Source of the DNA: Saprospira grandis DSM 2844
Lineage (GTDB): Bacteria; Bacteroidota; Bacteroidia; Chitinophagales; Saprospiraceae
DNA: 64,000 bases
Assembly (NCBI RefSeq): GCF_000275825.1
Contig: NZ_JH719942.1
Coordinates: 996,988-1,060,987, forward strand
Reading direction: 5' to 3'
The position numbers and the translations under genes are program-made. Of this stretch, positions 1 through 64,000 are shown in pieces. Positions within the stretch are counted from its first letter, which is position 1, and each line of letters begins with the position of its first letter. The notes under the pieces are model-generated. The model was given only the letters and a program-made list of their open reading frames with translations. It made no database searches and was not told where the DNA came from.

Positions 1-293
1 CGCTTCGGCCATTCTTTGATAAAAATTTTATGCTAGTCAAGGTATTTTTTAAAGACATAGCCTTAGCTATAACTGAGAAAAATGACGATGAATAGCAAGA
101 AATTAAAGCAAAGGATAGAAGTGGCAGGGCTTCTATTTGGCCTTTGCCTGCGGCGGCTTCGCCGCCTGTAGTATCCTGAAATTCATATTCAGAATAATTT
201 CAAATCAGAACTAAAAGCTGCAAAGTATAAATTTCAGCTAATAAAATTTTAAATTAGAGGGCAAACCAATTCATCATTACAACCTTATAGTGT

Positions 294-3200
294 ATGCGTA
301 TACTTTATGCTTTTGCAGCTGCACTTTTGCTCTCTAGTTTTGGTCTACAAGCCCAAACGACAGCAGGAGACTGGCTAGCGCTGAAGTCGGGCCGAGAATT
401 TATTGCCGCCGACCTCAGTAGCTTTAGCAGCCCACAGCAACAAGATGCCTATCAAGGCAAACTCTTTCGCTTGGCCAACTTTAAAGAACTGCCCAATGCC
501 AAAAAACGGGCAGCCATGCAAGACCAAGGCATTGTCTTTTTAGAATACTTGCCCAAAAACAGCTACCTGCTTGCTATTCCTAGCCGCCTAACTGTTCAAG
601 ATTTAGAAGGCTTTGGTATTCGTGGGCTCAAACTGCTCGCTCCCAAACATAAAATGGATGCCCGTCTAGAGGAGCGTCCATTTCCTATTTGGGCCATGCA
701 AGGACAGCAACTTAAGCTTTTTGTCCAAATTCATCAAAGCATCAACTGGGAACAAGCCCTTCAAGAACTACAAACAGAAGGCTACCCCCTGCTGTTTGTC
801 AACCCCCTAAGTAGAACGCTAGTAACAGCCCTGCCTCCTAGCCAAATTGAACAACTGGCCCAAAAACCCTTTGTTCGCTACTTAGACTTACCCTCCGATC
901 CTGGACAGCCAGAATCAGACGATGGGCGGAACCTCCACCGAGCCAACCTCATTGATGGCGATTATTATGGCGCCTATGCCTATAATGGTGCAGGGGTGGC
1001 CGTCGCTATTAACGATGACGGTTTCGCTGGTCCACATATCGACTTTAAGGGCCGAGCCAACCAACAAGATGTAGCTGGCGACCTGACCGGTACACATGGC
1101 GATATGACCGTGGGTATTGTTGGCGCAGCAGGTAACCTAGACCCTGTAATGAGAGGAATGGCCCCTCATGCTTATTTGCACGTTCGCCAATATAATGGTA
1201 GCCTGCCCGGCACAGTGGCCCTCCACCAAGATAGCGCCGTTATGGTTTTCTCTAGCTCTTATTCTAACGGCTGTAATGCAGGCTATACCACCCTAGCCAG
1301 AACCGTGGACCAAGAGATTTATAGCAACCCTAGCCTTATTCAGGTCTTTTCGGCCGGAAATAGCAACGGTAGCGACTGTGGCTATGGCGCCGGTAGCCAA
1401 TGGGGAAATATTACAGGAGGTCATAAAGTAGGAAAAAATGTCTTGGCTACCGCCAACCTCTATAATGATGATGCCCTCGCCAACAGTAGTAGCCGTGGCC
1501 CCGCCTCCGACGGAAGAATCAAACCCGATATTTCCGCTCATGGCCAAGGCCAAATGTCTACCGACCCCGATAATACTTATGTACCCGGTGGAGGAACTTC
1601 TGCCGCCGCTCCTGGTATCGCAGGGGTCCTCACCCAATTGCATCAGGCTTATCGAGACCTAAATGCTGGCGCAAATGCCCCCTCGGCTCTACTAAAAGCC
1701 GCATTGCTCAACTCGGCCAACGATCTAGGCAATGATGGCCCCGATTACTCTTTTGGCTGGGGAAAAGTGAACGCCTATCGCACACTCAAAACCCTAGAAG
1801 AAAACCGATACATTAACGGATCGGTCGGACAAGCAGGCAACACTAGCCATACCATCAGTATCCCCGCTAATGTTCGCCGAGCAAAAATTATGGTCTATTG
1901 GCACGATAAGGAGGCCTCTACTTCTGCCGCCCTTGCCCTAGTCAATAACCTAGACCTTACGGTTAGCGATCCTAGCAATACTACGCATTTGCCTTGGATC
2001 CTCGACCCCAGCCCTACTGCAACTACCCTAGCCCTGCCCGCTACTAGAGGGGTGGATACCCTTAATAATGTAGAACAGGTAGCTATTGATAACCCTAGCG
2101 CAGGAACTTATACCATCAATGTAAGTGGTACAGCCGTGCCCTTTGGCCCACAAGACTACTATATCGTCTATGAGTTTCTTACCGACGATATCCTACTCAC
2201 TTATCCAGTGGGGGGCGAAGGCCTTATCCCCGGCAGCCAAGACCGTATCCATTGGGATGCCTATGGCACAAGCGCTAGCTTTAATATTGAGTATAGCGCC
2301 GATAATGGCAATTCTTGGGCTACCGTACAATCTAATGTAGCCGGTAGCGCTCGCTTTATTGACTGGACCGTACCCGCTACAGTAACTGGCCAAGGACTTA
2401 TCCGCATTACCCGAGGAAGTAACTCGGATATGAGCGATGCCAATTTCTCCATCCTAGAGACTCCGCAAAATATTCGGGTAGTTGCGGTCTGTACCTCTGC
2501 CAATACTATCCGCATCAATTGGGATGCCGTAGCTGGTGCCGCCGAATATGATGTCTTTGTTCTTGGAGCCACGCATATGGATTCTGTAGGCTCTACCGCT
2601 AACCTTAGTTTTGATGTCCCCGTCAATAATATCAATGACGACCAGTGGTTCTCGGTTCGAGCCAAAGGCCCCAACGGCCTTAGAGGCCGCCGCGCTATTG
2701 CGGTCCAAATGCAAGGAGGAAATACTGGAAGTTCAGCCTGCCTCATGGATTGTGGACTAAATGACGATGCCGGAATTAGCCAACTCTTTAGCCCCCAAAC
2801 ACAACAGCAAAGTTGTAATGGGAATAGCCTGCCCGTAGAAGTCGAATTGACCAATATTAGCAATCAAGCACAAAGCAATTTTGAGGTCTATTATCAAGTC
2901 GATAACCAAACTATTGTTACCGATACCTTTACCGGCAGCCTAGCCGGAGGCGCTGTTGCTAACTTTAGCTTTAGCCAAGCCCTTACGCTTGCTGGCCCCG
3001 GCCAATATCAGTTTAAGGTCTGGACCAATATCCCCGGAGATGGCGCCCGCTGTAATGATACGATCGCCATGACAATTGATTTTAGCAATACTATTAGTGC
3101 GTTCCCTTATATCGAGGACTTTGAATCTGGCGTTTTTCCTCCCGCCAATAGCTACCTCGAAAATAATGATGCCGACCTCAGCTGGCAGGAAGATAATGTG

Positions 3201-4997
3201 ACGGGTAGCGATGGCAACCCCACTACCGCTATTGTGGTCAATAACTTTTCCTATAATGCCGCTGGTGAAGAGGATGTCCTCGGCTTCTTTAGTATGGACC
3301 TCACTAACGCTCCCGCCGCTCAACTTAGCTTTGATGTAGCCTATGCTCGCTATAGTGCCTCGCTCTATGAGGGCCTAAGAGTAGAGGTCTCTACCGATTG
3401 TGGCCAAAGCTATAGCCAACTCTACTTCAAGGAAGACCTTAATCTCGCTACAGCAGGTACCCAAACTGGGCAGTTTAGCCCCGCCGCCGCTAGCGACTGG
3501 AGAACAGAGGTCATCGATCTCGCTCCTTATATTGGCAATAATGTGGCCTTCCGATTTGTGAATATCTGTGGCTATGGCAACGACCTTTTCCTAGATAATA
3601 TCAATGTAACGACGCTTAATAATGCGCCCAGCGTGGCCTTTAGCGCTGGAAGTACCACTAGCTGTAATGGTGCGGTCTCTTTTATGGACCAATCTACAAA
3701 TACCCCCACTAGCTGGGCCTGGGATTTTGGCGATGGCAATAGCTCTACACAACAAAACCCCAACCATCTGTATACCACCAATGGCAACTATACGGTCCAA
3801 CTAATTGCAAGTAACCAACTCGGTAGCGATACCCTGGTCCAAAGCAATTATGTAACGGTCAATTTCCCTACAGCCCCCACTGCAGCAACTCCCACTACGG
3901 GCTGTGTTGGGCAAACTGTTGCCCTTAGCGCTACAGGCACAGGCAGCATCTGGTGGTCCGATGCAAACGGGAATTTCCTCTTTGAAGGCAATACCTATAA
4001 TGCAACGCCTACAGCTACAAGCACAAGCTATTCGGTCCAAAATGTAGTCACTTCTGCCGCTCAGCAAGTTGGCCCAGCCAACCCCGCTGCCCTAGGTGCA
4101 GGAGGCTATTTTACAGGTACCCAATACCTGAATTTTGACGCCAACAGCCCCATTCGCATCCTCTCCGTTTTGGTAGATGCCGATGGCGCAGGCAACAGAA
4201 CGATTGAGCTTTATGATGCAGCCAATGGCGGCGGTAACCTGATTCAATCCACTACCGTAAATGTCCCTAACGGACAAAGCCGCATTACCCTCAATTTTGA
4301 ATTGCCCGCCGCAGGTACCTACAGTATCGGTGGCGCTGCCCTCGATCTCTACCGCAATAATGCTGGCGCTAGTTATCCCTATAGCATCGCTGGCCTGATG
4401 AGCATCACGGGCTCTTCTTTTAGCCCCGATTACTACTATTTCTTCTACGACTGGGAGGTCCAAGATGCCCCCTGCCGCTCTACCGCCGTTACGGTTAATG
4501 TCTCTGCCGATCAGGCAAACTTTAACCATGATGCCAATGCAAGTACTCTGGCAGTTAACTTCACAGATCAATCCGCTGGAGCCAATAGCTGGAGCTGGGA
4601 TTTTGGCGATGGCAATAGCTCAAATCAACAAAACCCTAGCTATAGCTATGCCGCCCCTGGCGTTTATCTGGTCCAATTGACGATCAATGGCAACTGTAAC
4701 TATACCGATACGGTCACGGTTGGCCCCACCGCTATCCAAAGCTGGAGCAATGGCACCGATGTTCGCATCCTGCCCAATCCTAGCCTCGGCCAAAGCCGCC
4801 TGCAACTCTCTAGCGCCCTCAGCAATACCCTAAAGGTTCAACTGATTGCCCTAGACGGACGTATCCTCCAAAGTTATGAGCTGCCCGCTGGCCAAAATAG
4901 CCTCGACCTTAATGAGGAGCTCGCCCCCGGCGTCTATTTCTTGCGCCTGCAAAATGAACAGGAGCAACTCCTACTCAAATGGATTATTCAAGACTAA
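294..4997 (+). CDS. Secreted subtilisin-like serine protease (S8 family) with PKD/Ig-like domains and a T9SS C-terminal sorting domain
   Basis: Signal peptide MRILYAFAAALLLSSFGLQA. Catalytic Asp, His and Ser motifs AINDDGF, GTHGDMTVG and GTSAAAPGIAGV. Two PKD signatures WDFGDGNSS. C-terminal beta-sandwich ending ...VYFLRLQNEQEQLLLKWIIQD, typical of Por/T9SS CTD. Confidence 0.9.
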   Translation: MRILYAFAAALLLSSFGLQAQTTAGDWLALKSGREFIAADLSSFSSPQQQDAYQGKLFRLANFKELPNAKKRAAMQDQGIVFLEYLPKNSYLLAIPSRLTVQDLEGFGIRGLKLLAPKHKMDARLEERPFPIWAMQGQQLKLFVQIHQSINWEQALQELQTEGYPLLFVNPLSRTLVTALPPSQIEQLAQKPFVRYLDLPSDPGQPESDDGRNLHRANLIDGDYYGAYAYNGAGVAVAINDDGFAGPHIDFKGRANQQDVAGDLTGTHGDMTVGIVGAAGNLDPVMRGMAPHAYLHVRQYNGSLPGTVALHQDSAVMVFSSSYSNGCNAGYTTLARTVDQEIYSNPSLIQVFSAGNSNGSDCGYGAGSQWGNITGGHKVGKNVLATANLYNDDALANSSSRGPASDGRIKPDISAHGQGQMSTDPDNTYVPGGGTSAAAPGIAGVLTQLHQAYRDLNAGANAPSALLKAALLNSANDLGNDGPDYSFGWGKVNAYRTLKTLEENRYINGSVGQAGNTSHTISIPANVRRAKIMVYWHDKEASTSAALALVNNLDLTVSDPSNTTHLPWILDPSPTATTLALPATRGVDTLNNVEQVAIDNPSAGTYTINVSGTAVPFGPQDYYIVYEFLTDDILLTYPVGGEGLIPGSQDRIHWDAYGTSASFNIEYSADNGNSWATVQSNVAGSARFIDWTVPATVTGQGLIRITRGSNSDMSDANFSILETPQNIRVVAVCTSANTIRINWDAVAGAAEYDVFVLGATHMDSVGSTANLSFDVPVNNINDDQWFSVRAKGPNGLRGRRAIAVQMQGGNTGSSACLMDCGLNDDAGISQLFSPQTQQQSCNGNSLPVEVELTNISNQAQSNFEVYYQVDNQTIVTDTFTGSLAGGAVANFSFSQALTLAGPGQYQFKVWTNIPGDGARCNDTIAMTIDFSNTISAFPYIEDFESGVFPPANSYLENNDADLSWQEDNVTGSDGNPTTAIVVNNFSYNAAGEEDVLGFFSMDLTNAPAAQLSFDVAYARYSASLYEGLRVEVSTDCGQSYSQLYFKEDLNLATAGTQTGQFSPAAASDWRTEVIDLAPYIGNNVAFRFVNICGYGNDLFLDNINVTTLNNAPSVAFSAGSTTSCNGAVSFMDQSTNTPTSWAWDFGDGNSSTQQNPNHLYTTNGNYTVQLIASNQLGSDTLVQSNYVTVNFPTAPTAATPTTGCVGQTVALSATGTGSIWWSDANGNFLFEGNTYNATPTATSTSYSVQNVVTSAAQQVGPANPAALGAGGYFTGTQYLNFDANSPIRILSVLVDADGAGNRTIELYDAANGGGNLIQSTTVNVPNGQSRITLNFELPAAGTYSIGGAALDLYRNNAGASYPYSIAGLMSITGSSFSPDYYYFFYDWEVQDAPCRSTAVTVNVSADQANFNHDANASTLAVNFTDQSAGANSWSWDFGDGNSSNQQNPSYSYAAPGVYLVQLTINGNCNYTDTVTVGPTAIQSWSNGTDVRILPNPSLGQSRLQLSSALSNTLKVQLIALDGRILQSYELPAGQNSLDLNEELAPGVYFLRLQNEQEQLLLKWIIQD

Positions 4998-5028
4998 TCT
5001 TTTCCAGTTTTTCTTGATTTCTCATCTA

Positions 5029-5060
5029 GAGGCCTTCCTTTTGGAAGGTCTCTTTTTTTT
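5029..5060 (+). terminator. Rho-independent terminator candidate after the S8 protease gene
   Basis: gaggccttcc-tttt-ggaaggtctc forms a 10-bp stem with one G-U, followed by T8. Confidence 0.5.
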
Positions 5061-5345
5061 GGGGCCTGCCGCCTTCGGCGGCCGGGCCCTTGCCGGGCTC
5101 GCAAGCCTGCTCGGCCCTTCGTTTTTCGCTGCGCTCAAAACTCGGTCTGGCCTGCGGCCACCCTTTCAGGCCCCTAGGCCGATAACACTGCGGCTTTCAG
5201 CCGCAGCAAAATGAGCGTAGCGAATTTTTGCGCAGGGCCGAGCAGACCTGCGAGCCACGACATAGCCCGACCCGACTGAAAGGACAACCAGCCCCAAAGG
5301 GGCGCCAGTTCGACAACCGAAGGGCGTAGCGGCAGCCCCAAAAAA
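5058..5345. repeat. REP/MITE-like GC-rich intergenic element, two inverted copies forming a ~290-bp palindrome
   Basis: Contains the family core gggctcgcaagcctgctcggccc and its reverse complement gggccgagcagacctgcgagcc. The same modules recur at least 18 times in this window. Confidence 0.8.
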
Positions 5346-5358
5346 TTATCATCCAGTA

Positions 5359-6381
5359 TTAAAGCGATAATTCCCAACTCAAGCCCGAAATATCCACTAA
5401 TTTTAGAGTTTTGGCCTTGGCCGCTAAGGCTTTGGAAATCGGCAAACGCAGGCGGGCCTTGGCCCCCAAGGGAACCACTAGGCTATGTGCCCCCGCCTTG
5501 ATTTTAGCGGGATAAGCATTCTCAATTTGTTGATCGGGCAGGCTGGAAAGAGCTTTTTGGTCCCAGTGCTTTAGAACTTGGCCCGCCTCATCTAGCAATT
5601 CAATTTGGATAAGAAAGGAGCCATAGACATCTACGCCCTCTATGCGATAGAGCTCAAAGCTCAGGCTATCGGCCTGAAAAAGCGGAGCCGAAAGGGCCAA
5701 TTTGGGCTTAACCGATTTGTTGTGTAGCTGTCCCCAAAGGCCAGAATGAAAGTATTGATTGGTATAAAGCGCTAGGGCCAAAATGAGCAAACTGCTCCAT
5801 AAAACGGGCTTTTGGAAGCGTTCCCAGCGGATAGGACCCGAGCTCCAGAACGATAGATAGCCGGCCCAGCCCCAACGCTCCAAAGCATAATGGTCTAGAC
5901 TATAGCGGCCGCCGCCTGTCATAAATATACTGGCCCCAGCAGATACCCCCAAAATGCCAATTTGCCATTCATCTAGGCAGGTGGTGCCCAGCCAGCCCGA
6001 ACCCAACAAAATGCCTAGGGCAAGGCCCAAAACGGCCAAGCTCATCAGGCGGCTCAAGAAGCCGAGCATAAAAAAGAGGCCCACAACGCCCTCTATTAGG
6101 GTAAAAAAGAGCATGGCCCACCACAAATAGGCGGGATGTTCGAGCAAAAACTCGATGATTGGGCCAATGCCAAGGGCCTGCGGCAAAAAATGGTTGAACT
6201 TGATGCCGATATAATTGGCGGCATCGGGATCTAGCTTATTGGAGAGGATCAGGCGGCGCCAAAAAGCCGAGAAATAGGTCCAGCCCACCACTAGGCGGAG
6301 GCCCAAATTGAAAACGCCCAATAATTTATACGAAAGGAATTGCTGCCCATCTTGGGGCAAAACTGCTGATTGATTTGACAT
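5359..6381 (-). CDS. DoxX-family integral membrane protein with a C-terminal soluble extension
   Basis: N-terminal half has four hydrophobic helices in a DoxX-like pattern (LGLRLVVGWTYFSAFWRRL ... GLALGILLGSGWLG). Last ~150 aa are hydrophilic. Confidence 0.55.
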   Translation of the reverse strand: MSNQSAVLPQDGQQFLSYKLLGVFNLGLRLVVGWTYFSAFWRRLILSNKLDPDAANYIGIKFNHFLPQALGIGPIIEFLLEHPAYLWWAMLFFTLIEGVVGLFFMLGFLSRLMSLAVLGLALGILLGSGWLGTTCLDEWQIGILGVSAGASIFMTGGGRYSLDHYALERWGWAGYLSFWSSGPIRWERFQKPVLWSSLLILALALYTNQYFHSGLWGQLHNKSVKPKLALSAPLFQADSLSFELYRIEGVDVYGSFLIQIELLDEAGQVLKHWDQKALSSLPDQQIENAYPAKIKAGAHSLVVPLGAKARLRLPISKALAAKAKTLKLVDISGLSWELSL

Positions 6382-6827
6382 ATAAATGAGTTTTTTTAAT
6401 GAATGAATTGCTTAATTGCCAAGCATTCATCAACTCATTTTTCCATTGTTGGTAGAGCAGAAAATAGGGCCGAGGAGGGCCTCTGGGGCCTTCAGCATCG
6501 AGCATCGCTCTATTTTTCCGCTTCATTTGGCTCAAAAAAAATAGCGAAGCCGAAGAAAGAGGCGCTAGGCCTATTTTCTTTAGCTTCACTATCCTTTGGC
6601 TCCATTGCAGCAGCCTGTTTTCGCTTTTTTGTTCTGTTTTCGCACAACTTAGGCCTTTGGCTTTGGCGGCCACAGCCGTGGGCAATTGGTCCAGACTGCT
6701 TTGCAGGGCCCAGCGCATTTTGCAGGGGGCCAGCAAGAGCAAGCTGCCCAAAAAGAGCAGACCAATATATGTGCGGAGCCTATTCATAGGCACAAACATA
6801 AGGCTTTATTCCTTTCCCTTTTCTTAG

Positions 6828-7511
6828 CTATTTACTAAGGCTTTCTAAAAGGCTTTTGGCCCCTTCAAACAAACTGTCTAGGGCTTTTTCCATTTGCCAG
6901 GCGGCTCGGTTGCGGGGCTCTACATAATTGGAGATAGACCGCAGGGCCACAAAAGGCTGTTTGGCTTGCAGGCAGGCAAAGAAAAAGGCGGCCCCCTCCA
7001 TACTCTCCAAATCGGCCTCGGGGTATTTGGCCCGAATCTGCTCGATAGAATGGGCCGAACCATGGGCTTTATTGACCGTTAGGCCCGTAGCCAAGGGCAA
7101 AAACTCGCTTTCATCGGCTTGAGGGTTATAGAGGCGCTTATTGATATAAGGCGGATTGCTCGGTGCTAAGAGGCCCAAATCAAAGAGGTCTAGAAGGCGA
7201 CCATCTTTTTCCTCGGCCCCTAGGTCCCCTAAGATTTCGGCCCGAACGTGATAGAGCTGCCCCAAGACCAAATCGGGATTCAAGGCTCCCGCTACCCCTA
7301 GGTTGATGGCCAAATCGGGGGGATTTAGGAGGAGTTCTTGGCCCAAAGCGTGGGCGGTGTGCATACTGCCCAGCCCAGTAATTAGGCAATGTAATTCTAA
7401 CTGACCTTGCTTAAAGCTGCCCGCTCTTCGCTGAGGCTCCCAGTTTTTATATAGCCATTGCAAAAGGGGCGAAATTTCTAGTTCGGTGGCGGCGACAATT
7501 AGGAGTTTCAT
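6828..7511 (-). CDS. PNP_UDP_1 family nucleosidase (futalosine hydrolase / MTA-SAH nucleosidase-like)
   Basis: N-terminus MKLLIVAATELEISPLL and overall ~225-aa size match MqnB/MtnN-type nucleosidases. Family-level call only. Confidence 0.5.
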   Translation of the reverse strand: MKLLIVAATELEISPLLQWLYKNWEPQRRAGSFKQGQLELHCLITGLGSMHTAHALGQELLLNPPDLAINLGVAGALNPDLVLGQLYHVRAEILGDLGAEEKDGRLLDLFDLGLLAPSNPPYINKRLYNPQADESEFLPLATGLTVNKAHGSAHSIEQIRAKYPEADLESMEGAAFFFACLQAKQPFVALRSISNYVEPRNRAAWQMEKALDSLFEGAKSLLESLSK

Positions 7512-8218
7512 AGTTGAGTGGCTTGTTCGGCGAGATATTCTTCTTGGCTCATGCGGTCATAATAACGCATCTTAAAGCGCTCCTTTTCGAGGACCACTTG
7601 GGTGTGGCTGACCGTCTGCACAATGCCATTATTGCGGTACATCACTAGGCCATTTTCGATATCGCCTTGGCCCCCTTCCTGATGAAACTGCCAAACAGAT
7701 TCTGGGCGGTAAGTTCCTTGCTGGCACTTCCAATCCGTAAACCAATCGGCTCTTTGGGCCTGAATAGGAGCGGGATAAAGGGTAGCTGAAGACCAGATAT
7801 AGGCTTCGGTGGGCATCAATGTTTCTACATGGGCTTTTTGTTCATCCCAGCGCAATTGGTACAAACTGCCTCGCTCATAAATGACCAAAGTAAAGGGTTC
7901 GATGCCTTCAAAATCGTAGTGTTCAAAAAAGCTGGGCGCATCCTCATAATCAAAGAAATCGAGGACCAGCAGGCCACGGCTACGCTTATAAGGCGGTTGG
8001 TGTTTATGTTTCACAAAGGCGCCATTGAGCAAACAAAGCAGGCGGCCATTATCTGAGGCGGCAATCCAAGTTCCCCCTTGGCTCGGCTCTTTGGGATAAA
8101 TTAGTCCCTTTTCTTCATTCTTAAAAATCCCCTCGGGTTGGCGGCGGGCGCTCTCATCTCGGTTAGAGGTCAGTACAAATTGGTCCTTGCCTAGGGGCAA
8201 GTAAGTTACGGTACACAT
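7508..8218 (-). CDS. NRDE-family protein (DUF833, TANGO2-like)
   Basis: Begins MCTVTYLPLGKDQFVLTSNRDE. The N-terminal Cys plus NRDE motif are the hallmark of this family. The track ORF extends to 8386, but the extra 56 codons read through a REP element, so the start is placed at ATG 8216-8218. Confidence 0.6.
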   Translation of the reverse strand: MCTVTYLPLGKDQFVLTSNRDESARRQPEGIFKNEEKGLIYPKEPSQGGTWIAASDNGRLLCLLNGAFVKHKHQPPYKRSRGLLVLDFFDYEDAPSFFEHYDFEGIEPFTLVIYERGSLYQLRWDEQKAHVETLMPTEAYIWSSATLYPAPIQAQRADWFTDWKCQQGTYRPESVWQFHQEGGQGDIENGLVMYRNNGIVQTVSHTQVVLEKERFKMRYYDRMSQEEYLAEQATQL

Positions 8219-8260
8219 AATATTATATAGTTCTTGTTTTTCGGTTGGGGTTGGGGGATA

Positions 8261-8414
8261 TTTTGGGGCTGCCCCGGCCTTTGGCCGGGTCGGGCTGTGT
8301 CGGGGCTCGCAGGTCTGCTCGGCCCTGCGCAAAAATTCGCTACGCTCATTTTGCTGGGTCTGCGGCTTCGCCGCCCCCCTTTCCATCCCTCAGCCTGCGG
8401 CGCTTCGCGCCTGC
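8261..8414. repeat. REP/MITE-like element, variant B (ggggctgcccc...gggtcgggctgtgtcggggctcgcaggtctgctcggccctgcg...atccctcagcc)
   Basis: Near-identical to copies at 15186..15325 (reverse complement), 16857..17015 and 61955..62125. Confidence 0.8.
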
Positions 8415-8424
8415 TTGCTGCAAA

Positions 8425-9057
8425 TTATTGGCCCAATAAAATTTGCTGGGGAAAGAGTTTTTTGAGGCGGGCATCATGGGTCACAATCAGCAGGCTAGCC
8501 TTTAGGGCTTCTGATTGTTCTCGGAGGAGCTGGGCCACTTCTTGGGCATTTTTATCGTCTAGGCTAGCCGTGGGTTCATCGGCGAGGATGAGTTGGGGGC
8601 GGCGCAATAGCACTCTAGCGATAGCGATACGTTGTTGTTCGCCTTGGCTTAGTTGCTGGGGTTTGGCCTTGCGTTTATCGGCTAGATTTAGGCGATCTAG
8701 CAGTTGGATAATCGCATTTTTATCTTCTTTAATTTGGGCAAAATGCTGGGCGGCCAATAGGTTTTCCTCCACATTTAGGGAGCGGATAAGGTGAGCTTGT
8801 TGGAAGACTACGCCTACCTTTTGGCCTCTATATTCATCTAGGCTCCCCTTCATATTTTCTAGGGCCAAATCGCCTAGGCGGATACTGCCTTTTTGCAATT
8901 TCCGGAGGCCTGCGATCAGGTGGAGCAGGGTGGTTTTGCCGCAGCCAGATTGGCCTAAAAGTAGGCGTTGTTCGCCGGCGGGGCAGCTAAAATTGGGAAA
9001 ATCAATCTGTTTTCCATCGGGATATTGGTAACTAATATCTTGAACGTGTAGGTCCAT
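8425..9057 (-). CDS. ABC transporter ATP-binding protein
   Basis: Walker A GQSGCGKTTLL, ABC signature LSQGEQQRIAIARVL, Walker B LILADEPTASLD and H-loop VTHD. No permease gene adjacent. Confidence 0.9.
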   Translation of the reverse strand: MDLHVQDISYQYPDGKQIDFPNFSCPAGEQRLLLGQSGCGKTTLLHLIAGLRKLQKGSIRLGDLALENMKGSLDEYRGQKVGVVFQQAHLIRSLNVEENLLAAQHFAQIKEDKNAIIQLLDRLNLADKRKAKPQQLSQGEQQRIAIARVLLRRPQLILADEPTASLDDKNAQEVAQLLREQSEALKASLLIVTHDARLKKLFPQQILLGQ

Positions 9058-9084
9058 AGGAAAGAAGTTTCTGGTCCAAAAAAA

Positions 9085-9335
9085 TGGCGGCTTTGCCGCC
9101 TTGGCCGCAGGCCAAACGGCCTAGCGATGTGCAGGGGTGGCCGCAGGCCAGACCGAAGCGCGCAGCGCTGAAGGGCCGAGCGAACAGCGAGCCCTGGAAC
9201 GTAGCGCCGCAAGCGGAGCGCAGCGGAGGCCCCAAAAAATCAGCGAGCCCCAGAACGACAACAAGGTCTTTAGACCGCAGTTTGACGACCGAAGGGAGTA
9301 ACCGCCGCCTCATAATATGAGTGGAGGCCCCAAAA
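9085..9335. repeat. REP/MITE-like element
   Basis: Modules ggccacccctgcacatcgctaggcc (reverse complement) and gggccgagcgaacagcgagccc ... ggaggccccaaaa. Confidence 0.75.
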
Positions 9336-9394
9336 GGGCATAAAAAAGGGGAGAACAGCGAACTGTCCTCCCCTCAAAAGTACAATATTTTGGC

Positions 9395-12300
9395 TTATTT
9401 CTGCAAAATAATGCGTTCGGTCAATACTTGCTCACCGATGATGATGCGGGCGAGATAAACGCCAGCGCTATAATCGGCTAGGTTAATTTGGTAATTGAGG
9501 TTTCGGCCCAATTGGCTGGGGAAGCGTTGAACTTCTTGGCCATTGAGGTTATAGATGGTCAATTGTACTTCCTTCTCATTGGCTAGTTCAATTTGAAGCT
9601 GAGCGACATTTTGAGTAGGATTGGGGAAGAGATTCAATTGATTGAGGCCTTCAACGCCATTGATATTAGTGGGTTGAGTATAAGCCACCGTGATTGTTTG
9701 GCTAGTAGAGCAACCTACTTGATCGTAGACAGAAACTTCATATTGGCCAGAAACGAGGTTATTGATACTAGCGGTAGTATCGCCGGTATTCCAAACGATA
9801 TAGTAAGGAGCAACACCGCCAGAGACAGAAACATCGATAGATCCAGCGAAGTCGCTGCTTTCGTTCACGATATTACCCAGATTGATGGTCAAAGCGGGGT
9901 TAGCGCTAATGGTATAGCTTTCGTTGTAGGTACAGCCAGAAGCGTCGGTTACCGTTACGCTATAAGTTTCGCCATCAAGGACATTGCTTAGAGCGGCAGT
10001 AGTTGCGCCATTGCTCCAGTTGTAGGTATAGGGAGCGGTACCGCCTTGAACGTTAAGTTGGAGGGTACCGGTATTGCCACAATCTACGCCATTAGCCATA
10101 AAGCTAAAGTTGATAGGGGCGGGACCATTGACGGGGTAAGTTTCGTTAAACTCACAGCCATTATCGTCGGTAATAGTTACGGTATAAGTTCCAACATCGA
10201 GTCCGGTGATATCTTCAGTGGTAGCGCCGGTGGTCCAATCGAAAGAGAAAGGAGCCGTACCGCCGGCCAAAGTAATATCAACAGCACCGTTGCCATCGCG
10301 TCCGCAGTTTAGCGTACTCAGCTGAGCGCTAACCGTGGGGCCAGTAAAGAAAGAAATCTGGATAGAGTCGGTCAGTGCGCAGCCATTAGCGTCAGTCATT
10401 GTGACGGCATATTGGCCCTCCATATTAGCGACAATACCGGGAGTAGTTTCTCCAGTGCTCCAGAGATAGCCTTGAGCGCCTGGGGCGGCAGCAAGGCCGA
10501 TGGGGTTACTTTCACAGATGGTCGCATCGGGGCCAAGGTCTAGGTTGGCTGTTGCCACCACAGTAGCGGTAACGGGGGTACGAGTTGTACCGCCAGCACA
10601 AGAAGTAATTTCTGCGTAGTAAGTAGTAGATACTTGGAGTGCAGGAGTAGTAAATACGGGATCGGTAGACAAGAGCGTACCGCCAGTAGCTTGGTCGTAC
10701 CAGCTAATTCCGCCAGCGGGCATAGAGGTCAAGCTAGCGCTATTTCCGACACAAGTAGTATCGCCCATGAACGTGGGGTTAGGATTAGCGATGCTCACAC
10801 AAACGTTAGCGGTATCATTGCTTGCGTTGCCATCGGCAGCAAGTTGAGTAATGATTTCGAAGCAGTAATTTCCGCCACCGGTTGTATTAAAGGTACCTAC
10901 AGTGAGGGTATCTTGAGCGGCAGAGGCTAGAGGGCCTGCATAAGTAGCGCTAAAGGTTTGCGTACCGTTGGGGCCGTTCAAGTTTACGGTTACAGGAACA
11001 TTGCTAATGCTATTGCTACCATTATTAGAGAGTGTAATCACCAACACTTCATTGGCATTTTCGCAGGTACCTACGCTAGGTGCGTCAACACCAACAGCTA
11101 CGGCATCATCGGTAAAGATAGTAATCTCATCGGCTCCGATATCGGGTAGTGTAGTACTCGCAGAGGGGCGAGTTTCGCCATCGATATCTGTAGCTACGCC
11201 TACAAGAGCGCCAGCGGCATTGAGTTGGATATTTTGAACGTGTAGGTCCGTGTAGTTAGCTACAAACTGAGGATCGATATCCAAAGAGTTAGCATCATAG
11301 CCATAGGGGCCCGAAGCCTGCCAGGTAGCCAAATCGTAGGTCGTTGTACCATAATCGATATGGTTAGTTCCACTCGCTTTATAGAATACGTTGTTATCCA
11401 TAGCGGTCAAAGGCAAAGCATCGGCAGATTCGAAAGCGTAGGCAGAAGCATTATCGGCCACAAAGATATTATTGCGAATATCTAAATCTGTGGGGTCATT
11501 CATATAGAGACCAGAAGCGGCAGTACTACCAGAGCCGACCAATGTATTGTGCCAGATATCTACAGATTGGATATCATCCATATAGAGAGCATCATCACTC
11601 TTAGAGAACACCATATTGTTAATAATCTGTCCACGGCGAGTAATAGCGCCATCAAAGTTTCCGTCAGAGATATAGATACCGTAATCTTCTGTCACCACAC
11701 GGTTGTAGTTGATTGTAAAGTCCATAATATCGAAGCAATAGATTGCATCACTGAAGCTAGAGCCCACAGTTGTTTCAATCGTATTGTAGTTAATCTCTAG
11801 AGAGTCTTGATCATCGACATAGATACCGTAGTCATCAAAGTCTACAATTGTATTATTGATGATTCGGTTATATTTATTGCGAGCAGCGCTAGCGCCTTCA
11901 AGGTGAATTCCTTTTTCGCCACCGGTGATATAGTTATTTTCGATGAGGGTATAATTAGCATTATTACCTTCAGTCAAGTCGTTTGTATAGCTCCCTGAGA
12001 TGACCACAGGAATCACATCAAATACAGAGGTTTGGAAAGTAGCTGAGATATAGTTATTCCGGATACTATTGTGATCTGCGCCATTGATTAGATGGACGCC
12101 CCAGCCGTCAGCGCCAGAAGCGGCAGTAGTAGCGATATTGAAGTTTTGTACCGTTACATAGTCTGCACCATCCAATAATACCGTAGCATATTGGCTATTA
12201 GAAGCGTCATGAGTAAGGAAAGTGGTTGCAGTGTCGCCACCATCAAAAGTGACAGTATTGCTCATGCTAGCACCAGAGATTTCTCCAACTAGGGCCAGTT

Positions 12301-15052
12301 GTTGTCCAGTATAAACGCCAGGAGCGACTTGGAAAGTAACGGCACCGGCCAGACCACATTGGTAAAGGCGATCTACAGCATCAGTAATGGCGGGGAAATC
12401 AGAAGTGGGTGTACCTACAGTATAAGTGCCCACTAGGCCTTGGCAAAGCTCGGCATAGAGCGTATCATTGCTCATACGGTCATCTGTTTGGCCGTTGGGC
12501 ATGCTGGTCCAGAAAACAAAGTCTACATTTTGGCCAGCGGGGAAGTTAATGCTACTTAGGGTAACATCTACTTCTTGTTGGGGAGCAAGAGGAGCTCCAG
12601 TGTAGCCAATTGTTCCTTGAGGCGTTCCGTTATAGGTCCAATCAATATTAAAAGTCGTTAAATCTTGTACACCAAAGTTACGTACGCGTACGGTTACGGC
12701 TTGGAAGCCAGGAGTTAGTGGAGAAACGGGATTGACCAAAGCGATCACACCGGCATCATTATCTTTGGGGCGGAACTCATCTGCTCCAATATCTACGGTA
12801 GTTGCGCCAGTAAATGGACGGCTTTCGCCATCGATATCTACAGTAACGCCAACAGTATTATCACCAGCATCATTAGCAAAAGCGCCGTCTACGTGTAGGT
12901 CCATAGGGCCAAAGAAAACGGGATCAGCTTCTACAGAGTTAGTACCATGGCCAAAAGTGTTACTATTTTGCCAAGTCACTACATCAACATAGTTAGAGGT
13001 ACCAAACTGGATAAAGTTAGTTCCGGGGTTGAAGCGGAAAAACAGGTTGTGGTCCATATCGGTTAGGGCCAAGGCATCCGCATGGCGGAAAGTATAGCCA
13101 AAGTCTGAGGTAAAGATATTGTTCACTGCAGAAACATCGATCAAGTCATTACCATAGAAAGATGCGCTAGTGGTGCTTGTATTTTTGTTCCAAGTGCTGT
13201 TATGGAAAACATCAGTTTCGTTCACATCATCTAGGTAAATACAATAGAACCCTTCAGCGATAGACATATTGTTGATCAGCTCTCCACGACGGCTAGGGGT
13301 CGCATCAAAGTTTCCATCAGAAATATAGATACCATAATCCTGAGCATGAACATTATTGCTATTGATACGGAAGTTCATCAAGTCAAAGCAATAAATAGCA
13401 TCAGAGAAGGTAGAGCGAAGGTCATTCACGGTGTTTCCGATGATCTCGACAGAATCTTGATCATCCATATAGAAACCATAATCATCTACGCCAGTGATTG
13501 TATTATTGATAAAGCGGTTGCCTACATTGCGGTTAGCGCTAGCGCCCTCAAAGCGGACGGCATAGTCTCCTCCTGTAATATAGTTACCTTGGATCAGGTT
13601 GTAGTTGGCATTGTCGCCTTCGCTAAAGGTGCTAGTATAACTAGCAGAAGCAAGAATAGCTACAGCATCAACGATACCTGACTGATAAGGCATTGTAATT
13701 TGGTTATTGAGGATTTGGTTATTATTGGCCGAGTTAGTCAATAATACTCCCCAAATATCGGTAGTTCCGGTACTTTGAATCCCTAGGTTTTGGATACGCA
13801 CCCATTCTACGCCATCTAGAGCCACAGTAGCATTACCATTGGCCCCAGAGCCATCATGCGTTACCATAGTATTAGCGGCATTTCCACCATCAAAGGTTAC
13901 CGTATTTACTGCAGAAGCCCCTGTAATAGGACCAACTAGGGCAATATTTTCAGTATAAGTACCTGCTTGAATATTAAGCGTAACTGGGCCACTGATTCCG
14001 CAGCTATACAAAGTAGCGACAGCATCTCCAATTGTAGCAAAATCTGCCGTTGCGCCTCCTACAGTATAAGCCCCGTTAAGGCTGGTACAGAAGAAAGCAG
14101 TTATGGTATCATTGCCCGTAAAGTTATCGGCATTACCGTTGGGCAAAGAGGTCCAAGCTTTGATTGTCGTCAAACCATTGACAAAGTTGTAGTTTCCTAG
14201 GTTCACAGTTACGCTAGCCTGAGGAGCCACCAATGTGCTATAATTTACCTGCGTTTGCATCACCCCATTCATTTCCCAGTCAATATTTACTGAGTTGAGG
14301 GCATTGGTGCCAAAGTTAGTTAGGGTCACATCTACGGCTTGGTTACCTGCTGTACCGGGTACAGTGGGCGCCACCAAGGCGCTAATTCCAGCATTATCGG
14401 GAACAGGAGGCGTACCTGTAATGCTAAAATCATCTAGGGTGAATCCATCAGAACCTGTGATACTCGTGGCTTGAAAGTTATCAGACCAGCCAAAACGCAC
14501 CTGAAAAGTACTACTGACCAACTGGCTATTAGCCGCTAGAGTAACATCGATATCGATCCCCGTTTCATTAAAATAAACACCATTGGTTGTGTTTCCAGAC
14601 CAATCTAGAACCTCAATCCAAGCATCGGTATTACTTCCACGGATCCAAACGCGGTCCTCTGGCTGCGACTCATCGCCATGGTCCATCCACCAAAAGCTAA
14701 GCTCTAGGTCATTAGAACCCAAATAAGCGCTAAGGTCTCCAGTAAAGGTCAAATAAGAAATACCCATAGTACCGCTCACTTCTGCATCTAGGGTCATGGC
14801 GCGGTTGCCACCATGATAAAAACCTGCTCCAGCATCAGTACGAAGGCGGCAGTTCGTGGTATTTTCTTCAAAGTCCCATTGGTAGCCTGTGCCGCTAAGT
14901 CCAGGAATAAGGTTGGTAGTGGCTACATAAGTGCCGGCTGTGGCCCCCTCAAAGTCCTCATTATAAGGAAGGGTTAGCTGGGCCTGCGCAGAGGTCCAAC
15001 TTGCCAAAAGCAGCGCTACACAATAGCCTAATTGTGTTAACGTTTTTCGCAT
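9395..15052 (-). CDS. Giant T9SS-secreted adhesin-like protein with three CARDB-like domains, two parallel beta-helix modules, three SprB repeats and a T9SS CTD
   Basis: Signal peptide. A ~545-aa module is tandemly duplicated (…GAYTVGGATADFATIGDAVATLYSCGISGPVTLNIQAGTYT… and …GTYTVGTPTSDFPAITDAVDRLYQCGLAGAVTFQVAPGVYT…) with beta-helix repeats (NNQILNNQIT, IINNTI…). SprB repeats CGRDGNGAVDITLAGGTAPFSFDWTTGATTEDITGLDVGTYTVTITDDNGC. C-terminus …LTIYNLNGQEVQ…ARIIIGEQVLTERIILQK. Confidence 0.85.
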   Translation of the reverse strand: MRKTLTQLGYCVALLLASWTSAQAQLTLPYNEDFEGATAGTYVATTNLIPGLSGTGYQWDFEENTTNCRLRTDAGAGFYHGGNRAMTLDAEVSGTMGISYLTFTGDLSAYLGSNDLELSFWWMDHGDESQPEDRVWIRGSNTDAWIEVLDWSGNTTNGVYFNETGIDIDVTLAANSQLVSSTFQVRFGWSDNFQATSITGSDGFTLDDFSITGTPPVPDNAGISALVAPTVPGTAGNQAVDVTLTNFGTNALNSVNIDWEMNGVMQTQVNYSTLVAPQASVTVNLGNYNFVNGLTTIKAWTSLPNGNADNFTGNDTITAFFCTSLNGAYTVGGATADFATIGDAVATLYSCGISGPVTLNIQAGTYTENIALVGPITGASAVNTVTFDGGNAANTMVTHDGSGANGNATVALDGVEWVRIQNLGIQSTGTTDIWGVLLTNSANNNQILNNQITMPYQSGIVDAVAILASASYTSTFSEGDNANYNLIQGNYITGGDYAVRFEGASANRNVGNRFINNTITGVDDYGFYMDDQDSVEIIGNTVNDLRSTFSDAIYCFDLMNFRINSNNVHAQDYGIYISDGNFDATPSRRGELINNMSIAEGFYCIYLDDVNETDVFHNSTWNKNTSTTSASFYGNDLIDVSAVNNIFTSDFGYTFRHADALALTDMDHNLFFRFNPGTNFIQFGTSNYVDVVTWQNSNTFGHGTNSVEADPVFFGPMDLHVDGAFANDAGDNTVGVTVDIDGESRPFTGATTVDIGADEFRPKDNDAGVIALVNPVSPLTPGFQAVTVRVRNFGVQDLTTFNIDWTYNGTPQGTIGYTGAPLAPQQEVDVTLSSINFPAGQNVDFVFWTSMPNGQTDDRMSNDTLYAELCQGLVGTYTVGTPTSDFPAITDAVDRLYQCGLAGAVTFQVAPGVYTGQQLALVGEISGASMSNTVTFDGGDTATTFLTHDASNSQYATVLLDGADYVTVQNFNIATTAASGADGWGVHLINGADHNSIRNNYISATFQTSVFDVIPVVISGSYTNDLTEGNNANYTLIENNYITGGEKGIHLEGASAARNKYNRIINNTIVDFDDYGIYVDDQDSLEINYNTIETTVGSSFSDAIYCFDIMDFTINYNRVVTEDYGIYISDGNFDGAITRRGQIINNMVFSKSDDALYMDDIQSVDIWHNTLVGSGSTAASGLYMNDPTDLDIRNNIFVADNASAYAFESADALPLTAMDNNVFYKASGTNHIDYGTTTYDLATWQASGPYGYDANSLDIDPQFVANYTDLHVQNIQLNAAGALVGVATDIDGETRPSASTTLPDIGADEITIFTDDAVAVGVDAPSVGTCENANEVLVITLSNNGSNSISNVPVTVNLNGPNGTQTFSATYAGPLASAAQDTLTVGTFNTTGGGNYCFEIITQLAADGNASNDTANVCVSIANPNPTFMGDTTCVGNSASLTSMPAGGISWYDQATGGTLLSTDPVFTTPALQVSTTYYAEITSCAGGTTRTPVTATVVATANLDLGPDATICESNPIGLAAAPGAQGYLWSTGETTPGIVANMEGQYAVTMTDANGCALTDSIQISFFTGPTVSAQLSTLNCGRDGNGAVDITLAGGTAPFSFDWTTGATTEDITGLDVGTYTVTITDDNGCEFNETYPVNGPAPINFSFMANGVDCGNTGTLQLNVQGGTAPYTYNWSNGATTAALSNVLDGETYSVTVTDASGCTYNESYTISANPALTINLGNIVNESSDFAGSIDVSVSGGVAPYYIVWNTGDTTASINNLVSGQYEVSVYDQVGCSTSQTITVAYTQPTNINGVEGLNQLNLFPNPTQNVAQLQIELANEKEVQLTIYNLNGQEVQRFPSQLGRNLNYQINLADYSAGVYLARIIIGEQVLTERIILQK

Positions 15053-15185
15053 CGTTTAAAATTAAATTTGATGAAGAGTTAATAAAATTGTGAAATCTTC
15101 CTAGGTAAAGTTAAGGATTTTTAAATGGAAAACAAACCCTCTTCCCTCCCCTATCTTCTCTCTAAAATTAGATCTGCAATTAGAG

Positions 15186-15325
15186 GAGCGTAGCGACTGG
15201 CTGAGGGATAGATAGCAGGGCCGCCAAAGGCGGCAGACCTAGCGGGCACAGCCCGCGCAGGGCCGAGCAAACCTGCGAGCTGCGACATAGCCCGACCCGA
15301 CCACAAGGGAGGGGCAGCCCCAAAA
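15186..15325. repeat. REP/MITE-like element (variant B, reverse orientation)
   Basis: gggccgagcaaacctgcgagctgcgacatagcccgacccgacc…ggggcagccccaaaaa. Lies in the divergent region between the adhesin and cry-DASH genes. Confidence 0.8.
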
Positions 15326-15435
15326 AACAACCCTAATCTTTCAGAAAAACCGACTTCCCACAAAAAAGCAATAAAAAACAAACCGAAAAGCTTAGATATT
15401 GTTAGCTTAACAACTACAATTTTAAACCTTATTAT

Positions 15436-16818
15436 ATGTCTGCTCTGCCCAAAAAAGCCAAAAGAGTTATTGCTTGGTTTCGCCTAGATTTGCGACTACA
15501 CGATAATGAAATGCTCACCGAAGCGATTAAGGCCAGTGAGGAGGTCTACCCTGTCTATGTCTTTGATGAGCGGACCTTTGGCGGCAAGACGGAGTCTGGC
15601 TTTGCCAAAACTGGCCCCAGAAGATGCCAGTTTATTATTGAGGCGGTGGCCGACCTCAAGCAACAACTACAAACCCTTGGCATCGACCTCATTATCCGAA
15701 GGGGAAAGGCCGAGGAAGAACTCTTTGAGTTGGCCCAAGAACTCAAAACGGGCTGGGTCTTTTGCAACCGAGAAAGAACCTATGAGGAAGAACTTCAGCA
15801 AAACCGCCTAGAAGAAAAGCTCTGGTCTATTGGCCAAGAAATTCGCTTTTTTAGAGGGAAAATGCTCTACTATACCCAAGACCTCCCCTTCCCTATTGCC
15901 CATACACCCGATATTTTTACGCAGTTTCGCAAGGAGGTGGAAAAACTAACGCCAATCCGCGCCCCCCTGCCCAAACCCCAGGCATTTCCCCCCTGGAGCC
16001 ACCGTTTGCCCCTAGGCGATTTGCCGCAATTGAGCGATTTTGGCTGGGAAATGCCCCCCCAAGACCCTCGGACCGTCCTGCAGTTTAAGGGCGGAGAAAC
16101 AGAAGGACTCAAACGCCTACAATATTATCTCTGGGAGTCGGATTGTATTGCCAGTTATAAGGAAACGAGAAATGGCCTGCTGGGCGCCGATTATTCCTCT
16201 AAGTTTTCGCCCTGGCTGGCCCAAGGCTGCCTTTCGCCCAAACAGATTTATGCCGAAATTAAACGCTACGAAAAAGAAAGAACAAAGAATAAATCGACTT
16301 ACTGGCTCTATTTTGAACTGCTCTGGCGCGACTTTTTCCGCCTGATGGGCAAAAAATATGGCTCGCAAATTTTCTTGCCCACTGGCCTGCGGGGCAAAAA
16401 GAAGAAAAAACTCTCTAATAATATGCAAGCCTTTGAAAGTTGGCTGCTGGGCAAAACCGGACAGCCCTTTATCGATGCCAATATGAGAGAACTGGCCCAA
16501 ACGGGCTTTATGTCGAACCGAGGCCGCCAAAATGTAGCCAGCTACCTCATTAACGACCTCAAAGTCAATTGGCAACTGGGCGCCGAATACTTTGAATCGA
16601 CCCTGATCGATTATGATGTAACCAGCAATTGGGTCAATTGGCTCTATATCGCTGGCCTAGGCAATGACCCCCGAGAAGATCGCTATTTTAACCCCATCAA
16701 CCAAAGTAAACGCTATGATCCCGATGGCGAATATATTAAGTTTTGGCTGCCCCAATTGCAGACCCTCAATAACCGAGAAATTCATGAGGTAGATAGCCGA
16801 AAAAAACATCAATCCTAA
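15436..16818 (+). CDS. Cryptochrome-DASH / photolyase family protein
   Basis: IAWFRLDLRLHDNEMLTEA N-terminal photolyase motif. FAD-binding region GFMSNRGRQNVASYLINDL…WLYIAGLGNDPREDRYFNPINQSKRYDPDGEYIKFWLP. Confidence 0.9.
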   Translation: MSALPKKAKRVIAWFRLDLRLHDNEMLTEAIKASEEVYPVYVFDERTFGGKTESGFAKTGPRRCQFIIEAVADLKQQLQTLGIDLIIRRGKAEEELFELAQELKTGWVFCNRERTYEEELQQNRLEEKLWSIGQEIRFFRGKMLYYTQDLPFPIAHTPDIFTQFRKEVEKLTPIRAPLPKPQAFPPWSHRLPLGDLPQLSDFGWEMPPQDPRTVLQFKGGETEGLKRLQYYLWESDCIASYKETRNGLLGADYSSKFSPWLAQGCLSPKQIYAEIKRYEKERTKNKSTYWLYFELLWRDFFRLMGKKYGSQIFLPTGLRGKKKKKLSNNMQAFESWLLGKTGQPFIDANMRELAQTGFMSNRGRQNVASYLINDLKVNWQLGAEYFESTLIDYDVTSNWVNWLYIAGLGNDPREDRYFNPINQSKRYDPDGEYIKFWLPQLQTLNNREIHEVDSRKKHQS

Positions 16819-16825
16819 TGAGTAG

Positions 16826-16856
16826 AGGTCCATTTTTTGGACCTTTTTTCTTTTTT
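16826..16856 (+). terminator. Rho-independent terminator candidate after cry-DASH
   Basis: aggtcc-attttt-tggacct stem followed by a T-rich run ttttttcttttttt. Confidence 0.45.
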
Positions 16857-17015
16857 GGGGCTGCCCCTCCGGCCCTACAGGCCTTCGGGTCGGGCTGTGC
16901 ACTAGCTCGCTATTCGCTCGGCCCTTCACTTTTTTCGCTGCGCTTCAAAAAGCTCGGTCTGGCCTTCGGCCACTAGTTTCCATCCCTCAGCCGAGGCGCT
17001 GCGCGCCTCTCGCCT
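16857..17015. repeat. REP/MITE-like element (variant B)
   Basis: ggggctgcccctccggccctacaggccttcgggtcgggctgtgcactagctcgc … ccatccctcagcc. Confidence 0.75.
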
Positions 17016-17212
17016 AAGCTTAGTCATTAAGAAGAATTTAAAAGCGAAAAATAGGCTTAAACTCCTTTCAAAACAATTTAATTTTAACCCAAGTTAGTAG
17101 AGCCTAAAAAATTGCCTATTTTAGGGCCCTTAAACACTAGAAAAATAAAGGTGGCCCAAACCACCCTATATAATTAACATCCAAACCCTTAAGGGGTCAA
17201 AAAATAATACAG

Positions 17213-18208
17213 ATGCAATCTTCGGCAGATATTCAAGCCCTGAACGAACGCATTTTTGCAGAAAGCCAAGTCATCGAGCGCCTACTGGCCGAAACCTCTA
17301 AGGTGATTATTGGCCAAGAATACATGATTGAACGCCTGCTAATGGGCCTACTCACCAAAGGACATGTGCTCTTGGAAGGCCTGCCCGGTTTGGCCAAAAC
17401 CCTAGCCATCAATACCCTCTCTAAGGCTATTGATGCAGAGTTTAAACGGATTCAATTTACGCCCGATTTGCTGCCCGCAGATATTTTAGGGACCATGATT
17501 TACAATCCCGCCAATAACAGCTTTTCGGTCCGTAAAGGGCCCATTTTTGCCAACTTTATCCTTGCCGATGAGATCAACCGCGCCCCCGCTAAGGTCCAAT
17601 CGGCCCTGCTAGAGGCCATGCAAGAGCGACAGGTCACTATTGGCGAAAAAACCTATAAATTGCAAGAGCCCTTTTTGGTCCTCGCTACCCAAAACCCCAT
17701 CGAGCAAGAAGGAACTTACCCCTTGCCCGAGGCCCAAACCGACCGCTTTATGCTCAAAGCCAAAATTGGCTACCCCAAAAAGAGCGAGGAACGCCAAATT
17801 ATCCGCCTGAATATGAGCGGAGAGTTTAGCCAGGTCCAAAAAGTAGCCAGTATAGAGGATATTTTGCGCGCCCGCAAAACGGTCCGAGAAGTGTATATGG
17901 ATGACCGCATCGAGCAGTATATTTTGGACCTTGTTTTTGCCAGCCGCTTCCCCAAAGAACACGGCCTAGCCCAACTAGAAGACCTCATTACTTATGGGGG
18001 CTCGCCTCGGGCAAGTATCAACTTGGCCCTAGCCGCCAAAGCCCATGCCTATATGCGCCGCAGAGGCTATGTGATTCCAGAAGATGTGCAGGCCATCGCC
18101 CCCGATGTGCTTCGACACCGTATTGGCCTAAGCTATGAGGCCCAAGCCGAAAATATTAGTCAAGAAGATATTATTGAGCAATTGCTCAATAACGTAAAGG
18201 TCCCCTAA
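17213..18208 (+). CDS. MoxR-family AAA+ ATPase
   Basis: GHVLLEGLPGLAKT Walker A. ADEINRAPAKVQSALLEAMQERQVTIG Walker B/sensor region typical of MoxR. First gene of the Bat-type operon. Confidence 0.9.
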   Translation: MQSSADIQALNERIFAESQVIERLLAETSKVIIGQEYMIERLLMGLLTKGHVLLEGLPGLAKTLAINTLSKAIDAEFKRIQFTPDLLPADILGTMIYNPANNSFSVRKGPIFANFILADEINRAPAKVQSALLEAMQERQVTIGEKTYKLQEPFLVLATQNPIEQEGTYPLPEAQTDRFMLKAKIGYPKKSEERQIIRLNMSGEFSQVQKVASIEDILRARKTVREVYMDDRIEQYILDLVFASRFPKEHGLAQLEDLITYGGSPRASINLALAAKAHAYMRRRGYVIPEDVQAIAPDVLRHRIGLSYEAQAENISQEDIIEQLLNNVKVP

Positions 18209-18210
18209 AG

Positions 18211-19089
18211 ATGAGCCAGCAAGTTCGAGATTTAATCAAGAAAGTGCGCAAAATCGACTTAAGGACCAGAGGCCTCTCTGCCATGGCCTTTTCGGGCAGT
18301 TACAAAACCCACTTTAAGGGTAGAGGAATGTCCTTTAGCGAGCTGCGCAGCTACCAATATGGAGATGATATCCGAAACATTGATTGGAATGTGACGGCCC
18401 GCACAGGTACGCCCTATATTAAGGTCTTTGAGGAAGAACGAGAGCAGAATTTTATGCTTTTGGTAGATGTGAGTGCCTCCACCAATTTTGGGAGCCACGA
18501 TATCAATAAACGAGAGTTTATGGCCGAGCTGGGCGCCACTTTGGCCCTAGCCGCTATCCGCAACAACGATAAGGTGGGCGTCATCTTTTTTTCGGATAAA
18601 ATTGAGCAGTATTTGCCGCCCAAAAAGGGGCGAAACCATGGTTTGCGGATTATTAGGGAGCTGCTCCAATGCCAGTCAGAAAGTCCGCATACAGACATAG
18701 ACCAAGCCCTGCGCTACCTCACCGGCCTGATTCGCAAGCGCTGCACCGCTTTTCTTTTATCCGATTTTTTGGACCCCAATTATGGCCGCTATCTCAAGGT
18801 GGCCGCTAGCCGCCACGATTTGGTCGGCCTACAGGTCTATGACCCCCGAGAGGTAGAATTGCCCAATTTGGGCCTTTTGCCTATCCGCGATGCCGAAACC
18901 GGCAGTTGGCGTTGGATAGACAGCGCTTCTGCTAGCGTTCGTCAGGCCTATAAAGCTCGTTTTGAGCAACAAACCGCCAGCTTTAAGGAGCAATTTGGAA
19001 AACTAGGGCTCGACTCCTTGAGTTTGTGCAGCGATCAGCCTTTTGTGGGCGCTTTGCGGCAGTTTTTCCAGGAACGTCCGGCCTTATAA
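18211..19089 (+). CDS. DUF58 domain protein (vWA-like MoxR partner)
   Basis: RGMSFSELRSYQYGDDIRNIDWNVTARTGTPYIKVFEEE is the DUF58 signature. Immediately follows moxR with a 2-bp gap. Confidence 0.85.
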   Translation: MSQQVRDLIKKVRKIDLRTRGLSAMAFSGSYKTHFKGRGMSFSELRSYQYGDDIRNIDWNVTARTGTPYIKVFEEEREQNFMLLVDVSASTNFGSHDINKREFMAELGATLALAAIRNNDKVGVIFFSDKIEQYLPPKKGRNHGLRIIRELLQCQSESPHTDIDQALRYLTGLIRKRCTAFLLSDFLDPNYGRYLKVAASRHDLVGLQVYDPREVELPNLGLLPIRDAETGSWRWIDSASASVRQAYKARFEQQTASFKEQFGKLGLDSLSLCSDQPFVGALRQFFQERPAL

Positions 19090-19105
19090 ATGATTAGAAA
19101 CTACC

Positions 19106-20410
19106 ATGATGCACCGCCTCCTTTTGTGGATTCCTTATATATTTTGTTGTTTTTATTCTATGCTAAATAGGATTTGGGGCCTCCTGCCTTTGGCAGGCGC
19201 TATGTCCGGCAGCTCGCAAGTCTGCTCGGCCCTGCGGCCCTACGGGCCTAGGTCTGCGGCTGCGCCGCACTGCCTACCAGCGCTAGGCCCTGCCCGCCCT
19301 CGGCCCAATAGCGTCCTACAGGCGGCGATAGCCGCCGCAGGCCTAGGGATGGAAAGCGGTGGCCGCAGGCCAGACCGAGGCGGCTTTGCCGCCGAAGGGC
19401 CGAGCGAAGAGCGAGCCGCGACACAGCCCGCCGCCAAGGCCGCAGGCCTGCAGCGGAGGCCCCAACTCCTGCTGATTATTCTTGCCTTTTTGCTGCCGGT
19501 ACTGGCTTCGGCCCAAGCCAATATTCAGTTTTTGGTGGATAGTACAGAGCTGTTGATTGGGGACCAATTGACGGCTAGGATGCGGCTAGAAAGCCAAGAG
19601 GATGTGCTGGTCCGCCTGCCTAATCCTGCGGTATATTGGAGTAATGAGGCGCTAGAAGTGATTCGACTTTCGGATCAGTTGGAAGAAAGTAGCCCTGATG
19701 GGCTGAATAGTTTTGAGAAAAAGGTCACTTTTACCTTTTGGGATACGGGCCATTATCAGTTGCCTGATTTGCCTATTTTGTATCAGAAAGATGGGAAAAT
19801 AGATAGTCTTTGGTTGGAAGTGCCCATAATTCGGGTAAAGTTTCCGCCGGGTATTCGGGGCGATTCTAGTTATGTTGCGCCGATTAAGGACATAATGGAT
19901 GAGCCGCAGAATTTTATAGAAAAGCTGCTAGAATGGTTCTTCTTTTATCTGCCGATCATTGCGGTAGTTTTTCTCATTTTGTTTGCTGCTGTCTTGGGCT
20001 TTTTGGCCTATTTGCTCTATAAAAAAGCGCAGGCTAGAAGAACCTACAAAACGCCTGAAGAGCGGGCGCGTATAGCCCTAAAAAAGCTATTGGCCAAGGG
20101 CTATTTGGAGCGAGAAGAATGGGCGGAATTTCATACGGGCATCAGTTGGATTATCCGGAGTTATTTGCGGCTTCGTTTTAGAGTTCGGGCCTTAGAGGCC
20201 ACAAGCAGTCAGTTATTGGATCGGCTAAACTATGAGCAACTAGAGCAGAGTTTACTCTTAGAATTGAGAGAAGTACTAGAAACTGCGGATTTGGTTAAAT
20301 ATGCCAAGGCTTCGCCTTTGCCTGCGGCCAATGATTTTTCTTTGAAATTTATTCATAAAATGTTGGAATATGTAGAGCGGCAGGAAGCCCTCCGCAATAG
20401 TTCAAATTAA
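19106..20410 (+). CDS. Bat-operon membrane protein (signal peptide, one TM helix, coiled C-terminus); start codon unresolved
   Basis: The ORF as drawn starts at ATG 19106, but codons ~25-115 are REP-element sequence. The convincing protein begins LQRRPQLLLIILAFLLPVLASAQA at ~19451 with no in-frame ATG after the repeat. Alternative starts are ATG 19349 inside the repeat or a non-ATG codon. Position between DUF58 and batA is conserved in Bat operons. Confidence 0.55.
   Translation: MMHRLLLWIPYIFCCFYSMLNRIWGLLPLAGAMSGSSQVCSALRPYGPRSAAAPHCLPALGPARPRPNSVLQAAIAAAGLGMESGGRRPDRGGFAAEGPSEERAATQPAAKAAGLQRRPQLLLIILAFLLPVLASAQANIQFLVDSTELLIGDQLTARMRLESQEDVLVRLPNPAVYWSNEALEVIRLSDQLEESSPDGLNSFEKKVTFTFWDTGHYQLPDLPILYQKDGKIDSLWLEVPIIRVKFPPGIRGDSSYVAPIKDIMDEPQNFIEKLLEWFFFYLPIIAVVFLILFAAVLGFLAYLLYKKAQARRTYKTPEERARIALKKLLAKGYLEREEWAEFHTGISWIIRSYLRLRFRVRALEATSSQLLDRLNYEQLEQSLLLELREVLETADLVKYAKASPLPAANDFSLKFIHKMLEYVERQEALRNSSN
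19172..19465. repeat. REP/MITE-like composite element (left arm plus inverted right arm)
   Basis: ggggcctcctgcctttggcaggcgctatgtccggcagctcgcaagtctgctcggccctgcgg … gggccgagcgaagagcgagccgcgacacagcc … ggaggcccc. Sits inside the 5' end of the next ORF. Confidence 0.8.
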
Positions 20411-20418
20411 GCAAAAGC

Positions 20419-21420
20419 ATGTCCGGTCTTTCATCTATTATATTTGCACAAGCTTGGGTCTTGCTTCTTTTGCCCTTACTGCCTTTGTTTTGGTATTGGC
20501 GGAAGCGGAGTTCCTATTATGCTGACTTAGAGTTATCTTCTACGGCGGGTTTGGGTTCGGCGCAGAGTTGGCGAAGTCGTTTGCGGCCTATATTGCCTTG
20601 GTTGCAGCTTTTGGTTTTGGGGAGTTTGATTTTGGCCTTGGCACGTCCGCAAAAGGTCTTGGTCAAGGAAAACATCAAGGCGGATGGCATTGACATTGTG
20701 GTGGCCTTAGATGTATCGAGTAGTATGTTGGCTCGGGACTTTAAGGAAGACCGTTTGGATGCTTCTAAGCGGGTGGTGCAGAGCTTTGTTGATCAGCGGC
20801 CCTACGATCGTTTGGGCCTAGTGCTTTTTGCGGGCCGCAGCTATACGCAATGTCCGTTAACGACAGATCATAGCATGCTCAAGCAGCTCATTAGCCGGGT
20901 AGAATGTGGCTTAATTGATGAGGGGACCGCCATTGGGATGGGCTTGGCCAATGCGGTTCGGCGTTTACAGAAGAGCCAGGTTAAAAGCAAAGTCATTATC
21001 TTATTGACCGATGGGGTAAATAACTCGGGGCGGATTCCGCCTTTGGTGGCTGTAGAAGCGGCCAAAAAGCTGGGGATAAAGGTCTATACGATTGGTGTAG
21101 GGACCAGAGGGCGGGCCTTGGCGCCCATTTACCGCAAGGCCAATGGCAGCTTTGTGTTTAGCCCCACCGAGGTAGAAATTGACGAAAAGCTTTTGCAGCA
21201 GATTGCCGAAAGCACCAGTGGGCTTTATTTTCGGGCCACAGATGAAAAAAGCCTAGAGAAAATTTATGCTCAGATTGACAAATTGGAGCGCTCAAAAATT
21301 GAGAAAGAAACCTTTGTTCGTCATCGGGAACTGTATCAGTACTTTCTATTTTTAGCCCTGAGTTTACTGCTCCTCCATCTTATTCTTCAACAAACGGTAT
21401 TGCGTAGCATCGTCCAATAG
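20419..21420 (+). CDS. batA: BatA-like vWA-domain membrane protein
   Basis: N-terminal TM helices followed by a vWA MIDAS motif DIVVALDVSSSMLARDF…LLTDGVNN. Confidence 0.8.
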   Translation: MSGLSSIIFAQAWVLLLLPLLPLFWYWRKRSSYYADLELSSTAGLGSAQSWRSRLRPILPWLQLLVLGSLILALARPQKVLVKENIKADGIDIVVALDVSSSMLARDFKEDRLDASKRVVQSFVDQRPYDRLGLVLFAGRSYTQCPLTTDHSMLKQLISRVECGLIDEGTAIGMGLANAVRRLQKSQVKSKVIILLTDGVNNSGRIPPLVAVEAAKKLGIKVYTIGVGTRGRALAPIYRKANGSFVFSPTEVEIDEKLLQQIAESTSGLYFRATDEKSLEKIYAQIDKLERSKIEKETFVRHRELYQYFLFLALSLLLLHLILQQTVLRSIVQ

Positions 21421-21429
21421 TCTTTTATT

Positions 21430-22440
21430 ATGCAGTTTGAATCACCCAGTTTGCTGGCCCTACTAGTCTGCATTCCCCTAATTATTATATTATTTATTAG
21501 GGCGCAGCGGCTCAATGCCCAAATTCGAGCTCGTTTTGGCAGTTGGACAGCCTTTCAGCGGATGATCCCTGCTTTTGCTCCTGGCCGCAACAAGCTCAAG
21601 TTTGTGCTTTCTACCTTGGCTCTTTCGCTAATGATTTTGGCTTGGGCCAATCCGAGGATGGGCAGTCGTAGCCGCAAAGTAGAGCGTGCTGGGGTAGATG
21701 TTTATCTGGCCCTTGATTTATCGAGGAGTATGTGGGCCAAAGATGTGCAGCCTAGGGGTATGGATCGTTTGGAGAAGGCCCGTTTATTTAGTTTAGATTT
21801 GCTTCAGGGTTTGGCCAATAATCGGGTGGGGCTTATCTTCTTTGCGGGAGAGGCTTTTTTGCAAATGCCGCTTACTTTGGACCATAGTTCGGCCCAGGTA
21901 TTTCTTTACAATGGCTTAGAAGAAGTAGAGCTTATTCAAGGGAGTACGCCCGAGAAAGTCTTGGAGCTGGTCCAAAAATCAGAAATACAGCCAGATGGCA
22001 AGCAGCATCAAAAAGCGGTTATTTTTGTTAGTGATGGAGAAGAACACAATCCTAAAACCTTAGAAGCGGCCAAAGCCGCCCGCAAAAATGGCGTATTTAG
22101 TTATACGATTAGTGTGGGCTCTAGCCAAGGGGCCAAAATTCCTCTGCAAAGAGAAAATGAACTGGGTTTTCATAGAGATAAGCGAGGAGAAGAAGTAGTG
22201 ACCGCTACCAACAAAAAGATGTTGGCCGAATTGGCCAAGGTAGGAGGTGGCCGCGCCTTTGATATTGACCAAGGGAAAAATATCTTGCCCGCCTTGCTCA
22301 AAGACTTTAAGAAATTGGAGCAACAAGAGTTTGATGAATTGCAATATGACGATTTTGACAGCTACTATCAGTATTTGTTGGCCCCTGCCCTGTTCCTGCT
22401 CCTCTTTGAGTTTTTTCTGGCCTACCGCAAAAAATCATAA
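21430..22440 (+). CDS. batB: BatB-like vWA-domain membrane protein
   Basis: DVYLALDLSRSMWAKDVQP MIDAS motif, VFVSDGEEH, C-terminal TM. Confidence 0.8.
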   Translation: MQFESPSLLALLVCIPLIIILFIRAQRLNAQIRARFGSWTAFQRMIPAFAPGRNKLKFVLSTLALSLMILAWANPRMGSRSRKVERAGVDVYLALDLSRSMWAKDVQPRGMDRLEKARLFSLDLLQGLANNRVGLIFFAGEAFLQMPLTLDHSSAQVFLYNGLEEVELIQGSTPEKVLELVQKSEIQPDGKQHQKAVIFVSDGEEHNPKTLEAAKAARKNGVFSYTISVGSSQGAKIPLQRENELGFHRDKRGEEVVTATNKKMLAELAKVGGGRAFDIDQGKNILPALLKDFKKLEQQEFDELQYDDFDSYYQYLLAPALFLLLFEFFLAYRKKS

Positions 22441-22443
22441 GCG

Positions 22444-23061
22444 ATGAGAGTAATTATTTTTCTGCTTTTTGCGCTCCCTTTGGGGCTATTGGCCCAAGAA
22501 CCTTCTCGGAAGAACTTGATTGAAGGCAATAAGCACTATCGGTTGGGCGAAAAAGAAAAAGCAGGGCAAAGTTATCAGAAAGCCCTGCAAACCGATGAAA
22601 ACAACAGCAAAGCCTGGTACAATCTGGGCAATGTCTTTTATCAGGCAGAAAATTATGAAGAGGCAGAACAACACTATAAAGAAGCCCTTCAGAAAGCAGA
22701 CAACCCCGAGCTAGAAGCTCGGGCCTACCATAACCTAGGAAACATCTACGCCAAAGAGAAAAAACTCAAAGAGGCTGTAGAAGCCTATAAGAATGCCCTG
22801 CGTATTCGGCCCAAAGATGTAGAAACCAAGCATAACTTGGCCCAGGTTCTCCGAACAATTAAGCAGCAGCAACCGCCGCCCCCTAAACCCAAGAATGACA
22901 ATAAAAAGGAGGAGGAACAACAAGAACCTCCGCCCTCCGATGAAATGTCTAAGGATGAAGTAGAACGCATGATGGACATGATTGAGGAGGAAGATAAAGA
23001 GACTCAAAAGAAAAAGAAGAAGCTTCCTAAAAATCGCCAAAATCCAGAAAAAGACTGGTAA
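22444..23061 (+). CDS. batC: BatC-like TPR-repeat protein with a lysine/glutamate-rich tail
   Basis: TPR repeats AWYNLGNVFYQAENYEEAEQHYKEAL and AYHNLGNIYAKEKKLKEAVEAYKNAL. Low-complexity KKEEEQQEPPP tail. Confidence 0.8.
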   Translation: MRVIIFLLFALPLGLLAQEPSRKNLIEGNKHYRLGEKEKAGQSYQKALQTDENNSKAWYNLGNVFYQAENYEEAEQHYKEALQKADNPELEARAYHNLGNIYAKEKKLKEAVEAYKNALRIRPKDVETKHNLAQVLRTIKQQQPPPPKPKNDNKKEEEQQEPPPSDEMSKDEVERMMDMIEEEDKETQKKKKKLPKNRQNPEKDW

Positions 23062-23083
23062 GCAAATTGTATTTATAATGAGC

Positions 23084-23126
23084 GGAAGGAAGCAGGGCTT
23101 CCTTCCACCTTTTATTCTTCATTTTT
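23084..23126 (+). terminator. Intra-operon hairpin / attenuator candidate between batC and the first batD-like gene
   Basis: ggaaggaagc-agg-gcttccttcc is a perfect 10-bp stem with a 3-nt loop, followed by accttttattcttcattttt. Confidence 0.5.
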
Positions 23127-23141
23127 AAATTCAACTGCATT

Positions 23142-23864
23142 ATGAAAACGCTTTTTAGTACTTTGATGGGACTCTTTTTTGCGCTTGGCCTAGGGGCCCA
23201 GTCGCCCACTATCTCACTAGAGGTTCCTTATGATACCGTAGGAACTCAAGATGTTTTTCAATTGCACTACCATATTGAGCATGCAGAGCAAGTAGAGTTC
23301 AAACAGCCCGATTTTATTGACTTTGAGGTAGTGGGGACCGCTAGCAACAGCCAAACCTCTATTATTAATGGGCAAAAGACTAGCAAAAAAACCTATAGCT
23401 TTAGCCTAAAGCCACGTTATGCGGGTTATTTGGCCCTACCTGCGGCTACGGCCTATATTGATGGGCAGAACTATAGCAGCCCCAATGGGTCTGTCTTTGT
23501 GGTAGAAGGAGCACTAAGAGGCAACAGCAAAGGAAATATTTTTGGCAATTCTCCCTTTTCTAATGACTCGCCTTTTGGCCAAGGCTTTAATATGCAACCC
23601 GATAATTTCAACTTTGATATGGAAGGCTTTGACGATTTGAGCGATGGCCGCATACAAGAACTAATGCAAAAACAAGAGGAACTCATGCAACGTTATTTGC
23701 AAAACCCCGATTCTCTGCTCAAACAACTAGATCCACAACTTAGAAATATGGACCAAGAATTTGAGGAGCTTTTTCGCCAAATGGAAGACCAGTTTCCCGG
23801 TTTGCTTGGACCAGATGCCCCCAAAAAGAAACAACCCAAAGAGCAAAAAACCTATCGGCTTTAA
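23142..23864 (+). CDS. Short BatD-like secreted protein (BatD N-domain paralog)
   Basis: Signal peptide. ISLEVPYDTVGTQDVFQLHYHIEHAE…FSLKPRYAGYLALPAATAYIDGQNYSSPNGSVFVVEG parallels the N-terminal domain of the downstream full-length BatD. Acidic low-complexity C-terminus. Confidence 0.55.
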   Translation: MKTLFSTLMGLFFALGLGAQSPTISLEVPYDTVGTQDVFQLHYHIEHAEQVEFKQPDFIDFEVVGTASNSQTSIINGQKTSKKTYSFSLKPRYAGYLALPAATAYIDGQNYSSPNGSVFVVEGALRGNSKGNIFGNSPFSNDSPFGQGFNMQPDNFNFDMEGFDDLSDGRIQELMQKQEELMQRYLQNPDSLLKQLDPQLRNMDQEFEELFRQMEDQFPGLLGPDAPKKKQPKEQKTYRL

Positions 23865-23879
23865 GGAAAGCAGCCAAGC

Positions 23880-24046
23880 GCAACTTGGCCTAGCGATGTG
23901 GAAGGGTGGCCGAAGGCCAGACCGAGGCAGCAAAGCTGCCGAAGGGCCGAGCAGACCTGCGAGCCCTGAAACGACAACAAGGCCGTTAGGCCGCAGTTCG
24001 ACGACCGAAGGGAGTAACCGCCTGCCGAAGGCAGGAGGCCCCAAAT
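23880..24046. repeat. REP/MITE-like element
   Basis: ggcctagcgatgtggaagggtggccgaaggccagaccgagg … gggccgagcagacctgcgagccc … gcaggaggccccaaa. Confidence 0.8.
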
Positions 24047-24086
24047 AAATAGATAAGTCAACAACTACCAGATTAAAACTACCGTT

Positions 24087-25838
24087 TTGAAAAGCTACCA
24101 GCTAAGTCTACTTCTCCTTAGTTTTTGGGCCATGAGCAGCAGCTTGTTGGCCCAAAAAATCGCTTTTGTAGCCGACTGCAACGCCTCTAAGGTGGTGCTA
24201 GGCAATGCCTTCAGACTCTCTTTTCGTTTAGAAAATGCCGAAATTAAGAAGATTCGATTTCCAGATTTTGAAGCCCAAGGCTTTCAAATTGTGGAGGGGC
24301 CTGTCAATGAGAGCCGATACACCAATATTAACGGCAACCGCTATACCTTTGAGGCCTATACCTTTAGTTTGGCCCCCAATAATGAGGGCAACTATACGAT
24401 TGGTCCCGCAGAAGTGACCACCTATGGCGGTAAGGTCCTGAAGACCATGCCCGTTAAGATTAAGTGCGTGGCCCCAAGTACTAGCAATGTACAAAGCCTA
24501 AATGACCACAACCTGCCCCCAGAATTGGCCGGAAAAGTGCTTTTTCGCCTCGAATGTGAACATAAAGAAGCCGTGGTGGGCGAACAAATTCGGCTCAATT
24601 ATAAGGTCTATACCCAAATTGACATTTCTAATATTGAGCTGGTCAAGGAACCCGAATTTCCTAAAATGTATACCAAAGAATATCGCTTCTTTGACAAAGA
24701 TCCTCGGGTAGAGGTTATCAATGGCCAACAATATGCCACGAAAATCATCTACTCCATGGGCGTTTTTCCGAGCAAAAATGGCGAACTGACCATTCCCCCC
24801 GCCGAAATCTTAATTAGTGTGGGCCGACAAGATCCCCGCAACCCTTTTGCCAGCCGCAGCCTCAAACAATACCCCCTGCTCAGCCTGCCCAAAACAATTC
24901 CCGTTCGCTCGCTTTCTGGCCAAGATAAAGATTATACGGGGGCCGTGGGCGAATACGAGATGGAGCTCTATCTGGAAAAAGATGAAATTACAACCGATGA
25001 AGCCCTAGAACTGGTGATGCGTATTCGGGGCCTAGGCGATATTAAACCCATCACGGCTCCTCCCCTCCATTTTAAGGAGGGCAGCTTCAAGATTTTGGAG
25101 GTTGAGCAAAAAGAAGATATCCGAGAAGGCGGCCAAGGCATTGGCGGCGAAAAAACCTTTAGCTATAAAATTGACCCGCAAGAAGTGGGTAATTTGAGCT
25201 TGCAAGCCAGCTTTGTCTACTTTGATGTACGCGACCGAAAAATGCTCCGCATAGATAGCAGTCTAGCAATTAAGGTAACACAAGGCAAACGCATCCTGAA
25301 CCAAGAGGTAGCCGAAAAAGCCGTAGATAGCAGCCAGGTACTAAGCATGCAAGCCGCCCTAAAATCAGCTAGTTGGCGGCCAATACCCCAGCCATTTTTT
25401 GGTACTTATCGCTTTTATCTGCTCAGTTTATTGCCCCTTTTGGCCTTTGGCGGAGGCTACTTGCTCCTTTTGGGCCAAAAGAAAAGCCAAGCGCTCAAAG
25501 AAAAACAAGCCCTAAAAAATGCCCCTTACCGACATGCGCAGGAGCAACTTCAACTAGCCAAAACAGCCCTAAAAACAGATACTGTAGGCGATTTCTATCG
25601 GGCCATTGAAGAGGCCCTAAAAGGCTATATCGGCCTGCAAATGGATATCCCTTTAGCAGAACGAAGCAAAGAACGCCTGCAAGCGCTTTTGCCCGAAAAA
25701 GAAGCGCAGGAACTAGGCGAAATCCTTGAGCATTGCGAACAAGCCCTCTTTGCTGGCCAATCTCCCCATAAAACCATGGAAGAACAACTCAAACATAGCC
25801 AAAAGCTTATTAAACAACTCGAAAAACGCCTCGCCTAA
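24087..25838 (+). CDS. batD: BatD-like oxygen-tolerance protein (full length, C-terminal TM anchor)
   Basis: Signal peptide. Repeated Ig-like BatD domains (FRLSFRLENAEI…YTFEAYTFSLAPNNEGNYTIGPAEVTTYGGKVLKTMPVKIKCV). Hydrophobic helix YRFYLLSLLPLLAFGGGYLLLL near the C-terminus. Confidence 0.75.
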   Translation: MKSYQLSLLLLSFWAMSSSLLAQKIAFVADCNASKVVLGNAFRLSFRLENAEIKKIRFPDFEAQGFQIVEGPVNESRYTNINGNRYTFEAYTFSLAPNNEGNYTIGPAEVTTYGGKVLKTMPVKIKCVAPSTSNVQSLNDHNLPPELAGKVLFRLECEHKEAVVGEQIRLNYKVYTQIDISNIELVKEPEFPKMYTKEYRFFDKDPRVEVINGQQYATKIIYSMGVFPSKNGELTIPPAEILISVGRQDPRNPFASRSLKQYPLLSLPKTIPVRSLSGQDKDYTGAVGEYEMELYLEKDEITTDEALELVMRIRGLGDIKPITAPPLHFKEGSFKILEVEQKEDIREGGQGIGGEKTFSYKIDPQEVGNLSLQASFVYFDVRDRKMLRIDSSLAIKVTQGKRILNQEVAEKAVDSSQVLSMQAALKSASWRPIPQPFFGTYRFYLLSLLPLLAFGGGYLLLLGQKKSQALKEKQALKNAPYRHAQEQLQLAKTALKTDTVGDFYRAIEEALKGYIGLQMDIPLAERSKERLQALLPEKEAQELGEILEHCEQALFAGQSPHKTMEEQLKHSQKLIKQLEKRLA

Positions 25839-26602
25839 TGCTACGCCTTTTTAGCCTCATTTTGCTCCTCGCCGTAGCAGCCCCAAGCTGGGCCCAACTG
25901 CCCGACAGCTTGGCCAAACAGTTTGCTATTGGCTATGCCCATTATGAAAAAGGAGATTACGAAAAAGCCCTTTCTGCATACCAAAAAGCAGCCTTGACAG
26001 GCTATTGCTCTGCCGAATTGCAAAATAATTTGGGGCTGACCTACGAAAAATTAGGCCAATATGGCCCCGCCGTCCTCGCCTTTGAACGCGCCCTCTTTTG
26101 CCAACCCCAATTTGCCGCCGCTCAAGACAACCTTAAGGCCATTTCCAGCAAATTAAGCCGTCCCAAAGCTCAAGAAAAAGCCGGTTTTATCTTCCAAACC
26201 TGGGACAATATGGCCGCTGGCCTCGGTAGCCATTTCTGGGCCTATAGCTTCCTGTTTTTCCTCTTTTTGGCCGCCGGTAGCCTCGCCTATTTTCTCTTTT
26301 TTTCAAAAAAACAAGGCAAAACTTGGCTGCTCATCCCCCTCAGCCTGCTGCTCGCTTTCTTTAGCTTTATGCTCAGCCGAAGAGCCAATTACCTGCAATT
26401 TAATCGCCAATGGGCCGTCGTCATGAGCCCAGAAGCCGCCATCCTAGACCAACCCTCTATCCAAGGCAAAGAAGTAGAACTGGTCGGCAGCGGAAATAAA
26501 GCCCTAATTCTAGAAGAAAAAGAAGATTGGTATTATGTTCGCTTGCCCAATGCCGTACAAGGCTGGATATCGGCCAAATTACTAGAAAAAGTACGCTCCT
26601 AA
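25838..26602 (+). CDS. batE: BatE-like protein (TPR N-domain, TM segments, C-terminal SH3b domain)
   Basis: TPR YAHYEKGDYEKALSAYQKA. Two TM helices. C-terminal SH3-like DWYYVRLPNAVQGWISAKLLEKV. Start overlaps the batD stop (ATGA-style coupling). Confidence 0.7.
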   Translation: MLRLFSLILLLAVAAPSWAQLPDSLAKQFAIGYAHYEKGDYEKALSAYQKAALTGYCSAELQNNLGLTYEKLGQYGPAVLAFERALFCQPQFAAAQDNLKAISSKLSRPKAQEKAGFIFQTWDNMAAGLGSHFWAYSFLFFLFLAAGSLAYFLFFSKKQGKTWLLIPLSLLLAFFSFMLSRRANYLQFNRQWAVVMSPEAAILDQPSIQGKEVELVGSGNKALILEEKEDWYYVRLPNAVQGWISAKLLEKVRS

Positions 26603-26603
26603 T

Positions 26604-26840
26604 TTGGGGCCTCCGCTGAATATAATGTGGCGGCGGTTACTCCCTTCAGTCGTCGAACTGTGCCCTAAAGGGCTTGTTGTCGTTCTGGGGCTCGCTGATT
26701 TTTTTGGGGCCTCCGCAGCAAAGCTGCGGCGCTACGTTCCGGGGCTCGCTATTCGCTCGGCCCTGCGGCAGCAAAGCTGCCTCGGTCTGGCCTTCGGCCA
26801 CCCCTACACATCGCTAGGCCTGCGGCGCTCCGCGCCTGCA
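26604..26840. repeat. REP/MITE-like element
   Basis: ggggcctccgctg … ggggctcgctgatttttttggggcctccgcagcaaagctgcgg … ggggctcgctattcgctcggccctgcgg … ggccacccctacacatcgctaggcc. Confidence 0.8.
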
Positions 26841-26878
26841 TAACGCAAAATATAAGACCTCTTAAAATACTTATTATC

Positions 26879-27607
26879 ATGAAAAACATCTTTTCTCTAA
26901 GCCTCATGGCTGTCCTCATTCTCTTTAGCTTTAGTAGCTGCGATAGCCTACAATCTGCCATAGATGAGGCCTCAAAACTCAATGGCGGAACCGCCGCCCT
27001 TACCCAAGCCCAAATTGGCGAAGGACTCAAGCAAGCCCTCAAGCAAGGGGTCAGCAAAGGAGCCAGCCAACTGGCCGCCCGAGATGGGTTTTTTAAAAAT
27101 CCTTCGGTCAAAATCCTCTTTCCCGATGAAGCCAAACAAGTAGAAAGCCGCCTCCGTGCCCTTGGCGCTGGCAACCTTGTCGATGATGCCATCGAAAAAC
27201 TAAACCGCTCGGCAGAAGATGCCTCCAAATCAGCTAAAGACATCTTTGTTAAAGCCATTACCCAAATGACTATCCAAGATGCTACCAATATCCTGATGGG
27301 CAACAAAGATGCTTGTACTAGCTACCTCAAAAAAACCACCTCCACCCAATTGTACCAAAGCTTTCAGCCTGTGATCAAAAATTCATTGAATAAAACAGGC
27401 GCCCTAACCGCCTGGAATAATGTGATCACTCGCTACAATAAAATTCCACTGGTCCAAAAAGTAAACCCCGATCTAGATGATCATGTCACCAACAAAGCTA
27501 TGGATGGCCTATTCCAAATGGTCGAAAAAGAAGAGGCAAATATTCGCAGCAATCCAGTATCTCGCGCTACCGACCTTATGAAAAAAGTCTTTGCCAAACA
27601 AGATTAG
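26879..27607 (+). CDS. DUF4197-like lipoprotein
   Basis: Lipoprotein signal MKNIFSLSLMAVLILFSFSSC. ~240-aa all-helical protein, ALKQGVSKGASQLAARDGFFKNPSVKILFPDE, a pattern I recall for the DUF4197 family. Family assignment from memory. Confidence 0.5.
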   Translation: MKNIFSLSLMAVLILFSFSSCDSLQSAIDEASKLNGGTAALTQAQIGEGLKQALKQGVSKGASQLAARDGFFKNPSVKILFPDEAKQVESRLRALGAGNLVDDAIEKLNRSAEDASKSAKDIFVKAITQMTIQDATNILMGNKDACTSYLKKTTSTQLYQSFQPVIKNSLNKTGALTAWNNVITRYNKIPLVQKVNPDLDDHVTNKAMDGLFQMVEKEEANIRSNPVSRATDLMKKVFAKQD

Positions 27608-27643
27608 TAGCCTTTTTAAGTAGTACTTACGTTAGTAAAAAGA

Positions 27644-27677
27644 GAAGTCAGTTGATCCTCAACTGACTTCTTTTTTT
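27644..27677 (+). terminator. Rho-independent terminator
   Basis: gaagtcagtt-gatcctc-aactgacttc is a perfect 10-bp stem followed by T7. Confidence 0.7.
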
Positions 27678-27733
27678 GTTACTTTTGAGCCCCTCAGACC
27701 AAAACAGTCTACCCTAGCCTAAAAATATAATTT

Positions 27734-38900: not shown

Positions 38901-39356
38901 CTGCTCCTGCTTGATGCCTGCCACTCTGGAGAGGTCGATAAGGAGGTAGAAACCGAGAAGAAGTCGGTCAGTAGCTTTGCCCAAAACATCCTCAAAAGAA
39001 GCAAGTCGGGCAGTACCCTGATTCGGCCCAAAACAGGACTCAACAACTCTTTTGCCTATATGAAGGCCCTCTTTTCGGACCTAGAACAGCAGCGGGGAGT
39101 CACGGTTATTTCTGCCGCTGGCGGCTTCGAGCTGGCCTATGAATCCGATGAATGGGGCAACGGCCTCTTTACCTACGCCCTTTTAGAGGGCATCAAAAGC
39201 AAGAAAGCCGACCTCAATAATGATGGCCAAATCCCCATCCTAGAACTGCGGGATTTCCTTAGCCAAAGGGTGCTAGAGCTCAGCCAGGGCCAACAGCAAC
39301 CCACCGCCCGTCAATCCAATGTTTTCAATAATTTTATCCTCTACCGTTATGATTAG
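35925..39356 (+). CDS. Secreted WD40-repeat protein with a C-terminal caspase-like (peptidase C14 / CHAT-type) domain
   Basis: Signal peptide MMRYFLLLLLLWSSGALLAQ. WD40 repeats (GHHSNVRCLAFSEDGRFLATAGDDRSLRIWSM; GHKAAITDVGFSKDGQFLVS; GHNGGINDLAFDPLGKKAYSCSEDGLIKAWD). C-terminal His/Cys dyad context IVFYISSHG … NRLLLLDACHSG, typical of caspase-fold proteases. The track ORF starts at 35742, but those first 61 codons are REP sequence. Confidence 0.8.
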   Translation: MMRYFLLLLLLWSSGALLAQKEDIELVVSQGHHSNVRCLAFSEDGRFLATAGDDRSLRIWSMRLQQEYKVLWGHKAAITDVGFSKDGQFLVSIGSRLLCIWSMPEGKLLHQIEVDAQSKRLQFSETKPGHVMVRLPEGIAWVDLKTGAIDYSPKPFMRNWSNWILGQKTARVIIPERLDSIWAYSLAGQREQLFVGKGSYYKLLLSPNENYLAAYSGSRMAIDVWAYSSGKFIGSIEGLNPVQDFCFDISGERLWIMDLHAECKVYSCPQLQEELVVNKKSWGKEGLGQGDLVQVNIGQQIRPSPNGQFMGLAITRTEVNRKTGKMNDLRGLQLVDAQTGKERGLFKGHFKWITQLGLSPKGDKLLSVNMGKTRGLRSWSIKKGEIERYIHSSQSLSQSQDKKQLALLEFHEKSNPELTVYQLPSFRKLAKKKVDNCSAFALSGDGKKIVALQVDVNLKNPLNNRFYYSIWKLPNYKLEQEIEIESKESALPIFKSLLLDSAGDYLLAAAQNQAYSLELSSQKRTRFALPSSATYWRMLCLHPQQPALLFAVSEVVYNQEKKRVEELSKLLLYNYKTGELIEEVSSPKEGIIQSAAFSPDGQYLLTGQTAYQEVINFDVLLWDWPQKQLLCQFEGHNGGINDLAFDPLGKKAYSCSEDGLIKAWDIEKCALAASFIGYNELDYLIISPENYYKTSRSNTAGLGFRYAGDLYTYDQFDLRFNRPDKVLAPFTKAQRKLNIYTKAWKKRVRRLGFTEEQLERKLQLPELQIVNQLQLPIYVEDSLIQFQILAFDEQEELKKLRIFVNGVPYPQAEGIELSSRAGDSLRQELSIPLGQGPNKIQLSVVNAAGLESAKQSFQLAYQPKEKQASQLYFLGLGVSEFRDSSRNLKYPQKDAQDLGKALAHARKEEGVHQLLLDPNAPLEQLQKSARAFMLQAKINDQIVFYISSHGLLDDSLNYYLALPNSQFEQPQNGSWAYDDMEQLLDGLPCRNRLLLLDACHSGEVDKEVETEKKSVSSFAQNILKRSKSGSTLIRPKTGLNNSFAYMKALFSDLEQQRGVTVISAAGGFELAYESDEWGNGLFTYALLEGIKSKKADLNNDGQIPILELRDFLSQRVLELSQGQQQPTARQSNVFNNFILYRYD

Positions 39357-40512
39357 TTTCTTTTCTTTTGGGGCCTCCGCTGCGGCCAAAGGCCTTGCGG
39401 CGCTACGTTCCGGGGCTCGCAAGTCTGCTCGGCCCTTCGGCGGCATAGCCGCCTCGGTCTGCGGCTGCGCCGCCCCCCTCCACATCGCTAGGCCAAAACC
39501 AAAAACTGCCCTAGGGGCAGCCAAAAAGGGCCTTTCGGCCCTAGTACTAAATGCGCCGAATACCGCCCAACAGGCTGGCAAGTCGCCCTTTCTTTTGGGC
39601 CTTTTGCTGCTGTTGTTCTTGGGCCTACTGCCCGCCTGCCAGCCTGCTCAATCGGCAGAGGCAGAGCCCGCCCCCCTCCTTGCCAATAGTAACCCAATAG
39701 ATAGTTTGCCCCCAAGCCAACTCCCCCCCGCTATTCGCCAAGAGCCACAGCCTCGGCTAGCCCTATTTAGCGACAGTCTGACGACCCTAAGGATTGGGGG
39801 GCATCAGGTGGATATACAACTGCCCAAGACCCCCTTTAAGGGCAGTGTGATTATTTTGCCTGGCTATAATTTCCCGAAGGAGGATGCCTGCCAAAAAGCC
39901 CCTCTCTTTTGCCAGACCTTTTTGGAGGCGGGTTATCTACTCATTATGCCCGAGATGGGACGCTCCTTATATAGTAGTCAGTATTTTCCAGAAACCCAGG
40001 CTCGTTACAAGCGCTATCCCGACCAAAACTGGGTATTAGATAGTCTGCTCCCATATTTGCAGCTAGAATATGGGCTATTAGTAGATGGGCAAGACAATTT
40101 CTTAGTGGGCATTTCTACGGGGGGCCGAGGAGCGGCTCTTTTGGCCTTGGCTGCGCCCGAGTGTTGGACCGCAGTGGCCTGCCTGTCTGGAGATTTTGAC
40201 CAAAGCCAGATGCCCAATGATGGACTGATGCGCAACTTTTATGGACCTTATATACAATTTAGTCAGCGCTGGAAAACGGTGGATAATGTTATTGCTCGCA
40301 TAGACGACTGGCAAACCCCTATTTTTATTGGGCATGGCGGAGCCGATAAGGTGGTCCCGCCTGCCCAGTCTAAACAACTTTTTGATAGCTTGCAAAGCCG
40401 TTTAGATCAGGAGCTACTCTATTACTCTGCTCCCCCCAAGGCCGAGCACAACTATGCTTATTGGGGCGCTGAGGCCAAAAACATACTGGCCTTTTTTCAA
40501 TCATTGCCTTAG
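39319..40512 (+). CDS. Alpha/beta-hydrolase esterase (lipoprotein); start codon unresolved
   Basis: GxSxG nucleophile VGISTGGRGAALLA. IGHGGADKVVP and the C-terminal region are esterase-like. Lipobox …LLLLFLGLLPAC. The ATG at 39319 overlaps the upstream gene and reads through a REP copy. Probable true start is a TTG near 39595, just before the signal peptide. Confidence 0.6.
   Translation: MFSIILSSTVMISFFSFGASAAAKGLAALRSGARKSARPFGGIAASVCGCAAPLHIARPKPKTALGAAKKGLSALVLNAPNTAQQAGKSPFLLGLLLLLFLGLLPACQPAQSAEAEPAPLLANSNPIDSLPPSQLPPAIRQEPQPRLALFSDSLTTLRIGGHQVDIQLPKTPFKGSVIILPGYNFPKEDACQKAPLFCQTFLEAGYLLIMPEMGRSLYSSQYFPETQARYKRYPDQNWVLDSLLPYLQLEYGLLVDGQDNFLVGISTGGRGAALLALAAPECWTAVACLSGDFDQSQMPNDGLMRNFYGPYIQFSQRWKTVDNVIARIDDWQTPIFIGHGGADKVVPPAQSKQLFDSLQSRLDQELLYYSAPPKAEHNYAYWGAEAKNILAFFQSLP
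39366..39495. repeat. REP/MITE-like element
   Basis: ttttggggcctccgctgcggccaaaggccttgcggcgctacgttccggggctcgcaagtctgctcggcccttcgg … ccacatcgctaggcc. Confidence 0.8.
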
Positions 40513-40542
40513 CGGGCTGTTTTTTGTCTTGCTTTCTGCTTT

Positions 40543-40583
40543 GCCCCCTAGTTGCTTGCCGCAGCTAGGGGGCTTTGTTGTTT
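40543..40583 (+). terminator. Terminator candidate after the esterase gene
   Basis: gccccctag-ttgcttgccgcag-ctagggggc is a 9-bp stem followed by tttgttgttt. Confidence 0.4.
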
Positions 40584-40724
40584 GGGCTATGCGCTAGCTG
40601 AGACTATTTAAAATATGCTGCATTTATTTTTTATCGCCTAGGGACAAGCCCCTAGGCTAGCTTTTCGGACAGCCCTCTGCGAGGGCCTTTATTTTATTCC
40701 AACATACAAAATATTGAGGTTTCT

Positions 40725-40997
40725 CCTCGGAAGGGGTTACCCTACCCCTCAAGAGGGGTTACCCTACCCCTCAAGAGGGGTTACCCTACCCCTCAAGAGG
40801 GGTCACTCTACCCATCGGAAGGGGTTTCCCTACCCCTCAAGAGGGGTCACTCTACCCCTCGGGAGGGGTCACTCTATCCCTCGGGAGGGGTTACTCTACC
40901 CATCGGGAGGGGCTGCCCTACCCCTCAAGAGGGGTTTCCCTACCCATCGGGAGGGGTTACTCTACCCCTCAGGAGGGGTTACTCTACCCCTCGGGAG
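40725..40997. repeat. Tandem array of ~12 copies of a 22-bp hairpin-forming unit (consensus tacccctcaagaggggttaccc)
   Basis: Direct reading: …gaggggttaccctacccctcaagaggggttaccctacccctcaagaggggttaccctacccctc… with point variants (ggtcactctacccatcgg etc.). Each unit carries gaggggt/acccctc complementary arms. Confidence 0.9.
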
Positions 40998-41341
40998 GAA
41001 AATACTAGCAATAAAGAGGGGGAGATGGATTTAAAGACAATATAAAAACAGTCATTTACTCCTTTACATCACTACAGCTGAGCAACTTTTACAACCTTCT
41101 GACTGATAGCAATGCGCAGGCCCTCAGCTAGAAATAGTCCTTAAAACAACTGCTAACAAGAGCCAAAACTCTATAAAACACAAAAAAATAGCCTATTAAA
41201 GTATTTTTTATTAGTTATAACTTGCATTATAAAATTATTTACCCTATGTTTATAACGCAAATAACGCAAGAGCACATTGCTTTTACTAAAGAGCTCTAGT
41301 TGTTAGACATCTAATTCTTAATCAAATAAATACCTAGTACT

Positions 41342-41851
41342 ATGTCTAGAAGAAACATGATTAGCATTGAATTGCTTGCGGCTACGGTCCAGCAGATTCA
41401 GAGCGCATTCGAGACTATTGAGCAGTTGCTTGATGGTCATGTTGTAAACATCAGCCCGGAGGATCGTCAGCGTTATGGGAGTATAGATGAGCAGGCCAAA
41501 CTATTTATCTTTAAGGCGCATGATTTTTATCGGGCCAAGGGGCAGTTGCTTCCGAGCTACTTTGATACTGTGGAGTATGAAAAAGACTTTGAGGGGCGTA
41601 AACTATTTGAGCGTTTTGAACAAAAGGCGGTAGAATTACAGGAAAAAATTCGCGACACTCGGACGCTTTTGGATTATGATACCCTTCAGTATTCTTATAG
41701 TCTGTATCGACATCTAAAGAACATGAGCCAGGAAGACATTCCGGGCATTGATTTTTGGTTAGAGGAGATATCTCAGTTTTTCAAGCGTAGCGTTAACAAT
41801 GGTTTGGAAGAGCAGAGCAATGATGAGGTGGAGCCGCCTATTGTTGAGTAG
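41342..41851 (+). CDS. Hypothetical protein (169 aa, helical, acidic C-terminus)
   Basis: Clean ORF with ATG start. No recognisable motif. Lies in an AT-rich segment between the 22-bp array and a REP copy. Confidence 0.45.
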   Translation: MSRRNMISIELLAATVQQIQSAFETIEQLLDGHVVNISPEDRQRYGSIDEQAKLFIFKAHDFYRAKGQLLPSYFDTVEYEKDFEGRKLFERFEQKAVELQEKIRDTRTLLDYDTLQYSYSLYRHLKNMSQEDIPGIDFWLEEISQFFKRSVNNGLEEQSNDEVEPPIVE

Positions 41852-41934
41852 TTAGTTATTGTTTTAGATTTTGTGTTTATATATTGGTTACAGGCAAGCT
41901 CTACTTTTGTGGGGCTTGTTTTTTTTGTGGGTTT

Positions 41935-42168
41935 GGGTGGCGGCAGCAATGGCCCGCAGGGCCAAACGGCCACAACAAAGCCTTTAGGCTGCAGTTCGAC
42001 GACTGAAAGGAGTAACCGATGCGGCAGCAATGGCCCGCAGGGCCAAACGGCCTAGCGATGCGGCGGGGTGGCCGTCAGGCCAGACCGAGGAGCGAAGCGA
42101 CGAAGGGCCGAGCAGACCTGCGAGCCCCAAAGCGTAGCGCCGCAGCGAAGCTGCGGAGGCCCCAAATA
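41935..42168. repeat. REP/MITE-like element with an internal ~32-bp duplication
   Basis: cggcagcaatggcccgcagggccaaacggcc occurs twice. Followed by ggcctagcgatgcggcggggtggccgtcaggccagaccgagg … gggccgagcagacctgcgagccccaaagc … ggaggccccaaa. Confidence 0.8.
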
Positions 42169-42283
42169 AAAAGGCTGAAGTAAATTCTTGTTATCTTGCT
42201 GAAGCTTTGTTAAATTTGGGGCTTGTTTTTGGGGCTTAGGGTCCTGAGCAGATATTAACAAACCGTATTACGAATAATATATC

Positions 42284-42997
42284 ATGGGAAGAGCATTTGA
42301 ATATCGTAAGGAGCGCAAGATGAAGCGTTGGAGCCAGATGGCCAAGGTATTTACAAAAATTGGAAGAGAGATCGCATTGGCGGTAAAAGAGGGGGGCCCT
42401 GATCCGGAGAACAACCCGAAATTGCGTTTGGCGGTACAGAATTCCAAGGTGGCGAACATGCCTAAAAAGAACGTAGAGGCGGCCATTCAGCGGGCGACCT
42501 CTAAGGATGCGGAGGACTTGCAGGAGGTGGTATATGAGGGTTATGGGCCTCATGGTGTAGCTTTTATTATTGAGACCTTGACGGACAATCCGACTCGGAC
42601 GGTGGCCAATATGCGTTTTTATTTTAGTCGTTCTAATGGTTCATTGGGGACCTCGGGTTCGGTATCTTTTATGTTTGATCGTCAGGGTGAGTTTATCATT
42701 GATGCCGAGGGGTTGGATATGGAAGAGTTGGAGTTGGAATTGATTGATGGAGGAGCCGAAGAGATTGAGGTGAATGAGGATCAGATTTGTATTTATACGG
42801 CCTTTGAGGACTTTGGGAACATGCAAGCCAAGTTGGAAGAGTTGGGATTGGAGGTAAAAGAGGCTAGTTTGCAGCGTTTTGCCAATGCGAGTAAAAAGTT
42901 GGAAGATGCGGATCAAATTGCTGAGATAGAGAACCTTATTGATAAGTTTGAGGATGATGACGATGTGCAGAAGGTTTTCCACTCTATGGAAATTTAA
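42284..42997 (+). CDS. yebC: YebC/PmpR family DNA-binding transcriptional regulator
   Basis: MGRAFEYRKERKMKRWSQMAKVFTKIGREIALAVKEGGPDPENNPKLRLAVQNSKVANMPKKNVEAAIQRA is the classic YebC N-terminus. 237 aa. Confidence 0.9.
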   Translation: MGRAFEYRKERKMKRWSQMAKVFTKIGREIALAVKEGGPDPENNPKLRLAVQNSKVANMPKKNVEAAIQRATSKDAEDLQEVVYEGYGPHGVAFIIETLTDNPTRTVANMRFYFSRSNGSLGTSGSVSFMFDRQGEFIIDAEGLDMEELELELIDGGAEEIEVNEDQICIYTAFEDFGNMQAKLEELGLEVKEASLQRFANASKKLEDADQIAEIENLIDKFEDDDDVQKVFHSMEI

Positions 42998-43094
42998 AAT
43001 TTAGGCAAAAAAGTAGGCGCTTTATTTGGACAAAACAATTGGAGCGCCTATATTTGCATCGCACTTGAGGAAACGATAGTGCATAATTACTCTT

Positions 43095-43183
43095 GCCCAG
43101 GTGGTGGAATTGGTAGACACGCTACTTTGAGGGGGTAGTGCCTAATTACAGGCGTGCAAGTTCGACTCTTGTTCTGGGCACCA
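43095..43183 (+). tRNA. tRNA-Leu (anticodon GAG), type II with long variable arm, encoded CCA
   Basis: Acceptor GCCCAGG/TCTGGGC. D-loop with GG. Anticodon stem CTACT/GGTAG with loop TTGAGGG (U33, GAG, G37). Variable arm GCCT-AATTAC-AGGC. T-arm GCAAG-TTCGACT-CTTGT. Discriminator A plus CCA. Confidence 0.85.
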
Positions 43184-43187
43184 AAAA

Positions 43188-43221
43188 ATCTCGATATCGG
43201 AAGATGTCGGGATTTTTTTTT
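43188..43221 (+). terminator. Rho-independent terminator immediately after tRNA-Leu
   Basis: atctcgatatc-ggaa-gatgtcgggat forms an 11-bp stem with two G-U pairs, followed by T8-9. Confidence 0.6.
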
Positions 43222-43260
43222 GTAGCTTATAGTCATTCCTAAACCAAAGACTTCTAGTCA

Positions 43261-44478
43261 ATGACTAAAAACTACCAATCACTGCTACGGGCAGTAGAAC
43301 GAGAGCGAGAATTTCATAATAAGACAGCTAGGATTACAGGGGCGAACTACAATGTCTTTAGTCTATTGCAATTAGATCGAAAAGAAGATAAACTACATAG
43401 TCCCTTTATAGCGGATTTACTCCATCCTCAGGGCAGTCATCAGCAGGGGACAGTATTCTTAAAGGCCTTTATAAACATGCTCACTCAGAAATTTGAGGAT
43501 CTATCTAAACTAAGCAACTTAAAAGCAGAGCGGACTCGAGTCAATACTGAGGAATTTATAGGCAAAGTGAGAGCAAATGAAGGTGGTCGCATAGATATCT
43601 ATATTACAGATGGGCTACACACTATTGCAATCGAGAATAAAATTGATGCGGACGATCAAGAGAATCAACTATTGCGTTATGCTAATCATTTGAAAGGGAA
43701 AGAGAATACGGCTTTGCTCTACTTAAATCTAAAAGGGAGAGCTCCTTCAGAAAAGAGTACTAAGAGAAAATTAGTAGAAGGTACAGACTACTATGGGCTT
43801 TCTTATCAGAAAGATATTTTAACTTGGTTAGAGGACTGCAAGCGTATTGCAGTAGATCTACCTATTCTTAGAGAATGTTTGAAGCAGTATATTAACACTA
43901 TAAAAGAACTTTGCGGAATGAGCCTAAACGAAGACAAAAAGAAAGAAATAGAAAAGCTTATTAAGCATCATTTTGGGGCCGCATTAGATATTGCCACTCA
44001 TTTTGAAGCAGTTCGGCTTCAAATTATAAATGATTTTAGGATAGACCTTATTGACTACTTAACAGAAAACCTAGATAGTGCCATTTATCGGGTAGAGCCT
44101 TGCTTCGAGATTAACGCTAAGTACTCTAAAATTGTAATTCTGCCGCATAAAGAAAAGCACCCTTATAAACTTTACTTTAACATTGAATCCTTTAGTGCTG
44201 AGGGGTATTGGGGAGGCGACCTATATGTTGGTCTTCTCGCTAACCCTGGTCGTGGAGGCCTCAGTGACCAAGAAAAAAAAATTCTATCGGGAGAAGGCTT
44301 AAAGGGCTGGCTTCCTAAAAAGGAAAACTTAAATGTAAACACCAAAGAAGAAGCAACACTCAAACAGCTTAGTCAAGAAAAAAGTCGTAAGCAGCTAGTA
44401 GAACAACTAGGGCTACAGTGCGTACAGTTTATCCAAGAGCATGAGGACTTGCTAAAAAATTTATACAGGAAGTTTTAG
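43261..44478 (+). CDS. PD-(D/E)xK nuclease-family protein (PDDEXK_4-like N-domain plus uncharacterised C-domain)
   Basis: N-domain …EDKLHSPFIADLLHPQGSHQQGTVFLKAFINML… then GGRIDIYITDGLHTIAIENKIDADDQENQLLRYANHL (D…E-N-K catalytic-core pattern). AT-rich codon usage unlike the flanking genome. Confidence 0.55.
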   Translation: MTKNYQSLLRAVEREREFHNKTARITGANYNVFSLLQLDRKEDKLHSPFIADLLHPQGSHQQGTVFLKAFINMLTQKFEDLSKLSNLKAERTRVNTEEFIGKVRANEGGRIDIYITDGLHTIAIENKIDADDQENQLLRYANHLKGKENTALLYLNLKGRAPSEKSTKRKLVEGTDYYGLSYQKDILTWLEDCKRIAVDLPILRECLKQYINTIKELCGMSLNEDKKKEIEKLIKHHFGAALDIATHFEAVRLQIINDFRIDLIDYLTENLDSAIYRVEPCFEINAKYSKIVILPHKEKHPYKLYFNIESFSAEGYWGGDLYVGLLANPGRGGLSDQEKKILSGEGLKGWLPKKENLNVNTKEEATLKQLSQEKSRKQLVEQLGLQCVQFIQEHEDLLKNLYRKF

Positions 44479-44588
44479 GCTGCGAGGCAGAGGAAGTAAG
44501 CTAGGAAATAAAAAAGCATTATGGATTAGTACTTAAGCTCTAATTAAACGTATCTTACTTCTAATTAAAACACCTAATATAGAAACAA

Positions 44589-46046
44589 ATGATTCGCATA
44601 AATCATATACATATAGATGGGTTTAAAGACTCTGAAGACCAAAAAGATATCCAACTAGCCCGTGGTCCTATTACAGTTATTTATGGAGAGAATGGCTCTG
44701 GTAAAACCACTTTACTTCAACTGCTTTTTGCCTTTCTTAACAAAGATGAACTTACACTCAACCGTCAACAAGTACAAAAAATAGAAATTAACTACACAAT
44801 TGACGGCCTAGAGAAAGTAGCCTCTGCTAAAAACATAAGTACCTGGACAGTAGGTTTTGAATGGAATAACTGGGAAGAGCTCACACAAATCAAGAGTATC
44901 TTTCTAAGCGTTATGAGAAGTTCTAATGAAAGCAAAACAAGAGCAACACACGATAACCAACACTTTATTTTAGGTGATTTTTCGGATGAACGAGACTTAA
45001 GAGAAACGCTCAAAAAACTAGAACAACTACTTTTTGAGGCTAATAAAGAGCAATATCTTGGTGTACTTCATAGCTCTATACGGAAAATAAGATTAGCTAT
45101 AGATGATTTTTATCATAATTACAAAATGGATTTCAAGGGAGCCTCTCCTAAAAAATTACTAGAGATTCTAAATCAATTAGATTTACTGATTAGTATTGCT
45201 TCTAAAAAGGGAAGCCAAGAATTCAGTTCAAAATTGCAAGAATTAAGTAGTAAGCTTCAGCATTTTTGTACCATGAGCGGCTATTCAGATCTTGAACCAA
45301 TTAAGTTTGAGGATGATATGAGCCATATTCCTCACTATAATGTTCATCAACTATCTGCTAACGAAATCAGTAAAATTCTGACTAACTATTATAAAGCAGG
45401 GCAAGAACAAATTAGAGAAAATATCAACTTAGCCTTTTTTGACACTATTGAAAAAGCAATAGAAATAGAGACTGAAAAAAATAGCTTTGATCTTCCTAAG
45501 GATTTTAATACCCGTATTGCTAGACATGCTGACTATATTCTTCAAGCAGTACAAATTCACACATCAAGTCTAGCTGATAAAGTTCGTATGTTCTTAAAGG
45601 AAGGGGAAAATGCTCCTATCCCAGATAGTAAAATATTTAGAGCTCTTCTTCTTGAAGTGCTAAAAAGTGCTGAGCAAAAAAATCTAAAGCTTGAGGCTAT
45701 AGAAAAACTTCAAGAAGTTTTCAATTCCCATTTGTACAAAGGCAAAAAACTAATTATAACAAAAGAACAAGCCTATATCTCTATAAAAGAAAATAGAGGG
45801 CATACACTCCAAGAGTTATCAAGTGGTGAAAAGCAACTACTAAATATATTGACTTTCATTCTTTTATTGAGTAGAGAACGAAAACTCATCCTAATTGATG
45901 AGCCCGAAATCTCTCTTAACATAAAATGGCAGCGCAACTTCATTCCACTCTTGCAAGAGCTTAATCAAGATGCACAAATCATTGTTGCTTCTCATAGCCC
46001 TTCTATTGCGTACAAAAAAACAGAAACACTAGTAGAGTTGCTCTAA
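44589..46046 (+). CDS. ABC/SMC-like (AAA_15/21-type) ATPase, AriA-like
   Basis: Walker A IYGENGSGKTTLLQLLFAF near the N-terminus. Long helical insert. Signature LSSGEKQLLNILTFILL. Walker B KLILIDEPEISLN. H-loop IVASHSPS. Confidence 0.6.
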   Translation: MIRINHIHIDGFKDSEDQKDIQLARGPITVIYGENGSGKTTLLQLLFAFLNKDELTLNRQQVQKIEINYTIDGLEKVASAKNISTWTVGFEWNNWEELTQIKSIFLSVMRSSNESKTRATHDNQHFILGDFSDERDLRETLKKLEQLLFEANKEQYLGVLHSSIRKIRLAIDDFYHNYKMDFKGASPKKLLEILNQLDLLISIASKKGSQEFSSKLQELSSKLQHFCTMSGYSDLEPIKFEDDMSHIPHYNVHQLSANEISKILTNYYKAGQEQIRENINLAFFDTIEKAIEIETEKNSFDLPKDFNTRIARHADYILQAVQIHTSSLADKVRMFLKEGENAPIPDSKIFRALLLEVLKSAEQKNLKLEAIEKLQEVFNSHLYKGKKLIITKEQAYISIKENRGHTLQELSSGEKQLLNILTFILLLSRERKLILIDEPEISLNIKWQRNFIPLLQELNQDAQIIVASHSPSIAYKKTETLVELL

Positions 46047-46058
46047 ACCCTTAGTTTG

Positions 46059-47003
46059 ATGATCTCAAATGATATTCACGAATGTTTAGCTGCTGCAATT
46101 ATGGCTGGCAGTCCCACCATCCTCATAGAAGGAAAAGACGATGAAGAAGTCTATACCAATATTAGCAATGAACTAGGGCTAACATTAGAGTTTCTCCCCA
46201 TAGATTTTGTAGACACAACTGGCTATGGGGTTTTGGGTAATTGTGATCAGCTTGTAGCTAGCCTAAGGGACTTAGACAACAGCTGTAAAGACCCTAAATG
46301 GATCAAATTTATTGGTGGAGTTATAGACCTAGATAGTCGCAGCTTTGCCAATCAAATTAGTAGGCCGCCTAGGAATCTATACATATTAAAGATGTATTCT
46401 ATTGAGTCCTACTTTGTTAATCAGGAGAGCTTTATTGCCGTATTCAATAGTCTCAACTCTGCACCTATTTCCAATGCGCTTAAAGACAGTTACTACAATG
46501 ATTTTAATAGCTTCTTTGCCCCTGTAGAAGAGGAGCTTTTTTGGGTGGCTACAGAGGCGCTACAAAATGTTTGTGGGGCTAATCCTAGTCCTGAAATTAC
46601 ATACGGTGTTGACTTTAGTTTTAAAGGCTATATGCAAGCGCCTTCAGTCAACCCTAAGCGGCAGATAGTTGATCGGATTCAAGCTAAAAAGGAAGCTTTA
46701 AGAAGTTGGTTAAACAATGCTTTTAGTACTGCCGTTATACAAAAACAGCTCATCATTAAGGGGAAATGGTGGCTATCCGTTTTTTTAGATATTATTGTTG
46801 AATATGCTAAAAAGCTAGAAGCAGACTGCAGTTTCGCCCCTTCTGGTCCTTGTCGCTATTGTGCTATAGAAGATAAAGGTAACTGTCAATTCAAACTCAA
46901 AGTTAAAAGTCCAACGCCAGCGGCACTTAAGGCAATGGCCTATCAGACCTCCGTATCTGATCAAGATCCTGGGCTCTGCAATTTTCTGGAGTTGTTTAAT
47001 TAA
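46059..47003 (+). CDS. Small TOPRIM-like protein (DUF4435/AriB-like) coupled to the upstream ATPase
   Basis: PTILIEGKDDEEVY (TOPRIM Glu in an hEG motif) and, ~65 aa later, IGGVIDLDS (DxD). 12-bp gap from the upstream ATPase. The track ORF begins at TTG 46056; ATG 46059 preferred. Confidence 0.5.
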   Translation: MISNDIHECLAAAIMAGSPTILIEGKDDEEVYTNISNELGLTLEFLPIDFVDTTGYGVLGNCDQLVASLRDLDNSCKDPKWIKFIGGVIDLDSRSFANQISRPPRNLYILKMYSIESYFVNQESFIAVFNSLNSAPISNALKDSYYNDFNSFFAPVEEELFWVATEALQNVCGANPSPEITYGVDFSFKGYMQAPSVNPKRQIVDRIQAKKEALRSWLNNAFSTAVIQKQLIIKGKWWLSVFLDIIVEYAKKLEADCSFAPSGPCRYCAIEDKGNCQFKLKVKSPTPAALKAMAYQTSVSDQDPGLCNFLELFN

Positions 47004-47049
47004 AAAGCAAAGCCGCCAGCTTATTTATATAAGCTAACGACTTTATACC

Positions 47050-47562
47050 CTACTCCAAATTCCACCAAAGCTTCCCCCCTACTCCCCCATCCGCTCCAAT
47101 TTCTAGCTCCCAAATACTACCCAAAGGCGTATGGCAACCATAGGGACAAGTATAGGGGTAGTCGAGTAGCTCTTTCTTGGGGTCCAAATACTCCAAAATC
47201 ATATTGATGGGCCCACAATGGCTAAAGATGACCGCGGGCCGAGCCCACAACTGCTCCTCCTCCCCCCGATACCAATCCTGCACTCTTTGTTCTAATGACT
47301 CATGCGGCTCTATTTCTTTCTCTCTTTCTCTTAATGCCTGCACTATCTTCGGCTGCAAAGCTGGCACAAGCTGGGCATAGGGCGCATAGGTTTGCCCTAC
47401 CCGCAAATAATCGCTACAATATACGGCCTGAATATCTTTCTTTGCCAAATATTGGGCTATGGCTAGGGCTTGCTTTTGTCCTTTTCTGCCCAAGGCTGGC
47501 CCCGGAAAACCCCGATATTCTTTGGGAGCAGGCTGGGCGTGACGCACTAAATAAAGCTTCAT
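47050..47562 (-). CDS. Histidine phosphatase superfamily protein (phosphoglycerate-mutase-like / SixA-type)
   Basis: MKLYLVRHAQPAP… with the RHA/RHG catalytic His motif at the N-terminus. 170 aa. Last gene of a five-gene minus-strand operon. Confidence 0.65.
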   Translation of the reverse strand: MKLYLVRHAQPAPKEYRGFPGPALGRKGQKQALAIAQYLAKKDIQAVYCSDYLRVGQTYAPYAQLVPALQPKIVQALREREKEIEPHESLEQRVQDWYRGEEEQLWARPAVIFSHCGPINMILEYLDPKKELLDYPYTCPYGCHTPLGSIWELEIGADGGVGGKLWWNLE

Positions 47563-48254
47563 ATTTTATGTTGGCAGTCTCCTTTTTCGTTAATAATTTC
47601 ATGCTCCCCCGCTTGGTTCTGCACCAATGCAAAGCCATTGTAAAAGGGCTCTAGCTGCAAAAACCGACGATTATATACGGGCCGCCCCGCCAAATCGATA
47701 TGCAACCAACCCGCCTCATCTTTGGCCCGAGCAAATCCTTTGTGAAAAACATCTAACTCTAGATAGCGATAAGGATGTAAGGCCCTGCCCTGAGAATCAA
47801 TATGCAAACAATAACCATCGGCCTGACGAACACAGGCGTAGCCATCTCTAAAGTCGCCCGCATAGCAATAACGCGCCCCATAAAGCGGATCTCCCTGCAG
47901 ATCAATATGGAAGTATTCGCCGCCTTTTCGGACCGTGCAAATGTCTTGCTGATAGTTGCCACACCAGTCATAACGCTCCCCATAAATGGCATGTCCTTTT
48001 GTGTCTATATGAAACTGCCCTTGCTCAGAACAGACCGCCGCCCGATCACAATAATAACCAAAGGTCCGCAAATACCGCTGAGGGTATATAGCCACTCCAG
48101 TTGTATCAATATGATAACTACCACTATGATCTTCTACAGGCGCCAAACCCGGCGCATGAAACTTTAATACCGACTTAAAAGGGCCAAAAATAGCCCGCTC
48201 TTCCAAGCAAAATCCATTGCCCTCCGCATTGACTTTTATGTTTTTCCAATTCAT
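47559..48254 (-). CDS. WG-repeat-containing protein
   Basis: Five ~38-aa repeats of the form W/F/Y-x-HID-x-x-G-x-x-(V/I/L)Y-x-x-RY…F-x-x-G-(F/Y)A-x-V (e.g. WLHIDLAGRPVYNRRFLQLEPFYNGFALVQNQAG). 4-bp overlaps with both neighbours. Confidence 0.5.
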   Translation of the reverse strand: MNWKNIKVNAEGNGFCLEERAIFGPFKSVLKFHAPGLAPVEDHSGSYHIDTTGVAIYPQRYLRTFGYYCDRAAVCSEQGQFHIDTKGHAIYGERYDWCGNYQQDICTVRKGGEYFHIDLQGDPLYGARYCYAGDFRDGYACVRQADGYCLHIDSQGRALHPYRYLELDVFHKGFARAKDEAGWLHIDLAGRPVYNRRFLQLEPFYNGFALVQNQAGEHEIINEKGDCQHKI

Positions 48255-49222
48255 CTTTTCTCAAATATCAATATAGATTGTAAATCATTTAAGGGGCGCT
48301 TTTCTAAATAAATAAAGCCTGTTTGCTCCGCCAATTTCCGATAGGCCGCTAAGGTCCGCTCTTGGCTCTTACAAATGGCCAACATGTTCAAACTAAGCAG
48401 CTCGGCCCCATCGGCTAGCTGCTCTTTTAGGATTTCTAAGATATACAAGCGCCCTCCTTTTGGCAAGGCGGCATAAACGTTTTCCAATATTTTCAAGGCC
48501 GCTTCATCTGGCCAATCATGTAGTACTCTAGCCAGAAAAATATGCTCGGCGACTTGGGGAATAGGCGCAAAAAAATCTACAGGAATAGGCCGAAAAGGCA
48601 AGTCTCCCGCTGGCAATAAAGCCAATACCTTGGGCTTGTCTAATAAATAAAATGTAGGCCCAGGATAAACTCTCGCCAAGTCCTTGAGCAAAGCCCCCAA
48701 ACCGCCGCCAAGGTCCATTACAGCTTTGGCTTCCGACAAATCTAATTGCTCAGCCAAATTTGCATAATCATCCCGCGCATACTCATTCATGGCCAAATGA
48801 TACACCCGATTGCTCTCGGGATGCTCATCCAAATAATCAAAAAAAGGCTGCCCGTAAATATGGTCAAAGGCAGGTTTGTCTTCTAAAACACTATAGGCCA
48901 AATGCTGCCAAGCCCGCAAATGCTCCTCCCCCCAAAGCAAACAAGCATACTTCAAACTTTTAGGATGTTCCTCCGCCAGCTGCGCCCCTTTTTTAGCCAA
49001 AATATACTGCCCATTTTCTTCTGTTAAGGCCTCCAATTGCTCCAATGCCGCCAATAATAACTGCAAACTTGCCCGCTTGGCCCCTAGCTTTTCGGCCAAA
49101 TTGGCCAAACTAAGCGGCCCCTCCCAAAGCAGATCAAATACCCCCAACTGACAGGCGGTCCGCAAGGGCAAATAATGCCAATAACTGCTAAAACTATTCT
49201 TCAACTCCTGACTAATACTCAT
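48251..49222 (-). CDS. Class I SAM-dependent O-methyltransferase (dimerisation domain plus MTase domain)
   Basis: VMDLGGGLGALLKDLARVYPGPTFYLLDKPKV (motif I) and overall plant-type OMT architecture. The track ORF runs to 49294 through a REP copy; start placed at ATG 49220-49222 (MSISQELKN…). Confidence 0.75.
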   Translation of the reverse strand: MSISQELKNSFSSYWHYLPLRTACQLGVFDLLWEGPLSLANLAEKLGAKRASLQLLLAALEQLEALTEENGQYILAKKGAQLAEEHPKSLKYACLLWGEEHLRAWQHLAYSVLEDKPAFDHIYGQPFFDYLDEHPESNRVYHLAMNEYARDDYANLAEQLDLSEAKAVMDLGGGLGALLKDLARVYPGPTFYLLDKPKVLALLPAGDLPFRPIPVDFFAPIPQVAEHIFLARVLHDWPDEAALKILENVYAALPKGGRLYILEILKEQLADGAELLSLNMLAICKSQERTLAAYRKLAEQTGFIYLEKRPLNDLQSILIFEKR

Positions 49223-49246
49223 CTTTTTCTGTTCTACATGATTTGA

Positions 49247-49372
49247 TTTTGGGGCCTCCTGCCTACGGCAGGCGCTACGCTTTGGGGCTCGCAAGTCTGC
49301 TCGGCCCTTCGGCGGCTTTGCCGCCTCGGTCTGGCCTAACGGCCACCCCGCCGCATCGCTAGGCCAAAAAAG
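49247..49372. repeat. REP/MITE-like element inserted inside the operon between the radical SAM and OMT genes
   Basis: ttttggggcctcctgcctacggcaggcgctacgctttggggctcgcaagtctgctcggcccttcggcgg … ggccaccccgccgcatcgctaggcc. Confidence 0.8.
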
Positions 49373-49403
49373 GCCTGCGGCTGAGCTAGAGAGCTAAAAC
49401 CGC

Positions 49404-50429
49404 CTACTTCCGCATCGTACAGCCTTGGCAAAGGGGCTTTTCCTTATAATTTTCAACCAACTCTAAGTAGGCTTTGCTTTGCAGGACCTCCACAAGGCTG
49501 CGGTCCTGAATATTACCAAAGTCGCCTAAGGCTTGCCGCTGCTCATCAGGGGCGCAGCAAGGCGATATTTTCCCCGTGGCCGAGACCCAAAGTTCTTTAT
49601 TTAGAAACGGACAGTCGTAGTCTTCCGGGACCGCCTCTGCTGCGCCTGCAGTTAGCGGGACAATATTTTCTAGTAAAACAGCTTTGCCATTGGGCAGTAA
49701 ATATTGGTCTCTAGCCGCATAGGCCTCTTCTACATATTGGTTCCATTGGGCCATGCTTTGGGCATCCTTACGGAAAGATAAGTCCTTGATTTCATCAAAA
49801 TGATCCCACAACTGATGCCCTTTTACCCGATCTACGCCAAGACTAGCCGCTAGCTTAATAATATCGGCCAGTTCCTGCATATTGTTTTGCATAAAGGTCA
49901 ATTGGAAACTTACTCGGCAATAATAGCCCGTTTCTGCAAAATGCTGGTCTCGTACAGCCACAAAGCGACGGACATGATCTACACACTGCTCAAAGTTAAT
50001 CCCTGGCATGACTTCCTCGGCTGTTTTGGCGGTGGCCGCATTCCAAGAGATTTTAATGTCTGTCGTTTGTGGTACAATCAGTTTGGCCCAAACTTCTACG
50101 GGCTTTTTAGGAAAGGTCCCATTGGTGGTGAGGTTAATTTTGATTCCATACTGCTCACTCAAATCAAAGATTTGCTCAAAGCCTTTATACAGCAAGGGTT
50201 CCCCCATCGTAGAGGGGATAATCTCTTTGACGCCCAAGGCTTGGGCCTGCTCAAAAATCTGGACCACCCACTCAAAAGGCATACGGCGACGCTTGACGCC
50301 CGTGTTTTTATAGAGGTCCGCGATAAATGTACTATAAGGACTATGCTCCTCGCACATAATACAATGCAAGTTGCAATCTTCAGGGTTGGTGTCTATGGTA
50401 ATTCGCCAAAAGTCTTTAGGCTTGGACAT
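49404..50429 (-). CDS. Radical SAM enzyme with C-terminal SPASM/twitch-like auxiliary cluster domain
   Basis: CNLHCIMC (Cx3Cx2C) near the N-terminus. Cys-rich C-terminus CPFLN…GKISPCCAP…CQGCTMRK. Confidence 0.85.
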   Translation of the reverse strand: MSKPKDFWRITIDTNPEDCNLHCIMCEEHSPYSTFIADLYKNTGVKRRRMPFEWVVQIFEQAQALGVKEIIPSTMGEPLLYKGFEQIFDLSEQYGIKINLTTNGTFPKKPVEVWAKLIVPQTTDIKISWNAATAKTAEEVMPGINFEQCVDHVRRFVAVRDQHFAETGYYCRVSFQLTFMQNNMQELADIIKLAASLGVDRVKGHQLWDHFDEIKDLSFRKDAQSMAQWNQYVEEAYAARDQYLLPNGKAVLLENIVPLTAGAAEAVPEDYDCPFLNKELWVSATGKISPCCAPDEQRQALGDFGNIQDRSLVEVLQSKAYLELVENYKEKPLCQGCTMRK

Positions 50430-51705
50430 GCAAAATAGCTTTATACTGTTCTAAAATGGTTGCTGTATGTGTTTTAATGTCAGGGACCTCTCCAGCGGCA
50501 TCATAGAGATAGCCTCTTTGGCCCAATTGCTTCATTTCTTCAGGATGTTGGATGGCCCAGGCCATTTGCTCTTGTAGCGATGGACCATCTCGGTGCTTGA
50601 AGAGCAGGCCATTGACCCCATGCGCTACATATTCCGCCATGCCCCCATAATCTGCCGTGATGACCGGCAAACGGGCCGCCTGCGCCTCATGAATCACCAA
50701 AGGAGAGTTTTCGCCCCAAATAGAAGGGACCACAATGGCATCTACCTGAGCAAAAACCTCTTGGACCAAATCTTCATTGGCATAGCCCCCACAAAATGAA
50801 ATCCGCTGACTTTGCGCTGCGCTCATAGCGCTTAAGGCTTTTTGGCTTTGGCTGTCTTTCCAGCCCCAGATTTTTAACTCTGCCCCTTGCGCTAAGCCCT
50901 TAAAGGCCTCTATGAGTAAGTTGACCCCCTTGGCGGGAATATGCGTGCCGATATACCCAAAGCGAAAAGGTCCAGCTTTACGAGCTGTTTTGGGCGGACT
51001 TAAATAATGCGTCGGAAAGCCATAATCTAGATAACTTACTTTTTCCGCAGGCAAGTTAAAATCATGAATAAAGCGATTCATCAGATAGCGAGAGGGCGCA
51101 ATAAAATGATCGACTAGCCCAATAATTTCTCTTGTTTTCTGCATCCGTCGGCCTATCCATCGGCTCCAATAGGCCAGATCTTCGGCTTCTTCTTCTGGAT
51201 GGCCAGAAAAGAGCATTTTGTAGCAAGACTGTGCACATTTTTGGTCCTCTTGGCCCGTACAGAGCTGATAGCAGTTTTGGCCATCAAAGTTGCGCTGTAG
51301 AAACTGACCTCGGGGACACATCAGCCAGAAATCGTGCAAGGTAAAGAGAATGGGCACCCCCGCTTTTTTAAGCGCTTGGACCAAGCCCAAAGACAGATGA
51401 TTAAGATGGCCAATATGAGCCACATCTGGACGGTCTTGGGCCAAAATAGCCGCCAGCTTTTGGTCCACCTGCGGCTGCCAATAGCCATCTTTGTCTCTGG
51501 GCATATTGACCAAATGAAACTCTAGGCCCTGCTCATCTTTAAAAGAACGCAGCTCAAAATCTGGCCGATAAGGTTCCTCCTCTCGGCTGAAAATGGTGAG
51601 CCGATGCCCCTGCCGATGCAGTTCTTGGCAGAGGCTCTGGCTATAGACTTCGGAGCCTGCACTGTAGCCCGGCGGATAGCCATGGATAATTTTTAAAATG
51701 TGCAT
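50416..51705 (-). CDS. GT-B fold glycosyltransferase (family 4-like)
   Basis: C-terminal GT4 donor-binding region …VVPSIWGENSPLVIHEAQAARLPVITADYGGMAEYVAHGVNGLLF… (E-x7-E-like). First gene of the operon, 14-bp overlap with the rSAM gene. Confidence 0.8.
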   Translation of the reverse strand: MHILKIIHGYPPGYSAGSEVYSQSLCQELHRQGHRLTIFSREEEPYRPDFELRSFKDEQGLEFHLVNMPRDKDGYWQPQVDQKLAAILAQDRPDVAHIGHLNHLSLGLVQALKKAGVPILFTLHDFWLMCPRGQFLQRNFDGQNCYQLCTGQEDQKCAQSCYKMLFSGHPEEEAEDLAYWSRWIGRRMQKTREIIGLVDHFIAPSRYLMNRFIHDFNLPAEKVSYLDYGFPTHYLSPPKTARKAGPFRFGYIGTHIPAKGVNLLIEAFKGLAQGAELKIWGWKDSQSQKALSAMSAAQSQRISFCGGYANEDLVQEVFAQVDAIVVPSIWGENSPLVIHEAQAARLPVITADYGGMAEYVAHGVNGLLFKHRDGPSLQEQMAWAIQHPEEMKQLGQRGYLYDAAGEVPDIKTHTATILEQYKAILHVQA

Positions 51706-51743
51706 TTTTTCAATTTATGGTTTAGGGAAGGCTGTTGGGAACT

Positions 51744-51784
51744 AGCTCAAAAGGAGGGTTTTGTCTTTGTGCTCCTTTTGAGCT
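51744..51784. promoter_or_regulatory. Perfect 13-bp inverted repeat agctcaaaaggag-N15-ctccttttgagct in the divergent control region
   Basis: Seen directly. Lies 40-80 bp upstream of the GT4 start codon on the minus strand. Could be an operator or a 5'-UTR hairpin. Confidence 0.4.
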
Positions 51785-51943
51785 CCACTTATTGCAGATA
51801 ATCAAAAGGATGTGCCAAAAAAGAAAAACAACCCAAACAGCTAACAATCAATAATTTACAAAAACAAGCTAATTTAAAGCTGCTGTAAAATTTTGGAATC
51901 TATGTATTTTTTTACAGTTTCAGGATAACTTTAGGGCAATACT

Positions 51944-52103
51944 TAGGCGGCGAAGCCGCCGCAAAGGAGCGAAGCGACTGGCCTAGCGATGTGCAGCAGT
52001 GCGGCGCAGCCGCAGACCCAGCAAAAAACTTGTTTTTTTGTGCAGGGCCGAGCGAACAGCGAGCTGCGAAACGTAGCGCCTGCCGAAGGCAGGAGGCCCC
52101 CAA
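51944..52103. repeat. REP/MITE-like element in the divergent promoter region
   Basis: ggcggcgaagccgccgcaaaggagcgaagcgactggcctagcgatgtgcag … gggccgagcgaacagcgagctgcgaaacgtagcgcctgccgaaggcaggaggccccc. Confidence 0.8.
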
Positions 52104-52122
52104 AAAAACCCTTACTTAATTT

Positions 52123-53955
52123 ATGACCATGGCAAAAGAAAACATTTACATCAGTTGGCATTATACGACCCATGGCACTGCATTTTTGCAGCATCAGTTG
52201 GCGGCATTTTGGCGGGGCGAGCTGCAATTATCGGAAAAGCCCTTGTATAAGGAGGGGCTTTGTCAGTTGGAATTGAGCGAGGCTTTTTCGGCAAGTCGGC
52301 AGCCTGGTTTTTTGTTTGACAGGGTCTATTATTTATGTGCCGAGCAGGCTGTTTTGGACCGTTTATCTCTTCGGCGTTTAAGCTATCGAAAGAACATGTA
52401 TGAGGTAGACAAAGCGGTTGCGGAGACGCAGATGCAGGAGGTTTGGAGAGAGGTGATTGCGCAGGATCTTCCGTCTTGGGTAGATGAGATGGCTTATGTA
52501 AAGGCCCATTATTCCAGTCGTTTGGGCGACTTTGAGGGGCAGATTTGGCGAGATATGCAGCATTACCCTATTGACAGCCAGCTAGCATGGTTTAGGCGAA
52601 AATCGCCTGCTGCGCCTTATTATCGTGCTCGTTTTGAGGCCGTTCATTTTAGTCAGGAAGAGCTGCCGAACTTGCGAGATGAGCAGAGCATTTTGGCTGT
52701 TTTGCAAGGCTTTTTCAAAAATATTTTGGCCCATCATGGAGCCGAGGCCAACTACATCATCAATGTCAGTTTGGGCAGTAATGAAACGCAGGTGGCTTGG
52801 TTTGTTCTGGCCGAGGCGGGGCTTTTGCCCCCCAACTGTCGATTTATCAAGGTCTATGATGTTAAGACCAAAGGCAAAGACCCTCGTTTCAAGAATTTCC
52901 AAATTCAGGAGATTCCCAGCCGCCTAATTTCTAGTTTATCGGCCAACTTATATGAGCATGACAACCTACAATCGCCCTTGCGGCGTTTGGCCGACCTTAA
53001 GATGAAGACCTATATAGAGCAAGGTTTTGCCATATTGATTTTGGGCGAAAGAGGAACGGGAAAGTCCAGAATGATTTCGAGATTGGAGCGAGAAAACCGC
53101 AAGGTATTAGCCATTAATTGTGCTTCTTTTGATGATGACAACAAGGCTGAATCGGAGTTTTTTGGACATGCCAAGGGGGCCTATACGGGGGCAGAGCAAG
53201 CCAAAAAGGGCTTATTTGAAGAAGCTCGGGACGGGATTCTCTTCTTTGATGAAGTGCATCATTTGAGTAAGCGGGTACAGGGCAAACTCATGAAAGCCCT
53301 ACAAACCGATGAGAACAACAATTATCGGTTTCGGCCTATGGGAGACAGTCAGGAACAACAAAGTCAGTTTACTGCTGTTTTTGCTAGCAACAAAAGTATT
53401 GAGGAGCTGCGAGAGCTTTTATTGGCCGACTTCTTTGACCGTATCTCTCAGCTCCTCATTGAGCTGCCCCCACTGCGAGAAAGTCGAGATGAAATTGAAA
53501 AAGACTGGGAAACTGTTTGGACGCAACTGCGCTTTGCGCCTAGCTACCCCTGTCCCAAATCTCCAGAGCTCTTCCGATGGCTCAAAAAGCAGCCCTTATG
53601 GGGCAACTTTAGAGATTTGCAAAAGATAGCCATCTACTATAAGGCCTTTTTAGATTTGCCCAAAGAGGCCCAACAACTAGAGGGGGTAGAGCAGCCCCTA
53701 GACTTTGCAAAAAAGGAATTTAAGGCCTATCATGGGCATTTCCCTAAGCAAACTAAGTTGCCCCGAGCCTTTCAAGAACTCTTTGATCTAGAGCTCATTG
53801 CCTCAGAGACAAAAGAAAAGACCTATAAAATTCTGGAGAAGCGCTATAAAAAGGCCTTAATTGCTTGGGTGGAAGAAAACTTTCCCGCTCAACAGGTTTG
53901 GGAGATTTTGGACATGAGCGAAAGTAGCTACTATAAGATGAAAAAAGAGGGCTAA
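52123..53955 (+). CDS. rtcR: RtcR-family sigma-54-dependent transcriptional regulator (CARF-like N-domain, AAA+ sigma54-interaction domain, Fis-type HTH)
   Basis: N-domain NETQVAWFVLAEAGLLPPNCRFIKVY cf. E. coli RtcR THVAQICWFLLAEARYLPARLIQ. AAA+ ILILGERGTGKSRM…VLAINCASF…FFGHAKGAYTGA (GAFTGA-type) …GILFFDEVHHL. C-terminal HTH VWEILDMSESSYYKMKKEG. No REC domain. Confidence 0.8.
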   Translation: MTMAKENIYISWHYTTHGTAFLQHQLAAFWRGELQLSEKPLYKEGLCQLELSEAFSASRQPGFLFDRVYYLCAEQAVLDRLSLRRLSYRKNMYEVDKAVAETQMQEVWREVIAQDLPSWVDEMAYVKAHYSSRLGDFEGQIWRDMQHYPIDSQLAWFRRKSPAAPYYRARFEAVHFSQEELPNLRDEQSILAVLQGFFKNILAHHGAEANYIINVSLGSNETQVAWFVLAEAGLLPPNCRFIKVYDVKTKGKDPRFKNFQIQEIPSRLISSLSANLYEHDNLQSPLRRLADLKMKTYIEQGFAILILGERGTGKSRMISRLERENRKVLAINCASFDDDNKAESEFFGHAKGAYTGAEQAKKGLFEEARDGILFFDEVHHLSKRVQGKLMKALQTDENNNYRFRPMGDSQEQQSQFTAVFASNKSIEELRELLLADFFDRISQLLIELPPLRESRDEIEKDWETVWTQLRFAPSYPCPKSPELFRWLKKQPLWGNFRDLQKIAIYYKAFLDLPKEAQQLEGVEQPLDFAKKEFKAYHGHFPKQTKLPRAFQELFDLELIASETKEKTYKILEKRYKKALIAWVEENFPAQQVWEILDMSESSYYKMKKEG

Positions 53956-54140
53956 ATAGGATGATTTAGGCCTCCCTTCTCAAGAGCGCTCATGCCTCTA
54001 GCCACTTCTGGATAATCGGCAGCCTGCTGTAAGGCCGCTGTATATTCGGGCCGAAAAAGGCGCAGGGAGTAGGCCGCTCCATTTAGTTCAAATTCTATCT
54101 CTTTCATTTTTTATCTTTGAGTTCACTCAGAATAATTGAC

Positions 54141-55337
54141 ATGATTAAGATAGATAAAATAAAACAACTGGCCCAAGAACAGCTGGAGCAATGGATCAGC
54201 ATTCGCCGACATCTCCACCAATATCCCGAACTCTCTTTTGAAGAATGGGAAACCGCTAATTATATCGCCTCTTGCCTAGATCGCTGGGGCATTAGCTACC
54301 AAAGAGGAATGGTCAAAACAGGGATTTTTGCCCAAATTGAAGGCAAAAATCCCGATGCGGCCTGCATTACGCTCCGTGCCGATATAGACGCGCTCCCTAT
54401 CCAAGAGCAAACAGGCCTGCCCTTTAGCTCTAAAAATGAGGGCCGTATGCATGCCTGCGGCCATGATGTACATACCACTTCCCTACTCGCTACCGCCTTT
54501 ATTCTGCATGAACTTAGGGAGGAGTTTGAGGGCCGCATTCAACTGATCTTCCAACCTGGCGAAGAACTGCTGCCCGGTGGCGCTAGCCAAGTCTTGGCCG
54601 AGGGTTGGCTGGACCAAAGCCTAGATTTTCCGATTTTGGGCCAGCATGTAGAACCTAGCCTGCCTGCGGGGCAGGTTGGCTTTCATCCCGGCCCCTTTAT
54701 GGCCTCCGCCGATGAGCTTTATCTCTCTGTTTATGGTAAGGGCGGACATGCCGCCCGCCCCCAAGATTGTAATGATGTAATCCTGATTGCCTCGCATCTA
54801 GTAGTAGCCCTACAGCAGTTAATTAGCCGATTTAGAGACCCGCTGCAGCCTTCGGTCCTTAGTTTTGGCAAAATGAATACGGCTGGTGGCGCCACCAATG
54901 TATTGCCCGAACGCATTGATCTTGAAGGCACATTCAGAGCCTTCAATGAAGAATGGCGAGCCGAAGCCCATCAAAAAATGCAGCAGCTCTGTCAGCAAAT
55001 GGCCCAAAGTATGGGTGGCCGTGCCGAGCTAGAAATTAGAAAGGGCTATCCCTACCTACACAATGAAGAAAGCCTAACGCATAGCCTGATGCAGGCCGCC
55101 CGTGACTATGTCGGCAAGGATAATTTGGTCCTCCTCCCCCAACGCATGGGGGCTGAAGATTTTGGCTTTTATGCCCAACAAATGCCCGCCTGCTTCTATC
55201 GCTTGGGCACGGGCATTGGTCCAGGTTTGCACCACCCCAAGTTTTCTCCCGATGAGAAAACTAGCCTACCTTTAGGCGCTGGACTCATGGCCTATCTGGC
55301 CCTTTTTCAGCTAAATCAACAGATCAAAAAGGCCTAG
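54141..55337 (+). CDS. M20D family amidohydrolase (N-acyl-L-amino acid amidohydrolase / hippurate hydrolase type)
   Basis: MHACGHDVHT metal-binding motif, GKGGHAARPQD, overall ~400-aa M20D layout. The track ORF begins at TTG 54117; ATG 54141 preferred. Confidence 0.9.
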   Translation: MIKIDKIKQLAQEQLEQWISIRRHLHQYPELSFEEWETANYIASCLDRWGISYQRGMVKTGIFAQIEGKNPDAACITLRADIDALPIQEQTGLPFSSKNEGRMHACGHDVHTTSLLATAFILHELREEFEGRIQLIFQPGEELLPGGASQVLAEGWLDQSLDFPILGQHVEPSLPAGQVGFHPGPFMASADELYLSVYGKGGHAARPQDCNDVILIASHLVVALQQLISRFRDPLQPSVLSFGKMNTAGGATNVLPERIDLEGTFRAFNEEWRAEAHQKMQQLCQQMAQSMGGRAELEIRKGYPYLHNEESLTHSLMQAARDYVGKDNLVLLPQRMGAEDFGFYAQQMPACFYRLGTGIGPGLHHPKFSPDEKTSLPLGAGLMAYLALFQLNQQIKKA

Positions 55338-55423
55338 TTGTTTGCTTGCTGGCTTTTGCTTAACTTGCAGCCAATTCGCATTTTAAACATAGAGGCTCGA
55401 CCTCTTCAAAGCTTTTTATTTCT

Positions 55424-56080
55424 ATGAATTTTTTTGTGGATACGGCCAATCTGGCCCAAATTAAAGAAGCCGCCGACCTTGGCGTTTTGGATGGTGTAAC
55501 CACCAACCCCTCTCTAATGGCCAAAGAAGGCATCAAAGGCGAGGAGGCCGTCCGCCAACACTATCTAAATATCTGCAAGCTTGTAGATGGCCCCGTAAGT
55601 GCCGAAGTAATTGCCACCGACTTTGAGGGCATGATTAAGGAAGGGGAAGCCCTAGCCGCCCTACATCCCAATATCGTCGTGAAGATCCCTATGATTGAGG
55701 ATGGCCTGAAAGCCCTTCGCTATTTTAGCGATAAAGGCATCAAGACCAATTGTACGCTCATCTTTTCTGCTGGACAGGCAATTTTGGCCGCCAAAGCAGG
55801 CGCTACCTATGTTTCTCCCTTTATTGGCCGCATTGACGACATTAACTGGAGTGGCGTGGAATTGATCGAGCAGATTGTACATATCTACCAAAACTTTGCT
55901 TTCCGCACTCAGGTTTTGGCCGCCTCTATCCGCAATCCCTTGCATATTGTGCAGTGCGCAGAACTTGGCGCCGATGTGGTCACTTGCCCCCTTTCTGCCA
56001 TGAAAGGCATGCTCAAACATCCACTTACCGATATTGGCTTGCAAAAGTTTTTGGCCGATCACGCTAAAAATAATGGCTAG
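55424..56080 (+). CDS. tal: Transaldolase / fructose-6-phosphate aldolase (type 3B Tal/FSA)
   Basis: MNFFVDTANLAQIKEAADLGVLDGVTTNPSL… and the Schiff-base lysine region VVKIP. 218 aa. Confidence 0.9.
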   Translation: MNFFVDTANLAQIKEAADLGVLDGVTTNPSLMAKEGIKGEEAVRQHYLNICKLVDGPVSAEVIATDFEGMIKEGEALAALHPNIVVKIPMIEDGLKALRYFSDKGIKTNCTLIFSAGQAILAAKAGATYVSPFIGRIDDINWSGVELIEQIVHIYQNFAFRTQVLAASIRNPLHIVQCAELGADVVTCPLSAMKGMLKHPLTDIGLQKFLADHAKNNG

Positions 56081-56098
56081 TTAAAGCCCAAGAAGATA

Positions 56099-56127
56099 AA
56101 GGCTGCTGAAAAGTAGCCTTTTTTTTT
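56099..56127 (+). terminator. Terminator candidate after tal
   Basis: aaggct-gctgaaaagt-agcctt followed by T9. Confidence 0.45.
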
Positions 56128-56256
56128 GGGGCCTCCCGCCTGTGGCGGGCGGTTACTCCCTTTGGTCGTCGAACTTCGCCCTAAAGGGCTTGTTGTCGCT
56201 TTGGGGCTCGCAGGTCTGCTCGGCCCTGCGCGGCTTTCAGCCGCTAGGTTGTTTTG
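56127..56256. repeat. REP/MITE-like element
   Basis: ttttggggcctcccgcctgtggcgggcggttactccctttggtcgtcgaacttcgccctaaagggcttgttgtcgctttggggctcgcaggtctgctcggccctgcg. Confidence 0.8.
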
Positions 56257-56287
56257 GGCCGATGGGCTAAAGCCCATTTGCGCTGAG

Positions 56288-56500
56288 CTATTCTGCAGCT
56301 GCAAAACGGCATCTTACAGTTGCGCTAAGCTATTCTGCAACTGCAAAACCGCATATTCCATTTGGAGGAAGCTATTCTGCAACTGCAAAACGGCATCTTA
56401 CAGTTGCGGCAAGCTATTCTGCAGCTGCAAAACGGCATCTTACAGTTGCGGCAAGCTATTCTGAATTTGTGAAACGGCAGTTGTAAACTCGGGGATACTA
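56288..56500. repeat. Tandem array: four near-identical 42-bp units (ctattctgcagctgcaaaacggcatcttacagttgcggcaag) plus a degenerate fifth
   Basis: Units begin at 56288, 56330, 56372 and 56414. Each contains complementary arms gcaactg/cagttgc around a 15-nt loop. The second unit is divergent in its distal half. Confidence 0.9.
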
Positions 56501-56856
56501 TTCGCAATTTGGGGGGACTGTTCATAATTTTGTGTATCCGAATAAAATTTTGGTATTTGGCCAACAGTCGCCTAGGAGCAGAAAGGGCGTAAACAGTCTC
56601 CAAAATGTTAGATAATATCTCATAGCCATGGACTAAAGTCCATGGTTGTGGGGCTATGCAAAGAGCGGGCTAAAGCCCTTGTTTGCTGATAGGGCCTAGG
56701 GAAAGAGAAAATCCCCTCGAATGAGGGGATGGCAATTTTTTAGTTAGCCTAGGGCCTTGGCCCTAGGGTTTCTATAAATTTTATGAGAGGAATATATAGT
56801 AGGCAGCAAAAAGGGCATACACAAAATTTCAAACAGTCTTGCAAAAATTCGTCCTA

Positions 56857-56992
56857 CAGGCCCGAAGGGCCGCAGGCCTAGCGATGCGAAAGGGGGCGGC
56901 GCAGCCGCAGACCAAGGCCGTCAGGCCGCAGGGCCGAGCAGACCTGCGAGCCCTGAAGCGTAGCGCCTGCAGCTTTGCTGCAGGAGGCCCCA
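56857..56992. repeat. REP/MITE-like element
   Basis: ggcccgaagggccgcaggcctagcgatgcgaaagggggcggcgcagccgcagacc … gggccgagcagacctgcgagccctgaagc … gcaggaggccccaaaa. Confidence 0.8.
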
Positions 56993-57031
56993 AAACAACA
57001 ACAGCAAGAGCATAAAAAACAGCAAACTAAA

Positions 57032-58207
57032 ATGGGAAGAGCAGAAGATTGGGCATTCATTGCAGAGCATCAGGCGGGGGATTTGGTACAATTGGCCTTG
57101 CAATTGGCCAAGCGACCAGAGCTAGACCGCAGTTTTATTTTGGCGCAGGTCAATGGGCGACAAAAGGCCAAGGAAAAGTTGCCAGATTGGGCGGGTAGAG
57201 CGGGCTTAATTTTTCCTTCTCGTTTGTCGATGCAGCAGTCTTCTAGCCAGATGACGGCCCAAAAAAAGGCCGAATATTTGGCGGGGGGCACCCTAGTAGA
57301 TTTGACGGGAGGTTTTGGGGTAGATAGTTATTATTTGGGCCAAAAATTTGAGCGAGTATATCATGTGGAGCCACAAGAGGAGTTGCAAGAAATTGTGCGG
57401 GCCAACTTTGCGCTTTTGGGTTTTGATCGGGCGGAGTTTTTTTTGGGCAAGGCCGAAGAATTTCTGGAACAGGCCAATTTGCCTACGATTGATTGCTTTT
57501 ACATTGATCCGAGCAGAAGGTCGGAGGGCCAAAAAGTCTTTCGTTTAGATGATTGCCAGCCGCAATTACTAGAGATCTTGCCTCGATTATTGGAGCTTGC
57601 GCCTAGGGTTTGGGTCAAGGCGGCCAGTATGTTGGACATACAGCAGGCCTTGCAGCAATTGGGGGCTAAAGTTCGGCAGGTTTATATTTTGGCTTGGCGC
57701 AATGAGTGCAAAGAACTGCTCTTTGAAATTGGGCGGGAGCCACAGCCCTCTCCGCAGATACAGATAGAAGAAATTTACCCCAAGCGGGCTTTTTCTTTTC
57801 CGTTTGCCTTAGTGGAAGAAGAGCGGGCTCAGGTGAATTATGGGCCCTTGGGCAGTTATATTTATTTGCCGCATACGGGTCTACTCAAGGCGGGAGCCTT
57901 TAAATTATTGGCGGAGCGTTATGGGCTGAGCAAATTGGCCATCAACAGCCATATATATAGTAGTGAAAAAGAAATATTGGATTTTCCGGGCCGGGCATTT
58001 CGGTTAATTCGGGCCATTCCCTACCCGAGCAAGGCGGCCAAAAAGCTAGGCCTAAAAAAAGCGCAAATTATTAGTAAGAACTTTGGAATGAGCGTAGAAC
58101 AGCTACGGAAAAAGCTAAAAATAAAGCAATCTGGGGGGGGCTACCTCCTAGCGAGCAGAGATCAAGACAACAAAACTTGGCTCTATGAAATGGCGCCCTT
58201 GTTCTAA
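57032..58207 (+). CDS. Class I SAM-dependent methyltransferase
   Basis: TLVDLTGGFGVDSYYLGQKFERVYHVE (motif I, GxGxG-like) and downstream acidic motif II. The track ORF begins at TTG 56975 inside a REP copy; ATG 57032 (MGRAEDW…) preferred. Confidence 0.6.
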   Translation: MGRAEDWAFIAEHQAGDLVQLALQLAKRPELDRSFILAQVNGRQKAKEKLPDWAGRAGLIFPSRLSMQQSSSQMTAQKKAEYLAGGTLVDLTGGFGVDSYYLGQKFERVYHVEPQEELQEIVRANFALLGFDRAEFFLGKAEEFLEQANLPTIDCFYIDPSRRSEGQKVFRLDDCQPQLLEILPRLLELAPRVWVKAASMLDIQQALQQLGAKVRQVYILAWRNECKELLFEIGREPQPSPQIQIEEIYPKRAFSFPFALVEEERAQVNYGPLGSYIYLPHTGLLKAGAFKLLAERYGLSKLAINSHIYSSEKEILDFPGRAFRLIRAIPYPSKAAKKLGLKKAQIISKNFGMSVEQLRKKLKIKQSGGGYLLASRDQDNKTWLYEMAPLF

Positions 58208-58335
58208 ATAGAGTTTTTCCTCCCTAATTTTTTTATTAAATTGTACACGTTTTAGCGACTCATTTAAAAAAAGTGTGGATTTATTTCCTTTTAGATGAAA
58301 AAGTCAACCTAAGGATTTTTTGGCTGTTAGAAGCC

Positions 58336-60435
58336 ATGACATCCTTTTTTTATCTCCAATTCCCCATAGCCTTAGGGCTAGAGACCGAGAACTCAACTAT
58401 GCCGACTCCCCGTTTCCTACATTTTTTTCCGGAGACCAAGTACAAAGCAAAATTAGAAGAAACGCTTTTGTGTTTAGGTAGCTTTTGGACCATGCTCATC
58501 TGTTTGACGTATTGGGTCCTTAGCTTCTTCTATAACTATCAGGAAGCGACGTCTCTTGGGGCATTATTGGGTGGTTTGGCTTATTTGGGCCTCTTTTTAT
58601 GGATAAAGTTTAGGGCCTTTTCGCCTTGGTTATCCTTTATCTATATTCTCATTTCGCTCTGTTTATTGGATGGGCTTTGGATGATGGTGGGGGGAATTTA
58701 CAGTGATTTGCCCATCTTGCTCTTGCTGGCCTTTTTTACCTCTATGATGATCTCAGCCAAGGGTTGGTTGTGGCTGGCCATGCTGCTCAACTTTAGTAAC
58801 TTTGCCTTTCTGTTAGTCCTGCATCTTTATTTCCCGGAGAGCATCAACTATCATCCGCCTGCGGCGGAGGTAGCCTTTACGAGTTTTACCAGCTTGGGGG
58901 TAGCTTTATTTTCGATTTGGGTCTTGATGGGCATTTTAAAGGAGCGCTATCAGTTGAGTCAGGAGCAATTGGAGCAAAAAAACATGGCTTTAATAGATGC
59001 CAGCCAGGCCAAGTCGCAGTTTTTGGCCCAAATGAGCCATGAGATTCGGACCCCCATGAATGGGATGTTGGGCATGGCCCAGCTCCTGCTAGACAGCCCC
59101 CTAAGTGAAGAGCAACAAGAGTATGCGCAGACCCTCAAACAAAGCGGTGAGCAACTCTTGCAGATTGTAAACGAGATTTTAGATTACTCTAAGTTAGAGG
59201 CGGGAGGCTGGCATTTGCAGGAGCAAGAGTTTGAGCTAGAGCGTTCGGTAGAGGAGGCCATGAACATTGCCGTTTCTAGGGCCTTGGCCAAGGGGCTGAG
59301 TTTGCGTTATTTTCCAGATGCCCATTTGCCAGACCAACTCATTGGAGATGCAACAAAGATTCGGCAGATGTTGCTCAATTTATTGGACAATGCCATTAAG
59401 TTTAGCCATCAGGGCTGCATCTCTATTTATATGTCTAAGCTCCGAGAAGAAGAAGATCGAGTTTGGGTAGAATTTCGCTTAACAGATCAGGGCGTGGGGA
59501 TCCCCCAAGCCAAGCAAAGCGATTTATTTAAGGAGTTTTCTCAACTCTCCAATCAGCAGGCGCATAGCAATTCGGGTACGGGTTTGGGCCTAGCCATTGT
59601 TCGGCAATTGGCCGAGCAGATGGGCGGCCAGGTAGGTGTAGATAGTGAGGAGGGCCAAGGCGCTAGCTTCTACTTCCGTTTGCCCTTACAAAAAGTAGCC
59701 TCCAAGTCGGCCAGTTTGTTCAAGGGCAAACGACTCTTTTTATTGAGCAAGAACAAAGATGCCGCTCGTTTTTTCGAGGCCATCTGCCAACGTTGGGAGA
59801 TGGAGTACTTTCAGTTTTGGGAGCCCGATGCGAGCCATGAAGCGGTTGAGTTAGGCATTATTCCCGCTCCTGATTTTGTCTTTTTTGATAGCCAGTTGCA
59901 AGATCCTACAGAGATCTTGAGTTGGCCTTGTCCACAGTTTTTACTTTTGGCCTTGGGCGAAGAACGAAAACTCAGCCGCAACTTTCAGGCACAGTTATCT
60001 GCCCCCTTGCGCCCCCTCCGAATCAAGCAGTTGTTGCTCAAGCAAATGTCGGTGGTCCAAGAGGAGAAGGAAGAAGGTCCTAGCCTCCCCTGGACCAATA
60101 AAAGGGTACTTTTAGCCGAAGATAATAAGATCAATCAGCGCCTGATGCAGCAGGTATTAGAGCGGATGGGGCTGAAGCTGCATATTGTACAAAATGGGCA
60201 GGAAGCCCTAGACTTTTTGGCCCAAGAAGAGGTAGATCTTATTTTGATGGACCTACAAATGCCCATTTTAGATGGCCGAAAAGCCAGCCAAGCAATTCGA
60301 GCACAACAAATCAATACCCCCATCATCGCCCTAAGCGGAGAGGAGGAAAAAGCCATTGAGGGCATCAATGGCTTTTTGCAAAAGCCCATTGAGCTAGAAC
60401 AACTAGAGGCTTGTTTGCGCCAGTTTTTTTGCTAG
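58336..60435 (+). CDS. Hybrid sensor histidine kinase / response regulator with N-terminal multi-TM sensor
   Basis: About 6 TM helices. H-box MSHEIRTPMNGMLGMAQLL. HATPase N/G boxes LLDNAIKFS…GTGLGLAIV. C-terminal REC VLLAEDNKINQ…DLILMDLQMPILDG…K. The track ORF begins at GTG 58273. ATG 58336 chosen, uncertain. Confidence 0.8.
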   Translation: MTSFFYLQFPIALGLETENSTMPTPRFLHFFPETKYKAKLEETLLCLGSFWTMLICLTYWVLSFFYNYQEATSLGALLGGLAYLGLFLWIKFRAFSPWLSFIYILISLCLLDGLWMMVGGIYSDLPILLLLAFFTSMMISAKGWLWLAMLLNFSNFAFLLVLHLYFPESINYHPPAAEVAFTSFTSLGVALFSIWVLMGILKERYQLSQEQLEQKNMALIDASQAKSQFLAQMSHEIRTPMNGMLGMAQLLLDSPLSEEQQEYAQTLKQSGEQLLQIVNEILDYSKLEAGGWHLQEQEFELERSVEEAMNIAVSRALAKGLSLRYFPDAHLPDQLIGDATKIRQMLLNLLDNAIKFSHQGCISIYMSKLREEEDRVWVEFRLTDQGVGIPQAKQSDLFKEFSQLSNQQAHSNSGTGLGLAIVRQLAEQMGGQVGVDSEEGQGASFYFRLPLQKVASKSASLFKGKRLFLLSKNKDAARFFEAICQRWEMEYFQFWEPDASHEAVELGIIPAPDFVFFDSQLQDPTEILSWPCPQFLLLALGEERKLSRNFQAQLSAPLRPLRIKQLLLKQMSVVQEEKEEGPSLPWTNKRVLLAEDNKINQRLMQQVLERMGLKLHIVQNGQEALDFLAQEEVDLILMDLQMPILDGRKASQAIRAQQINTPIIALSGEEEKAIEGINGFLQKPIELEQLEACLRQFFC

Positions 60436-60474
60436 CTTTGCGCTATTGTTTTCACGCCTCCTCTCCTCTTGATC

Positions 60475-61950
60475 ATGAAATTTACTGCCGAAAAAATAGC
60501 ATTTTATAGCCTTGGTTTTCTTTTTTGTATCCTGCTGATTTATAAAGCAATCAGGATGAGCATGACCCATGATGAAGCGGCTACTTTTTTGGTCTATACC
60601 AAATGGTCTATTTATGATATCTGGACCAATTCGGGCCCCAATCCTACCGCCAACAACCACTTACTCAACACCTTATTGATTAAGTTTTGGGTGCAGCTCT
60701 TTGGCGATCATCAGCTGATGGTCCGCTTAGCCAATATTTTGGCGGGATGCAGTTTTTTCTATTTCTCTTGGCGCCTGATGCAGCAGGTTTTTGGCCCAAA
60801 AAATAAGCTTTTGGCCCTCTTGGGCTTCAGCCTCCTGCTGATGAATAATTATCAGTTTGATTTTTTTGCGGTGGCCCGCGGCTATGGCTTGTCTATGGGC
60901 TTTTTTATGCCCGCGATCTATTTTTCGCTGCAGGCGGTCTCCAATTCTTCTATCCGAAGCTGGAGCGGGGCTGTCGGCCTTTGCCTACTGGCAGTTTTGG
61001 CCAATTTTAGTAGTCTCGTTTTTTGTATCGCCTTGCTGGGCAGCACGCTGCTGCTGGCACTCAAGAAAGAGCGAAACTGGCGGTTTTTGGGGCAAAGTCT
61101 AGGCATTGCAAGCCTGGCAGCTCTCTTACTCGCCCTCGCTATTTATCCAGCAGTCATTACCTTAATTGAGCATGACCAACTCTATTTTGGAGGCGAAAAT
61201 GGCTTTTTCCAAGATACTATGGGCAGCCTCGCCCAATCTTATACACACAATATTTCCTTTTTGCATTCGCCCGAATATATCCACGGGGGCTTTGGACTCC
61301 TGCTTATTTTTGCCGCCTCCCGTCTGCTTTTTTCGCTCTTCAAAGAAAAAAGTCAAGGCCCTGCGCTTTTCCTTCAATTGGGCCTCTCTTGCCTTCTAGC
61401 TAGCTGCATCGGCCATATTCTACTCTACCTCCTTTTCGATGTCAAGTTCCTGATTCAACGAACAGCCCTGATTTATTTCCCCCTACTGCAGTTTTCACTC
61501 ATTAGCCTGCTCTATAGCCTTTATCAAGTTTTTCCCTTGGCCAAAAAATGGAAAAATACGGCTTTGGTCTTCACTAGCGTTCTGGGCCTAAGCCTTTTTG
61601 GCCTCAACTACCGCCCAAATACCATGACCGAATGGTACTATAATGTAGAGGATAGAAAAATTTTGAGCGAATTGGAGACCAGCATTCCCAAAAATGAAAC
61701 CCATACCCTAGGCATCTGGTGGCTCTTTTTCCCCACTTTCGAGTTCTATCTAGAAACAGGGGTCTATCAAAATATTCAGCTCAATCCACACAATATGCAG
61801 CTCGACCTAGAGCAGGATTATGACTATTATTTTATTGACCACAATGCAGAACGAGTGGCCGCTTTAAGCAAAAAATACGAGCGCTTCAAAAATTACCAAC
61901 AAGGCATTCTCTTTCGCCACAAGAACTTTCCCATTCAGAAAAATAAGTAG
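60475..61950 (+). CDS. Polytopic membrane protein, GT-C-like (family 39/83-type glycosyltransferase candidate)
   Basis: At least 10 predicted TM helices. Early loop motif RMSMTHDEAATF resembles the DE-containing first periplasmic loop of ArnT/PMT-type GT-C enzymes. Family call tentative. Confidence 0.45.
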   Translation: MKFTAEKIAFYSLGFLFCILLIYKAIRMSMTHDEAATFLVYTKWSIYDIWTNSGPNPTANNHLLNTLLIKFWVQLFGDHQLMVRLANILAGCSFFYFSWRLMQQVFGPKNKLLALLGFSLLLMNNYQFDFFAVARGYGLSMGFFMPAIYFSLQAVSNSSIRSWSGAVGLCLLAVLANFSSLVFCIALLGSTLLLALKKERNWRFLGQSLGIASLAALLLALAIYPAVITLIEHDQLYFGGENGFFQDTMGSLAQSYTHNISFLHSPEYIHGGFGLLLIFAASRLLFSLFKEKSQGPALFLQLGLSCLLASCIGHILLYLLFDVKFLIQRTALIYFPLLQFSLISLLYSLYQVFPLAKKWKNTALVFTSVLGLSLFGLNYRPNTMTEWYYNVEDRKILSELETSIPKNETHTLGIWWLFFPTFEFYLETGVYQNIQLNPHNMQLDLEQDYDYYFIDHNAERVAALSKKYERFKNYQQGILFRHKNFPIQKNK

Positions 61951-61954
61951 TTTT

Positions 61955-62125
61955 TTTGGGGGCTGCCCCGCCCTCTGGGCGGGTCGGGCTATGTCGCAGC
62001 TCGCAGGTCTGCTCGGCCCTGCGGGCTTTTCGCTCCGCTTCAAAAGCCCTAGGTCTGGCCTTCGGCCACTGCTTTCTATCCCTCAGCCGCGTCGCTGCGC
62101 TCCTATGCGGGCGCTGCGCGCCCTG
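61955..62125. repeat. REP/MITE-like element (variant B)
   Basis: ttttgggggctgccccgccctctgggcgggtcgggctatgtcgcagctcgcaggtctgctcggccctgcgg … ctatccctcagcc. Confidence 0.8.
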
Positions 62126-62149
62126 CAAAACCGCAATTGGACCAAAAGG

Positions 62150-63931
62150 CTAGCGCTTTTTGGGCGGAAAAAGCTCAAAGCGCTTCTGAAAATCTTTCAA
62201 TAAGCCATTTTGCTTTAAAAAATGGACATATTTCTCTCGCTCTGTCGTTGGCCGCTGTTTAGGCTTGGGGATGTCTTCTTCTTTAGGCTCCTCTATCGTA
62301 AATTTATACTGCAATTTTGGCAAGCCAAATTCTTCTCTCAACTGATTGAGCAACGCCTGTTCATCGCCAATAGCATCCTTTACTCTTTGGCTACTCACAA
62401 CCAACCCTAAGGCCTGTTCTTCTTTGGGCAAAACCGTCAATTTAGCCGAGCGCAAAAGGGCCTTCATAGAAGGCGACTCCATTTTTTGGGCATAGACTTC
62501 CCAAAGGGCCAAAACAGCCTTTTCTTCCCAACTTTTATGTACAATTTGCTTTTTACGCTCTTCTTCCGCCTGAATTTCGGCCTTAAGAGCATCTATGGCG
62601 GTTTCTTTTTTCTTTTTGAGGCGCTCCTTTAAACTCTTTTTAGGCTTTTTTTCCAGCTTTGGCGCTGCCCCCTTAGGATCTTCTTTTGTTGCAACTACTT
62701 TAGGGCTAGTTGTTTCTTTGGGCTCTTCTTGTTTTTTGGTGGGGGCAGCGCCTTCTTTGACCACTTCCTTCGGCCCGCTTTCTATGGTTTGTACATACTG
62801 TACAACTTGCTGCGGGGCCAAAGTTTGGGGCTGTATGGCCCTGCGGATATGGGCCATTTTAATTAGGGCCATTTCGACATGTAGGCGCTTATTTCTAGCC
62901 ATTTTATAATTCACATCGCAGGCGGCGCTCAGGCTCAGGGCCGAAACCAAAATATCTTTAGGCGCCAATTGGGCCTGCTGCTGATAGCGTTGGCGCAGCT
63001 TTTCACTAAGGTCCAAAAGGCTAAGTGTAGTAGGATCTTGGGCCATCAACAAATTGCGCAAATGCAAAGAAAGGCCATCTAAGAAAATATCGCCATCAAA
63101 TCCCTTCCGCTGAATTTGGTCAAAGATGAGGAGCAATTGCTGCATATCCTCGCCTAAGATGGCATCAATGATCTGGAAATAATAATCGTAATCTAAAATA
63201 TTCAGGTTTTCGATGACATCCTCATAGCGGATATGGCTGCCTGAAAAACTGACCATACGGTCAAAAATAGAAAGGGCATCTCGCAAAGCGCCATCGGCCT
63301 TTTGGGCAATCATATTGAGGGCCTCTTCTTCGGCCTCAATGCCCTCTTCTTGGCAAATTTTGGCCAAATGCGCCCGCATATCGGCTACCTGAATCCGATT
63401 AAAGTCAAAAATTTGACAGCGAGAGAGAATAGTGGGAATAATTTTATGCTTCTCGGTGGTGGCCAAAATAAAAATGGCATAAGAAGGCGGTTCCTCCAAG
63501 GTTTTTAGAAAAGCATTAAAGGCCGCCTGAGAGAGCATATGCACCTCATCAATAATATAGATTTTATAGCGGCCCCTTTGAGGAGCAAAACGCACTTGTT
63601 CAATCAAAGAGCGGATATGCTCTACCGAGTTATTGGAGGCGGCATCTAGCTCATGAATATTGAGCGAGGCATTTTCTCTAAAGGCCGTACAAGAGGGACA
63701 TTCATCGCAGGGCTCGGTATCTGAGGTGGGGTTTTCACAATTGAGTAATTTGGCCAAAATACGGGCGCAGGTCGTTTTGCCCACCCCTCTAGGGCCACAA
63801 AACAAAAAAGCCTGGGCCAAATGCTCTGAGCGGATGGCATTTTTGAGGGTATTAGAAACATGTTGTTGGCCCACCACCGAATCAAAGCGGATGGGACGAT
63901 ATTTGCGGGCGGAAACGACGAAATTACTCAT
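62150..63931 (-). CDS. dnaX: DNA polymerase III subunits gamma/tau
   Basis: MSNFVVSARKYRP…FCGPRGVGKTTCARILAKLLNCE…CDECPSC zinc module. AAA+ clamp-loader motifs IYIIDEVHML and SRC-type. Confidence 0.9.
   Translation of the reverse strand: MSNFVVSARKYRPIRFDSVVGQQHVSNTLKNAIRSEHLAQAFLFCGPRGVGKTTCARILAKLLNCENPTSDTEPCDECPSCTAFRENASLNIHELDAASNNSVEHIRSLIEQVRFAPQRGRYKIYIIDEVHMLSQAAFNAFLKTLEEPPSYAIFILATTEKHKIIPTILSRCQIFDFNRIQVADMRAHLAKICQEEGIEAEEEALNMIAQKADGALRDALSIFDRMVSFSGSHIRYEDVIENLNILDYDYYFQIIDAILGEDMQQLLLIFDQIQRKGFDGDIFLDGLSLHLRNLLMAQDPTTLSLLDLSEKLRQRYQQQAQLAPKDILVSALSLSAACDVNYKMARNKRLHVEMALIKMAHIRRAIQPQTLAPQQVVQYVQTIESGPKEVVKEGAAPTKKQEEPKETTSPKVVATKEDPKGAAPKLEKKPKKSLKERLKKKKETAIDALKAEIQAEEERKKQIVHKSWEEKAVLALWEVYAQKMESPSMKALLRSAKLTVLPKEEQALGLVVSSQRVKDAIGDEQALLNQLREEFGLPKLQYKFTIEEPKEEDIPKPKQRPTTEREKYVHFLKQNGLLKDFQKRFELFPPKKR

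Positions 63932-64000: not shown

Follow-up and report, generated by a model that had tools for sequence, protein, structure and literature searches.

In the window, the whole 64,000-nucleotide stretch of Saprospira grandis DSM 2844 DNA analysed here, we found one member of a mobile gene cassette that is widespread and, apparently, undescribed, in which a GT4 glycosyltransferase (GT), a radical SAM/SPASM enzyme (rSAM), a WG propeller protein and a phosphatase form one functional unit, as shown by comparative genomics. No prior description was found in the searchable literature. On-demand synthesis of a small molecule, of modified sugar or nucleoside type, is the most likely function of the cassette. 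The explanation that we prefer for the whole, to which we give about an even chance (roughly 0.5), is a horizontally mobile, inducible small-molecule cassette with a conflict-metabolite role. Since the cassette is often located beside the antiviral viperin, it is a candidate for a new chemical defence pathway. Its product, as the first-pass annotation of the window had already stated, is not derivable from the sequence.

Organization of the operon and its control region

The five genes, all intact and on the minus strand, are ordered GT, rSAM, O-methyltransferase (OMT), WG-repeat protein and histidine phosphatase, with a sigma-54-type promoter at one end and a strong terminator at the other (Table 1). 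They had initially been described as overlapping throughout and translationally coupled. The operon is real and overlaps are present at the GT/rSAM (14 bp), OMT/WG (4 bp) and WG/phosphatase (4 bp) junctions, but the rSAM–OMT junction is a gap of 109–181 nt, filled by one copy of a REP-like repeat, as the annotation had reported. This GC-rich dispersed repeat has at least 12 copies within the window. Because the TTG-initiated extension of the OMT falls within the repeat, the ATG at 49222 is its likely start. A check of small ORFs found no precursor-like candidate within 47–52 kb of the window, in agreement with the annotation, and the AT-rich islet noted beside the operon was recovered at 43.2–47.0 kb (GC 0.31–0.41).

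Table 1. Features of the operon, its control region and the divergent activator gene (positions in the window)
Feature	Position	Strand	Description
Intrinsic terminator	47008-47045	-	17-pair stem, then CTTTTTAATT; 3' of the phosphatase gene, ends the operon
Histidine phosphatase	47050-47562	-	170 aa
WG protein	47559-48254	-	231 aa
OMT	48251-49294 as TTG ORF; 48251-49222 from likely ATG	-	323 aa from ATG
REP-like repeat copy, rSAM-OMT gap	about 49243-49400	.	Families D3, D13, D17, D18, I14, I24
rSAM	49404-50429	-	341 aa, C-terminal SPASM/twitch-type auxiliary-cluster domain
GT	50416-51705	-	429 aa, GT4 (GT-B) glycosyltransferase
5' leader hairpin	51744-51784	-	13-bp perfect stem, GAGCUCAAAAGGAG...CUCCUUUUGAGCU
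Sigma-54-type promoter	51802-51817	-	97-112 nt upstream of the GT start; read from sequence
REP-like repeat copy, between activator gene and operon promoter	about 51950-52110	.	Families D8, D11, I21
Sigma-54 enhancer-binding activator	52123-53955	+	610 aa; RtcR-type CARF-like N-domain, AAA+, C-terminal HTH

The promoter consists of a perfect -24 box (TGGCAC), followed by ATCCT and an imperfect -12 box (TTTGA), which is one base off or shifted by 1 nt. Across 64 homologous intergenic regions, GGCAY was present on the operon strand in 54, where it mostly reads TGGCAY and precedes a -12 box of TTG type, and on the opposite strand in 8. The leader hairpin had no match in an Rfam search, and the z-score for the whole region was only -1.6; hairpins differing in sequence occupy the equivalent leader position in loci L002–L004.

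The product of the divergent gene matched Pfam Sigma54_activat with 112 bits, and its GAYTGA loop and Walker motifs could be read from the sequence. It aligned with the PADLOC profile RtcR_PspF1--CARF_AAA_HTH (PDLC01994; 277 bits, E 9e-83, positions 80–460 of 468), which places it among the CARF-AAA+-HTH sigma-54 activators (RtcR_PspF1 group of the CARF census). This match leaves the first ~200 residues of the activator uncovered, and its N-domain is therefore described as CARF-like, with a complete CARF fold being putative. The protein is not an RtcR equivalog (NCBIfam NF038308, 137 bits against a cutoff of 650), and its target operon contains neither rtcB nor rtcA. Among the 47 metagenomic loci that were anchored on relatives of the regulator N-domain and had enough sequence, 40 had this domain facing a GT-rSAM cassette. 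In about half of the related loci, the activator-like protein is short and lacks the CARF portion. The supposed control of the operon by an RtcR-like activator was thus borne out, and the comparative data show the CARF-type protein to be a dedicated regulator of the cassette, acting through the conserved -24/-12 promoter.

Domain assignments of the operon proteins

Pfam bore out the domain calls of all five operon genes and the activator (Glycos_transf_1/Glyco_transf_4; Radical_SAM and SPASM; Methyltransf_2 and Dimerisation; WG_beta_rep; His_Phos_1; Sigma54_activat), and the catalytic motifs read as intact (CNLHCIMC in the rSAM, E-x7-E in the GT, DLGGGLG in the OMT and RHA...SHCG in the phosphatase).

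The GT is a GT4 enzyme (81 and 92 bits for Glyco_transf_4 and Glycos_transf_1) with two Rossmann-like domains. Its N-terminal (acceptor) domain carries a conserved four-Cys insertion; C130, C149, C157 and C161 are invariant across 39 homologs, as is E332-x7-E340. The nearest solved relatives are sucrose-phosphate synthase (SPS), PimB', MshA, GlgM and BshA. The likeness to GT4s with phosphate acceptors lies mostly in the donor-binding domain, so it says little about the acceptor type. The GT4-conflict family PF20706 scored 29.9 bits against a cutoff of 26, with general GT4 models scoring far higher; relatives of the GT reached 34–45 bits.

The rSAM combines a CX3CX2C motif (C19/C23/C26) with a SPASM/twitch-type region, in which cysteines 273, 291, 292, 334 and 337 are conserved, four being invariant and C292 nearly so. 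Given these five C-terminal cysteines, compared with seven in a full SPASM domain, the auxiliary-cluster count is uncertain. The 341-residue model aligned over nearly its full length with the 327-aa BlsE, and its size and fold match those of BlsE and MoaA. No RRE (peptide-recognition) domain was present, the cluster motif already occurring at residue 19. The enzyme falls outside the housekeeping subfamilies, as no curated equivalog was matched (best score 75 bits, cutoff 380). Its identity as a prokaryotic viperin was rejected (NF038283, 24 bits against a cutoff of 180; PADLOC pVip, 33 bits).

The OMT belongs to the PF00891 class I small-molecule methyltransferases (Pfam 126 and 43 bits; motifs DLGGGLG and LHDW). 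The WG protein (Pfam 51.6 bits) has a small beta-propeller-like fold of about six blades, in most of which the Gly of the canonical W-G-x-I-D is replaced by His (YHID, FHID, LHID); five blades read aromatic-H-I-D and the sixth HEII. The phosphatase is a branch 1 histidine phosphatase (His_Phos_1, 62 bits, model positions 1–80; LVRHA and SHCG), whose nearest NCBIfam family, the alpha-ribazole phosphatase CobC, scored 39 bits, under the cutoff. All three of its homologs with examined context lie in the same cassette, and none was found elsewhere in the places checked.

Conservation, gene fusions and taxonomic distribution

Eighty genomes found through the rSAM gene were compared. The GT was present in 78 of these loci, the rSAM in 80, the WG protein in 79, a phosphatase in 72 and the OMT in 34; the histidine phosphatase is one of four interchangeable phosphatase types. 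The GT and the rSAM are a single fused protein in 49 out of the 80 loci, and the OMT is fused to a WG domain in L084, L086, P0131 and P0134. One relative has its rSAM fused to a Tyr-phosphatase-like domain, and fusions of an NTase with a PTP-type phosphatase occur in related loci. In eukaryotes, giant proteins were found in Chromera (WG-OMT-NTP_transferase-GalK-like kinase-GT-rSAM) and in a choanoflagellate (carbamoyltransferase-GT-rSAM-WG). The gene set is therefore kept across phyla and fused elsewhere, and the orthologs were not scattered over unrelated contexts. These data define a conserved core of GT-rSAM, WG protein and phosphatase, to which the OMT or a carbamoyltransferase is an optional tailoring addition.

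The rSAM was detected in at least 520 of 185,579 species genomes. The cassette occurs in Bacteroidota, Planctomycetota (Ca. Uabimicrobium), Leptospiraceae and one Akkermansia MAG, in a sporadic, HGT-like distribution. Genes associated with it in relatives encode sugar-activating enzymes, an SDR epimerase, a PhyH dioxygenase, an ABC exporter and dNK/AAA_33-type kinases. Otherwise the flanks lack conservation; 149 Pfam families are represented in a set of 107 neighbours. ORFs upstream of the operon in relatives belong to three families without clear relatedness to each other, or are absent.

Viperin and defence genes in the cassette context

The co-operonic c10 gene of relatives encodes a genuine prokaryotic viperin (pVip; 288 and 280 bits, with 288 bits for NF038283 against a cutoff of 180). 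In 8 out of 80 genome loci and 14 of the 47 regulator-anchored ones, this gene separates the GT from the promoter. The tie of the cassette to prokaryotic viperin and to defence loci is strong and had not been anticipated. Viperin is thus co-operonic with the cassette in 10–30% of loci, and most loci, that of the window included, are without it. RNase-toxin-like small ORFs take the first operon position in relatives, and HicA and RelE genes adjoin pVips (PMC10865869). Defence genes frequently border the cassette. The AT-rich islet of the window encodes PDC-S26 and AriA/AriB-like (PARIS-like pair) defence proteins, while relatives have PglZ/SNF2/AAA_15-DUF3696, BREX PglZ/BrxL, McrBC and MoxR-VWA as defence neighbours. 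As a raw share, about 10% of immediate neighbours are of defence type; many are housekeeping genes. Searches with PADLOC-DB v2 gave no hits for the GT, WG protein and phosphatase, and only weak generic hits for the rSAM and OMT.

Proposed pathway and alternative explanations

In the pathway that we propose, the CARF domain of the activator would sense a stress or infection signal and turn on transcription. The GT would then join a common NDP-sugar to a phosphorylated acceptor, which we favour because the nearest solved GT4s include SPS, MshA, PimB' and GlgM and because a phosphatase is nearly always present; a nucleotide or nucleoside phosphate would be the preferred candidate, with a sugar or cyclitol phosphate as the alternative. 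The physically coupled rSAM may introduce a radical change in the glycoside (dehydration, decarboxylation, oxidation or C–C cyclisation, as in BlsE, DesII, MoaA and viperin), after which the phosphatase would strip the phosphate and the OMT cap a hydroxyl. The His-lined WG propeller, an obligatory partner beside the OMT, could be substrate-binding or catalytic. The product would serve as a conflict metabolite, most likely antiviral, alongside or in place of viperin products. This role is suggested by the co-operonic pVip, the defence neighbours, the otherwise unconserved flanks and the PF20706 score above its cutoff. Against it stand the lack of PADLOC matches for three of the proteins, the many loci without viperin, the low share of defence-type neighbours and the -12 box that is off by one base; the ABC exporter of one relative and the eukaryotic sugar-salvage fusions would equally fit an ordinary secreted or metabolic product.

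The metabolite could indeed be an ordinary one, namely a stress-protective (compatible-solute-like) or cofactor-/pterin-like glycoside that is stress-induced via the sigma-54 activator and synthesized by a glycosyl-phosphate synthase and a phosphatase, as are sucrose, mycothiol and glucosylglycerate. We consider this somewhat unlikely, even though the GT4 relatives (SPS, MshA, BshA, GlgM and tetrahydrobiopterin glucosyltransferase), the obligatory phosphatase, the sugar kinase and nucleotidyltransferase within the eukaryotic fusions and the housekeeping genes in the flanks speak for it. It does not readily fit the sporadic distribution, the operon shared with viperin and RNase-toxin-like small ORFs, the CARF-type regulator or the recurring defence neighbours, and osmolyte pathways do not usually include a radical SAM step, an OMT or carbamoyltransferase, or an NTase-phosphatase. 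A secreted nucleoside- or aminoglycoside-type antibiotic or allelochemical, aimed at competitors or prey rather than phage, is unlikely, as no exporter occurs in the window or in most Bacteroidota loci and the CARF activator and viperin, with which the cassette is closely linked, both act within the cell. Such a product would nevertheless match the structural kinship of the rSAM to BlsE (blasticidin), DesII and BtrN, the ABC exporter, PhyH dioxygenase and threonine-aldolase-like enzymes of relatives, the carbamoyltransferase and OMT tailoring, and an NTase resembling lincosamide nucleotidyltransferases.

The RtcR-like regulator, the NTase and PTP-type phosphatase fusions, the toxin-like ORFs and the HicA and RelE genes beside pVips would also suit an RNA repair or modification module under RtcR-type control, in which the (NTase-)phosphatase heals RNA ends, the OMT caps ribose and the GT-rSAM modifies tRNA or rRNA against ribonuclease toxins. 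This is quite improbable: no RtcB, RtcA, ligase or Hen1-type domains were found, the OMT is of the small-molecule class, and the fusions with a sugar kinase and NDP-sugar enzymes, like the presence of an exporter, indicate a free metabolite. The annotation had suggested tailoring of a small molecule or a peptide. A small-molecule substrate is favoured because of the missing RRE, the BlsE/MoaA-like size and fold and the genes associated with the cassette in relatives, while RiPP-type maturation, with the rSAM/SPASM enzyme crosslinking and the GT and OMT decorating a ribosomal peptide or the WG protein, is very improbable given the absent precursor and RRE, the heterogeneous or missing upstream ORFs of relatives, the obligatory phosphatases and an rSAM fused to a GT and sugar-activating enzymes. 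Scarcely credible, and already contradicted by the comparative data, is the view that unrelated genes came together by chance or that the locus serves cell-surface polysaccharide synthesis; loci of the latter kind commonly contain GT4 enzymes, but the gene order is conserved, fusions exist, and none of the loci examined had a recognisable flippase, polymerase or undecaprenyl-phosphate transferase within its cassette.

Should the proposed conflict-metabolite cassette be confirmed, it would add to viperin a second multi-enzyme pathway by which antiviral or antibiotic small molecules are made, present in at least 520 bacterial species and as giant-protein fusions in several eukaryotic lineages. 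The radical SAM chemistry, performed on a glycoside, would be new, a His-lined WG propeller would have gained a novel use, and a CARF sensor would govern immunity by sigma-54 transcription rather than by nuclease activation. More tentatively, and with considerable doubt, it may represent a hitherto unrecognised innate-immunity pathway common to bacteria and eukaryotes (Chromera, choanoflagellates, glaucophytes), whose CARF-triggered product would be a novel glycosylated, radically rearranged nucleoside-type antiviral complementing or replacing the viperin ddhNTPs. Even on the least exciting reading, the GT4-rSAM fusion is a large, coherent, uncharacterised enzyme family with clear experimental handles.

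Comparison with known systems

The rSAM/SPASM RiPP cassettes share the SPASM-type auxiliary Cys motifs and overall fold, but the present cassette has no precursor peptide, RRE, protease or exporter, and its fusion partners are carbohydrate enzymes. DesII, BtrN and MoaA are small-molecule rSAMs. In blasticidin S biosynthesis, the glycosyltransferase BlsD makes cytosylglucuronate and the radical SAM decarboxylase BlsE acts on this product; the cassette differs in its negligible sequence similarity (TIGR04466, 21 bits against 400), its GT4 rather than BlsD-like enzyme and the absence of other bls-type genes. The SPS/SPP, MshA/MshA2 and GpgS/GpgP pairs resemble it in a retaining GT-B enzyme using a phosphorylated acceptor (as we propose here) followed by a specific phosphatase, GpgP being a histidine phosphatase, but have no radical SAM partner, WG propeller or inducible CARF regulator.

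With the RtcR-RtcBA regulon, the cassette shares a CARF-AAA+-HTH sigma-54 activator divergent from its target operon and a -24/-12 promoter, whereas its targets are biosynthetic instead of RtcB/RtcA and the N-terminal half of its activator is divergent. The pVip chemical defence, with or without a nucleotide kinase, likewise relies on an rSAM yielding a small antiviral molecule (the antiviral role of the cassette being our proposal) and is found in bacteria and eukaryotes; in the co-operonic cases, the two have regulator and promoter in common. The cassette differs from pVip in that its rSAM carries SPASM and is no viperin, and that the GT4, WG propeller and phosphatase are its obligatory partners.

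Organization of the operon

On the minus strand, five intact ORFs follow one another in the same direction (table), and Pfam searches confirmed every domain, in keeping with the five-gene operon proposed in the first-pass annotation: GT4 glycosyltransferase (GT), radical SAM/SPASM enzyme (rSAM), O-methyltransferase (OMT), WG-repeat protein (WG) and histidine phosphatase. All five genes had been described as overlapping by 4 to 14 bp, which holds for three junctions (14, 4 and 4 bp); the rSAM–OMT junction is instead a gap, occupied, as had been noted, by a single copy of a dispersed, GC-rich element. This composite REP/MITE-like element of ~150–170 nt is found in both orientations in intergenic gaps across the window, with a further copy between the activator gene and the operon promoter, and yields spurious N-terminal ORF extensions. 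One such extension gives the OMT an alternative TTG start (to 49294), which is probably not real because it enters the repeat. A strong terminator lies downstream of the phosphatase gene. NCBIfam provided no equivalog-level name for any of the five genes, and an Rfam scan of the operon and its leader returned zero matches. Elsewhere in the window, two tandem repeats were noted, the first within a dubious 106-aa ORF, and inspection by eye of a 1204-aa ORF suggests a run of WD40-like repeats and, after them, a His/Cys region resembling that of caspases (…SSHGLL…DACHSGE…).

Positions in the window of the operon, its regulatory elements and other features
Feature	Position	Strand	Basis or remark
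GT4 glycosyltransferase	50416-51705	minus	intact ORF, Pfam
Radical SAM/SPASM enzyme	49404-50429	minus	intact ORF, Pfam
O-methyltransferase (from ATG)	48251-49222	minus	intact ORF, Pfam
WG-repeat protein	47559-48254	minus	intact ORF, Pfam
Histidine phosphatase	47050-47562	minus	intact ORF, Pfam
Sigma-54-type promoter TGGCAC-N5-TTTGA	51817-51802	minus	sequence
Activator gene	52123-53955	plus	profile matches
AT-rich islet	43261-47003		GC 0.31-0.41; flanked by a YebC-like gene and the operon terminator
REP/MITE-like element	at least 12 sites, e.g. 5045, 8261, 9086, 19160, 23855, 26699, 33255, 39363, 42041, 49243, 51950, 56120, 61950	both	
Tandem repeat, 22/44 nt	40725-40998		12.5 copies
Tandem repeat, 42/84 nt	56286-56507		~4 copies
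1204-aa ORF	35742-39356		

Conservation of the gene set

Homologues of the rSAM number in the thousands at 60–80% identity and come largely from Bacteroidota; fusion to a GT is seen in some and to a tyrosine-phosphatase-like domain in others. A scan that took one genome from each species retrieved at least 520 relatives, and loci were counted by tblastn and ORF clustering in the best 80 of these. Among the matches listed, the closest relatives of the window cassette belonged to Saprospiraceae and Aureispira. The rSAM was present in 80/80 loci, the WG protein in 79 and the GT in 78, being absent only at contig ends. GT and rSAM formed a single ~765-aa ORF in 49/80 loci and were split, as in the window, in 25/80. 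A phosphatase of any kind was found in 72/80, the OMT in 34/80 and a NodU/CmcH-type carbamoyltransferase in 10/80. Four types fill the phosphatase slot in these best 80 loci: the short His_Phos_1 protein of the window (7 loci), a second His_Phos_1 family (23), a Y_phosphatase3 protein (7) and a Pol-beta nucleotidyltransferase–Y_phosphatase3 fusion (36). When the search was anchored on the window-type phosphatase, 3/3 relatives with context examined sat in the same cassette.

When 1.8 billion representatives were searched exhaustively, 93 clusters of the rSAM family emerged (E < 1e-30), most of them GT-fused and some comprising giant eukaryotic proteins. Domain orders include WG-OMT-(unassigned)-GHMP kinase-GT-rSAM in Chromera velia, WG-OMT-NTP_transferase-GalK-like kinase-GT-rSAM in a related metagenomic protein, carbamoyltransferase-GT-rSAM-WG in the choanoflagellate Stephanoeca and GT-rSAM in Cyanophora; WG-OMT fusions occur in several lineages. 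These single-protein fusions show that one pathway comprises GT, rSAM, WG and OMT or carbamoyltransferase. Orthologues scattered in unrelated contexts, or an rSAM of a housekeeping subfamily, would have counted against a unit; neither was found, the set being conserved and fused in single proteins, and the cassette is very probably the functional unit that had been proposed.

The distribution is patchy, crossing phyla and domains. A phage origin was rejected, as the cassette occurs on only 4 of 2.9 million viral contigs, all in the normal cellular arrangement. One locus (L168, 1369-9516) is rearranged: GT-rSAM and a second radical SAM gene (414 aa) share one strand, the activator lies on the other, co-directional with OMT-WG-phosphatase, and a Fic gene flanks the locus. 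A WG homologue with 52% identity (P0331) is annotated to a Candidatus Hermodarchaeota (Asgard archaeon) MAG, reflecting either genuine gene transfer to archaea or faulty binning.

A dedicated regulator

The RtcR-like activator described beside the operon was recovered as a divergent sigma-54 enhancer-binding protein with RtcR/CARF profile matches (PADLOC 'RtcR_PspF1--CARF_AAA_HTH', 277 bits; NCBIfam RtcR, 137 bits, under that family's cutoff). In 45/80 loci (best 80 of at least 520), a related gene is transcribed divergently from the cassette. About half of these 45 regulators are full-length (~600 aa); the remainder are short (300–360 aa) AAA+-HTH proteins without the CARF-like N-domain (L007, L009, L016, L018, L025, L026 and others), some with degenerate GAFTGA or Walker B motifs. 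Since the short regulators lack the N-domain, the sensing input differs between loci.

In the reverse test, the query against metagenomes was restricted to the 290 RtcR/CARF-like residues at the N terminus of the activator. This yielded 73 loci, 47 of them with at least 1.2 kb upstream, and cassette genes were divergently upstream in 41 of these 47 (GT in 40/47). Searching for the canonical TGGCAC-N5-TTGC promoter with tight mismatch limits gave nothing useful, and a looser, strand-controlled count was required. GGCAY was found on the operon strand in 54/64 activator-operon intergenic regions and on the opposite strand in 8/64. It is almost always TGGCAY, followed four to five bases on by a TTG-type -12 box, and stands ~40–75 nt ahead of the first ORF in compact loci and further upstream where the intergenic region is longer. 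The window promoter has a perfect -24 box and a -12 box shifted by one base, with a 13-bp hairpin in the leader downstream. From the divergence in the reverse scan and the strand bias of GGCAY, we conclude that the activator is a dedicated regulator of the cassette, predicted to act via a sigma-54-type promoter.

In three Aureispira/Saprospiraceae loci (L003, ~6510-6645; L004; L006), the interval between this promoter and the GT holds a conserved Lys/Asn-rich ORF of ~45–50 aa (M.KKK.SPKDN.SN.KNPNKG..G.NK...GNR.KQL...), followed by a hairpin. The window is without this ORF, yet has a hairpin.

Predicted chemistry

The rSAM has no NCBIfam equivalog (top match 75 bits vs a cutoff of 380) and no sequence match in the PDB. 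It resembles both RiPP maturases (SuiB, 23.8; also SkfB, PqqE and CteB) and small-molecule enzymes (BlsE, 22.5, with 277/327 residues aligned; MoaA, 20.1; viperin, 18.9; also DesII and BtrN). Its cluster motif starts at residue 19, its size is that of BlsE or MoaA, and it has no peptide-recognition domain (RRE). The ORF search also found no precursor gene in the window, as previously remarked, and given these two absences a RiPP pathway was rejected as unlikely. The lack of RRE and precursor gene, the protein size, the carbohydrate-activating enzymes found as fusion partners and a phosphatase that is obligatory lead us to argue for a small-molecule substrate, and the cassette is likely to encode a small-molecule pathway.

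The GT is a standard retaining GT4 enzyme (E-x7-E) whose acceptor domain carries a conserved insertion with four cysteines. Its closest solved relatives include enzymes with phosphorylated acceptors (sucrose-phosphate synthase, MshA, PimB' and GlgM), a kinship that hints only weakly at a phosphorylated acceptor here because the likeness is mainly in the donor domain. Comparing the GT profile with the PDB likewise gave generic GT4 donor-domain matches, which did not resolve the acceptor. Accessory genes in relatives encode NTP_transferase and SDR epimerase; PhyH dioxygenases; an ABC exporter and two threonine-aldolase-like enzymes; dNK/AAA_33- and zeta-toxin-like kinases; and an NTase resembling lincosamide nucleotidyltransferases. 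Because nucleoside/nucleotide-type kinases recur and the nearest NCBIfam family of the window phosphatase is alpha-ribazole phosphatase, a nucleotide-like acceptor is our preferred guess; that the substrate is nucleotide-derived we hold as tentative and rather unlikely. An AT-rich bacterial locus (L084, 4869-15538) carries a larger cluster of NTP_transferase, SDR epimerase, GT-rSAM fusion, WG-OMT fusion, PhyH dioxygenase, ABC exporter and two threonine-aldolase-like PLP enzymes, an arrangement that recalls high-carbon nucleoside antibiotic clusters.

The WG protein was modelled as a small propeller-like fold (pLDDT 96), for which a fold search returned generic propellers only, with no close solved relative and no functional lead. 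The canonical WG-x-ID is aromatic-His-Ile-Asp in most blades of the family, and in five blades of the window protein. Across 56 WG sequences six histidines never vary, suggesting a centre that is catalytic or that binds a metal or an anion.

A possible conflict role

A prokaryotic viperin (pVip) gene above the curated threshold (NF038283, 288 bits vs 180; PADLOC pVip, 280 bits) lies between promoter and GT in 8/80 rSAM-anchored loci (best 80 of at least 520) and 14/47 activator-anchored loci; in Ca. Uabimicrobium it is accompanied by a dTMP-kinase-like gene. A pVip is present, too, at locus L063 of Flavobacterium lacus. The first operon slot, from promoter to pVip or GT, often holds an ORF of ~100 aa from one of three families (c7, c11 and c18; L009-L081, L092-L161), among which hhalign detected no clear relatedness. 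Pfam matched only c18, weakly, to DUF4258 (RelE-like). HicA and RelE RNase genes have been reported adjacent to pVips (PMC10865869), and these small ORFs may be such solitary RNase toxins.

The islet beside the window operon encodes a PARIS-type pair, an AriA-like ABC/AAA ATPase and a DUF4435/AriB-like protein, along with a PD-(D/E)XK_4 protein matching the PADLOC candidate system PDC-S26 (389 bits). PglZ/SNF2/AAA_15-DUF3696, BREX PglZ/BrxL, McrBC and MoxR-VWA genes flank the cassette at other loci, and the flanks are otherwise unconserved. CARF-class proteins function in antiviral signalling and RNA-damage sensing. The co-operonic pVip, the small upstream ORFs, the CARF-class regulator, the defence genes in otherwise unconserved flanks and the patchy distribution make a role in conflict our leading reading, with a probability of roughly 0.45. 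Against it, only ~10% of immediate neighbours are defence-type (a rough count, with no matched control genes), the GT, WG and phosphatase have no PADLOC match, and viperin is absent from most cassette loci, including the window. An ordinary secreted or metabolic product would also fit, in agreement with both the relative that has an exporter and the sugar-salvage fusions in eukaryotes.

Relation to known systems

The full-text literature searched, including the eLife 2020 study of conflict systems, the mBio 2024 study of HicA/pVip and a bioRxiv preprint on viperin evolution, held no description of the GT4-rSAM/WG/phosphatase cassette or its link to viperin or a CARF activator; the CARF census and the original pVip paper lay outside this search, and an earlier mention is possible. 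The cassette would work like four known systems without being a member of any: viperin-type chemical defence, the RtcR regulon, the BlsD/BlsE step in which an rSAM follows a GT in the synthesis of a nucleoside antibiotic, and GT4 synthase/phosphatase pairs. For each of them a defining feature was looked for and found absent. We rate the cassette as belonging with inducible small-molecule biosynthesis or chemical defence, and there is a realistic chance that it represents something categorically new.
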